Positions 1 to 64,000 of a DNA stretch of 64,000 nucleotides are shown here, one piece after another. Each line of letters opens with the position of its first letter. The stretch's first letter is position 1. Source of the DNA: Macrostomum lignano (Eukaryota); NCBI GenBank assembly GCA_002269645.1, contig NIVC01002657.1, positions 62,001 through 126,000 of the forward strand, in the 5' to 3' direction. The notes under the pieces were generated by a model. It was not told the DNA's origin. It saw only the letters and a program-made list of their open reading frames with translations, and searched no databases. The position numbers were made by a program, and so were the translations under genes.

Positions 1-174
1 AATAATGTTCCAGTACCAGTGCAGGTTATGCCAGTGCAAGTTATGCCAGTACAAGAAGATAATCTACCAGTGCAAAATAATAATGAGCAGCCAGCAGTCG
101 AAACTAGACCAGTTAGAGATAGACGGGAGCCGAGTAGATTTGTGATAGACCCAGGCCGGAAGAGCTACGAGTAA
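1..174 (+). pseudogene. C-terminal tail of an ORF running in from outside the window, possibly an LTR-retrotransposon pol/integrase tail
   Basis: Frame 1 is open from base 1 to TAA at 172-174: NNVPVPVQVMPVQ...ETRPVRDRREPSRFVIDPGRKSYE*. The RxxRxRxxPxRF-like motif is typical of Gypsy integrase tails. Only the tail is visible. Confidence 0.3.
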
Positions 175-257
175 GTTAGTTAGCTATATTCTATTGCTTG
201 CGAGTTTTGATCATTTCGCGCATTCGCCCAGTCTGTCCGCTTCGTTTGATTGTTTCT
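175..257 (+). repeat. Dispersed repeat module A, copy 1 (copy 2 at about 14612-14698)
   Basis: ttagcta..ttgcttgcgagttttgatcattt..cgcatt..cccagtct..ccgctt..tttgattgtttct is shared with 14612-14698, with scattered mismatches. Confidence 0.8.
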
Positions 258-740
258 GGAATCCTGGATTATGATAAAATGTGATTGAACGTGTGATTGA
301 ACTGGAATATAGTCTGCGCCGTGTTGATTTATACTTGATTGATTGATTGACGCGTATTGGATTCATTCAATTGGCGCGTTCACAAAATTTCTTCATTCTA
401 TTTCCATTTTAACTTTCAAATCCAACGCCTAATTAATTTCATCAGTCTTTTTCTTTCCCTTGTACTTTCAAACCACCCACCAAACCTCAACTCCGCAGTC
501 GCTTACCCCCCTCCACCGCTCACCATTCTGTCCCCAAAAGCCCCAACCCCCACCCCCATCCTCTCGCCAGCCTGGCCCCACCGCCCAACACTACTTTCAT
601 TGATCGATCGAAACCCCTAAACTTCCACGCACGTGATCTTTTAGCCCGTCTAACTAGCTAGCAAACCAATTTGATATCAAATGTTGAACGCACAACGGTC
701 CGTTGTACGCACAAGACGACGATGTGCGGTCGGTTATCCA

Positions 741-742
741 CT

Positions 743-773
<31 letters not shown>

Positions 774-775
774 CG
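741..775. repeat. (TGTC)n microsatellite next to short palindromes
   Basis: ctgtctgtctgtc... run; palindromes atttgatatcaaat (669-682) and acaacgg-t-ccgttgt (692-706) lie just upstream. Confidence 0.85.
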
Positions 776-1539
776 TGTACAAACGCGGCGCTCTCTCTTC
801 CAATTCCATACTATATAGATGGGCTAGGCTACCACCACCACCACGTTGTATTTTGCCAACCCTCTCTCTATCACTCTGTGCCTCAATAGATTAAATGTGT
901 CAGACAGACACAAAAGAAATTGAATGTATTATTAATTAACCTTTAGATAAATTCGAATTCCAGCCACAGCCAACAGATCGACCATTTATTATAAGCGTTA
1001 CAACTAATCCAACATCTAATAATCATGGATAGCTAGCTGGCGGCAACTTGACCAATTGAACAAGTGAGTATATGCCTGTTTATATTAACAATTATAAAGA
1101 ATCCATGCTACCAAAAGAATCCAAAAGAATAATAACATACTACTAAACATATCATGTTAAACCGAAACTCAAACAGCAGTATTTCAACACTCCCTGATTT
1201 AAGCTTGGGTGCTTTAATTCGGCTTTTTTATATAATTAATTTAGTTTACTTATTAATTGTCATCCGCGGAGTTTTTAGAAGTCTGCGTAACTTCTGTATT
1301 TTATCTATATACTTTATAGCGGCGCGAGACTATTATTAATTTGTTGATCCCTAGCCCAATTGTTGTGCGTTAAGACTAGCATTTGACGGCTAATCCTATA
1401 TGCTTCAGCAATACTGTTTGGCATCTAATCCCATATACTCGTACTTTTGGACTTATAAACTATAACACATTGTTCTACCATAGATATTTTGTTTATTAAA
1501 TCACAACTTAAGCAACAGTGTCAGTAGCAGCAGTGTTGA

Positions 1540-2208
1540 CTGATGATATGACCCCGATTGATTCTGGTGATGTGACCCCGTTGACTGGTGATGTGACCTT
1601 GGCGACAGGTGATGTGACTCCGATTGAGTGGTGATGTTACCCGATTGACTGGTGTTGTGAACAAAGTGACTGCTGGTGTGACATACTTGACTGGTGTTGT
1701 GACCTGATTGACTGGTGATGTGACCATGGTGACTGGTGATGTGACCGTGTTGACGCGATGTGACCGTGTTGACTGGTGATGTGACCATGGTGACTGGTGA
1801 TGTGATCGTGTTGACTGGCGATGTGACCTGGTTGACTGGTGTTGTGACTCCGATTGAGTGGTGATGTTACCCGATTGACTGGTGTTGTGACCATGAAGAT
1901 TGGTGATGTGATCAAAGTGACTGCTGGTGTGACATACTTGACTGGTGTTGTGACCTGTTTGGCTGGTGATGTGACCTGATTGACTGGTGATGTGACCATG
2001 GTGACTGGTGATGTGACTCTGATTGCGTGGTGATGTGACCAACGCGACTGGTGATGTGACCTGGTCGACTGGTGTTGTGACCATGTTGACTAGTGATGTG
2101 ACCTGGTTGACTGGTGTTGTGACCATGTTGACTGGTGATGTGACCATGGTGACTGGTGATGTGATCTGGTCGACTGGTGATGTGACATCGAGAAGGTGAT
2201 GTGACCTA
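1540..2208. repeat. 21-bp minisatellite (core gactggtgatgtgacc), copy 1
   Basis: About 30 degenerate tandem units. The overlapping VTSPVN-type ORFs are translations of the repeat. Same family as 14720-15410. Confidence 0.95.
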
Positions 2209-2357
2209 CGTTTGTTTCTACGTTTAATATTATAGTTCGAATGAGTTATGAGTGGAATCTGCGTGTAACCTTGCGGTTTTGGGCTACTGGTTTGGGTTTT
2301 ACTGCTATTTCTATTATCATGTACTTTTAATTTGGTAGGTTGCTGCCACCAGACTAA

Positions 2358-3815
2358 TGTCCCTTTATAGTTAAATTTAAATTAAAATAAGTGAGACAAG
2401 AGTGAAAATTGTGTGCGATTATTAAAACAAACGAAAGAACATTATTATTAACCAAATATGCAGAGTAAGTTTTACACTGTTAGTTTCCTACGTTAATGAT
2501 TCGGTAGACTCCGTGTGATTAGACTAATGGTAGACTCCTTTAGTCTTTACCTATTTTATCTAACTGACTATACTAATATTCCTATTCTCGGTAGACTCCG
2601 TTTAGACTAAGTGGTAGACTCCTTCTTAGCCTCCCTATTTTACCCTGGACTTACTCTTAACTTCTTATGTTTCTAGAGTTTTATTTCTTCTTTCCATACA
2701 AGGGGAGACTCCCTTTTATTTGGTTGAAGCTTTGAGACTTAGTCTCTAAAATATTGTCCTGGTGGACGGTCCTGAGCGGGAGATGCTTTTGAGCGGGAGA
2801 TGCTTTTGAGCGGGAGATGCTTTTCCCGAGGACTATGACTATGACTATGATAAGTACTTCCGGCGCCTCAGCCTAAGTAAAAAGGCTCTTACGCCACTAG
2901 AGATAATTTAGATTCCTGATTGGGAGTGTACTCATGTACACTAAAAGCCAATTAGACTATAGAGGACTGTACAGGGCAATAACATAAAATCCAAACCTCC
3001 CCGGGAGACAGTGACAGCGGTTCGACGAACCAGTCAGGAGCCCGTGCCCAAAAACCAGGTTAGAAGGCCCCTTAGCCTGTTAGGGATGGCCCGAAGGCCT
3101 AGAGCCGTGGCAACCATGCTGGGGCCGACCGCCCACCACCCCCGGGTACATAGCAAAAACCTCCCCGGGGCCAGAGGGGGTTGAGTGAACCATTCAGGGA
3201 AGCCCGTGCCTACTCCTGGGTTAGAAGCCAATGCCGGTCATTTGACCGCCCCCCACGGCCGTGGCAACCCGAAGGAGCCTCCCCCCAACTAAACCCCGGG
3301 TACTCTTGCCAACAGACAGTCTCTTATCTTTGAAGCGGCAGGAGGGCTAATCGCCGGGACTGTTTCACCCTTTGCTTCGCCAACCCGCCATTTTTATTGT
3401 GACCGTGCCAACGGTCTCGTCCTGCTCAGACTCAGTCCTGGTTCTGGCACACTCCAGCTTTAATAGGGTCGCTGGCTGTACGCTCAGAGGGCGCCTGAGG
3501 GATACCGTCAGAGCACCTTGGTACAGGTATAGGCCTGCCTTCCTATACAGCTACCCACAGCCCTTCCCGATCCACTATTACCCTCCAACCCAGCCTACTC
3601 ACTCATTACAAGCTTTCAGCCAGGCAGAGACAAGTTTCACAGGAGTGACTGCGGTTAGGCGTCTCTATGCGAGACAAAACCTATGGGAGAAACTCTATGG
3701 GAGATGCTTTTCCCGAGGCTAAACAGCCTTTTACTAATGGAGGAACCCGCCAAGACTCGAATTCCCACAACTTCAGATATTTCCCTGAGAGTGAACTACT
3801 AACAGTAGCGTAACA
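2358..3815 (-). mobile_element. Probable LTR (minus strand) followed by a tRNA-Leu primer binding site; internal region lost
   Basis: Minus strand starts TGTTACG (3815) and ends ...GGGACA (2358). TGGTGGCAGC follows at 2351-2342, complementary to the tRNA-Leu 3' end GCUGCCACCA. Internal direct repeats: ttttgagcgggagatgc x3 near 2775-2825, and gggagatgcttttcccgagg repeated near 3700. No TSD identified; ends are tentative. Confidence 0.45.
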
Positions 3816-4084
3816 GCAAAACTGCTTATTCTAGACTTCATGCTACTAAAATAATTCATCTCGACGAATGGCAAACGCCTTAGCAAAACTGCTTGAAATA
3901 AACCCCCTACTACACTTACCCCCCAATAAAAAAATGTGCAAACCCCTTTGCATATTTCGGCTATTTTCAGGTTTATTTCAAGTAAGCAATATGTTATGTA
4001 ATGTAGGCAGATTAGCTAGCTGAATAATGGCATGCAGCAGGATAACATGACAACTAAATTAACTAATGAGTTCATGGCATGAAT

Positions 4085-4275
4085 AATAATTGAGCAATGA
4101 TTACGCAAGAGTACATATTATTTTGAGCAATAATTAAAAGGTACATAGTATGACAATTTAAACATATTAATTTGAGCAATCATTAAAAGGTACATAGAAT
4201 GACAATTAAACATATTAATTTGAGCAATGATTAAAAGGTACATAGCATGACAATTAAACATATTAATTTGAGCAA
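4085..4275. repeat. AT-rich tandem repeat of about 49 bp, about 4 copies
   Basis: ttgagcaatNattaaaaggtacatagNatgacaattaaacatattaat repeated. Confidence 0.85.
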
Positions 4276-4347
4276 CAATACTTTGATTAATGAACTAATA
4301 AAATAAGCAATGATAGGCCATAACCAGATAGGTTTTTTTCCTGAATA

Positions 4348-4593
4348 TTATCGATATATACGAGGCTCTTGAAGCACAGATTCAAATCTCTTGCAATTGG
4401 TGTCATTTTGAAGAAGAGACTTGCCGCTTTCAAATGACACCAAGCACATGCAAGTGTGACTGTCCATACGTCCACACCAAGCAAAAGTAACACTACTTTC
4501 CGGACGCCCCTCGTATATATGTAAGGCAAGCGGTGCATCGAATTTGAAAAGGAAAAAAAGGCTCGTGGCACTGTGTAAAAAATGCGACAACAT
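4348..4593 (-). CDS. Small hypothetical ORF (81 aa), third of a packed minus-strand cluster
   Basis: ATG start 53 bp after the stop of 4646-5479. No recognisable domain; the overlapping frame 4287-4571 is an alternative. Confidence 0.25.
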   Translation of the reverse strand: MLSHFLHSATSLFFLFKFDAPLALHIYEGRPESSVTFAWCGRMDSHTCMCLVSFESGKSLLQNDTNCKRFESVLQEPRIYR

Positions 4594-4645
4594 AAAAGTA
4601 ATTAAAACTATTAATTGTGTAAATAAACCGGAAATTTTTCAGCTA

Positions 4646-5479
4646 CTAGATTTGCCCTATAGGTCGGCAGGTTGGCGCCCTCTGTGTACACTGGTACAGG
4701 AGGCCAGTCGCGGGGGTTCGTCTGTCCTTTGCGTCGAATAGTTCAACCATGGCCCGGAGATGCTCACTTACTTGGAAGGGCGACAGTGGTCCCCTAGCCC
4801 TATCCTCAGCGTATTGGAGGGCGTACGTGCAGGCGACTTCCATACACTGGACTTTCTGCCCAGCGGTGGCCTGTGCCAGAAATCGAGTGCACTCTGGCGG
4901 CACCGTCGAGTTGTAGCGGCCAGTGTTGCCTGTTCTCAGCAGCCACTTTTTAAGCGCCTTGGTACTCTTCCTGAAACTTCGTGGGCTGGCTCCTGGCCGC
5001 TCGTTGCTTTCAGCAAGGTCTTGTGGCTGCGGTGTGTCGGCCCGGAAGAAGATAGCTACATCGACCGGAGTCTCATTAGTCGTCGGCTTCGACTCCGGTG
5101 CTTCCTTAGGTTCCGGCACTTCTTGCGGTTCCGACACTTCTGCTGGGGCGTCGTTCTTCGGGCTGAGCTCTTCCTCAAGTTCCGGCAATTCTACTCCTAG
5201 TAGAGCTGCCATGAATTCCTCCTGTTCTCGCTTCACCTCCTCTTCATGCCTTCTCGTTGCCTCCTCCAGTTCTACTCCATTTAGAGCTACAACCAACTCT
5301 CCAGCCTCTTTATCCTCGTCCAATTCCTCTCGCTGTTGAACTTCTATGCGCTTCTCAGTTGCTTCTCTTGCTCGTACCGATCGTACTTGTGGCTGTTCGT
5401 TCTCATCGGGGCTACTTCTTCTTTTCTTTCCCGAATAAATTGTTTTAATGGGATATACCCGTTCCGGGGCGTTAGCCAT
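4646..5479 (-). CDS. Hypothetical intronless protein (277 aa), Glu/Pro-rich N-half and Cys-containing helical C-half
   Basis: ATG start, long GC-richer ORF in an AT-rich context, protein-like composition (KKRR basic patch, EEE coiled-coil stretch). No family recognised. Confidence 0.55.
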   Translation of the reverse strand: MANAPERVYPIKTIYSGKKRRSSPDENEQPQVRSVRAREATEKRIEVQQREELDEDKEAGELVVALNGVELEEATRRHEEEVKREQEEFMAALLGVELPELEEELSPKNDAPAEVSEPQEVPEPKEAPESKPTTNETPVDVAIFFRADTPQPQDLAESNERPGASPRSFRKSTKALKKWLLRTGNTGRYNSTVPPECTRFLAQATAGQKVQCMEVACTYALQYAEDRARGPLSPFQVSEHLRAMVELFDAKDRRTPATGLLYQCTQRAPTCRPIGQI

Positions 5480-5483
5480 AATG

Positions 5484-5678
5484 CTATTCGAGCTGGAAGA
5501 GCAGGTAGGGGTTAAACAACTCCGTTACCTTCTGTACATACGAGTATGTATCTAACCATAGATTGGAGGAATCTAGCACGCTGACGAGTGCGTCAATGGC
5601 TGAAACTAGCGCACGAGGGTTTTTGCCATAGACGCACAAGTCAAAGTGCTTGATTCCCATTCTTATTTGATCCAACAT
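5484..5678 (-). CDS. Small hypothetical ORF (64 aa) directly upstream of the 277-aa ORF
   Basis: ATG at 5678, TAG at 5484, 4-bp gap to the next ATG. Amphipathic-looking sequence MLDQIRMGIKHFDLCVYGKNPRALVSAIDAL. Confidence 0.4.
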   Translation of the reverse strand: MLDQIRMGIKHFDLCVYGKNPRALVSAIDALVSVLDSSNLWLDTYSYVQKVTELFNPYLLFQLE

Positions 5679-5762
5679 ATGTGGCTAAAGTAGACAAGGG
5701 TGGAGCTGGGGGTGTGGAGTTAGACTTGAACCATAGACAAAATATGCGCGAGCTAGTCTGAA

Positions 5763-5952
5763 CATTCTTGCACGATGGAAAGAAGATTATGCTTGTAGTC
5801 TATGGCTGTTGTGCTAAATATAGAAACATTACGCATTACATTCTTGCACGATTGACATTCCTGCACGGAGTGCACATGTAAATTCAAGGTGCTTTTACCA
5901 TAGACACTTGCATTTCTGCACGCATATGGCGACTTCCAAAGCATTCTTGCAC
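5763..5952 (-). promoter_or_regulatory. Cluster of five CGTGCA(A/G)GAATG-like motifs upstream of the ORF cluster
   Basis: Plus-strand cattcttgcacg or near variants at about 5763, 5839, 5857, 5911 and 5942. A regulatory role is inferred from position only. Confidence 0.35.
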
Positions 5953-5980
5953 GCTGGATCAAATAAGAATGAAGAGTTAA

Positions 5981-6240
5981 CATTCTGCCTTCGATTGTTG
6001 CTCGCGCGCACGCGCGCGTTTTTATCAGTTAGCTGGCTACCCCCACGCTTTCTATTTCGATACAAACGAGCTAAATATAAATGGGGGATGATCCTAGACA
6101 GCATACAGGTGACCTTGTCATCGGCCAATACAGAGCAGCGAAAACCAACCCCCATAATACAAGCCAATAGATGCGTAAAATTGATGCTAAAATTGGCGAG
6201 CATGGTATATCCCAGGGTCTCAGCTTTTTAAGGAAAAAAA
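5981..6240 (+). repeat. Dispersed repeat module B of about 260 bp, copy 1 (inverted copy at 14316-14575)
   Basis: cattctgccttcgattg...cgcgcgcgtttttatcagttag...ccaatagatgcgtaaaattgatgctaaaattgg...tttttaaggaaaaaaa matches the reverse complement of 14316-14575. Confidence 0.9.
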
Positions 6241-6309
6241 CTAGCTAGTTTAATTTAAGCATCCCGTTTTGTTACAACGCACGAACCGCGTACGCCTTAC
6301 CTTTTACAG

Positions 6310-6826
6310 TCAACTACTGCTCTTGTATGTTCATGCAATACCGTGACGCGACGGCAGCAAGAAGACACGACAACGATCCTGCAGCTGTCGATCTCTAATG
6401 TCAGTGACCGCAGCTTTCCCGAGTTAGTCCGCTACTCTACTCTTTCCTCGTCGGGTGAAACAAACATTTCCTGTCCGAAATGTCAGGCCGGTTGGTGCAG
6501 CCACAATCAGGTATCTGCATTGAAGTCTGAGTACCTGTGCATCGGAATTGATCGAGTGGTTTTCGATCGTAAAAATGGTTCTTTTCGTAAGACTACATTT
6601 CCCATTCCGGTAAAACTCAATCTTGTCTTAAGCGGCAGAGTTTATCAACTTCGAGCTGCCGTTGTTCATCTGGGCAGCTCGGTAGTAACAGGCCATTACG
6701 TAGCGCATGTTTTTTCCAAATGAATTTACCTGCTTTTACGTGAGTGATCTCAACACCTGTAGAGTATCAATACCGGCCGTTTTTGAAAGCATAAAGAAAA
6801 ACTGCTGCGCTCTTTTCTATCGCTAA
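6310..6826 (+). pseudogene. Ubiquitin-specific protease (peptidase C19/USP) C-terminal exon, frameshifted
   Basis: Acceptor ttttacag at 6309. Reads STTALVCSCN..LQLSI..CPKC..YQLRAAVVHLGSSVVTGHYVAHV (His box). After a frameshift near 6718 it continues NEFTCFYVSDLNTCRVSIPAVFESIKKNCCALFYR* (USP terminal box-like). No Cys box found upstream. Confidence 0.75.
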
Positions 6827-7474
6827 TTTTACGGTCCTTCACGTCTGTGCGTGCAGTGAATGCCAATTAGTTCCCCACTTTTATTGTTTTTGTTAGATGT
6901 TCTGTTACATGGCAAAATAGTTTTAATAAAGCCGACTAGGCCTAATCCATCCGCGAAAAAGGCTTTGGACTTCCGGTGTGACCATCGTTGCTTTTGCGTT
7001 ACTATTTTATAGTCCGCTATACAATTTTAGCGTACATTTTTACGGCTGCTATTTCATGACGGCTTTTATTATTGCCTTTGACAAGCTAAGAGAATTTGGA
7101 CATTTAAAATGGAGTTAATGGTTGCTTAATCAGGATTCATGCCAGTCATGAATAACCTCCCTCTCTGTCCTCTCTGTTCAGTGTACTTGCACATGCGCAT
7201 TAATTAAATTATCGATTGCTTAGCTCGTATTGCCCCACCTTATCACTTAGCATCTCCTGTCTTTCAGCTCAACTTCAACCCCCCATTTGTCTATACACCC
7301 CTTGGCCACTCACTTAAGACCGCCAACAACCCCCCCCCTTCTGTGCCCTATCTCGCCCAGCTCACCATCCCCCAAATTTACAATAGTAACCAAGCATTCT
7401 CATATAGCTTCTCAAAAGCAATAGTCACTCGCTTTTTTATTTTACTTTCTTCCAACGAAAACTGTTCTTTTTTG

Positions 7475-10400
7475 CAGTGGCGTAGGAATGGGGGGGATGG
7501 GGGGATGTATCCCCCCCCCCGAACAGCCGGCAAAAATTTTTTTTGAAGTATGTTTTTCTAGTATATGATGTAGATTGTAGATGTCACCTGTGAAAGTAAT
7601 TTAGCATTGGGTGTGTGTTGTAATGAATAGTGGGGTGGTGTGGTGTGTAGGCTAGGCTCACTATCACTATCATGGACAGGAATGAAGGGCCTAATGTACA
7701 ATGTAATGTACATTGGAGCTCAACCCCCAGGCCCCAGGACGAGAGGAGAGGGGAAGGGCAACAAATAAGGGTTGGAGGTCAGGGGACAGGGGGATAGGCA
7801 CTTAGGCAGTGGCCAGTGTGCACATTGGAACAGGCGTGTCTGAAAGGGAGAGCCAGGGCTGAAAATAGCCAATAGAAAGCGGGGCAGGGAGAGATTTTCG
7901 GTCAACCGAAGGGCTTGACTTTCGGTTTCGGCGCACAAACTGCTGTTTTGTAACAGTTTGTAACAAACTGCAACGAAACTATGGATCCGCCTGGACCGCC
8001 TCTCGCAAAACAGCAGAAGCTTGATCGCTTCTTTCAGCTACAGCGGCAAGCTGTGACTCCGTCTCCGTCGAATGAAGCCAATGACATTGACATTTCAATT
8101 TCTGCAAGCACTGTGGAGGCTGATTCTGGACTACAAAGCAACCAAGCAGATGCAGTAGCTATTCCTCCACCTTCGGATTCAGCTGCAAGGTTAGATATCG
8201 GGGATGCTGTGCAGATGCGCATTGATGGAAGGTTGACAGCTGAAGACCGTCTGCGCTTTATGAAGGACACGCTGAAGGTAGGCCCTGACTACCAGCTTCC
8301 ACACTCAGTTGGGAAAAAGCAAAATTACAAGCTGCTTCACCATCACATCAGCGGTAAGAATAGCTGCTTCGTATACTCACCCAAAAGAAAGGGGGTATTC
8401 TGTCTGCCTTGCGTTCTCTTTGCTCCGGATAAAGGCTGCGGTAACCGTAACAACCAAGATTTAGGTCGGCTGGTGACAATTCCGGTGACGAATTTTAAAA
8501 AAATACTGGAAATTTACAACAAGCATCGCTTGTCGCTTTACCATAGTCAAGCCTGCGACTCTTTCAGTCAAGTGCAAAAGCAGTCGTCTACAGGTGACGT
8601 CTCAGCGCAGCTGAGTACAGCAGCTGATGCAGCTTTGCAGGAGCGCCGCTACATTTTTAAGCAGTGATAAGAGCCATTGAATATCTCGGGCGCACCAATC
8701 AAGCCCTTCGCGGTCATAGAGAAGCGCCAGGACGGCTTCAAGTGCCAGAGGCTATCGAATCAGTTGACTTCTCGCAAGGTAATCTTCGCGCGTTGCTTCA
8801 AAGAGATGCTGTAAAGGACAAAAAAATTGGCCGACTTACTGCGCAATAGTCCTTTGAACTCGACAGGCTTGTCTCCGACTGTGCAGAACAGGATTATCGA
8901 TTGCATCGAGGCAATGATTACGCGCCAGATCATTCGCCCAGTTAACTCATTCTATGCAATTATCGTGGATGGAACTAGCGATGTTTCACGAGTCGAACAA
9001 CTTTCTGTGAATATCCGTTTTGTGACAGATAATTGCGATGTTGAAGAGCGCTTCTTGGGCTTTATCGATCTCAAAGAGCAAGATGCTGCCGCAATTGTTG
9101 ACGCAATCGACAAGAGACTAGAAGCACTCCAGCTTTAAAAGGATTTTCTCATTGCTCAGGGTTTCGACGGAGCATCAGTGATGAGTGCTGAACGTGGTGT
9201 GCAAGGCCGGATCCGAGAAAACTGCCCTAATGCTGTTTACATCCACTGCTTCAGCCATTGCCTTAATCTGTGCACAAGAGCGGTCATTGACAGCAAGCAC
9301 GGTATTCGAGAACTGAAGGCGGCTTACGCAACTATCGATGCTGCTTCAAAGCACTTTGCGCATTCAGCTGTGAGAACGCAGAAGTTTGCTAAGGTAATTG
9401 CCAGCATAAATGCCGAGGGCAAAGATCATCGGCTCAAGACTCGGCTGAAATCAATCTGTCCAACGCGGTTTGTTGAGAGTTTAACGAACATTTTCGACTT
9501 CGTAACACTTTTCGATGTTTCTGCCCAGTACTTCATCGATGCTGATCAATTAGTCTACAATGCAATGACTAATTCGATGACAATTGTTGCCCTTCACGTG
9601 CTACAAGCAGTGCTAGGAGTGATGCATGGGCTTTCTGTTGCGCTTCAGGTAAGAATCTCAATTCTTAAAGTGCGCTGATATTGAGGCAGAGAGTGATCAA
9701 TTTCTAGCAAATTGATTACTCAGTATTTTACTTAAACTTGTCAAAAATATCTGTGATCTTTTATATTTTCCTTCACAGTCGACAGCGATGGATCTAGTCA
9801 CGGCGAGTGAGGAAGCTGATCGAGTTCTCCGTCGACTGGTGGCTTGGCGCAGTGACGCCGAGGATGTTAAATTCAATGAGGTATTTAACGCTGCTGAGGA
9901 GCTGCATAAGAAGCACCATGACGGCGAGAACGTACCCGACAAGTATCGTGCAAGATCATCCAGCCGCAGCCAGCACAAAAGTAACGCACCGGGGAAAGAT
10001 ACCCGTGATGTCTACAAGATAAAAATGTGGTACCCAACCCTTGATTTAGTTATCCGAGAGATTCGCGAGCGCTTCTCAAAATCATCCAAGATCGCGATGC
10101 GGATGGCGAAGCTCTGCTACCGGCTCATTGCCTCGAAGAAGACTCCATAGTGGCTGCTGGCGAAGCTTTTAAGGAATATTGCGCATTTCTGGACAGCCGG
10201 GCAGCATTCGAGGCAGAATTTGAAGGCTGGCGTGAGTTTTGCCGTGATATATCACCAGCTGATCGAGCTGCAAAAACTATTGATGAGGCGATTCAGCGAT
10301 GCAATGCCTCCGTGTGGCCAAATGTCTCTAGGCTACTCAGACTTTTTTACCACTCCGGTGACAACCTGCACAGCGGAAAGAAGCTTCAGTCTCTTGCGTC

Positions 10401-10949
10401 GTCTTAAGAATTACATGCGATCAACGATGACGGAAGGAAGGCTGAATGGTCTGGCAATGCTCGCCGTGCACAAAGATATTAAGCTAGATTACGAGGATGT
10501 GATCGCAGAGTATTGCCGCAGATTTGACACGCGACTGCGTCTGATTTAACGTCAAGATAACGGAACTGTCCCATTGAACTTGTTGAAGGCGCCTTCCCCC
10601 CTTTCCCTTCTCTTCCCCTCCCTTCTCTGCAATATTCCTTAAACTCTTTCCCCATCTGCGTTTCCAGCTGCCATTTCATGATTATTATTTATAGTTGTGT
10701 GCTTCCTTATTTTGATTTGCTAAAGAAATACTAATAACAAGTGCATTATAACCAATATTCTATGAGGGGAAATCGATAGCACCCCACTGGCCACTTCGTG
10801 ATTTTAAAATACACGATATTTGAATATTGATGGGCGATGGCATTTTTCAGCAACAGACCATGCAATACTTCAAGATTTAGAATTTCTTCTTCCCTCCCTT
10901 GGGGCGGCCTATCCCCCCCCCCCGAAGAAAATTTCTGGCTACGCGGTTG
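7475..10949 (+). mobile_element. Complete hAT DNA transposon (3475 bp) with 8-bp TSD
   Basis: Imperfect TIRs cagtggcgtag / ctacgcggttg; identical flanking octamer CTTTTTTG at 7467-7474 and 10950-10957; G- and C-run subterminal regions; encodes a hAT transposase. Confidence 0.93.
7981..10549 (+). pseudogene. hAT transposase (ZMYM1/THAP12-like, DUF4371 plus dimerisation domain), disrupted, one intron 9649-9778
   Basis: Motifs FCLPC, IVDGTSD, ERFLGF, GFDGASVMS, YIHCFSHCLNL, PTRF and TPVTTCTAERSFSLLRRLKNYMRSTMTEGRLNGLAML. Frameshifts near 8665, 8826 and 10150-10330; in-frame TAA at 9136-9138; phase-0 GT-AG intron joins LQ|STAMDL. Confidence 0.92.
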
Positions 10950-11289
10950 CTTTTTTGTATTTGCCTGATAAACACCTCTTAAATCGTTGCACTACTTTCA
11001 TTGTATAGCAATTTGACGATCATTATTTGTAGTTTTGATGCGTTACAATTCATTGTTTGTTTGCCATTCGGCATTGAACCTATACGAATGTTCAATTTAT
11101 TCGAAAGAAGCAACAAGAACAAACATAGACGAAACCTATGTGATGAATGAATGCCTCAAATGAACACCAAAAAAGTTAACTTTCAGTCAATGCAGTCATT
11201 AAAGCTATTCAAAAAAGAAATCAATGATGTTCGAATTGCCGTTCACTTGGATTCGCATTTTTTTCTGGTGGGCCTTGGACCCGATGAAA

Positions 11290-11933
11290 CTACTCATCTC
11301 CACTAATGGATGGCGCAGCCTCAGTACGATCCATACAATCCAAAGACTTCTTCATGGCGGTATGCACGTTCACAGAGGACTTGTACAAACTTCAATCACG
11401 CCTCTTATGCAGATATCGCCGAACAATCGCCTCCGACTTGTGACCCGTCACAAGCATGATGTCGTGGACAGCATGCCCTTCGCTTTCCAAGTCGCAAATG
11501 CGCGTGACTCTAAAAATGCAATGGTATCTTGTTCAGAAAGGTGAACAAACAATTATGCTTTTACTTTTACTTCGTAACACAAATATACTCACCTAATGCA
11601 GTGGTTGGTATAAGGCTTGCTTAACTTAGCCTTCTCGGATAGGTTCTTCATGAACTCTTGTAAATAACGCAGACCACGGTGTGCCTTATCAGAGAATATA
11701 AACTTCTTCCCAATGGTGCTCTTCATATGACGAGGTAGAAAGTGGTCGCCGGAATCCGAAATCACCGACTCGTACAGTTCTAGCAGCTCAAGATCATATG
11801 TTCTAGCGTGCTTCAATTCGGCGACCTGACCAGCGTCCAGTGTTGCTAATCGATTCTTCGATGGTAGCGTCGGCAAACAGGCATACTGCCGTCCATCCGA
11901 GTCGACACCTCGCACCAGAAAGTTCCGGTTGCT
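11290..11933 (-). pseudogene. Crypton-type tyrosine recombinase C-terminal part, with intron 11510-11592
   Basis: Spliced sequence ...SKN...MKNLSEKAKLSKPYTNHCIR|VTRICDLESEGHAVHDIMLVTGHKSEAIVRRY gives the HxxR, GH and catalytic Tyr signature. AG|GTGAG donor and TTTAG acceptor keep frame. TGA at 11392-11394 may be premature (next stop at 11290). Confidence 0.8.
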
Positions 11934-12200
11934 GCTAATAAACTAAGCTACTATTAGTTGGAGGGGTATCTCACAATAAGACTAATAAATAGACAGATTA
12001 TAATAGGAACAAGGAATACAGGATTTTGATGTGTTTTTGACTGCTAATAAACTAAGCTACTATTAGTTGGAGGGGTATCTCACTATAAGACTAATAAATA
12101 GATAGATTATAATAGGAATAAATACAAGATTCACATCTGTTGTTGACAGCTGCCAATGAAAACTGAACTACAATTAGCTAGAAAGATGTCTCACTATAAA
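11932..12200. repeat. Tandem duplication of about 110 bp (2 full copies plus a degenerate third)
   Basis: ctgctaataaactaagctactattagttggaggggtatctcac.ataagactaataaataga at 11932 and 12042. Confidence 0.85.
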
Positions 12201-12500
12201 AATAGAAAATAGTTCTATAAAGTTTTATAATTTTATAGTTCTAATAGAAAAAATATAAATGGTTCATTTTTTTCATTTTATGCATAGACAGCAGAGGCTT
12301 ATGGCATAAGGGACACATGTCTCCCAAAATAGAGTCATGTTGTCAAGAATTTTAACAGAATCCTTTAAAAAAAGAAAATTCTCACTGCTGTGTTGGTACT
12401 AATTTAGTATACTTAATATACAAATTTGATAATAAAATTATATTTTTTGTTCTCAGTTTAAATTATATATGCTATGAAAACATCTTTGGTAGGTATTAAA

Positions 12501-13394
12501 TGTAGTGACTGGCTGCTAACTGGTTATTCAGCAGCATTCACTAGCTTCCCCTATGAGTGCTGTGGTCCGCTGCACAGTAGCTCAGTCCACCTGATCTAGT
12601 GAGAGAGTTACCCTGTGCTGGGCCTAAGTGTTTATTGCCCGATGACTCATCGCCTGAGCAGGCGCGGGCAGCAACACTCAATGTCTTCCCACTCGCGCTT
12701 AGGAGGCGTAGCAGGATGACTCATCACCTGCGCGGAGTGTAAGGGCTCCCTAAGGAGTGTAGGGAGTAAACAGGATGACTCATCCGCCCAAGTTCTATTT
12801 TTTAGCACAGAAAAGCACGTGACTGTGCACGCACACTGTGCGTGGCCACTGACCTTGAGTCACGCCACTGCTGCGTGACAGGGTTGCCTTATTTGTAAGT
12901 TGGCCTTGTATCACGCGTCGCTCGCATGATTTTAGTGACCAAATAAGGAAGTTTCACGCGCTCACCGCATGAAACTCACGTGACTTTTGGGGGTCCGCTC
13001 GGCTATAAATACGGTGCATCTGAGAGCCGTTTATCTCCAGATCGGGAGCCGCGTTCGGGAGCTTCCTTGACTGGAGCTGCCTCTCTCATTTCAGGTTTTA
13101 CAGGTTTTCAGGTTCGAGCAGCATTCTACTAAGACGATCAACTGTCGAGACATTTTTCAGATTTGCCTTTGCTCCGAGCGACTTCGTTATTTTATTTCAG
13201 GTGACGGATAGACAACTCTGCCGACGCGTCGAGTCCGCACACCAAGGTGGTAGCAACCCTACCAAGTCAAGGCTAACGTTTTAGGTTCATTTACAGGCAA
13301 ATCGATAGGTAGTACAACGGTGCTATCTAGCTACTTCAGGAGCAGCGGGTTCTATTCTAGGAACATCCTAAAGAACCCGAGAAGAAGTAAAACA
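12501..13394 (+). mobile_element. Solo LTR (894 bp), Gypsy-like
   Basis: Starts TGT and ends ACA; 4-bp TSD TAAA at 12497-12500 and 13395-13398; TATA-like ctataaata near 13004; three GATGACTCATC motifs; no PBS or PPT adjacent. Confidence 0.7.
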
Positions 13395-14315
13395 TAAATA
13401 CAATGTTCAAGTGTTTTCTATATAACTAAGCTAGGCCTACCAACTTTTAGATCTATATTTTCCTGGAATTTTAAAACATTCATGCATAGCACAAATATAA
13501 TAACTTGCTGAACATAACATATACAGTCCAATATCCAGTTTATATTTTTGTTCTTCACAGTGGTCTTCATCCTCATAAGGAGCCACATCTGAGAAATTGC
13601 CATTATTTATGCAAATAGAAACTTGCTAAGAAAAGATGACACATGGCGATGATGAGCTGCAAGACAGGAAAATCTTCCCATTTCACGATTGATTTAGATA
13701 GATTGTCTCGGCGCAAGCCCGTCGAGTAGTAGGCCTTACACTATTTAATTTTTTTCATACGCACGCATGATGGAGGTAAGATCGCTTCTAAAATAAGACC
13801 TGTAAACTGTCGAAATGAATATAAATTGGTCGTCATAGTACAGTCAATGTAGCAAAGAAGCTCAAAACATTTACTTGAAACAACAAGTGAACTAATGTGA
13901 AGATAATTGACGAATTCACGGCCCGGCCTGGGCCGGACCGGGCCGGGCCGCGAAATAGCAACACCCGCACTGAAGACATCAACCAACCCTACAACAAGTC
14001 CTACATCGAGATGCACCGCCAACATTAGACAAAATATGTATCAAACGCTCAAGTGAAACGCCCGCCGACAACCAATCAACACCATAGCTATCTACAAACT
14101 TGGCCTCAGCAGAATTACTCTCCAGCCACCTACAAGCCCTCGAGATTAAATTACACCAAGACCTCAAGACAGTACACACGCAACTTACCAAGACACAATG
14201 CAAAATGTATACCCTCAACTTGAGATACAGTCGCACACTACACCAATTCGACATTGGCTGCATAACAACTTTTCAATGATTGTTTCTTGTATGCTCAGTC
14301 AATTGCTGGTCACTT

Positions 14316-14575
14316 TTTTTTCCTTAAAAAGCAAAGACCCTAGGATATACCATGCTCACCAATTTTAGCATCAATTTTACGCATCTATTGGCTTGTATTT
14401 ATGGGGGTTGGTTTTCGCTGCTCTGTATTGGCCGATGACAAGGTCAGTTGTATACTGTCTAGGGTCATCCCCCGTTTATATTTAGCTCGTTTAGTATCGA
14501 AAAATAGAAAGCGTGGGGGGTAGCCCGCTAACTGATAAAAACGCGCGCGCGCAAGCATCAATCGAAGGCAGAATG
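14316..14575 (-). repeat. Dispersed repeat module B, copy 2 (inverted relative to 5981-6240)
   Basis: Reverse complement matches 5981-6240 with few mismatches. Confidence 0.9.
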
Positions 14576-14611
14576 CAAGTCAGTCAGCCAGCCAGCCAAT
14601 TCTTCAATCTA

Positions 14612-14698
14612 TGGTTAGTTAAGTTAGCTATTCTCTTGCTTGCGAGTTTTGATCATTTCACGCATTTCACCCAGTCTCCGCTTCCTTTGATTGTTTCT
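14612..14698 (+). repeat. Dispersed repeat module A, copy 2
   Basis: Matches 175-257. Confidence 0.8.
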
Positions 14699-14719
14699 AC
14701 GTTTAATTGGATTGGATGG

Positions 14720-15410
14720 TCACATCACCTTAGTGACTGGTGATGTGACCTCTACTGGTGTTATGACCTCTACTGGTGTTTTGACCTCTACTGGTGTTAT
14801 GACCTCTACTGGTGTTTTGACCTTAGGGACTGGTGATGTGACCTTGGTGACTGGTGATGTGACCATGTTGACTGGTGATGTGACCCGACTGACTGGTGAT
14901 GTGACCCGACTGACTGGTGATGTGACCCGACTGACTGGTGATGTGACCCAACTGACTGGTGATGTGACCGCGTTGACTGGTGATGTGACCCAGTTGACTG
15001 GTGATGTGACCCAATTGACTGGTGATGTGACCCGACTGACTGGTGATTTAACCCGACTGACTAGTGATGTGACCCGACTGACTGGTGTTGTGACCACGTT
15101 GACTTGTGATGTGACCATGTTGACTGGTGATGTGACCCAGTTGAATGGTGATGTGACCCGATTGACTGGTGATGTGACCCAGTTGACTGGTGATGTGACC
15201 TTAATGACTGGTGATGTGACCTTGGTGACTGGTGATGTGACCTTGGTGACTGGTGATGTGACCTTGGTGACTGGTGATGTGACCTTAATGACTGGTGATG
15301 TGACCAGACTGACTGGTGATGTGACCATGTTGACTGGTGATGTGACCATGTTGACTGGTGATGTGACCTCTACTGGTGTTTTGACCCCTAAGGCTGGTGT
15401 TTTGACCTCG
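14720..15410. repeat. 21-bp minisatellite (core gactggtgatgtgacc), copy 2
   Basis: About 30 tandem units giving stop-free TGDVTxL / VTSPVxx heptad frames on both strands; same family as 1540-2208. Confidence 0.95.
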
Positions 15411-15709
15411 ATTACCGATCAAAAGCAGTTGCGCTAAATGAATCCAGCTGTTTTTCCTTCATTGGATATCAAAAGCGTCAGAATAGCAGCGTCAGTATAT
15501 TTATTAAAAATTGCAAAGCTACTGATAGAAAGTCTATGTGAATTGGCGATATGAAGATTCAAACGCTTGAAGTTATTAGCCAGCAGTGCGTTGTAGTAGA
15601 TTCCCAATTTATCCAGAATAGTAGCGCATACAGTTTCCATGCCTTTCCACACATAAGAAAACATGACTTGTTTTAGGACGCTAGCTATAATAAAAAGGGC
15701 TTATAATAG

Positions 15710-16195
15710 AGAGGCTGCTTCAACTGAACTCGCATCATGTAATAGACCTGTTGTATAGCGAAACTGTGATCATTAGATAATTGTAGTTAAAGTGCTATAG
15801 CATATTGCTCCACCTAAACATGCAGCATGTAAGGGACCTGTTATATATAGTGATAGTGCAAATGTGAAATAATAATAATTAAAGGGTTATAGCATACCCG
15901 AGAGGCTGCTCCACCTAGACATGCAGCATGTAAGGGACCTGCTACATATAGTGAAAATGCAATTGTGAAACAATAGTAGTTAAGGGCTATAGCATATCCG
16001 AGAGAGAGAGAGAGAGAGAGAGGCTGCTCCACCTAAACATGCAGCATGTAAGGGACCTGTTACATATAGTGAAAGTGCAATTGTGAAACAATAGTACTTA
16101 GGGCTATAGCATATCCGAGAGAGAGAGAGAGAGAGGCTGCTCCACCTAAACATGCAGCATGTAAGGGACCTGTTACATATAGTGAAAGTGCAATT
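15710..16195. repeat. Tandem repeat of about 120 bp (about 4 copies) with an embedded (GA)n
   Basis: gaggctgctccacctaaacatgcagcatgtaagggacctgttacatatagtgaaagtgcaatt repeated. Confidence 0.9.
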
Positions 16196-17172
16196 TTGAC
16201 ATGATTATAAAAGTGAATGGGAGTTCTTCCGCTTCAGAATTTCCAGGATGAGAGTTCGTACTATTTCATCTTCAAAGGCGTAGCTCCACTCGTGATATAA
16301 TAAAACATATTAAAAAAGCACAGTTGCAACTTACTTGATAGAAACGCGAAAGGTGAACGTAGTAGCTATGCTTATCTATACTAGAGAGAGCAAGCGAGAG
16401 AGCCGGGCGCAAGACGCCGCTCAACTTACAACTGAGCAAGAGCGAAATGGTCAGGGTTTAAAACATCGAGATGGACAGGTCGGCCTCAATCTATGTCTAT
16501 GGCTGCAACAACGTATCGAGAGTGATAAATCGATAGGGAGACTTCAAATTTTTATTCTATGGCAAAAAGGGGGCAGTAGAATGAGTATTCAGCCAGAAGG
16601 GAGTTTAGAGTGTACAAACAGCATGCTATATTATAACCCAGACAGTTTAACTTGTACTTTCTTAATCGCAAGCGCAGCGGTTCCCCAGAAAAAAATTGTG
16701 CGTGTGTGTGTGCTGTGTGTGCTGTTTGTGCATTAGGCATTTCTTGGGACAAGCGTGTATAAACTGACCCGTGCTATTAGGACCAAAAATGTGTTGGGCC
16801 AGGCCCAATATGTGCGTCCCGACACTTCTAAAAATCAAGGCTACTAAATTAAAAAATATTCGTTCGAACCGTCGTTCGATTCCCTTTTAAGAAACCAAAC
16901 AACAGAAACCATATTTCTTACGATACATGAGTAATTTAGCGATTAACAATGTCCCAACAGGTTAGGAAAATCATGCAAAACCATTTTTGGTTCAATAGAA
17001 CAATTGGGACTTTAATCATACTTTCATGTCTCGTCTTTTTATCATGTAATATTCTAAAAGGTCTACTTAAAGTAAAGCTGAATGCTTAATAAGGAGCCTG
17101 TCTAAAGCTGAAGAGATCAGATATCATTTGGCAGCGTGGTCGTGGCTACATAAGTTTTCCAGGATGTTTTGC

Positions 17173-18403
17173 TGTAAGAACTGTTAGTTTATCTCATATA
17201 CACTCTAATCTATAAAATTCTACATTCTAATTGTAAAATTTTCAACTCTGAAGTATACTAAAATTGGGACAATGTTTGACACTACTAACACTTAGTAACT
17301 TTATCGCTGCACTACAGGTGTATTGTTTCTATTGTTCCAACGTACTCTTCTCCCTATTTCACCTATCAGCGATTCGCGAGCATATTAATATAGAGCTTAA
17401 AATTTTAACAACCACAATTGCTACAATTAAAATTCTTGCATTCTTTTTCTTACGGAGAGATTACAGAGCAAAATAAGCCCCTAGGCCTCAATCCCTCTCT
17501 CACAAAACGTTTTGGCCAGGCTAAACAGCTTGGTAAAGAACTTTGTCCCAGCTTCGATCGATAATCGAGCTAACGCGCGTGTGTACATTCTGAAGTGTGG
17601 GGACACGCACAAATAAAACCCAATCAACCTTCTCTCCAGGCCAATTGAGTGTACATTCAGAAGTGTTAGGACAGCCAAGCCACCCCTATTTAGAGCCCCC
17701 ACAAACCTCTTTCAAAGGCCAATCGGAAGAACCAAACTAAATCTAGATTAAGACAATTTTGTTAGAATGAAATCTTTGTTTTAATAGGTTTGTTTTATTC
17801 GGGAAACAACGCTATAAAGAAATTTGTTTGTTCACGACCCGCGCACCCCACCTCCCCACTTTGAGACTATAAATACAAGCGATTGCGGGCAATTTTTCCT
17901 TCGCCCGCCGATTCTCTGATTCGGTTAAGAAAGCTAATCGTGTTGACTCAGTTCACTTGGAAAGCAGAAGAAAGGAGAGAAAAGCTGTGAGAAGCCAGAC
18001 GGAAAAGCTGTGAGAAGCCAGAGGTGAAGGCTGTAAGAAGCCAGAGGTGAAGGCTGTAAGAAGCCAGAGGAAGCTGTGAGAAGCCAGTAAAAGGGAGCAA
18101 ACGGATGAGTAGTTGGGCAACTCCTTCCCAGGGAAGCCTGTACGTAGGACTGAGAATTAAATATAAGAGTCTAATAGCAATAGTGGTAACCAGTAAAATA
18201 TATGTAGACCAGTGTTTGCCGCTCGACACTGCTACCAGGGCGACTTGCATAGATTCAAGGAGTCCTTAGGTTAAAATTCTAGACTTAATGTTTTTCTAAG
18301 AAACCATAATTGATTAAATAATTTCATAGAGTGATAGATATTCTAAATTACCACAACTTGTTGACATCGGTAGAATAATTTAAAATAATTAAACACCCCT
18401 ACA
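17173..18403 (+). mobile_element. Probable 5' LTR followed by reiterated tRNA-Leu PBS and a truncated gag-like start
   Basis: TGTAAGAA at 17173 (start tentative); ctataaata near 17867; internal gaagctgtgagaagccag repeats at 17970-18090; ends ccctACA. Then tggtggcaaagtgggat (18407-18423) and a second copy at 18460-18476. A short ORF MSNELQLRSIELKARFL* lies at about 18621-18674. Confidence 0.55.
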
Positions 18404-18899
18404 ACTTGGTGGCAAAGTGGGATAAAAATACAATAATATTAAAGAGCCCTACAACAACTTGGTGGCACGGTGAGATATCATTAGAAAAGACAGGAGTTAC
18501 ACCTGCGACAATTGCTTTCACTTTCTTGAATCCTTAATTCCTTTCAGGCTCTTCAATTATTTGTAGCCACATTTCACTTTTATTTTAAGCTTTCAGCTGA
18601 AATGCCTCTGACATCATCCATGAGCAATGAGCTGCAGCTCAGGAGCATTGAGCTAAAAGCTAGGTTTCTCTAGCTAGTGAAACCAAGCTATACACTTTTA
18701 CCATCATTTTAACTACCTTAAATCCATTTGAACATTTTAAACACCCTTTGATACACTTATTTTACTCTTATTCACTTCTACTTTTGCTTTACCTTTACTT
18801 TTACTTATTTACTTTTCAATTTTCAGAGAATTCGGAGATTTGCTATGAGGCAATTTGCTATTTGCTATTTAATTGCTATTTGGATATTTGCTATTATGG

Positions 18900-19270
18900 A
18901 TACGCAGCAGCAGCGTATGGCCACCTCGGTACGGCCAGGCACCCAGCCTACAAGAACAGAGCGGAGGCGGTTAGCTTTATTCGTTTCCGCACGGGCCACT
19001 CGCTGGAGCTGAGGGCCTACTGCCGGCGGATAGGCAGAACCACCGACGCAATGTGCCCGGCGTGCGGGACCGAAGAAGAAACGGTCGAACATGTGAGCAG
19101 TCAGTGCCCGGCCACGGAGATCAGGCGAAGGCTGGACGGGCCCACGGAGCTGCACCACCTCAACGAGCACCCAGAGGAGGCGCTCCAGTACTGGAACTGG
19201 TACCGTACCAAGTGGAAGGAAAACGATGCAAACTAGGATGTTCGCGCCTCAGCGCAAACAACAACAACAA

Positions 19271-19303
<33 letters not shown>

Positions 19304-19305
19304 CA
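18900..19305 (+). mobile_element. 5'-truncated non-LTR retrotransposon (LINE, I/R1/Loa-like) 3' end
   Basis: AVSFIRFRTGHSLELRAYCRRIGRTTDAMCPACGTEEETVEHVSSQCP matches the RxRTGH plus CCHC knuckle at the end of LINE ORF2. Stop at 19234-19236, followed by a (CAA)n(CAG)n tail. Confidence 0.85.
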
Positions 19306-19861
19306 GCAGAAAACCACGCAGCCGACTATGACTAGCAGCAGCCCTTGGCAGCTGCTGCCCACCACGGTAGCGGTGGACCATGCAGGGAAGGTGACGAAGG
19401 TCCAGTGGTGGAAGAAGGGAGGGGCCGGGGCGGCCACCAATTTCACGCCGCCGAGGCCCCGGTGCTTATGAAATAAATGAGGTTTGTCTAAGCTACCTAT
19501 ATGATACCTTTATTCCTTAATTCTTAATCCTTAATCGTTAATTCTTTAAATAAGCGCTATAGTAGTAAAATTATCCCCGTTTGCAGGTGTAAGTTTTCAT
19601 TGACTCTGGTAAAACACTATTTACTTTTAGCCATTATAGCACCATTTATCAAAATGCGATTGTCACACTACAATTCTAATGCAATATTACAACGTAGCAA
19701 AATGTACTCACATTCAATATGATTGTAGCCATAATGTCATATGTCGTGTCTTGTCGTGTTCATGTTTAACCAGAAAATTGCATGAGCCATCCTTCAAGCC
19801 CTATAGCAGGTTTATCTGCAAATTTAAAGAAGCAGATAGCAACTGCGTACGAAGATAAACC

Positions 19862-20770
19862 CCTCACTCCACCCTGTCAAGACGCCCGGAGACACCACCG
19901 GTTGACTTCGAACATGGCCGACTGCTGGAGCACCCCGGTTCTGCAGCCCGACCCGGTGATGACACCAGCCTGGAGCCGGACTTGGACACCACACGTGAGG
20001 CCACTGCGAGAGCAGCCCGCACGAAGAAGGTCCACACTCGCAACAAGGAGGCCGAAACTGCCCTGGCCGAAGACCTGGAGGCCACTGCGCAAGCAGCCCT
20101 TCAGCACGACGACCATCGCTGCAGTCAACGCCTGGAGACCGGTTTGGACAGCAACCCGGAGGCCACTGATACCTCAGCCCTCCGCAGCGACGCCCACGCC
20201 GACTGCCGTTACTTGGAGATTCGCCCGGACAAAACCTCGGAGGCCACTGCTGACGTAGAACTCCTTGATGATGTCCAAGACTGCGGGTCCCGGAACCTGG
20301 AGACGCCCATGGACCACGACTCAGAGGCCACTAAACAAGCAGCCCTCCTAATGACAGCCCACAACGAGAATCCAGACGAGCAACGTAAGTCCAACTCCCC
20401 GGAGTTTTACGCTGAGAGTTCTCGCCGTGTTGACAGAGGACAGACTCTCGCGACGGCTGCAAGGTCAACGCTCTGTCCCCCGAGCCGACAGACAGCTGCT
20501 CATCGCCTGTGCGGAAAGTCGAGTCCTCCTTTGCGACACCGCCCAGTGCTGGAGAAGACTCACCCAATTACGACGATGATCGAGCCGACGGCTACGGCTG
20601 CCTGCGACGAGGCGTGCTTCACGTGTTGCGTCTCGCCCTACAGCCAAGAGTCGCCTGGGCTGTGCAGTGGAGGCAAGTGCACTGCTCCAGCTGCGGAAGT
20701 TCCTGTCAAGAGAGCAATGATGAGAACTTCGAAACGAGATCAGCGATCGTACGCCGACGTCGTGAGATAA
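19862..20770 (+). CDS. Low-complexity Ala/Thr/Glu-rich reading frame, in frame with the downstream integrase
   Basis: Frame is open from just after TAA 19856-19858 to TAA 20768-20770 and continues in the same frame to the integrase ATG at 20858. Repeated gaggccact (EAT) units. No RT or RNase H motifs. Confidence 0.35.
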   Translation, partial: PHSTLSRRPETPPVDFEHGRLLEHPGSAARPGDDTSLEPDLDTTREATARAARTKKVHTRNKEAETALAEDLEATAQAALQHDDHRCSQRLETGLDSNPEATDTSALRSDAHADCRYLEIRPDKTSEATADVELLDDVQDCGSRNLETPMDHDSEATKQAALLMTAHNENPDEQRKSNSPEFYAESSRRVDRGQTLATAARSTLCPPSRQTAAHRLCGKSSPPLRHRPVLEKTHPITTMIEPTATAACDEACFTCCVSPYSQESPGLCSGGKCTAPAAEVPVKRAMMRTSKRDQRSYADVVR

Positions 20771-20857
20771 AGTCCCTCGGAGCGACCTAATCCCGACGCC
20801 GACAAGACGGAGTCGAGTGATCGACTGCGAGCCAAAGAAGCGGAGACTGCGGGAGTC

Positions 20858-22015
20858 ATGAACCCGCAGCCATGCCGCGCAGTGCTCACTGATTTTCTGA
20901 AGTTGCCGATGACGCGGCAACAGTTTGTCGACGCGCAGCGCGCCGACCGAGCTATCAGCTACGTGCTCAACTTGGTCAAGAACAAAGCCCTGAAGCCTGA
21001 GTTCGACGCCCGGTTGCGGCTGACGAAGGAGCAGCGGAATCTGCTCGGATATTACGATAATCTGCGAGAGGACAACGGCCTGCTGATGATCGATCTGACT
21101 GATGGCCAGCAGCCCCCGAAGGTTGTCCTGCCCGAAGCTCTAGATGCCCAGGTGCTCCAGGAGCTCCACAGTTCGCCACTGTGTGGACACCTCGGCCAGA
21201 CGAAGACGTTGAAGCGGCTACGTGAACGATTCTGGAGGCCCGGATTAGCCCGTGTCACCGAGAACTTTATCAGTAAGTGCCGTGCCTGTCTTGAAAGCAA
21301 ATCGCGAAGGCGAGATCGAGTGCCTGTACAGAGCTTCCCGGTGTGCGAAGTCCTGGGAAGAGTACATTGCGATGTAGTAGGCCCTATTGCCCAGAAGAGC
21401 TACATTTTGACGCTCTGCGACGCGACGTCGAAGTACCCGTTCGCCTATCCGATGAGGAACCAGAAAGCCAAGACGGTCATCAAGATCCTGCAGGAGCGCT
21501 TGATCCCTGAGTTTGATGTACCATGCTGGATACACACTGATCAAGGAACCAATTTCACTGGCTCAGCTTTCAAGAAGTTCTGCGACCTGTTTGGAATCCG
21601 GCATACGACGACAACACCGTACAATCCAGCTTCAAATGGGCAAGTCGAGAACCTCAACAAACAGCTGAAGAGTGTCCTCACCTGCCTCCTCGAGCGCAAC
21701 CATAACGACTGGGACACCTTTCTCCCAGCCTGTCTGATGGCTCTCCGCTCTAGTGTCCATCCGGTGACAGGTTTCACGCCTCACTACCTGGTGTTTGGTC
21801 GAGACTTCCGACTTCCAATCGACAACGCGATCAAGAAGCTGCCGGAGTATGCCGATCTGCCTGACTATGTCAAGGACTTCCAGCGCCGCTTAGACGAAGC
21901 GACCGAACCGGCCGTACGCTCTCCATTGGGTGGCCGTCCGCGTTGCCCGGTTTCTGGGCGGCGGCGAAGAGGACCTGCCAGCGATCCTGGCGGCCCCGCG
22001 TATGAGCTACTTTGA
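20858..22015 (+). CDS. Gypsy/Ginger1-type retroviral-like integrase (H2C2 zinc finger plus rve DDE core), C-terminus apparently truncated
   Basis: HSSPLCGHLGQTKTLKRLRERFWRPGL..CRAC (H2C2); RVHCDVVGPI, IHTDQGTNF and PYNPASNGQVENLN (D,D35E); DWDTFLPACLMALRSSVHPVTGFTPHYLVFGR. Similarity ends near 21905, with no GPY/F or chromodomain visible. Confidence 0.93.
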   Translation: MNPQPCRAVLTDFLKLPMTRQQFVDAQRADRAISYVLNLVKNKALKPEFDARLRLTKEQRNLLGYYDNLREDNGLLMIDLTDGQQPPKVVLPEALDAQVLQELHSSPLCGHLGQTKTLKRLRERFWRPGLARVTENFISKCRACLESKSRRRDRVPVQSFPVCEVLGRVHCDVVGPIAQKSYILTLCDATSKYPFAYPMRNQKAKTVIKILQERLIPEFDVPCWIHTDQGTNFTGSAFKKFCDLFGIRHTTTTPYNPASNGQVENLNKQLKSVLTCLLERNHNDWDTFLPACLMALRSSVHPVTGFTPHYLVFGRDFRLPIDNAIKKLPEYADLPDYVKDFQRRLDEATEPAVRSPLGGRPRCPVSGRRRRGPASDPGGPAYELL

Positions 22016-22148
22016 TTAACTGACGAGCCTGCGCAAATGTTCGCCCTTGATGAGGAAGAAGTTGTACCCCCCTTTCGCGCACTCCCCCGGAGCCTCGCAT
22101 GTGAATCCCGAGTCATGACTTCCTGCTCCCTCTAGCCGCGCTAATCAA

Positions 22149-25100
22149 GTGCCGGATTTGGCCGGAGACGACTTTATGGCCGCGAAATTCGAGAGCGACA
22201 ATATGCTCAAAGCGGCCAATACTCCCCCGGTGCGTGCAGCCCGCATGACGGCTGAATTATTATTCAAGCACATTGAAAAGATTTTGCAGTCGGATGCCAC
22301 TGTATTGTCAGGAAACTTTTCTATCCGCCTGCTAAAGGCCTGGGTGCCTCGAGGTGGCTGTGCCCTCGAGAACAAACATCTAGAGGAGCGGCATGCCTTC
22401 TCCAAGCACTATGTCCGCATCACCAACTCGGACAAGAGGTGCCTGCTGCGCGCTCTTGTTGTCGCATGCGCCTACCTACAATTCGTGGCCAAGACCATCA
22501 CCAAGCAGGTGTGGCGCACGATCAAGGCCAATTCGCCCACGCAGACTAAGCTGGTGGCTGAGCTGCAAGTCGAGGCAGGCCTCTACACGGTAAGTTGTGC
22601 ACTAATTTTCCTGATAAGAATTTCGTTTCTAGTTTCTAGTATTTTCATGGATTACTAAAATAATTTTACGATAAGGAATACTAAAAGATATATTTTCTGA
22701 CAAGAATTTTTACACAGTATCGTGGAATACTAAAAGAATTTCACATAGTATCAGGGAATACTAAAAGAAATATTTTACCCCCCATACAGACTCTTCAAAC
22801 CGTCTCGCAGGCCGGTCCTTTCGGGTTGGATGCACTGCCCGAGGCGATCTGTTCTCTGAACCGGCTCCATCCAGGCCACGATTTTGGTGTACGAGTGTAC
22901 CGGGCAGAGGAGGCCAACAGGTGCATCTTCAACCTGCCTGGCACCGAGATTCTGCACCTGCACCTGGTCGAGCAGCACTTTAATGTGGTTACCAAGCTGC
23001 CTGCGTTTTTCGGCAGCCACCACTACTGCGCCAAGTGCGAGATGGCTCACGACTGCACCAACGCCGAGCACAAGTGCGCTGATGCCTGCAGTACATGCAA
23101 GACTCCGGGCTCTAACTGCAAGGCAAACCGCGCATATGTGAGATGCCATGATTGCGGGCTAAATTGTTATAATGCTCAGTGTCTAGAGAATCACAAGCGC
23201 AAGAATAAGGCGGGTAGATCGCGCTGTGATTCAGTCCACGTTTGCGGCACGTGTGGCTATCTAGAAGAACTGAAAGTAGGCCAGGCCCCTGAGCATCAGT
23301 GTGGTTACGCAGTGTCCAGTCTGCAAGCAGTACGACGAAACGGCCACCCACGAGTGCTTTGTCACCCCGCCCAAAGCCAAAGAGTCTAGCGCCCCGTATG
23401 TTTACTATGATTTCGAGACGTACGTAGACTCTGGCAAGCAGCACCGGGTACACTTGGTTACGGCTGCCACCTCCTGCGAGGCGTGTCCCAAACTCTTCCC
23501 CAGGCCCCGCTGCAGCGCGTGCGGGGGGTTACACAGCTCAGCCAATTGCATTGCGGGACGCAATCTGGCGCTGGATTTTACGAGCTGTGTCTCGCACAAT
23601 GACTGTGCTTGTGGGATGCGAGAGTTTGTATCTGTCGGGCCGCACTCTATCGATGCCTTTTACTGCTGGCTGACTAGTGTGTTCAAGCAGGGGGCAATTG
23701 CTATTGCGCACAATGGCTCTGCGTATGACGCATTCCTCCTGCTCGGCGCCCTACTTAACGGACTGGCCAAGAAGAAGCCGCAGGTGATCTTCCAGAACAG
23801 CCGCCTAATGTACATGAAGTGCGACAAGATCACGTTCAAGGACAGCCTCAACTTTATCCCTATTGGTCTGGCGCAATTCCCAAAGGCGCTTGGTTTGGGC
23901 ACCCAACTGACCAAAGGAGATTTCCCGCACGTGTTCAATCAGCCACAAACTGGGGTTACGTAGGCCCCTACTGCTCAATTGATATGTACGGCGGGAAGAA
24001 GAATAAGCAGCACGACTCCATCGCCGACTGGCTGGCCAAGCAGGAGGGTCAAGTGTTTAATTTTAATAAGGAGTACCTGGACTATTGCCTGCAGGACACG
24101 CTAATTTTGCGGGAAGGCTGTCTAAAGTATGCCCGCCTGATTAAGGACATTTGCGGACGGGACGCATTTGTCCAATCCAACACCATTGCGGGCTTGGCCA
24201 TTGCAGTATTCACCACCAAGTTTATGGAGCCCAACACTCTTGGGGTGATTTCCCGCCGGTCAGATGTACAGTCACACAAGGCGCGGTGCTGGTTGGCACA
24301 TTTGAATGCAACCGAGTTTGGCGGCCGGTTGCGGACAGCCGACTCTGGCGGCTAGGCTTTCGCCATGGGCCGTAAGGTGTATGGCTTCGACCCAGAGACC
24401 AGGACAGTGCTCCAATTTCATGGCTGTTTTTACCATGGCTGCCCAAAGTGCTTCCCCAACGGCGACGTGCTGCACCCGCTCAAGAACCAGCCAATGCGGG
24501 CGATTTGAGGAGACTGAGCGCTTCACCCGGCTGCTCTCCACTGCCTACAATGTACGTGTCATGTGGGAGCATGACTATCAGGGCGAGGGAGCGCCAGTCC
24601 AGCAGCCTATTCGCCTGGAGGAAGCCCTGTTTGGCGGTCGCACCGAGGCTTTTGTCCCGCACGCCGAGGCCACCGAGACTGTAGAGCTGCGCTATCGGGA
24701 TGTGGTAAGTTTTTTCAAAATTTCTCATGTACACACACACACACACACAGTTGACATGCGTTTGAGTTTAGCCTACTTATCCCCTAGGTGCCGCTCTACC
24801 CGACTGTCAACAAGTTTGACAAGTACCCTGTCGGGCACCCGGTTCACCACCCCGAGCCTCATCTACTGGATGAGCAGCAGCTGGCCCGGTATTTTGGTAT
24901 CGCCGAGGTGTCAATTCTGCCGCCAACCAATCTCCACATCCCGCTACTGCCCGCCAAGATTAGCAAGAAGCTGGTTTTCGGCCCCTGCCGCGTCTGCATG
25001 GAGACACAGTGCAGCAGCGAGTGTACACACACTGACGCTGAGAGAATGCTCCGCGGCACATGGTCGACCCCAGAGCTCCACAAGGCCCTGCAGTTGGGTT

Positions 25101-26176
25101 ACAAGCTGCAGTCAGTTCATGCCCTGGCCTATTGGACCGAGACTCGCACGGGCTTGTTTGCAGATTATGTAAACACTTTTTTGAAGCTCAAAGCCGAGTC
25201 TAGCGGTTCGCCGGGGATGACTGAGGACGCCAAGGCCGCCTACATGGCCAGCTTTTTCGAGCGCAAAGGCGTCGGGCTTGACAAGGTGGAAGAAAATCCC
25301 GGCCTGCGCTTTGTGGCCAAGATTTTTCTAAACTCGTAAGTTGGGGTTTTTCTACTTGCAGTGGGGGACCGTGTTTTTCTACTTACAGTAGCCAGATATA
25401 GAAAAATTTATTTTTCCCTGCAGGCTCTGGGGCAAGTTCTGCCAGCGCGACGACTTGACCTCCACAGAGATTGTGGACAGCTACGAGGCGTGGCTGCAGC
25501 GCCTGACGGACCCGTCCATCAAGGTCAAGTCGTGCGAGCCAATTGGGGAGAGCTTCATGATGCTCGAATACAAGCCCCAATTTGGTGGTGCTGGCGAGCG
25601 GGCGTTCAAGTACGCCAATGTACCGATTGGCGTTTTCACCACCTCCCACGCCCGGCTGTGACTCTACGAGGCTCTTGAGGGTCTAGGAACCCGCGTCATT
25701 TACGCCGATACCGATTCGTAAGTAATTTTTTCACTGTCTGTCTCTCTTTCTCCCAAACACTTTTTTATCCTTCTCCTCCCAGGGTTGTGTATCGGTGCTC
25801 TCTGGGCGAGTACGAGCCTCCGGGCGGTTCGAGCTTGGGGCAGTGGACTGACGAGGTACCTGCTGGCTGCCGTATGGTACAGTTCACCACGGGAGGCCCC
25901 AAACTCTACCGGTACGTCGTGGAGAAGCCCGACGGGTCGGCGTACTCGGTGCTCAAGTGTAAGGGCATCAGAGTCACCCCCGAGATTTCCGAGCGCAAGG
26001 ATAAGCTGCAGGAAATTCTGCGCCACGGCGGGACTGTACGGCTGCCCCAGGCCCAGTTCAGGCGTGACAAGGCTAGCTGTACAATCCGGACCCTCGAGAT
26101 GGACAAGACTTTCCAGCGCGTGATGACTAAGAGGGTGTATGGGGCCGCCAGCCGACCGTATGGCTTTCGGGAGTGA
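22149..26176 (+). pseudogene. polB: Polinton/Maverick-type protein-primed DNA polymerase B (pPolB2 with VSR-like insertion), 5 exons, disrupted
   Basis: join(22149..22589,22811..24704,24788..25335,25424..25717,25783..26176); alternative acceptor at 22790; 5' start uncertain. N-terminal IEKILQS..NSDKRCLLRALVVA, Cys-rich Zn region, ExoI YYDFET, ExoII AHNGSAYD, FKDSLNF..KGDFPH, ExoIII YCLQD, VSR-like FHGCFYHGCPKC..WEHD, FGGRTE, motif A YRDV|VPLYP, motif B KIFLNS|LWGKF, motif C YADTDS|V, GGPKLY, KCKGI and RPYGF. Lesions: frameshifts near 23305, 23950 and 24505; stops at 24353-55 and 25659-61. Confidence 0.93.
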
Positions 26177-26372
26177 GTGAGAGATAAGGATCTGTCTTTT
26201 TACGCCTCCCTGCCTGGGATTCCCCTGTGTCCACTTGGGATCCCTTGACTCGTGGGGATGATAATGGTTTTACGCTCGCACTGTACTTAGGGGTCCTTAC
26301 TCATTTGACACCTTTACCCTCCTGTACATTGACCCTTTTTAACCTTCAAGTGTTAAAACTCCCATTTGACAC

Positions 26373-26606
26373 CTATTCCTTCGGGGCGGTTTGTGGCCCA
26401 GCGGTCCGCCTCTTGGAGTAGAACTCCTGCAAGACGTACATGAACTTGCTGCGCTGATTAGCGTCCTGATAGCGCAATCTAAATACGTTGTCCATTTTTC
26501 TAGCCCTCTTATGGGTACAATTAGGTTGAAAGTATTTCAAGTCAATAGCGTTGTGATAATAAAAAGTCTCTACATCATAGGGCGGCAAAACCTCCCTTTT
26601 GCTCAT
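26373..26606 (-). CDS. Small hypothetical ORF (77 aa) convergent with polB
   Basis: ATG start, protein-like composition (YDVETFYYHNAIDLKYFQPNC..), no family recognised. Confidence 0.4.
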   Translation of the reverse strand: MSKREVLPPYDVETFYYHNAIDLKYFQPNCTHKRARKMDNVFRLRYQDANQRSKFMYVLQEFYSKRRTAGPQTAPKE

Positions 26607-27090
26607 CTATTTTACATAATAACGAGACTAAAGTCCCCTGGGTTTAATTGTGTTGAAAGTATATCGGGTCATTAGGCCGTGAACCTCCCTTTTGGGATTT
26701 CCCCGAACCGCTTTTGTTTAATATTTTGCGCTATGATATTTATGCACCTGCGGGTTAGCCATGCCAATATTTACTCTTTAGTCGGTGCGCCATTATTTAT
26801 GCGTCTGTTGAAATTGCACCTGGGCGTTTGCCTGCTTTAATAATCTGATTATACATGCGCGCCTGTATTATACAACTACACCTTCTGATATTTGCATGCC
26901 TTGTAAACCCGCTTTATACATTAATCCGATATGTATCGAAAGTACACTTTGTAAACCTGCTTTATACTGTGTATTTCCACCTATGTTTTATTAGTGCTTA
27001 CGGTACCTGCTTTGTCTATTTCTGTCAATATAATATGCACCTACATTGTGTGTTTTTGCTGCTCATATGCTCCAATATGTACATTTTATT

Positions 27091-27600
27091 ATGCCGAGCG
27101 CCGATATCGATACGGGTATCGATCACCTAGTGATCGGAGCGCCAGCCAATGAGAGGCGAGGGTTGACACCCACCCCACCTCCAAAATCAACACAAACGGG
27201 GTTGCTTAGTAGTGTGAATGTTCGCCATCTGTGGCAGCACGGTTCACTGGCGGCTCGTCATTTCGTTGCCTCAACGTTACAGAGCGGCAGATTTGGACCA
27301 ACGGAAATATACGAGCAATCAGTCGCCAAGTACCGTGAGAAGTCCTGCTCTTTAGCAGCGATTCGAAAATTGTATGAACGCGCTCAGGCTTCTCCAGCCC
27401 ATGTAAAAAATGATCTACGTAACTTAAATAATTCACGTCGACTACTTGAAGTTTCTATGCCAGGAGCAGCAATTAACGGCTTTATTCAAAAGACTTACGC
27501 TGCACTACTCGGTGTAATGTTGTATTGCCATGAGCAGTTTAATCTGCTGCAAAACGTTCTGCGGAATGATCGAGAAAGACTGTCCCAAAGCGTCTGCTAA
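27091..27600 (+). CDS. Hypothetical intronless protein (about 169 aa from ATG 27091), predicted mostly helical
   Basis: MPSADIDTGIDHLVIG...LLQNVLRNDRERLSQSVC*; long ORF in an AT-rich flank, no family recognised. Confidence 0.5.
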   Translation: MPSADIDTGIDHLVIGAPANERRGLTPTPPPKSTQTGLLSSVNVRHLWQHGSLAARHFVASTLQSGRFGPTEIYEQSVAKYREKSCSLAAIRKLYERAQASPAHVKNDLRNLNNSRRLLEVSMPGAAINGFIQKTYAALLGVMLYCHEQFNLLQNVLRNDRERLSQSVC

Positions 27601-27992
27601 AGCTGGCCAGCAGGACTTCTGGGTGAGTTCCTTGCCCTTCAACTAAAATTTAAACTAAACCTTTAGATTTAATTTCTAATTTACAAAAAAGAATTATGCA
27701 CTAACTGCGACGTGCAATATAATGATGCGACACCATTTACTACATGTACATTTCATTACAGATCTTCTGCGACTCTTGCCGTCTATGGGCGCATATCCAG
27801 TGCTTAACGAACAATCCCCGAGTCGATGAGCTCGAGCACCCTGTTTGGTTCTGCGACTTTTGCACAAGGGCATCGTAAGTACTAAAATTAAATTCATTTA
27901 TTACGTCTTGTTGTTATGTTTGAGTGTAGACGAGCTCATTGAAATTAATCACTGGCAGAGTTCGAGCGTATTTCTATATGGCAAAATCCGAA

Positions 27993-28159
27993 AAAAACTA
28001 GCGCAAATTCAATTCAGACAATTCAGACTGACGACAATTTTGTCTGTGTCTAAACCTTGCTTCTGTGACAGATTGTTTTGAACGGTGGTTTGTTTGTATT
28101 GATTTTCCGTAAGGGTTGCTTCAATCTGAATTGTCTTAATTGAATTTGCGCTAGTTTTT
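27993..28159. repeat. 37-bp inverted repeat / MITE-like hairpin
   Basis: aaaaactagcgcaaattcaattcagacaattcagact (27993-28029) versus aatctgaattgtcttaattgaatttgcgctagttttt (28123-28159), about 2 mismatches. Confidence 0.8.
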
Positions 28160-29195
28160 AGAACTGGACTTTAATGAAAATTGAACGTGAAAAGGTGTAG
28201 CACGAGGGAAGGCTAGCTTTTTATGTAATTTTATGTGGTACCATAGCGTTTTTAATTTTATTTAAATAGTCTAACATTCTGTTTACTACATACGCAGCCA
28301 ACCATATGTTACCCCTGCTTCGAAGATTGTCTATGGCCAAAACTGGGTATGGGGAAAGCATGGAATTTAAGACATCGAGTAGTTAAACAAGTTAAAGCTG
28401 CATAACTATAACTAAACTGTCAGACCACGCGTGTTCAATCAGATGTTTCACGGGCCAAGCAGAAAAGCAGGAAGCGCAGTGTGCGAGCTAACCAGGGTGC
28501 ACTCTTGGCAACCATGATGATATCCACGCCTGACTCCACGATTCTCTGCAGTTCCATGGGAACGCCAATCCTGTAGATTGATTTCGTCTGGTGGACTCTC
28601 CGGCTCTATTTGCACTTCGGGCTCATCAAGATTTATCTAAATTTGACTGTCTTAACATTCAATGCTCTGCGCCTGTGCCTATGCCAATCAAATGCTATTT
28701 GATCAATCACAGATTTATTTGATGATTAAATTTTACTGTATGGATTATCTTAGGGGTGAATATGCATGAGATACGCAGTCTATCAATGCTCGACCAGCGC
28801 TCTTAGAAAAGTACTGTCAGAAATATACCTAGTTTATCGTTTTACTTTCGAGTTTCTATTTAGCATGGAGTCAATACATTAGTCCTATTACATTTTTTCA
28901 GCGAGATCAGGGAGAATATCGTCTCCATCACAACGGCAGGAAACTAACTGCAGTGAAAGACATGGCGGCCTTAGTGAGAACTACAGATTTGATTCCGGGC
29001 CGGGCCACAAAATAGCAACACCCAGTTCAATCAACATGCAGCAGCAGGCTGGGCGAACAAGCTAGACAGACCCACGATTGTCAGGTCCAAGTCTCCGTTG
29101 CCTCGCTGAAGCTGCAGTTGCTGCGGATTCACCAAGGTCACCACGTTGTTGCCAAGCTGATTGAACAGCTCGCCAATATTTGCTACCACCTATTG

Positions 29196-29680
29196 GGCTT
29201 AATAATTGAAATTAATTAAATGTCGGGATATCCCGCATCGAATCCCGCATCAATTACCGCATCGATTGGGCTTAATAAATCAAATTGAATTAATGTCGGG
29301 AAATCCCGCATCGAATCCCGCATTAATTACCGCATCGATAGGGCTTAATAAATCAAATTAAATTAATGTCGGGAAATCCCGCGTTGAATCCCGCATCAAT
29401 TACTGCATCGATTGGGCTTAATAAATCAAATTAAATTAATGTCAGGAAATCCCACATCGAATCCCGCATCAATTACCGCATCGATGGGGCTTAATAAATC
29501 AAATTAAATTAATGTCGGGAAATCCCGCATCGAATCCCGTATCAACTACTGCATCAATGGGGCTTAATAAATCAAATTAAATTAATGTCAGGAAATCCTG
29601 CATCGAATCCCGCATCAATTACCGCATCAATGGGGCTTAATAAATCAAATTAAAATAATGTCAGGAAATCCTGCATTGAA
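29196..29680. repeat. 73-bp tandem repeat, about 7 copies
   Basis: gggcttaataaatcaaattaaattaatgtcgggaaatcccgcatcgaatcccgcatcaattaccgcatcgatt repeated. Confidence 0.95.
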
Positions 29681-30810
29681 TCCGGCGCACACGGCGTACA
29701 AGGAAAAATTGGAAATGCTCTGGCGGCGCACATGGCGCATAGCGCACAAAAAATTGGAAACACTCTAGCGGCGCACATGGCACATGGCGCTGAAAAAATA
29801 TATAGTTACACTTCGTTATAGTTATACTCGTTATTATACTATCAAAGAGTACTAAAATTATGTAAATCACGATATAAAATACGTAAATTAAATTCAAATT
29901 TGTCAACCGTAAATTCAAATTTGTTTACCAGTGAATTATTAATTAACGGGTAAAAAATAAATAATTAATTGATTAATTGGAACCTTATTTGACATTGACA
30001 TTAACATTGTATTAATTGATCATTGACATCAATTCATCAAATACTGAAATACATTGTCATCAATAGGAGATGGAGTCAAACCCTGAGTCTGAGTTGGAGT
30101 CAGAGTCAGACCCTCAGTCAGTCCAGGTTCAGGCTGAGCCTGCTAATTATAGTGCTATCCAACCTGCTAATTCTACTTCTACTGGATCAACAAATACAAA
30201 AGGTAAGAGCTATGCTATCTAGAGCAGTTTCTCTTCTTAAGTTTATTCACTTATTATCCGTTGTTTGTGTGTCAGTAAAACTTATAAACTTATAAACTAA
30301 TAAAAACTTAAAGAAAATAAAAAAAGATAATTCCATTCAATAGCTAGTTGATAATGATAGGTTAGATTGGCATAGTTAACTTATAGCCAATAGGCAAGAC
30401 ATTAGACATATACTAGACCTAGCACATAAGCACATAGCATTAGCACCTAGTCTAGTCCTAGCATTAATATAGGCATTATAGTACGCTTGTAGACCCTATA
30501 ATAGGCCTAATATGATATTATATTGGTATACTCAGATTGATTGAATTGAGTGATTGCTAATTATTACTACCTATAGGCCTACTATATATATAGTAGAATC
30601 TAAATGGATATTGGATATATATATATATAGATTCTTATATATACTAATACCTTTAGGTATACACGCAGGCCTACTATACCTATAAGCCTACTATATATAA
30701 TACAATATATATAAAGTAGATCCAATATATATTGGATTAAATTAATTAAATTAAATTAAAATAAAATAAATGAAATAAGTGAAATAAGTTTGTTTTTTTT
30801 TATTTATTAA

Positions 30811-31600
30811 TCTCTACATATAAAAATCAAAACTCTGTCTGTCGGTCTGTCTGTCTGTGTGTGGACAATTTTGATCGCTATGGACTCCCAAACCGCTCAA
30901 CAAAATGACACCAAACTTTACACCCACCCTAAACTTACTACGGAGAATGTCTTAGGCTACCTTTTAATTTCCTAGACTCAAGTCTTCCTACCTAAAAGTA
31001 CAAAAAACTGCTCAAAATACGCGATTTTTTCACTAAATCCTCCATAGCGCCGCTCCACTTCTACCGATTCTCTTCAAATTTGACACAGGTAATTTTCAAC
31101 TATTTTGGCACAATCGTGTAAAGTTTCGAATCTCAAAGTTAATCCTGAACGGCGCTGTGCACTTTTAAAGTTAGGCTGTTTTTTTCAGCGTAGCAACCAC
31201 CCCAACCTCCGCCCGCCTGCCTCTTTCCCGATACCGATCTGGGCCCAGATGTGTAAAAGGGGTTTCAAAATTGACTAACTTTCAGCTGCCATAAGTTTGT
31301 TCCACGTAAAGCGATTGACTTTAAACTTGACACAATTCTTCACTGACTCATTCTCTGTCTAAATGTAAAGTTTCAACTCTGTATCTCAATCAGGACGGAA
31401 ACTGTAAGCATGTGAAGTTTGTCTGCTTTTTCTGTTGTTTGCCGCTCATCCAACTCATTCCCCCAGACGAAGGATCAGGCGATAGGGCTCAATGTACACA
31501 GCGAATGTAGTGTTGTGAAATAACTTTTTAATAGCCTTCTCTGTACCCCCGCGAGTGGAGAGGCGTGGAGAGGAGAGAGTTTAGCGAGAGATTCAATTTC
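30811..31600 (+). mobile_element. Helitron/DINE-1-like non-autonomous element (5' part) in transposase intron 1
   Basis: A|TCtctacatataaaaatcaaaa start followed by (TGTC)n and the typical ...ccaaaccgctcaa...caccaaacttt.. wording. The 3' hairpin/CTAG end was not found, so the end coordinate is approximate. Confidence 0.45.
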
Positions 31601-31999
31601 AAACCATCAAACCACTGTCCTCTGAATAGACAAGTCGCAGCATGCAGTTAAACAAGGATGGCAAATCAAGGCGATACGGGATGGTTTATAAAAATATCTA
31701 AAAATTAATGAATAACTGATTACAATGCAATCCTACTAAATTGGTTACACCATGAAAATTTTAACATTAAGATTCGCATAAGGTACTTTAAAATTTAAAT
31801 GGCCTCCTAAGAAATGCGTATTTCCATGGTTGTTAGACTGCTGCAGACTGTGGTGGTGGAGCTGGAGATATACAAATTTCTCTCAGGGCTGCTAATTGGC
31901 CAGAAAGATGAAGTGATTAAAGCGTGAGAAATGATAACAACCATGATAGTACTACGTCCCACAAACTGGCTTTCCAAGCAGGGATGGGCAGATTTTTAT

Positions 32000-33430
<1,431 letters not shown>

Positions 33431-36400
33431 GGGAGAGACCAGAGTTTAGCAATATATGTTTTAGAGTCAGACAGACATTGCCTGACATTCTGCGCAGTAC
33501 CCCAGCCAACAATGTCTCAAACCTTAATTTTACACGAATGTGCTCCATTTTATGTCTACCTCTATCCTACTAACTATTAACAAGTTTTTGTTTGTGTATG
33601 GCCTTAGATTTCAGAATACATGCAAAAGTAGTTCCGGGGATTGAAATTCCCCGGGTTCAAAATCCGCGGGTTTTAACAGCTTGTTTGTTAATAAATTTTA
33701 ATTGATAGATATATATATCTATTCATTTTTCCTTTTTTGTCAGCTATTCAGGATTGGTCATTTCTGACTAAATCAAAAGGCATTGGAAAGAGTCATGGCT
33801 GTAAACGTCTAGCAACATCATCAAGTGCATCTGAGCAACCTCCATCAAAGCAACAGTGCCATTCCATTGATGAACACTATTGTTTATCTTGTCTTGAAGA
33901 AGGCAAAGCCATTGCGAATTGCAAGATTTACCGAGGAAATCTTTCTTCCCAACAGCGACATGCCAAAAATCACCATGCTCAGAGCAAAAAGCCTACTAAG
34001 TTTGCTCGACCTGACAATCCTATTGTTCAGCAGCTTCTGAAGACTAGGCAGGCAGGAGCAGATGTATTGACAGAGCAATTAGCCACTGCTGCTGTTGCTT
34101 CTACTGTTGGTGCTACTAGTGCTATGGCTACTGCTACTGATATTCCTGGTGCTACCACCATTCTTCTATCAAGTGGGACTAGAGAAGATACTGAAGATAG
34201 CCCTGGTATCAGCAGTGTTTCATTGGCAACTACCTCAGCCAGGACTACATTGCTCTGTCAAGTAAGTTATACTGTATGAAGTGTATTCTATAGGATATTA
34301 GAGTTTTATACTCAATATGTTATTTAATTCATAGAACCTTATTTGGCAATAGCAGTATGCATACACTTTATGGGGGAAAATTCAGGAGTTAATAAAAGCT
34401 ATATATTACTATCATACATTATAAGTTTATATTTTTGATGTTGAAGCACAGTTTTTATGTAAAGTTTATGTATTCCCAATTCCCATACAGCCACTAGGTG
34501 CATCAGCATCATCTACTGGTCTGCTTGCTACTAGTTGTGCATCAGCTTCTCCCTTGGTCATTCAGCTGTCAGATGCAGAAGTGTCATGTAAGTCATTAAC
34601 TATAGTGGCACCATAATGCAAGGAGCCAGAAGTATTATCAGACTTCTTAAAGTTGCCTTTTATATAACATGCAGGTGCAGCTGCCATGCAGTCTACACCC
34701 GCCATCTCAGCACGACCTGTGATTCCACCTGCCTGTTGTCAAGCCGTTGCACCTCTGGCTGCCATTACTCAACAGCTAACGAGCCATTCAGATCAGCTCT
34801 GTACTATCGTAAAAGCTTTACAAGGTCTGAAGCTAGCTTCATCCGGCCATACCCCTACAGAGCAAACGAAGTCACAGCTACCAACTGATAATCTTCACGA
34901 TGCTATGTCTAAGGCCAGATCTGTGCCTGAGCTCCTGGAATCGCCACTCTTGGCTATAGCACCGTGTGGTGAAGATCACATAGTCTATTGTGTCCCATGT
35001 TTCGAGCGCACAAAAAAGATTCGTCTCTTGCCTTCGAGTTATTCTGTGGCCGATATCTTTCGTCATCTGTGAGCTTCAATTGTACTATTATATTTATTAG
35101 CATATGGTATGCTTTGAACTAACCTAAATAAGTTCTTTATGTAACGAGACGTCTTGTATTCCCACATATTTGAAGACAGCCAACAGCAACTGTTACTGAA
35201 GAGTCCACAATGGCCAAGAGCAAATCCAGCAGGAAAGGGTCACTTGCCACTGGCCTATTGGTAACTGCCAAAACAATGCAGAAATACTACGACAACCATG
35301 CGGAGTTCTGCAAATTTCGCTATACTGTTACCACTGGTCATCTTTCTGGAGCATCTGGTGTAGAACACCAGAAGGCTATTGCTGAAAAGCAAGTGGACCA
35401 GAAGCGCCAGTGTCGTAACGAGAAGGTTGTAAAAAATCTGCTTCGATCTGCTGCCTTTGTCATCGAGGCGGCCGCCGCTGGTGTCCATTACGAGAATTTA
35501 ATGGCCTTTCTAAGCGAATGTGACACCAACATTGGCAACATTGGTCATGGCGAGTGAGTTCCTATTTACTATAATATTGAACTTAGTCATGTGGTAACAT
35601 ACTGCTATATAGGTACCTAGATTTGCTTAACATAACTGTAATATAACTTAACATCACCCATCACTTAGGCATTTCGGAAAGGAGCTTTGGCAGCTTCTGC
35701 AATTCTGCATCGACAGCGATGCACGAAAATTCTTTCGGCAGCCTCTTCCATCAACTGGTTTGCCACCACTTTTGACCATCACTTGCGACAAAAGTACGCC
35801 TTCGCGTACGACCAACCAGGCGACTCTCATTCTGGCCAGAGATGAGTCGGGAGTAGCCTTGGCAATCCCTGCAGGTGCTCCGCCAGTCTACGACAACCGC
35901 ATGGATGCTGGTGGCGAGGCATTGGCAAGCCTTGTTCTGACGACACTGCGAAACTTGGACCCACCAACACGAAACATTGTTGGCTTCGTTGCAGATGGGC
36001 AATACGCACAAAATGAGCCGTTTATTTGGGGCATCCGGCAGGAGCTCAGCATCGCACCCAACGATGACGAACTCTTGCCAGTTTGCTGGGATGCGGCACA
36101 TTTTCTGAATTTGACTGTCGAAGATGTACGCAATTGGCAGGAGCTGAAATTTTTTGCTCGTTTCATCAAGCGGGCAAACAGATTCCCGAAGCTTTTCAGC
36201 CGCGGCAAAGGCTTCGCCATTTTGGACACTGCAATGAAGGAACAGGGTGGCGCAAGATCAATTTCGGCATTCGCGTCGCAGCGCTTCCTTAGCTTTGCCA
36301 TGCTAATGTGGGATGCGATTGAATCTGTGTACGGGGTAAGAAAGAAATTTCGCATACATGTATTCAGAACCATGTTGGCACCCAACCCAATAGTTCTTAT

Positions 36401-37611
36401 CAAACTCTAACATCCTTAAATAGGAGCTTCACAGTGCATTTCGAGAGACGCATTCAGACTGCACAAGCAATGAGACATTGCAGTATGAGCTTTTCGGCTG
36501 CGACTTCTTCTTTGACCTGCTAGCCCTACTTGATCTTCTTGGGCCCATCCGACAGTTGATGGAAGTTGTGCAGGACCTCCAACAGCCACACTGGAAGCTT
36601 CATCTGCTTTGGGCTAAAGTCGCTGACTTCCTGAACCGCCGTGCGACCGAATTCAATGTGAAGGACTACCCACGTCTGAAGGACTGTTATGAATCCATTG
36701 TTCCAGGCGGCTCATACCGAGGTGCGCGTCTGCTAGATGGATGGCTTGTGGACGACGAAGACGCAGCTAGTGACAAGGTTCGATGGATTGCTCGGGACCG
36801 CTCAGACATCCAAGCAGACTTCATACGACTTGCAGCAGCACTCCATGATAGTCTCGCTGCCCGAGTTGCTAAGGCCACTGGACGCTCAGCTATTGCTGCT
36901 GGTGACGCGGCAGTCATGGATGTTGCTTCCATCATTTCTCTTCTGGCAGATGACGATGTTGAAGTCAGCATTGAGCGTTGGACCAACTCTAATGCAGTGC
37001 ATGCGTTTGTGGCTCAAGCATCGCGGCACAAGTTCTTTGGTGTCAATGCATTGTTGGCACGAAAGTATTTAGCGGACTATGTTGCTGCAATTCGTTGTGC
37101 TTTCATGACAGGCGAGGGTCGCGAAACTTGGCTGTCGCCTAGTGTTACTGGGCCAATCGTGCAATTTGCTGTAGCTGCTGAGACTGAATCCACCAGATGC
37201 AACTTTTGTCTTCAACTTGACATCACTACTGAATCAGGCAATCACGTCAAGACATGCCTCAACGACGTCGCTATCTATACAGCGTTCTACAATGACCCAC
37301 GGTTGTATCGAGTTGCCGGCCAGGAAGTGTGTCGGCTGCTGGATTTCGCTCTACACTGTGGCAGTACAGGTAATTACTTTGCACCTTGTGACCTTCATAT
37401 ATTTGATTTTGGATAGATTTATCTAGTGACTAGTGTAGAATTTTGGTGAATACACTTAATGCAGAAATGCTACCTCATTATTCTAGTTGTTATTAAAATT
37501 ATTAACATTCAACTTTCAGAGGCTGTTGTAGAAAGCTTCTATGCCATAATGCATTCTCAACAGCAGCATGGAGGCCAGAGCAATTCGACCTTGGAGCTTC
37601 AGTCCAGGCTA

Positions 37612-37783
37612 CATGCTTGGACGCAACCTTGGGATTCACTCGGCCATTTCTATTGGCAACACACACATGTATGTCGCTATTGGACAGAAAAGTAGTCACG
37701 TGACTGCTCTCAGCCAATAGCGACTTACATGTGTGTGTTGCCAATAGAAATGGCCGGGTGATTCCCAAGGTTGCGCACGTATA
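37612..37783. mobile_element. Palindromic MITE inserted in the last transposase exon
   Basis: Near-perfect foldback 37622-37775 centred on gtcacgtgac; target duplication ccaggcta(c) at 37604 and 37784; removal restores ELQSRL|RWMMPL. Confidence 0.9.
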
Positions 37784-39022
37784 CCAGGCTACGATGGATG
37801 ATGCCTCTAATCAGCTCACCGCAGTGTCGAAATCTTCTCTCGCAAGCCACGCCTCTTTTCTTCAAGGGCAATGCCAAGCACAAGATCAGGCCTCACCGTG
37901 GCCCTTTCTTTTATGATCTGAGAAAAAGGGCAGCCAAAAAATATGGCGTCGGAAAGGTAGTCGACTGACTCACATCAAAGGCCCTACGACTGCCATTTAT
38001 CGGTCGCTATATGGGCCATGTGGCAGAGCAGGAGCCCGAGGTCAACTACGATGATGCTTGTTCTGATGACAGCTCCGATGCCAGTGAAGAGTCCAGCGAT
38101 TCGGACATTGACTAATGAGTATTACTCATCCATTGTGTATGACTTATGTAATGCCACTTTTACCTTACCTTACCTTACCTTACCTTAGACTTACCTTAAC
38201 ATGGCACGCTGTGGCGCACAAAATCTTTTCTTCATGGCGCACAGCGCACAGTGCTCAAAAGCCATCAAAATAGTTCCGGCGCACACTGTGCAACCTTCCC
38301 GACTATGGATTGGGATCGCATCCGACCCCTATAATACACTATAAAATTTAAGTTAAAATGTGGTTACTATGTATGTAATTTAAACACTGGGTGGACAGCT
38401 GCCCTGCACATAAGCTCTCAGTTAAATTTTAGCTTAAGAAAGATTATAAATAATAAATAAAGCTAAGTAAGAGTAAGACTAAGATAAGTCTATACTACTC
38501 TCAATAATTTTGAGTGCACAAAGGAATTTATCCTAGAACTAAATGTATACAATGCATGCTAAACCAAATGCATTTCAGAAAAATTTGCATTGGTATAAAC
38601 CCCATGACCCATGTTATGAATGATAGGCTAGGCCTATGCATAATTTATTTTCATTGATATCTTTTTTGTCTCTATAATTAGTAATTCTAATACAAACAAA
38701 GAAATATAAAGATAAAAAACTTGCTCTAGCAGGTACAAGTAGTTAAGTTAGGCTAGGCCTAGTATAGTATAGATAGTAAGTCTAATAAAGGAGTTAATGA
38801 CATTAGAAAAATAAAAACAAATTTATACTGTACACTATAGGGAAAGGCATATGCATAGAAAACTTATGCACCTAAGGCTATATTACATGTATTAGGCCTA
38901 TTACATGCATTTTTTAATTATTTTTCAATTTTTCATGGGCGTATAAGTAATAGCAAAAAATAGCTATAACTAGGGCCTAACTACAAATATAAGTATAACT
39001 AGGCCTATGTAACTTAATATTA

Positions 39023-40444
39023 GGACTTCTTCAAGTTTATGTTGATAAAATAGTTTCAATTTGGATAGGATCATAATTTTGTCTCCATAAGGGTTTTTGA
39101 TGGTGCTGATTTCAAATTTGAGCTCCATTTTTAGGTAGCTTTAACCCAATTATATGTAGCTTAAAACCAACCACCGGGGCATGGGGAATGGGGGGTTTTA
39201 GGGTGGGGAGATTCTTCATGGGGATTGATTTTATCAACATAAACTTGAATAGAGGCATAGAGACCTATTCAAGATTGTGCTGATAAATTCCAATTCTAAT
39301 AGGGGGGGGGGGGGCCGGGGGTTGTAGCTTAAAACCAACCACCGGGGCATAGGGAATGGGGGTTTTAGGGTGGGGAGATTCTTCATGGGGATTGATTTTA
39401 TCAACATAAACTTGAATAGAGGCATAGAGACCTATTCAAGATTGTGTTGATAAATTCCAATTCTAATAGGGGGGGGGGGGGTTGTAGCTTAAAACCAACC
39501 ACCGGGCATGGGGAATGGGGGGTTTTAGGATGGGGAGATTCTTCATGGGGATTGATTTTATCAACATAAACTTGAATAGAGGCATTGAGACCTATTCAAG
39601 ATTGTGTTGATAAATTCCAATTCTAATAGGGGGGGGGGGGGGGGGTAGCTTAAAACCAACCACCGGGCATGGGGAATGGGGGGTTTTAGGGTGGAGATTC
39701 TTCATGGGGATTGATTTTATCAACATAAACTTGAATAGAGGCATAGAGACCTATTCAAGATTGTGTTGATAAATTCCAATTCTAATAGGGGGGGGGGGGG
39801 GGGGGTTGAAACAAGTTGGAATTTATTTGACAATGAATCTCTGTTTAATTATATCAACATTAACTTGAATCAATATAACTTTATCTAAATGAATTTGCTT
39901 ACCGAAATTAAGTGCTGTTACTGCCTTAATACAATAATTAGTAATCTAGCCTTGTATAGTAGTTGGTTTTGAGGTGCGAAATACAAGTGCGAGTTTTGAA
40001 TGTTGCTTTGGCTCGGTGCAATGAAAGTGCAAGTGCAAAGATTGTGCACGTTGTGACGTGGCAGTTTTTAAAAAAAAGCACACAGTGACGTGGCACTGTC
40101 TATGCATTATAACTAAATTGAAAAACTATAATCCCATTTGCATATTAATTTGTAGATATTAGTATTCATCTTTAATTGGCCTAATGAAGTTTTAGCACAT
40201 GTGCCATAAAATTAAAAGTCAAGTGGATACACTTTCAAAAATGTATTTGTAGAAACTTTTTCTCACCGAACCTCATTAAGAGAATAGGGAATCAAGTAAA
40301 TTGTCATTGCATCAACCGTACAGGTAACTTCCTACACTTTTTTTTGCATTTTTGTAATTTTGGATCCCCCATAAGTCTCCACCACAAGTTTCAGAAAAAT
40401 CGAAAAATCGGAAGTATTTTATCAACATAAACTTGAAGAAGTCC
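39023..40444. mobile_element. Non-autonomous TIR element (1422 bp) with four internal tandem units of about 163 bp
   Basis: Perfect 30-bp TIR ggacttcttcaagtttatgttgataaaata (39023-39052 / 40415-40444); both flanks read taatatta (palindromic, so TSD versus TIR is ambiguous); units start at 39156, 39324, 39484 and 39645. Confidence 0.88.
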
Positions 40445-41124
40445 TAATATTAAAATGAGTCAAACAGCTCGAAACTATTTGACACAATAAATAAGCAAAC
40501 ACGGGCACTCACAGTCATAAGAGCTGCAGGCTGCCGAGGGGGTGGCAGAAAAATTCAGCATTGGAAGATCTTGTTGTCCGGTCGATCTGATTTCATCGCG
40601 AGCTCTGAATCGAGCGCGTAGCTTTTCGGCCGTTCAAAACAGTGCCGTTCCTGACGATTTAAACAAACTCAGGCGAAGATCTAGGATGCCGATAAAAGGG
40701 GAGCTCCGTCTGCTGAGTTCCTCAGGCTCAGGGGGAGGGTAGCTGTGGTCGCGGCTGAGCGGTCTAGTTTTTCCGTCAATCTGGCACCGATGAAATCGGG
40801 TGAAAAGGTACAACTTTCTTACGATAAGATCGGACAGTATAGCATGTCGACTGCCATCACGACATGATTTTCTCTAGATTAAAAGTGGAATATATAGCTT
40901 CCTATAGGCCCTCTGAATGCAAAAATCGTCGCCGATACGGGGAGACAAAATAAACTAATTTATCGAATTTTTTACTGTGAATAGTAGTTTGCTGAAACCG
41001 TAACCCAGTAAAAAAGGGTTTTTGAATTCTTCAATTTTTCAATTTGAATTGAAGTTAGAATTGAATTCGATTGGAATCTGATCGGAATTTAATCGGCAGT
41101 CGTTGCGACCCGGCGGAACGGTAA

Positions 41125-41581
41125 CCGGTCGTTTCGCCCAAAAACTGTTTCGGCCATGGACATTTCGCCCCCAGACCATTTCGCCCACAGACGTTTCGCC
41201 CACAGACCGTTTTCGGCCATGGACCGTTTCGCCTCCAATTCGGACCATGCAGGGTTGAAATGAACAAGTCATGAGCTGATCGAGTATGTGAAATGAGACG
41301 AAAGTGCCAAGAGCACTGACAACCAACGATAAGATTTATTATAAGCGAGGTTCAATAAGTAGCCACCCCCACTTCCAGGGCTAAAACACCAACAATCTGC
41401 ATGACCTATACTCAATATTACAAATTAAAACTAAAAATTAGCATTGAAAAAAATAAAGATATATGCATTTCTGTGTCTCTAAAATACATAATGACCATTT
41501 TGGCCGAAACGCCTGCATTGCCGAACTGGTTTATGGGCGAAACAGATTATGGGCGAAATGGTCTGGGGGCGAAACAAACGG
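41125..41581. mobile_element. MITE-like element with reiterated tttcgccc / gggcgaaa subterminal motifs
   Basis: Left ccggtcgtttcgccc plus about 6 tttcg(g)cc copies; right inverted gggcgaaa copies ending gggcgaaacaaacgg; TSD not clear. Confidence 0.75.
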
Positions 41582-43043
41582 AATTCGGCGGAGATTCGAC
41601 AGTGCGATTTTCCGGTTTAAGCGAGCAAACTCAACCCAGGCAGCAATTCCAAAGTTTCAAAACCGCTTCCACATTGGTGTCAGCAACCGACGACAAAATC
41701 GTGTGTCCCAAATTGCCCCCACCTTCGATCATTCCGTTATCTTGGTGAAAGCGTTAGCGTTAAAACAAAAAATCGTAAGCTATTTTTAACTCTTAATTTT
41801 GTTAAGTTGATTAAAAATTAATTGATACATGTAATTGTTAATAAGCCTTAATTAGTCAGCGTTGACACAGAAAATACAGGAATTTTTGCCTTTCTCAGAA
41901 AACAGACTTCAAAATAATGCAGGTCTTTAAGGCTTTTCTATCTTTTCAGCCGACAAAGATCAGGGTCATTCTAAGCCATTCAGCGATAAAAGAGTGAAAA
42001 ATAATAAGTAAAAACTTGTATGCAAAAATTACTAACTGAATGTAAGCATAAGGTAAAAAAAATAAGTAACTTATTTATTTGAAACTTGAAATAATGAATT
42101 AAAATACGACAGAAAGGTAAATGTACGTTGTTTCAAATCAGCAGAAAGTTACGAGAGATTAGAAAGAAGTGAACCAAAAGCGATGCTCACGTGGGAGCAA
42201 TATTTAAAATTTATAATTTTATTAATAAGTAAGAAGTTGTTACATGTACACTTGTACGTATCATACATGTATTTATGATCTATCATTGTAAACAAAAAGA
42301 TTAATCAGGTACTTTATACATATACATAATGCAGGTAAGTAACTTTATTCAGACTAAATATGTATTTTTCCCTTTCTTTTGATGGACTTTTTGGTCTCTC
42401 GTTGGCAGTCATTCTCGTAACGATTGTTTTTCGATAACCGACAAAATTGTTAAAGCAAATTTGTTAATCTTCCTTAAGCAAAAAAATCTTAATAACGACA
42501 GTCACGATCCGTTCACGTTGATGAAAAATCTTAACGCTATATGATTTCTGGATATGATTATTACTGTAATTAACGGATCACGCTGGTACCCAACAGGCCA
42601 ACACTGCACGCATTATATCTATGAATTAACAATGGGGGCATCTGGTACATCGACGGGAATACAAAAATTTCTATACCCTCTCCAAACGTCTGTTTGAAAT
42701 TGAACTGGGGTTTAAAATTCAGAAATGCATGTAATGGAGCATGCATGTAAATCAAGAACACATGATGCACAATAAGAATTTAATTCCTGCGAGTCTTTTT
42801 ACATTTTTTTATATTTTCCTGAGCTTCTGTACCTGCTGATTCGCCAGTGCTCCGGCTGCTCCACTACAGCATTGTCCGTCCATCAGATACTCTGTCCTTG
42901 AGCTCATATCTCATGTCTGTCTGTCCGTCGCAGGAGCTGCGTGACGGAGCCCCGTGACAGGCTGTGCACTCGACGCTTGCATGTGTAATGGGCCTCAATA
43001 ATTTCTACAAAGTAAAGTAATTGCATTTTAAAAATACTACTGT

Positions 43044-43603
43044 TGTTATATTACGCGAATAATAAATTTCTGATATTCAATATATTCTGTATATTATGTA
43101 TTTTCGTGTTTTGTTTTAAATAGTAGGAAAAATTTTACTATAAAAGGAAGTCAGTTGAAGGCCAGGAAAAAACCTTGTTTGAAACTTGTTCTAGTAGTTC
43201 AGCTTTTCAAAACTGAAAGATTGGGAGAATTCAATCCGTGTTTAGAGAACGAGATATTCAGATTTAGAATCGGAAGAAATCGCCTTAGAAGGCAGAAATC
43301 CTACCACAGGGTAGAATGGCCCAGACTCAGGAGTCTGAGAAACCCACCTCAGGGCAGAATACTCAGCAAGTAAGCTGTTACCCCTCTGATCCCGGGAACG
43401 CCCAGGACTGAGAGAAAAAAAATTAAATTTCTTAGAGGAGTCTAGGGATAGAGTACACAGTGCCATCGGACCGCTCAGGCCATGCAGAAGTATAGTAGTA
43501 CATACATACACGCTACCAGTAGATAAATTCATGCTCTACCAGTAACATATGCATATAGGAAATAATCAATAAAAGTAACAGCATGATAGGAACCATAGAA
43601 ACA
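43044..43603 (+). mobile_element. Probable 5' LTR with tRNA-Leu PBS (43608-43628), internal region truncated
   Basis: TGTT...AACA ends (start tentative); ctataaaag near 43138; aataaa at about 43568; tggtggctaaacggtgggatt after a 4-nt spacer, plus degenerate reiterations near 43658 and 43700. Confidence 0.55.
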
Positions 43604-44129
43604 ACTTTGGTGGCTAAACGGTGGGATTAAATAGAGAGAAGTTTAGCCCTCCAACAACTTAGTGGCAGCTTTAGGAAATTTACAGAGTAGGAATTAGAAA
43701 AAGTAGCCCTACAACCCATGCCTTGAGGTCCCCTGCCCTGCTGCCTCCACGTGGACCAGAAGGTCTTCAGGCTCATCAGGTTGCAGCTGGCGCGGAGACT
43801 TGAAAAAATCAGAGGAGACCAAGCGCATTTTCGCCGAAATACAGAGCAGAGCCACCCCTCCGCCTCCTCCTAGCGTCCTTGGGTCTTTACCCTCCAGAAT
43901 CCACACCCCCTCAACAAATGTCTGGTTGCGCGACTGATTTTATAACCAGCATGAACAGTGTGCATTTCACTAAATTACAAATGATCATTACATATATTCG
44001 ACCTACACCTATGAGCAACATCAGAAACACAAACTTTATCCACGGGTCTGTTATTACCCTTCTCCTTTATTCCCTCACATCTCCTTTCTCCTATCTCCCT
44101 TCCTGTCTTCTCTATACTCTCTCCGGGGT

Positions 44130-44690
44130 CGCCATCACAAACCCGAAAAATCATAACTCCGAAAAACAAAATAGCAACGCCAATCATAAACCAGAAATAT
44201 CACAAATCATCATAACCTTATGATATCATCATAACTCTGAAATCGATAGCAACGCACATCATCAACCCGAAATATCATAACTCCGAAATCGATAGCAACG
44301 CACATCATCAACCCGAAATACCACAAACCCGAAATATCACAAACCCGAAATATCACAGACCCGAAATATCATAACTCCGAAATCGATAGCAACGCACATC
44401 ATCAACCCGAAATACCACAAACCCGAAATATCACAAACCCGAAATATCACAGACCCGAAATATCACAAACCCGAAATATCACAGACCCGAAATATCATAA
44501 CTCCGAAATCGATAGCAACGCACATCATCAACCCGAAATATCACAAACCCGAAGTATCACAAGCCCAAAATATCATAACTCCGAAAACCAAAATAGTGTT
44601 GGACATTGCTAGCAATTACGGAGTTATGATATTTCGGGTTTATGATAGAGAGCGCTTTTTGGAGTTGTGATTATTCGGGTTTGGATACAT
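44130..44690. repeat. Array of acccgaaatatcacaa / tcataactccgaa units with inverted copies at the right end (MITE-like)
   Basis: Many direct units in 44135-44590; inverted units gagttatgatatttcgggt and gagttgtgattattcgggttt at 44620-44685. Confidence 0.8.
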
Positions 44691-44852
44691 CATTTGGAAC
44701 TATAGCTACTGCCGTACACATATACTTGGCATCTGCATCTGGACCTAACAAGGTGCTAGTGTAATATCTCTGGTATATACATACAGGTACATATTATAGT
44801 CCCCCATTCCTCCTTTATATAATGCCTCGATACGTTTTGAAATAGAAACAAT

Positions 44853-45046
44853 GGGCCTTATGCAGAAAGCTCAGTCCAGACTAGCTAGTCCGGGCTTGGG
44901 TAGTTCAGTCTATAGTATATGGTCTAGCTACCCTAGTTCTGTCTATAGTAGATCGGTCTGACTTTGCGTTTCTGCATACCAAATCCAAGTCCAGACTAGC
45001 TTTTCAAGACCGGACTACCCTAGACAGAGCTTTCTGCATACGGCCC
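44853..45046. mobile_element. PIF/Harbinger-like MITE (194 bp)
   Basis: TIR gggccttatgcagaaagctc / gagctttctgcatacggccc; 3-bp TSD AAT at 44850-44852 and 45047-45049. Confidence 0.85.
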
Positions 45047-45472
45047 AATATATTTCGCACAAACATTTTTATAGTTTGAGTGCCACTGCTTCATTCTGGA
45101 AATCTGGGGGGTGGGGGCAGGCTAGACTTAGAGTATCCGCTTCCTAGAAGCCGAGCAAACAAAGAGACTTCTCAATGATGATTTCTACGGCATATACAGC
45201 GTATGCGCCTAAGAAAGCTTTCTGTCGCATGCTGGGGCACGAAAATGAATTCAAAGAAACACGCACAGAGAAAGCAGAAAGAGTGGAGAGGCTACACGAA
45301 GGAGAGATGTTAGCCAATTGGAACAAATCCTTGTTGCTAAAGTGAAATGCTATGAAGGATCTCCTGCACTGCATAAAAATGAGAATTTTATAAAAATTAT
45401 ACTAATTCATACCGCTATGGTATTTCTCTGCTAGAGATATTGATAGTTTAAAACCAGGAAACCGCCATACAA

Positions 45473-48364
<2,892 letters not shown>

Positions 48365-48669
48365 CTTTGCACTATTCTACTCAATATAATTCAAGCCGAT
48401 AGTAGCCAGTTTAGCAAATTGTTTTCTTTTTCTGGTTGTACTTATGAGAAGCATTAAAAATGCAAAATATTTACATATTTATATTTGCCATTAATTTTGC
48501 TTTCCGATAAACAAATAAAATATTACCAGATATAAACAAACGGCTATACAATTAACGTAGCAATGCTGAGAAATTATTTAAACGGTTGAAAATGCAGTAA
48601 AGATTTGGCTTAATAAAATTCTAGCTAATAGTGCAGAGATTTTAAACAGCAGACGGGAGCCACACCTCT

Positions 48670-49447
48670 GAAGTGTCATGGTTCAGGGAGGGTGTAGAGA
48701 ACACACACCTGAAGGAGCAATGGCTCAGGGAGGGTGTAGAGAACACACACCTGAAGGAGCAATGGCTCAGGGAGGGTGTAGAGAACACACACCTGAAGGA
48801 GCAATGGCTCAGGGAGGGTGTAGAGAACACACACCTGAAGGAGCAATGGCTCAGGGAGGGTGTAGAAGACACAACTGAAGGAGCAATGGCTCAGGGAGGG
48901 TGTAGAAGACACACAACTGAATGAGCAATGGCTCAGGGAGGGTGTAGAAGACACACACCTGAATGAGCAATGGCTCAGGGAGGGTGTAGAAGACACAACT
49001 GAATAAGCAATGGCTCAGGGAGGGTGTAGAGGACACACAACTGAATAAGCAATGGCTCAGGGAGGGTGTAGAAGACACACCTGAACAACTGAATGAGCAA
49101 TGGCTCAGGGAGGGTGTAGAAGACACACACCTGAATGAGCAATGGCTCAGGGAGGGTGTAGAAGACACAACTGAATAAGCAATGGTTCAGGGAGGGTGTA
49201 GAGGACACACAACTGAATAAGCAATGGTTCAGGGAGGGTGTAGAAGACACACCTGAACAACTGAATGAGCAATGGCTCAGGGAGGGTGTAGAAGACACAA
49301 CTGAATGAGCAATGGCTCAGGGAGGGTGTAGAAGACACAACTGAATGAGCAATGGCTCAGGGAGGGTGTAGAAGACACACAACTGAATGAGCAATGGCTC
49401 AGGGAGGGTGTAGAAGACACAACTGAATGAGCAATGGCTCAGGGAGG
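48670..49447. repeat. Minisatellite of about 42 bp (gagcaatggctcagggagggtgtagaagacacacacctgaa) between two convergent genes
   Basis: About 18 variant units. Confidence 0.95.
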
Positions 49448-49469
49448 GCGGTCAGATGGGCTGACCTGA

Positions 49470-49904
49470 TCACAAAATCGAGCAACTCTCTTCAACTTCT
49501 GAATTCCACATATCTTCCAATAGTTCGCCGCCAAAGTCATTCAACACGGCCAATTTTACAACGTCAACTACAGCACTGTCGGGATTGGCTGGGTCGGACA
49601 GAGAGTTGAAATCTCTAGGCAAAGAGGCCACAACTTGTACATAGTCGCCAGTCTGCAACGCTCGCTTATAGTGCAGCACATTGGGCAGCAGGGGCACTCT
49701 CAGCCTGCCAGTGCCATCGTCCAGTACGAACAGATCGTCAGCCAGCATAGCTGAAACCCGGCCCTGCAGCCAGGCCATGCTGAACTGCAACTCTCGGCCT
49801 TCGTGTCTGACGCACCAAGTCGATTCAGAGGCTCCATTGGATAGAGTGCAACCAGACAGCAGATGGGAAATCCACAGTTTACGGACTGGCAGCATTAGCG
49901 GCAT
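49470..49904 (-). CDS. RMI2: RecQ-mediated genome instability protein 2 (OB fold), single exon, 144 aa
   Basis: AWLQGRV, LDDGTG, GDYVQVV and VKLAVL...MWNSEVEE match the RMI2 signature (WMQGxV, DxxG, GxYVMV, KMxDL, MWxxEVE). First ATG at 49904; the ORF track starts at a TTG. Confidence 0.85.
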   Translation of the reverse strand: MPLMLPVRKLWISHLLSGCTLSNGASESTWCVRHEGRELQFSMAWLQGRVSAMLADDLFVLDDGTGRLRVPLLPNVLHYKRALQTGDYVQVVASLPRDFNSLSDPANPDSAVVDVVKLAVLNDFGGELLEDMWNSEVEESCSIL

Positions 49905-50029
49905 GATGCGGATTGTTTTGGTTGAAGACGCCAATTATTTAGTATGAGAGAATCTGTAAAGTATAAATTGAAAGTATCTTTGAAAAGGCTGAGTAGCTTA
50001 ACTAAAACGGCTAGGATTAACTTTTAATA

Positions 50030-50830
50030 AACCTTAGCGCTTCTAAAAATAAAACGGATATGTTTTCCTTTTAATAAACCTCGGCGCTTCTAAAAATAAA
50101 ACCGATAGGTTTCCCTTTTAATAAACCTCGGCGCTGCTAAAAAATAAAACGGGTGGGATTTCCTTCTAATAAACCTCGGCGCAGCTAAAAATAGAACGGA
50201 TGGGATTCCCTTTTAATAAACCACGGCGAAGCTAAAAATAGAACGGATGGGATTCCCTTTGAGTAAACCTCGACGAAGCTAAAAATAAAACGGATGGGAT
50301 TTCCTTTGAGTAAACCTCGACGAAGCTAAAAATAGAACGGATGGGATTCCCTTTGAGTAAACCTCGACGAAGCTAAAAATAGAACGGATGGGATTTCCAT
50401 CTTACAAACTTTGGAGCTAAAAATAGAGCGGATAGGGTTTCCATCTAGGAAAACTTGGCGCTGATAAAAATATAACGGATGGGATTCCCTTCTATACTAA
50501 TAAACCTCGAGGGAGCTAAAATTAAAACGGATAGGACTTCCTTCTATTAAACCTCGGCGCAATAAAAATAGAACGGATGAAATTTTCTTCTAATAAACCT
50601 CAGTGAAGCCTAAAATAGAACGAATGGGATTCCCTTCTAAAACACCTCGATGCAGCTAAAAATAGAATGGATGGGATTTCATTAAAAAAAACCGTGATGG
50701 AGCTAAAAGTTGAACGGATAGGATTTCCCTTCTTTTACACACCACAGAGCTAAAATAGAAAAAGTTGAACTGAGCGAAGTTCCCACTAAAAACTCACGCC
50801 AGGCTAAAATAGAGAGGATGTAAATTTTAA
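50030..50830. repeat. Degenerate tandem repeat of about 50 bp upstream of RMI2
   Basis: taataaacctcggcgaagctaaaaatagaacggatgggattccctt variants, about 15 copies. Confidence 0.9.
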
Positions 50831-51369
50831 CTCGATTAACATTCTGCGAAGCCAGATTACTGATTTAAATTCCCCTCCATTACACTGCATTCCGTAAAGC
50901 AAAAAATAGAATCTAAGGGAAATTCTCCTTTCAAGCATTCAAGACTTTTGAAACAGAAATAAAAATGATTTCTCAAAATATCTTTACATTAAAAGTCCAA
51001 AAAAGTATAAAAGAGTCCAAAAGTCAACTAGACAAAACCAGCCAAATTTTAACTAATTTAAAATATCTTGTTGACCCTAACAGTATTAATAAAAAACGTT
51101 TTTTTCAACTGAATATAATTTTTGTACATAAGCAAATAGTACAAAGTGAAACTTACATGTACTTTGAAGAAAAGTCACGATTATAAATAGAACTTTGCAG
51201 TCACTTTTTAAACAGATCTTTGCAGACCTAAAAAATTACAAATATAAAGACAGACACGCACACAAATTTGCTAGCGCTTAACTATACTGAATGTTTTTTA
51301 AACAAAAAATTAAAAAGTAAATAATTGTGAGAATGCCTTAGCAAAAAAAATATTTGGACAGCACTAAAT

Positions 51370-51800
51370 TGGCGCCTCAATATAATCTTGGCGCCTCAAT
51401 AATAATCTTGGCGCCTTATTAATTACCTTGGCACCTCAATAATAATCTTGGCGCCTCAATAATAATCTTGGCGCCTTATTAATTACCTTGGCACCTCTAT
51501 AATAATCTTGGCGCCTCAATAATAATCATGGCGCCTCATTAATTACCTTGGCGCCTCAAAAATAATCTTGGCACCTCAATAATAATCTTGGCGCCTCAAT
51601 AATAATCATGGCGCCTCATTAATTACCTTGGCGCCTCAAAAATAATCTTGGCGTCTCAATAATAACATCGGCGCTTCAATAACTAATCTTGGCGCCTCAA
51701 TAACAATTCTGGCGCCTCATTAACAATTCTGGCGCCTCATTAACAATTCTGGCGCCTCATTAACAATATTAGCGCCTCATTAATAATCTATTGGCGCCTC
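51370..51800. repeat. Minisatellite of about 20 bp (ttggcgcctcaataataatc) just 3' of the EXD2 stop
   Basis: About 20 variant units. Confidence 0.93.
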
Positions 51801-51839
51801 AACTCCATTTTGACGCTTCAAAACAGCCAATTTGACAGC

Positions 51840-54800
51840 TCAGTCATCGGGCTCGCCATTAACCAGCTGCTCCAGTTTGGGCCGCAGCAGCTCATGTTGA
51901 TGTTCAACCGACCAACCCTCCGGCAGGTACTTCGGTTTCATGCTAGTCAAAAAATGGTCTCTCCATCGCCGCTCCAGCTCCAACAGGCGACCGCTGTCCA
52001 GGCACTTCTGTACAACAATCCGAGCTAACTGGCTGGACTGTTGGGCAGGAGTTTTGGCTGCCGATGCCACTATAGCTTGCAGCTTTTCTATAGGGATCGA
52101 ATTGATGGAATCCTCGTCTTCATCGTCAGAATCTTCTGCATCGGTGGTTAAGTCCGTAGCAATTATTTGTTTTAGCTCGCTGGAAATCTCTGTTAGTCTG
52201 GCCTCGGGAATATTGGCCTTGCCGCTAGCGTGGGCCAGCAATGCTTTGGCCAGGCTTTTGGCTCTCTGGTCTGCCGCCACCGTGTGCGATGCCTGGCGGT
52301 CAAGTGCGAGTTTAATGGGAATATACTGACATGATCCTCACTGTGACATGATCCTCACTGTGACATGATCCTCACTGTGACATGATCCTCACTGTGACAT
52401 GATCCTCACTGTGACATGATCCTCACTGTGACATGATCCTCACTGTGACATGATCCTCACTGTGACATGATCCTCACTGTGACATGATCCTCACTGTGAC
52501 ATGATCCTCACTGTGACATGATCCTCACTGTGACATGATCCTCACTGTGACATGATCCTCACTGTGACATGATCCTCACTGTGACATGATCCTCACTGTG
52601 ACATGATCCTCACTGTGACATGATCCTCACTGTGACATTATCCTCCCTGTGACATGATCCTCACTGTGACATGATCATCACTGTGACATGATCCTCAGTG
52701 CCATGATCCTCATTGTGACATGATCCTCATTGTGACATGATCCTCAGTGCCATGATCCTCACTGTGACATGATCCTCACTGTGACATGATCCTCAGTGCC
52801 ATGATCCTCATTGTGACATGATCCTCAGTGCCATGATCATCAGTGACATGATCCTCACTGTAACATAATCCTCACTGTGACATGATCCTCACTGTGACGT
52901 GATCCTCACTGTGACATGATCGTCACTGTGACATGATCCTCACTGTGACATGATCCTCACTGTGGCATGATCCTCAGTGACATGATCCTCACTGTGACAT
53001 GATCCTCACTGTGACATTATCCTCCCTGTGACATGATCCTCACTGTGACATGATCCTCATTGTGACATGATCCTCAGTGCCATGATCCTCACTGTGACAT
53101 GATCCTCACTGTGACATGATCCTCACTGTGACATGATCCTCACTGTAACATGATCCTCACTGTGGCATGATCCTCAGTGCCATGATCCTCATTGTGACAT
53201 GATCCTCATTGTGACATGATCCTCAGTGCCATGATCCTCACTGTGACATGATCCTCACTGTGACATGATCCTCACTGTGACATGATCCTCACTGTGACAT
53301 GATCCTCACTGTGACATGATCCTCACTGTAACATGATCCTCACTGTGGCATGATCCTCAGTGCCATGATCCTCATTGTGACATGATCCTCATTGTGACAT
53401 GATCCTCAGTGCCATGACCCTCACTGTGACATGATCCTCACTGTGACATGATCCTCACTGTGACATGATCCTCAGTGCCATGATCCTCATTGTGACATGA
53501 TCCTCAGTGCCATGATCCGCATTGTGACATGATCCTCACTGTAACATAATCCTCACTGTGACATGATCCTCACTGTGGCATGATCCTCAGTGACATGATC
53601 CTCACTGTGACATGATCCTCACTGTGACATGATCCTCACTGTGGCATGATCCTCAGTGACATGATCCTCACTGTGACATGATCCTCACTGTGACATTATC
53701 CTCCCTGTGACATGATCCTCACTGTGACATGATCGTCACTGTGACATGATCCTCAGTGCCATGATCCTCATTGTGACATGATCCTCAGTGCCATGATCCT
53801 CATTGTGACATGATCCTCACTGTGACATGATCCTCACTGTAACATGACCCTCACTGTGACATGATCCTCACTGTGACATGATCCTCCCTGTGACATGATC
53901 CTCAGTGCCATGATCCTCACTGTGACATGATCCTCACTGTGGCATGATCCTCACTGTGACATGATCCTCAGTGACTTGATCCTCACCGTGACATGATCCT
54001 CAGTGCCATGATCATCAGTGACATGATCCTCACTGTGACATGATCCTCACTGTGACGTGATCCTCACTGTGACATGATCGTCACTGTGACATGATCCTCA
54101 CTGTGACATGATCCTCACTGTGGAATGATCTTCAGTGACATGATCCTCACTGTGACATTATCCTCCCTGTGACATGATCCTCACTGTGGCATGATCCTCA
54201 GTGACATGATCCTCACTGTGACATTATCCTCCCTGTGACATGATCCTCACTGTGACATGATCGTCACTGTGACATGATCCTCAGTGCCATGATCCTCATT
54301 GTGACATGATCCTCAGTGCCATGATCCTCATTGTGACATGATCCTCACTGTGATATGATCCTCACTGTAACATGACCCTCACTGTGACATGATCCTCACT
54401 GTGACATGATCCTCACTGTGACATGATCCTCAGTGACATGATCCTCACTGTGACATGATACTCACTGTGACATGATCCTTACTGTGACATGATCCTCACT
54501 GAGACATGATCCTTGCTGTGACATGATTCTTACTGTGATATGATCCTCACTGTGACACTGAGGGCGATTCTCATTTGTGACACTAAGGGCGATTCTAAGA
54601 GTGATTCGAATGCAGTTCAAAAACCGCAGAACCACGCGACCCTACCATCTCCAGCCCGAACTCGTGGATCAGCTCCTTCTTAAAGGCCTCAGTATGCCTC
54701 TCGCTAATCGCATGGCAGCGGCCGCATAGCAACAAAATATCGTGCGACTTGTGCGACTTCAACAGCTCAGGAAAGTGCCGCCTAAACTCCTCGGGAACAA

Positions 54801-57800
54801 TTTTCTTTCGCTGAAGTCCCTGGATAGAGCCGCACACAACGCAACGGTTGTCGCGTTCGGCCAGGTAATAAGCTTGATCGCCTCGAGGCCGTCCGCTCGG
54901 TTCGAAATTTAACCGAATGATTAGTATCGGGTCTGTGGACACCACAGTTGCCAGGCCGCGCTCCGTGTACCAATCCGCTTTGCGTCTGAAGTTCGAAGTT
55001 GTGAGGGCGATTTTAGAGGCTGTTTGGGGGCGATTTCTCAAGGTGGTGAGGGCGATTTTAGAGGCGGTTTGGGGGCGATTTCTCAAGGTTGTGAGGGCGA
55101 TTTTAGAGGCGGTTTGGGGGCGATTTCTCAAGGTGGTGAGGGCGATGTTAGAGGCTGTTTGGGGGCGATTTCTCAAGGTGGTAAGGGCGATTTTAGAGAC
55201 TGTTTGGGGGCGATTTCTCAAGGTTGTGAGGGCGATTTCTCAAGGTTGTGAGGACGATTTCTAGACCTATTGAGACCGATTTTAACACGAATTCAAGGAT
55301 AAACTGAGATCAATAACTCACTTATCCAGAGTGCACATCAATTCATCGTCTGGCGCCAACATTTGGCAATTATGATAGAGCGGATTCTGTCTGGCAAATT
55401 TTGGCAATTTTTTATTCAACTGTGTCACAGTTGGGCCGGGAAAGTCTGTTTGACGTTGCTGTTGACCAGCTGGTCCAGTCGTGTGCTTGACGTCGATAAA
55501 CTGTGTGCACAGATTCTCAACACTTTCCCCAATCAGTATGGACATTTCAACAGCCAGCATAGCGCCAGTGATAGCGTCTAGCGCAGAGTAGAGAACTTGT
55601 TGCTTAGTTAGGCAAGGCAACTCCCAGTCTGTTCGAGCGACCCACTGCAGTTTGAAATAGTCTACGCTTAACATGTGGTTGGCTAGGGGCTTCAGGCCGC
55701 GACGGTGGCAGACCAAATCTGGCGGCAGACGGTCGGCCAGGTGACGGAGGTCCACCCAGCCGGAGAGGTCGCAGCCAAGATCGAAGGCCTGCGGGGCGGT
55801 AGGGGATCAGAGGGGTGTGTGAGGCCATTGTAAGGGCTGGTGTCTGAGGCAATTACAAGGACTGGTGTCTGAGGCGATTCTAAGGTGTCTGAGGGGATTG
55901 TAAGGTGTCTGAGGCGATTGTAAGGTGTCTGAGGCGATTGTAATGTGTCTGAGACGATTGTAAGGTGTCTGAGGCGATTGTAAGGTGTCTGAGGCGATTG
56001 TAAGGTGTCTGAGGCGATTGCAAGGTGTCTGAGGGGATTGTAAGGTGTCTGAGGCGATTGTAAGGTGTCTGAGACGATTGTAAGGTGTCTGAGGCGATTG
56101 TAAGGTGTCTGAGGCGATTGTAAGGTGTCTGAGGCGATTGTAAGGTGTCTGAGGGGATTGTAAGGTGTCTGAGGCGATTGTAAGGTGTCTGAGGCGATTT
56201 TAAGGTGTCTGAGGCGATTACAAGGACTGGTGTCTGAGGCGATTCTAAGGTGTCTGAGGCGATTTTAAGGTGTCTGAGACGATTGTAAGGTGTCTGAGGG
56301 AATTGTAAGATGTCTGAGGGGATTGTAAGGTGTCTGAGGCGATTGTAAGGTGCCTGAGGGGATTTTAAGGTGTCTGAGGCGATTGTAAGGTGTCTGAGGC
56401 GATTGTAAGGTGTCTGAGGCGATTGTAAGGTGCCTGAGGGGATTGTAAGATGTCTGAGGGGATTGTAAGGTGTCTGAGGCGATTGTAAGGTGCCTGAGGG
56501 AATTGTAAGATGTCTGAGGGGATTGTAAGGTGTCTGAGGCGATTGTAAGGTGCCTGAGGGAATTGTAAGGTGCCTGAGGGGATTGTAAGGTGTCTGAGGC
56601 GATTGTAAGGGCTGGTGTCTGAGGCGATTGTAAGGTGTCTAAGGCGATTGTAAGGTGTCTGAGGGAATTGTAAGATGTCTGAGGGGATTGTAAGGTGTCT
56701 GAGGCGATTGTAAGGTGCCTGAGGGGATTTTAAGGTGTCTGAGGCGATTGTAAGGTGTCTGAGGCGATTGTAAGGTGTCTGAGGCGATTGTAAGGTGCCT
56801 GAGGGGATTGTAAGATGTCTGAGGGGATTGTAAGGTGTCTGAGGCGATTGTAAGGTGCCTGAGGGAATTGTAAGATGTCTGAGGGGATTGTAAGGTGTCT
56901 GAGGCGATTGTAAGGTGCCTGAGGGAATTGTAAGGTGCCTGAGGGGATTGTAAGGTGTCTGAGGCGATTGTAAGGGCTGGTGTCTGAGGCGATTGTAAGG
57001 TGTCTAAGGCGATTGTAAGGTGTCTGAGGGAATTGTAAGATGTCTGAGGGGATTGTAAGGTGTCTGAGAAAATAGTAAGGTGTCTGAGGAGACTGTAAGG
57101 TGCCTGAGGGGATTTTAAGGTGTCTGAGGCGATTGTAAGGTGTCTGAGGCGATTGTAAGGTGTCTGAGGCGATTGTAAGGTGCCTGAGGGAATTGTAAGA
57201 TGTCTGAGGGGATTGTAAGGTGTCTGAGAAAATAGTAAGGTGTCTGAGGAGACTGTAAGGTGCCTGAGGGATTGTAAGGTGTCTGAGGCGATTGTAAGGT
57301 GTCTGAGGCGATTGTAAGGTGCCTGAGGGAATTGTAAGATGTCTGAGGGGATTGTAAGGTGTCTTAGAAAATAGTAAGGTGTCTGAGGAGACTGTAAGGT
57401 GCCTGAGGGGATTTTAAGGTGTCTGAGGCGATTGTAAGGTGTCTGAGGCGATTGTAAGGTGTCTGAGGCGATTGTAAGGTGCCTGAGGGAATTGTAAGAT
57501 GTCTGAGGGAATTGTAAGATGTCTGAGGGGATTGTAAGGTGTCTGAGGAGACTGTAAGGTGCCTGAGGGGATTGTAAGGTGTCTGAGGCGATTGTAAGGG
57601 CTGGTGTCTGAGGCGATTGTAAGGTGTCTAAGGCGATTGTAAGGGCTGGTGTCTGAGGCGATTGTAAGGTGTCTGAGGGGATTGTAAGGTGTCTGAGGCG
57701 ATTGTAAGGTGTCTGAGACGATTGTAAGGTGTCTGAGGCGATTGTAAGGTGTCTGAGGCGATTGTAAGGTGTCTGAGGCGATTGTAAGGTGTCTGAGGGG

Positions 57801-60800
57801 ATTGTAAGGTGTCTAAGGCGATTGTAAGGTGTCTGAGGCGATTTTAAGGTGTCTGAGGCGATTACAAGGACTGGTGTCTGAGGCGATTCTAAGGTGTCTG
57901 AGGCGATTTTAAGGTGTCTGAGACGATTGTAAGGTGTCTGAGGGAATTGTAAGATGTCTGAGGGGATTGTAAGGTGTCTGAGGCGATTGTAAGGTGCCTG
58001 AGGGGATTTTAAGGTGTCTGAGGCGATTGTAAGGTGTCTGAGGCGATTGTAAGGTGTCTGAGAAAATAGTAAGGTGTCTGAGGAGACTGTAAGGTGCCTG
58101 AGGGGATTGTAAGGTGTCTGAGGCGATTGTAAGGGCTGGTGTCTGAGGCGATTGTAAGGTGTCTAAGGCGATTGTAAGGTGTCTGAGGGAATTGTAAGAT
58201 GTCTGAGGGGATTGTAAGGTGTCTGAGAAAATAGTAAGGTGTCTGAGGAGACTGTAAGGTGCCTGAGGGGATTGTAAGGTGTCTGAGGCGATTGTAAGGT
58301 GTCTGAGGCGATTGTAAGGTGTCTGAGGCGATTGTAAGGTGCCTGAGAAAATAGTAAGGTGTCTGAGGAGACTGTAAGGTGCCTGAGGGGATTGTAAGGT
58401 GTCTGAGGCGATTGTAAGGTGTCTGAGGCGATTTTAAGGTGTCTGAGACGATTGTAAGGTGTCTGAGGGAATTGTAAGATGTCTGAGGGGATTGTAAGGT
58501 GTCTGAGGCGATTGTAAGGTGCCTGAGGGGATTTTAAGGTGTCTGAGGCGATTGTAAGGTGTCTGAGGCGATTGTAAGGTGTCTGAGGCGATTGTAAGGT
58601 GCCTGAGGGGATTGTAAGATGTCTGAGGGGATTGTAAGGTGTCTGAGGCGATTGTAAGGTGCCTGAGGGAATTGTAAGATGTCTGAGGGGATTGTAAGGT
58701 GTCTGAGGCGATTGTAAGGTGCCTGAGGGAATTGTAAGATGTCTGAGGGGATTGTAAGGTGTCTGAGGCGATTGTAAGGTGCCTGAGGGAATTGTAAGGT
58801 GCCTGAGGGGATTGTAAGGTGTCTGAGGCGATTGTAAGGGCTGGTGTCTGAGGCGATTGTAAGGTGTCTAAGGCGATTGTAAGGTGTCTGAGGGAATTGT
58901 AAGATGTCTGAGGGGATTGTAAGGTGTCTGAGGCGATTGTAAGGTGCCTGAGGGAATTGTAAGGTGCCTGAGGGGATTGTAAGGTGTCTGAGGCGATTGT
59001 AAGGGCTGGTGTCTGAGGCGATTGTAAGGTGTCTAAGGCGATTGTAAGGTGTCTGAGGGAATTGTAAGATGTCTGAGGGGATTGTAAGGTGTCTGAGAAA
59101 ATAGTAAGGTGTCTGAGGAGACTGTAAGGTGCCTGAGGGGATTTTAAGGTGTCTGAGGCGATTGTAAGGTGTCTGAGGCGATTGTAAGGTGTCTGAGGCG
59201 ATTGTAAGGTGCCTGAGGGAATTGTAAGATGTCTGAGGGGATTGTAAGGTGTCTGAGAAAATAGTAAGGTGTCTGAGGAGACTGTAAGGTGCCTGAGGGG
59301 ATTGTAAGGTGTCTGAGGCGATTGTAAGGTGTCTGAGGCGATTGTAAGGTGCCTGAGGGAATTGTAAGATGTCTGAGGGGATTGTAAGGTGTCTGAGAAA
59401 ATAGTAAGGTGTCTGAGGAGACTGTAAGGTGCCTGAGGGGATTTTAAGGTGTCTGAGGCGATTGTAAGGTGTCTGAGGCGATTGTAAGGTGTCTGAGGCG
59501 ATTGTAAGGTGCCTGAGGGAATTGTAAGATGTCTGAGGGAATTGTAAGATGTCTGAGGGGATTGTAAGGTGTCTGAGGAGACTGTAAGGTGCCTGAGGGG
59601 ATTGTAAGGGCTGGTGTCTGAGGCGATTGTAAGGTGTCTGAGGGGATTGTAAGGTGTCTGAGGCGATTGTAAGGTGTCTGAGACGATTGTAAGGTGTCTG
59701 AGGCGATTGTAAGGTGTCTGAGGCGATTGTAAGGTGTCTGAGGCGATTGTAAGGTGTCTGAGGGGATTGTAAGGTGTCTGAGGCGATTGTAAGGTGTCTG
59801 AGGCGATTTTAAGGTGTCTGAGGCGATTACAAGGACTGGTGTCTGAGGCGATTCTAAGGTGTCTGAGGCGATTTTAAGGTGTCTGAGACGATTGTAAGGT
59901 GTCTGAGGGAATTGTAAGATGTCTGAGGGGATTGTAAGGTGTCTGAGGCGATTGTAAGGTGCCTGAGGGGATTTTAAGGTGTCTGAGGCGATTGTAAGGT
60001 GTCTGAGGCGATTGTAAGGTGTCTGAGAAAATAGTAAGGTGTCTGAGGAGACTGTAAGGTGCCTGAGGGGATTGTAAGGTGTCTGAGGCGATTGTAAGGG
60101 CTGGTGTCTGAGGCGATTGTAAGGTGTCTAAGGCGATTGTAAGGTGTCTGAGGGAATTGTAAGATGTCTGAGGGGATTGTAAGGTGTCTGAGAAAATAGT
60201 AAGGTGTCTGAGGAGACTGTAAGGTGCCTGAGGGGATTGTAAGGTGTCTGAGGCGATTTTAAGGTGTCTGAGGCGATTGTAAGGTGTCTGAGGCGATTGT
60301 AAGGTGCCTGAGAAAATAGTAAGGTGTCTGAGGAGACTGTAAGGTGCCTGAGGGGATTGTAAGGTGTCTGAGGCGATTGTAAGGTGTCTGAGGCGACTTT
60401 AAGGTGTCTGAGACGATTGTAAGGTGTCTGAGGGAATTGTAAGATGTCTGAGGGGATTGTAAGGTGTCTGAGGCGATTGTAAGGTGCCTGAGGGGATTTT
60501 AAGGTGTCTGAGGCGATTGTAAGGTGTCTGAGGCGATTGTAAGGTGTCTGAGGCGATTGTAAGGTGCCTGAGGGGATTGTAAGATGTCTGAGGGGATTGT
60601 AAGGTGTCTGAGGCGATTGTAAGGTGCCTGAGGGAATTGTAAGATGTCTGAGGGGATTGTAAGGTGTCTGAGAAAATAGTAAGGTGTCTGAGGAGACTGT
60701 AAGGTGCCTGAGGGGATTGTAAGGTGTCTGAGGCGATTGTAAGGGCTGGTGTCTGAGGCGATTGTAAGGTGTCTAAGGCGATTGTAAGGTGTCTGAGGGA

Positions 60801-62609
60801 ATTGTAAGATGTCTGAGGGGATTGTAAGGTGTCTGAGAAAATAGTAAGGTGTCTGAGGAGACTGTAAGGTGCCTGAGGGGATTTTAAGGTGTCTGAGGCG
60901 ATTGTAAGGTGTCTGAGGCGATTGTAAGGTGTCTGAGGCGATTGTAAGGTGCCTGAGGGAATTGTAAGATGTCTGAGGGGATTGTAAGGTGTCTGAGGGG
61001 ATTGTAAGGTGTCTGAGAAAATAGTAAGGTGTCTGAGGAGACTGTAAGGTGCCTGAGGGGATTTTAAGGTGTCTGAGGCGATTGTAAGGTGTCTGAGGCG
61101 ATTGTAAGGTGTCTGAGGCGATTGTAAGGTGCCTGAGGGAATTGTAAGATGTCTGAGGGAATTGTAAGATGTCTGAGGGGATTGTAAGGTGTCTGAGGAG
61201 ACTGTAAGGTGCCTGAGGGGATTGTAAGGTGTCTGAGGCGATTGTAAGGGCTGGTGTCTGAGGCGATTGTAAGGTGTCTAAGGCGATTGTAAGGGCTGGT
61301 GTCTGAGGCGATTGTAAGGTGTCTGAGGGAATTGTAAGGTGTCTGAGGAGACTGTAAGGTGCCTGAGGGGATTGTAAGGTGTCTGAGGCGATTGAAAGGT
61401 GTCTGAGGAGACTGTAAGGTGTCTGAGGGGATTTTAAGGTGTCTGAAGAGATTGGAAGGTGTCTGAGACGACTGAAGCGATTGAGGAGAATGCCTCACCA
61501 GCTTATTAGCATCCCCATCGATTCCAACGCCAAACTTGAACACAGTGCGATCCGCCAAGAAGGCCTCCAGCTGAGGCGGCACAACGGTGAGCCGCTGCAC
61601 CCGAATGAGCAGAGCGCGCCCGTCATCAGTGGCCAGCTGCAGCAGTGCCAGCTGACCAACTTCCCCAAATTCATTTTGCCAGCGCCATTCGCAGTCGAGG
61701 CCGCAGTAGCCTAATTGACGAGCGCGCGATTCGAACTCCGGCCAATGCTCCGCTAAGCTGGCATCGGAATCGATAATGGTAGCACAGGGAGCCGACTGAT
61801 CGGCAACTTTCTGCGGTTATTATTATTAAGCTTGATTTTATTCCATTTTTACTATAAGTAGTGCAGTTGATACAATACAAAAATTGTTTATTCAAAATTT
61901 TCTATTTTACACTTCACAGTTCTCAATGAGCTTCTTAGAAATCGATTTTTCAATTTTATGTCGCTAGCCGTACGGGCCAATTGTAATGCGTAAGCGCTGC
62001 AAATGCACTGCATATTTCTATTTGTAGATTGCATTGTCTACTTGGGGTGGAGTAGTTGAAGAATATCAATCATAAAAAACTGACGCGTTGTTTGTGTGTA
62101 TGCATATGTATGCAATGTAACTTCTCCCAGGCTACTTGCAACTCAGCGTTGAAATCAATCATAAAAATTACCTAAACAGCCAAATTTTCATGCATGTACT
62201 TCAAAACTATAAATCTTCCATCTGACACTACGAGCCAAAATTCAATTAATGGTTCTTTTTAGCGATTTGAGGATTTCAGATCCCAGCCCTCGGATTCCGC
62301 TCATTCCCTGCCTTCAAATCCATGGACAGAGCTGTGTTGTGTCATCATTTCGAGGGCGCCACCACTCATAAACCATAGTGGCCCGCAAAATCATAGAATA
62401 GCAGGTATGGATTTGAAGCGCCATCGTACCTTGTACTTGTGCTTTCGCAGCTCGACATTGCGGCTCAGCAGTGTCTCATTAGTCACCCGCTGTTGACGTT
62501 TTCGACGAAGCAGAGCGAAGCAGACAAGCAGAGTCGCAGCCGTTGCTAAGGGCACAGCTAATCTTACAGCATTGCGCAGTGTTGCGTAAGAAGCCAGCCT
62601 TTCGGACAT
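51840..62609 (-). CDS. EXD2: Exonuclease 3'-5' domain-containing protein 2 (N-terminal TM anchor, DEDDy exonuclease, HNH-like domain), 5 exons, 594 aa
   Basis: complement(join(51840..52325,54646..54985,55322..55788,61499..61810,62430..62609)) = 1785 nt, phase-consistent. TM LAVPLATAATLLVCFALL; GLDCEW, LLQLAT, KFGVGI, VDLRHL, QVLYSALDA; PLYHNCQMLAPD..RKADWY; NRCVVCG..KKIVPEEFRRHFP..SHDILLLCGRCH; WRDHFLTSMKPKYLPEGWSVEH. Confidence 0.95.
52327..54557. repeat. 17-bp minisatellite (atgatcctcactgtgac) filling EXD2 intron 4
   Basis: About 130 units with recurrent shorter variants (cagtgccatg). Confidence 0.97.
55000..55260. repeat. 45-bp minisatellite filling EXD2 intron 3
   Basis: gagggcgattttagaggcggtttgggggcgatttctcaaggttgt, about 5.5 units; translates as LRNRPQTASKIALTT. 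Confidence 0.95.
55810..61480. repeat. 20-bp minisatellite (taaggtgtctgaggcgattg), about 5.7 kb, filling EXD2 intron 2
   Basis: About 280 units with recurring variant blocks (higher-order structure). Confidence 0.97.
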
Positions 62610-63224
62610 GGTCCGGCATGAATCGATGCAACGGATAGAGGATGAACTTCTTAAATCAGCAAAGTGAAGTTATGGACAACTAAACAGGGACCATTTCCAT
62701 TTCCTGGAAAAAACTCTGCAATGATTGCATTTGATCTGGGGCAGTGAAGATTACCATTTGTTGAAGGTTGAAATTACTCACAGGGGAAGTTTTGCAGGAA
62801 ACTGGCCTTCAAAAATTACACATTCTTCGAGTTTTACATCCTATTATACTATAGTAATCCTTAGAGTAAACTAAGTGATTCATGACTGTAAGCTTCTTTA
62901 ACTTAATTTTGAATGAATTTTAGTGACTTGCTATATATTTATAATTTTATTTACACAAGAAGAATGTATTGAATACGTATATACCAGTATTTGAAGAACA
63001 ATTAACAGGCGTATACCTTGCTGGGTTAGCAAAAATCTACAGTAAGTTTTAAAGAATATGATGTGCATATTTTACGAATAGATATACATTTAAATAATTA
63101 ATATGAAATTGCAAAGCGATACTACAAGCGGTTAGTAGTAGATTAGTCTTTTAAGCTAATTTTATTCATTTGTCATTATTTTTAAACAACAAATTCAATG
63201 ATTTTCTATTATAAACTTAATGCA

Positions 63225-63835
63225 ACAAAGGCTCACTAGATCAGCAACAAAGAGTCACTGGTTCAGCAACAAAGAGTCACTGGATCAACAACAAAGAGCC
63301 ACTGGATGAGCAACAAAGAGACATTGGTTCAGCAACAAAGAGTCACTGGTTCAGCAACAAAGAGCCACTGGATCAGCAACAAAGAGCAACTGGATCAGCA
63401 ACAAAGAGCAACTGGATCAGCAACAAAGAGCTACTGGATCAGCAACAAAGAGCAACTGGATCAGCAACAAAGAGCAACTGGATCAGCAACAAAGAGCAAC
63501 TGGATCAGCAACAAAGAGCAACTGGATCAGCAACAAAGAGCAACTGGATCAGCAACAAAGAGCTACTGGATCAGCAACAAAGAGTCACTGAATCAGCAAC
63601 AAAGAGCAACTGGATCAGCAACAAAGAGTCACTGGTTCAGCAACAAAGAGCAACTGGATCAGCAACAAAGAGCTACTGGATCAGCAACAAAGTGTCACTG
63701 AATCAGCAACAAAGAGCAACTGGATCAGCAACAAAGAGCTACTGGATCAGCAACAAAGTGTCACTGAATCAGCAACAAAGAGCAACTGGATCAGCAACAA
63801 AGAGCTACTGGATCAGCAACAAAGAGTCACTGGAT
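63225..63835. repeat. 22-bp minisatellite (caacaaagagcaactggatcag) upstream of EXD2
   Basis: About 27 units; the 131-aa ORF there has a 22-aa period equal to 3 units. Confidence 0.95.
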
Positions 63836-64000
63836 CAATGACTCAATGCAACAAAGAGCCAAGTAACGCATATTTATGAATATTAAAATTTTTACAATAC
63901 ACAACGAGCGACAAAACGACAAATCTCTCACACTATTTAACATTAATAACATTGGCAGTCTTGAGCGAAGCGGGCAAACTATCCCAATTTTTAGTTGGAT

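Follow-up and report, generated by a model that had tools for sequence, protein, structure and literature searches.

A truncated copy of a multicopy, six-intron Polinton-type polymerase element in Macrostomum lignano, likely the replication half of a split Polinton

The window, i.e., the whole stretch of DNA that was analysed (64,000 nucleotides of the Macrostomum lignano contig NIVC01002657.1, assembly GCA_002269645.1, positions 62,001 to 126,000 of the forward strand), contains the remains of a gene for a protein-primed DNA polymerase B (pPolB) divided by introns, together with the right end of the element that carries it. The features are as follows, "skipped" referring to contigs of the four probable RNA runs described below.

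20771..22015, plus strand: LTR-retrotransposon-type integrase fragment (H2C2 and rve, from Pfam), flanking and outside the element
22155..22589, plus strand: remnant of pPolB exon 3 (N-terminal region), recognised by homology to complete copies
22590..22789, plus strand: third of six introns, spliceosomal, phase 0, 200 nt, within a linker of low conservation; skipped in 4/4 runs
22790..24704, plus strand: pPolB exon 4, with a Cys-rich region, exonuclease motifs I-III, a Vsr-like insert and the first half of motif A
24705..24787, plus strand: intron inside motif A (between YRDV and V), phase 0, 83 nt; skipped in 4/4 runs
24788..25335, plus strand: pPolB exon 5, from the second half of motif A to motif B; PF03175 at E=1.8e-12
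25336..25423, plus strand: intron inside motif B, phase 2 in a Ser codon, 88 nt; skipped in 3/4 runs
25424..25717, plus strand: pPolB exon 6, interrupted by the in-frame stop at 25659
25718..25782, plus strand: intron of 65 nt interrupting motif C, in phase 2 of the Ser codon that follows DTD; skipped in 3/4 runs
25783..26176, plus strand: last pPolB exon, its translation terminating in RPYGF and a stop
26177..27213, no strand assigned: 3' non-coding region and right terminal inverted repeat, with a TAGTAGT end at 27213

The window copy is a dead, 5'-truncated fragment with five lesions. Complete copies also have exons 1 and 2, a PC4-like gene and a left inverted repeat, none of which it retains, and contigs of the probable RNA runs continue with a different sequence upstream of 22155. 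An earlier reading made from the sequence only had placed the start of the gene at 22149, whereas homology to the other copies begins at 22155 and the complete copies carry two further introns upstream. On the right side, the repeat matches the left repeat of complete copies, and the end at 27213 is in register with the other termini. The hexamer GTGAAT, which follows this end and is repeated at 22101, was considered as a target duplication and rejected, since no left terminus follows the copy at 22101. The flanking H2C2 and rve fragment is absent from complete copies and was found only in a twin locus. The lesions consist of frameshifts near 23311, 23946 and 24506 and in-frame stops at 24353 and 25659, exon 4 bearing the three frameshifts and one of the stops. 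Their number had been correctly estimated at about five, but the homopolymer errors then suspected fail to account for either stop, both being substitutions rather than homopolymer slips. The twin locus (C382, which does not span 23311) has the same flanks and the frameshift near 23946, without the lesions at 24353, 24506 and 25659. The lesions are explicable without assembly error, which may still underlie those specific to the window.

The inserts have all the appearances of spliceosomal introns. Each of the four AT-rich inserts proposed in the sequence-only reading does begin with GTAAGT (at 22590, 24705, 25336 and 25718) and end with YAG, and their GC content is 0.30-0.40 against about 0.55 in the exons. 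Removal of introns 2-4 of the window (83, 88 and 65 nt) brings motifs A, B and C into register, as had been read, and the spliced motifs align without gap to 32 intronless homologues. A domain search with the exon pieces likewise bore out the pPolB assignment: PF03175 matches two pieces of exon 4 in addition to exon 5, and a profile match links the protein to the 1xhx DNA polymerase (E=1e-5), which we take to be that of phi29. A Cys motif in exon 3 resembles the OTU-like N-terminal domain of Alpha adintovirus PolB, for which Pfam gave no match.

Removal of these introns was observed in Logan contigs from four runs belonging to four studies, in which introns 1 and 2 are skipped in 4/4 runs and introns 3 and 4 in 3/4, a single 1230-nt contig covering both of the last joints (25336-25423 and 25718-25782). 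All four junctions are thus found in family-level contigs, although the count of four introns holds for the window copy only, complete copies having six. For intron 1, the donor stood and the acceptor did not. Indeed, it had been read as 22590-22810, but contigs of 4/4 probable RNA runs join 22589 to 22790; the acceptor at 22810, in frame and 21 nt downstream of 22789, is not among the joints listed. Numerous differences between the contigs and the window show that the RNA stems from the family and not from the window copy, and intron-covering contigs also occur in the same runs. The RNA label of these runs is a tool's guess, none being on record as RNA, and the evidence consists of contigs. 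A complete copy, L146, has GT-AG introns of 743, 71, 67, 70 and 69 nt that are skipped in runs X10 and X2, the sixth intron not being among the joints listed, and runs X15 and X18 give zero joints at all five; the latter are of unrecorded kind and are called DNA-like partly because they lack joints. The introns therefore behave as U2-type introns, with GT-AG ends, removal from probable RNA and no joints in DNA-like runs. These observations confirm, at the level of contigs from runs of unrecorded kind, that the introns are genuine and removed by the host spliceosome. Five of the six are 53-320 nt long, they are unrelated to one another except for one 13-nt match, no Rfam family scores above its gathering threshold for them, and no group I or group II ribozyme matched at E<=1 in three loci.

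The locus belongs to a multicopy family. Exon 5 of the window matches the genome at 124 places; 45 of these matches, at 92-99% over nearly the full length, constitute family A, and an exon query from a sister family, B, has 101 matches, 38 of them at 87-100%. The closest UniRef proteins are from Macrostomum lignano, and one automated model (P0001) already reads as spliced through motifs A and B, so the introns were in the public annotation without description. The paralogues with the same intron positions, by which the sequence-only reading could be checked, were found in 30/30 family loci examined as well as in the sister family: inserts occupy all three motif positions and vary in length (53-121 nt in motif A, 67-88 nt in motif B and 65-74 nt in motif C), with GTAAGT donors except for six GTGAGT and one GCAAGT at the last intron. 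Two acceptors were off register in this matching.

Complete A copies measure 8.7-9.8 kb and are bounded by inverted repeats of 0.9-1.35 kb, ACTACTA..TAGTAGT ends and 6-bp duplications. They encode a seven-exon pPolB, a divergent PC4-like ORF of 165-177 aa (Atlas 0.88, Pfam E=0.034) and sometimes a 336-aa orphan ORF. Six GT-AG introns are present in 14/14 fully modelled A copies (of 15), the third varying from 138 to 320 nt across these 14. Family B, with about 65% protein identity to A, ends in ACTACGT, measures 9.5-9.7 kb when free of insertions and has inverted repeats of about 0.25-0.75 kb; no PC4-like ORF was seen in the B copies examined. Its six introns match those of A in position, with phases 1,1,0,0,2,2, the first lying in an unalignable region; the last four are at common positions in 6/7 B copies, and the anchors for the first two failed in 6/7. 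The reading frame of pPolB is open through all exons in 6/15 A copies, and dN/dS is 0.08-0.15 in 15 A-A pairs and 0.10-0.13 in 6 A-B pairs (using one B copy), dS between A and B being about 2.5, i.e., saturated.

The age of the introns can be approached by comparison with relatives. Among the best 80 of 195 metagenomic relatives, no insert is present in motif A (73/73 loci spanning it), motif B (64/64) or motif C (63/63), which indicates that the motif introns were likely gained in this lineage; four of these relatives show a one-residue alignment gap after DTDS. Since the positions are common to A and B and the relatives are intronless, we infer that intron gain in this lineage predates the A/B split. 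Scans of viral contigs with P0041, P0113, the alignment and two intron-junction patterns found no intron-bearing relative, two hits of the junction patterns being unrelated DNA.

Two possibilities had been left by the sequence-only reading, i.e., a genome-resident, intron-bearing family of self-synthesising elements or a domesticated viral polymerase. Perfect 6-bp target duplications flank 10/10, then 10/12 further polymerase copies, at unrelated sites, and an empty-site joint was found for one copy in 2/4 runs (it may reflect polymorphism or a duplicated region of the chromosome). With their multiple copies and terminal inverted repeats (TIRs), these observations indicate a mobile family, host-spliced at the family level, and not a domesticated gene. 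A host gene derived from a viral polymerase would indeed account for the introns, the purifying selection and the transcripts, but not for about 45 close copies that lie at unrelated sites as TIR-bound units with separate target duplications, nor for 9/15 modelled A copies that are not open through all exons and a window copy that is truncated. We regard domestication as extremely improbable.

Although the element works in the manner of a Polinton, it does not strictly qualify as one, on the counts of integrase, capsid, ends and intronless genes. With Polintons/Mavericks it has in common a pPolB with PF03175, long TIRs, 6-bp duplications, a 3-bp terminal repeat and a PC4-like gene, which complete Polintons of the M. 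lignano genome also carry. In contrast, no integrase match exists inside 12 copies nor in the ORF lists, and major and minor capsid, packaging ATPase and protease are absent from the same material, within a length of 8.7-9.8 kb. Its ends are ACTAC..GTAGT, not (AGT)2..(ACT)2, and thus lack the 5'-AG..CT-3' motif that, according to PMC8097293, defines Maverick ends. The same paper, citing Kapitonov and Jurka 2006, reports 134 intact vertebrate Mavericks without introns, whereas the core polymerase ORF here has six. A FHGCFYHGC-type insert between exonuclease and motif A recalls the marine mollusc and nematode pPolB2 with a VSR insert (10.1101/2023.08.22.554363, compared by description only); Pfam Vsr matched 1/8 aligned relatives, weakly (E=0.03). 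That survey demanded a linked integrase, so it would overlook this element, and the portion of it available to us does not mention pPolB introns. In the M. lignano genome no intronless Vsr-type pPolB was found, all 91 P0044 matches being A/B loci (34/494 candidates scored). The literature covered, Repbase, subscription journals and supplements being outside its scope, describes no spliced pPolB in animal Polintons, no Macrostomum Polintons and no bipartite Polinton.

The genes missing from the polymerase element occur on another class of elements. Six of the 10 integrase loci fetched, which sample and do not exhaust the integrase families, have ACTAC ends and no match to any of four pPolB queries; an intact Polinton ending in ACTAC may exist among the other families. 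Five of these partner copies were delimited at 10.2-10.5 kb, three of the five with a 6-bp target duplication. The partner elements carry integrase (Pfam rve, E=1.7e-9), capsid-type, protease-type and ATPase homologues and no polymerase, and in one of them (C807) the genes are single ORFs. The putative capsid scores 0.98 in Atlas to clusters with PF21738 on 14-30% of their members; it has no Pfam match, and its single-sequence fold (pLDDT 35) was not used. A Pfam Pox_A32 search of the genome was uninformative, giving no match although ATPases are present. A 27-nt terminal block followed by TTTT is common to the polymerase elements, the partners and a set of gene-less elements, and in both the A and the B types a polymerase copy and a partner copy have the same terminal 18-mers. 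Among the gene-less elements, 18/27 are at least 90% self-inverted, i.e., near-perfect palindromes, and 15 of those measure 8.1-9.5 kb, sizes that are biased by the collection of end pairs within about 11 kb. Such palindromes would be expected of fold-back by-products of linear replication.

In our view, the multicopy 9-kb element with a six-intron pPolB, of which a truncated copy lies in the window, is probably the replication half of a split Polinton. The matching ends suggest a two-part Polinton, in which the polymerase element likely depends on the capsid-and-integrase element. The host spliceosome would produce the polymerase mRNA; protein priming would then allow the polymerase to replicate any DNA bearing such ends, and this DNA would be inserted by the partner integrase and would also be packaged. 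Alternatively, the polymerase element could be a non-autonomous satellite using the integrase of ordinary Polintons, the polymerase-less elements being independent deletion derivatives, with no mutual need. Complete Polintons that combine integrase, capsid and an intronless pPolB are indeed numerous in the genome, and deleted derivatives of them exist, such as C10 (7.9 kb). However, the six resident Polintons with readable ends (C114, C759, C506, C10, C291 and C106) end in AGTAGT..ACTACT and not in ACTAC, the integrases of the ACTAC partners share only about 34% identity with the C114 type, and both ACTAC classes come in matched A and B types with common terminal haplotypes. A satellite origin thus appears unlikely.

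The introns of the catalytic motifs raise a distinct question, that of their placement. They fall in the top 2.4%, 0.6% and 4.5% most conserved windows of the alignment with the 32 intronless homologues, and the other three in the least conserved 10%. The chance of finding at least 3/6 introns in the top 4.5% is 0.0017, with a threshold set post hoc and n=6. Motifs A, B and C contain one intron apiece, and six other top conservation peaks contain none. A lead comes from distant proteins: 10/152 end within codons 1090-1097 of the reference, i.e., within eight codons at motif B, and one ends likewise at motif C. Several of the former have tails such as N-R, W, C-K and V-S, as would result from GTAAGT or GTGAGT read through in different phases. 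In a quick tree of 38 rows, from which rows failing a motif pattern were left out, nine of the motif-B-ending proteins stand at several places, some as sisters to full-length proteins, and A+B lies unresolved on a long branch, no named references being included. These proteins hint at repeated intron gains and may instead be frameshifts or contig ends.

For this placement we favour, as a proposal that we hold at somewhat below an even chance, a gain driven by nucleases. The motif introns would have been acquired where nucleases directed at conserved polymerase motifs had broken the DNA, and each insert would then shield the nuclease site and be removable only precisely. No intein or homing nuclease aimed at motifs A-C was found, nor did the literature search return any published PolB intein site, and the idea that the introns split GGNCC sites was dropped, the elements holding 18-32 such sites. 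We rank this proposal over random gain during a long nuclear residence, the motif introns surviving because imprecise loss is lethal, which retains a substantial probability of its own. The presence of three of the six introns in the least conserved regions, the small n and the absence of common sequence or Rfam family among the introns accord with chance and retention. Set against it are the restriction to exactly one intron per motif with none at the other peaks, the clustering of ORF ends at motif B among distant relatives, the single-ORF genes of the partner and the statement in PMC2814812 that spliceosomal introns show no preference for conserved sites. Less probable still, and in our view unlikely, is a control device, whereby unspliced RNA gives no active polymerase and host splicing gates replication. 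Read-through of the motif B and motif C introns does yield Ser and an immediate stop in both families, and the intron-covering contigs of the probable RNA runs are compatible with such a gate. Against such a gate, any stop-bearing intron anywhere would do likewise, and in 6/7 copies of family B the motif A intron can be read through in frame without meeting a stop.

The element is unusual on two counts, i.e., its spliced pPolB and its probably split genome, and it is expressed at the family level. The statements that Polinton cores are intronless and that spliceosomal introns are indifferent to site both fail in this expressed and recently mobile flatworm family, so that intron gain in a virus-derived gene becomes directly studiable in a laboratory animal, M. 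lignano. The polymerase half, the integrase-capsid half and the same-ended palindromes make up a natural system for questions on Polinton replication and particles, and surveys that require long ORFs or a linked integrase would overlook such elements.

Several known systems come close to parts of this arrangement. The introner-bearing proviruses of dinoflagellates (PMC11957031) also have spliceosomal-type introns inside Polinton-like elements; these are repeated mobile copies mostly inserted after integration, unlike the M. lignano introns, which are mutually unrelated, fixed in two families of saturated dS, located on catalytic motifs and found in an animal host. Inteins and group I introns (PMC2814812) likewise occupy the most conserved catalytic parts of proteins, and group I introns are reported in protist PLVs (PMC12220804); the M. 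lignano introns differ from them in that they are short, of the GT-AG type, have no endonuclease and match no Rfam family. For the presumed split genome, the closest parallel is with the bidnaviruses, bipartite according to PMC8502044, which also divides adintovirus PolB into Alpha and Beta classes, Alpha being pfam03175. The likeness lies in two segments with matching terminal sequences and an Alpha-type pPolB; unlike bidnaviruses, the elements here are double-stranded and integrated, with a retroviral-type integrase and a predicted double-jelly-roll capsid. A bolder reading, which we advance only tentatively and hold to be rather doubtful, is that of a two-segment Polinton virus of a flatworm, in which the introns of the polymerase segment act as inteins or group I introns do: they would have arisen repeatedly, in Polinton lineages that are unrelated, in catalytic motifs cut by competing nucleases, and would have been kept as immunity. 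If it were true, a whole class of elements would be invisible to ORF-based and integrase-linked surveys. The intronless pPolBs of the resident Polintons carry Endonuclease VII domains, which are at most candidates for such nucleases.

The first 27 nt, shared as a terminal block by all the ACTAC-ended elements, look modular, as if short sub-blocks within them had been shuffled between palindromes, polymerase elements and partners. Next to this block comes a motif common to the A polymerase elements and to the B-type partner elements, i.e., the separate elements carrying integrase and capsid-type genes. The A-type partner element encodes a Fic-domain protein (L178:3629-4405, E=6.7e-14).

Elements without genes were found in the stretches L108-L135 (e.g., L110 and L132), with ends as in the ACTAC-ended elements and 6-bp duplications. 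Near-perfect palindromes make up 18 of these 27 gene-less elements, with lengths of 6.7-9.5 kb that are biased by the choice of end pairs lying within about 11 kb of each other. Their arms mostly show no likeness to either coding segment, polymerase or partner.

In family B, the motif A intron (L052:4711-4791) is 81 nt long, in frame and free of stop codons in six of the seven copies, and measures 82 nt in the remaining one, while the other introns of the family differ in length. Three B copies carry long retroelement-like ORFs inside pPolB exon 1, directly past its start (L060-L061 on C2286, L066-L067 on C1945 and L063 on C3161), and in two of the three the ORF is joined in frame with the first codons of the exon.

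ACTAC-ended elements are nested with, or closely adjoin, ordinary Polintons at three loci (L145/C2932, L164-L165/C106 and L098-L099/C271). Elsewhere, on C2301 (L160-L161), a large inverted repeat consists of the duplicated integrase-capsid arm of an ordinary Polinton, the polymerase being absent within the stretch fetched.

The window itself holds other features:

6008-6240 and 14315-14552, inverted repeat arms with about 8.2 kb between them, possibly another DNA transposon
18664-19236, ORF with a weak zf-RVT match, probably from the end of a non-LTR retroelement
55700-61800, long tandem array of a 20-nt unit with strong GC skew
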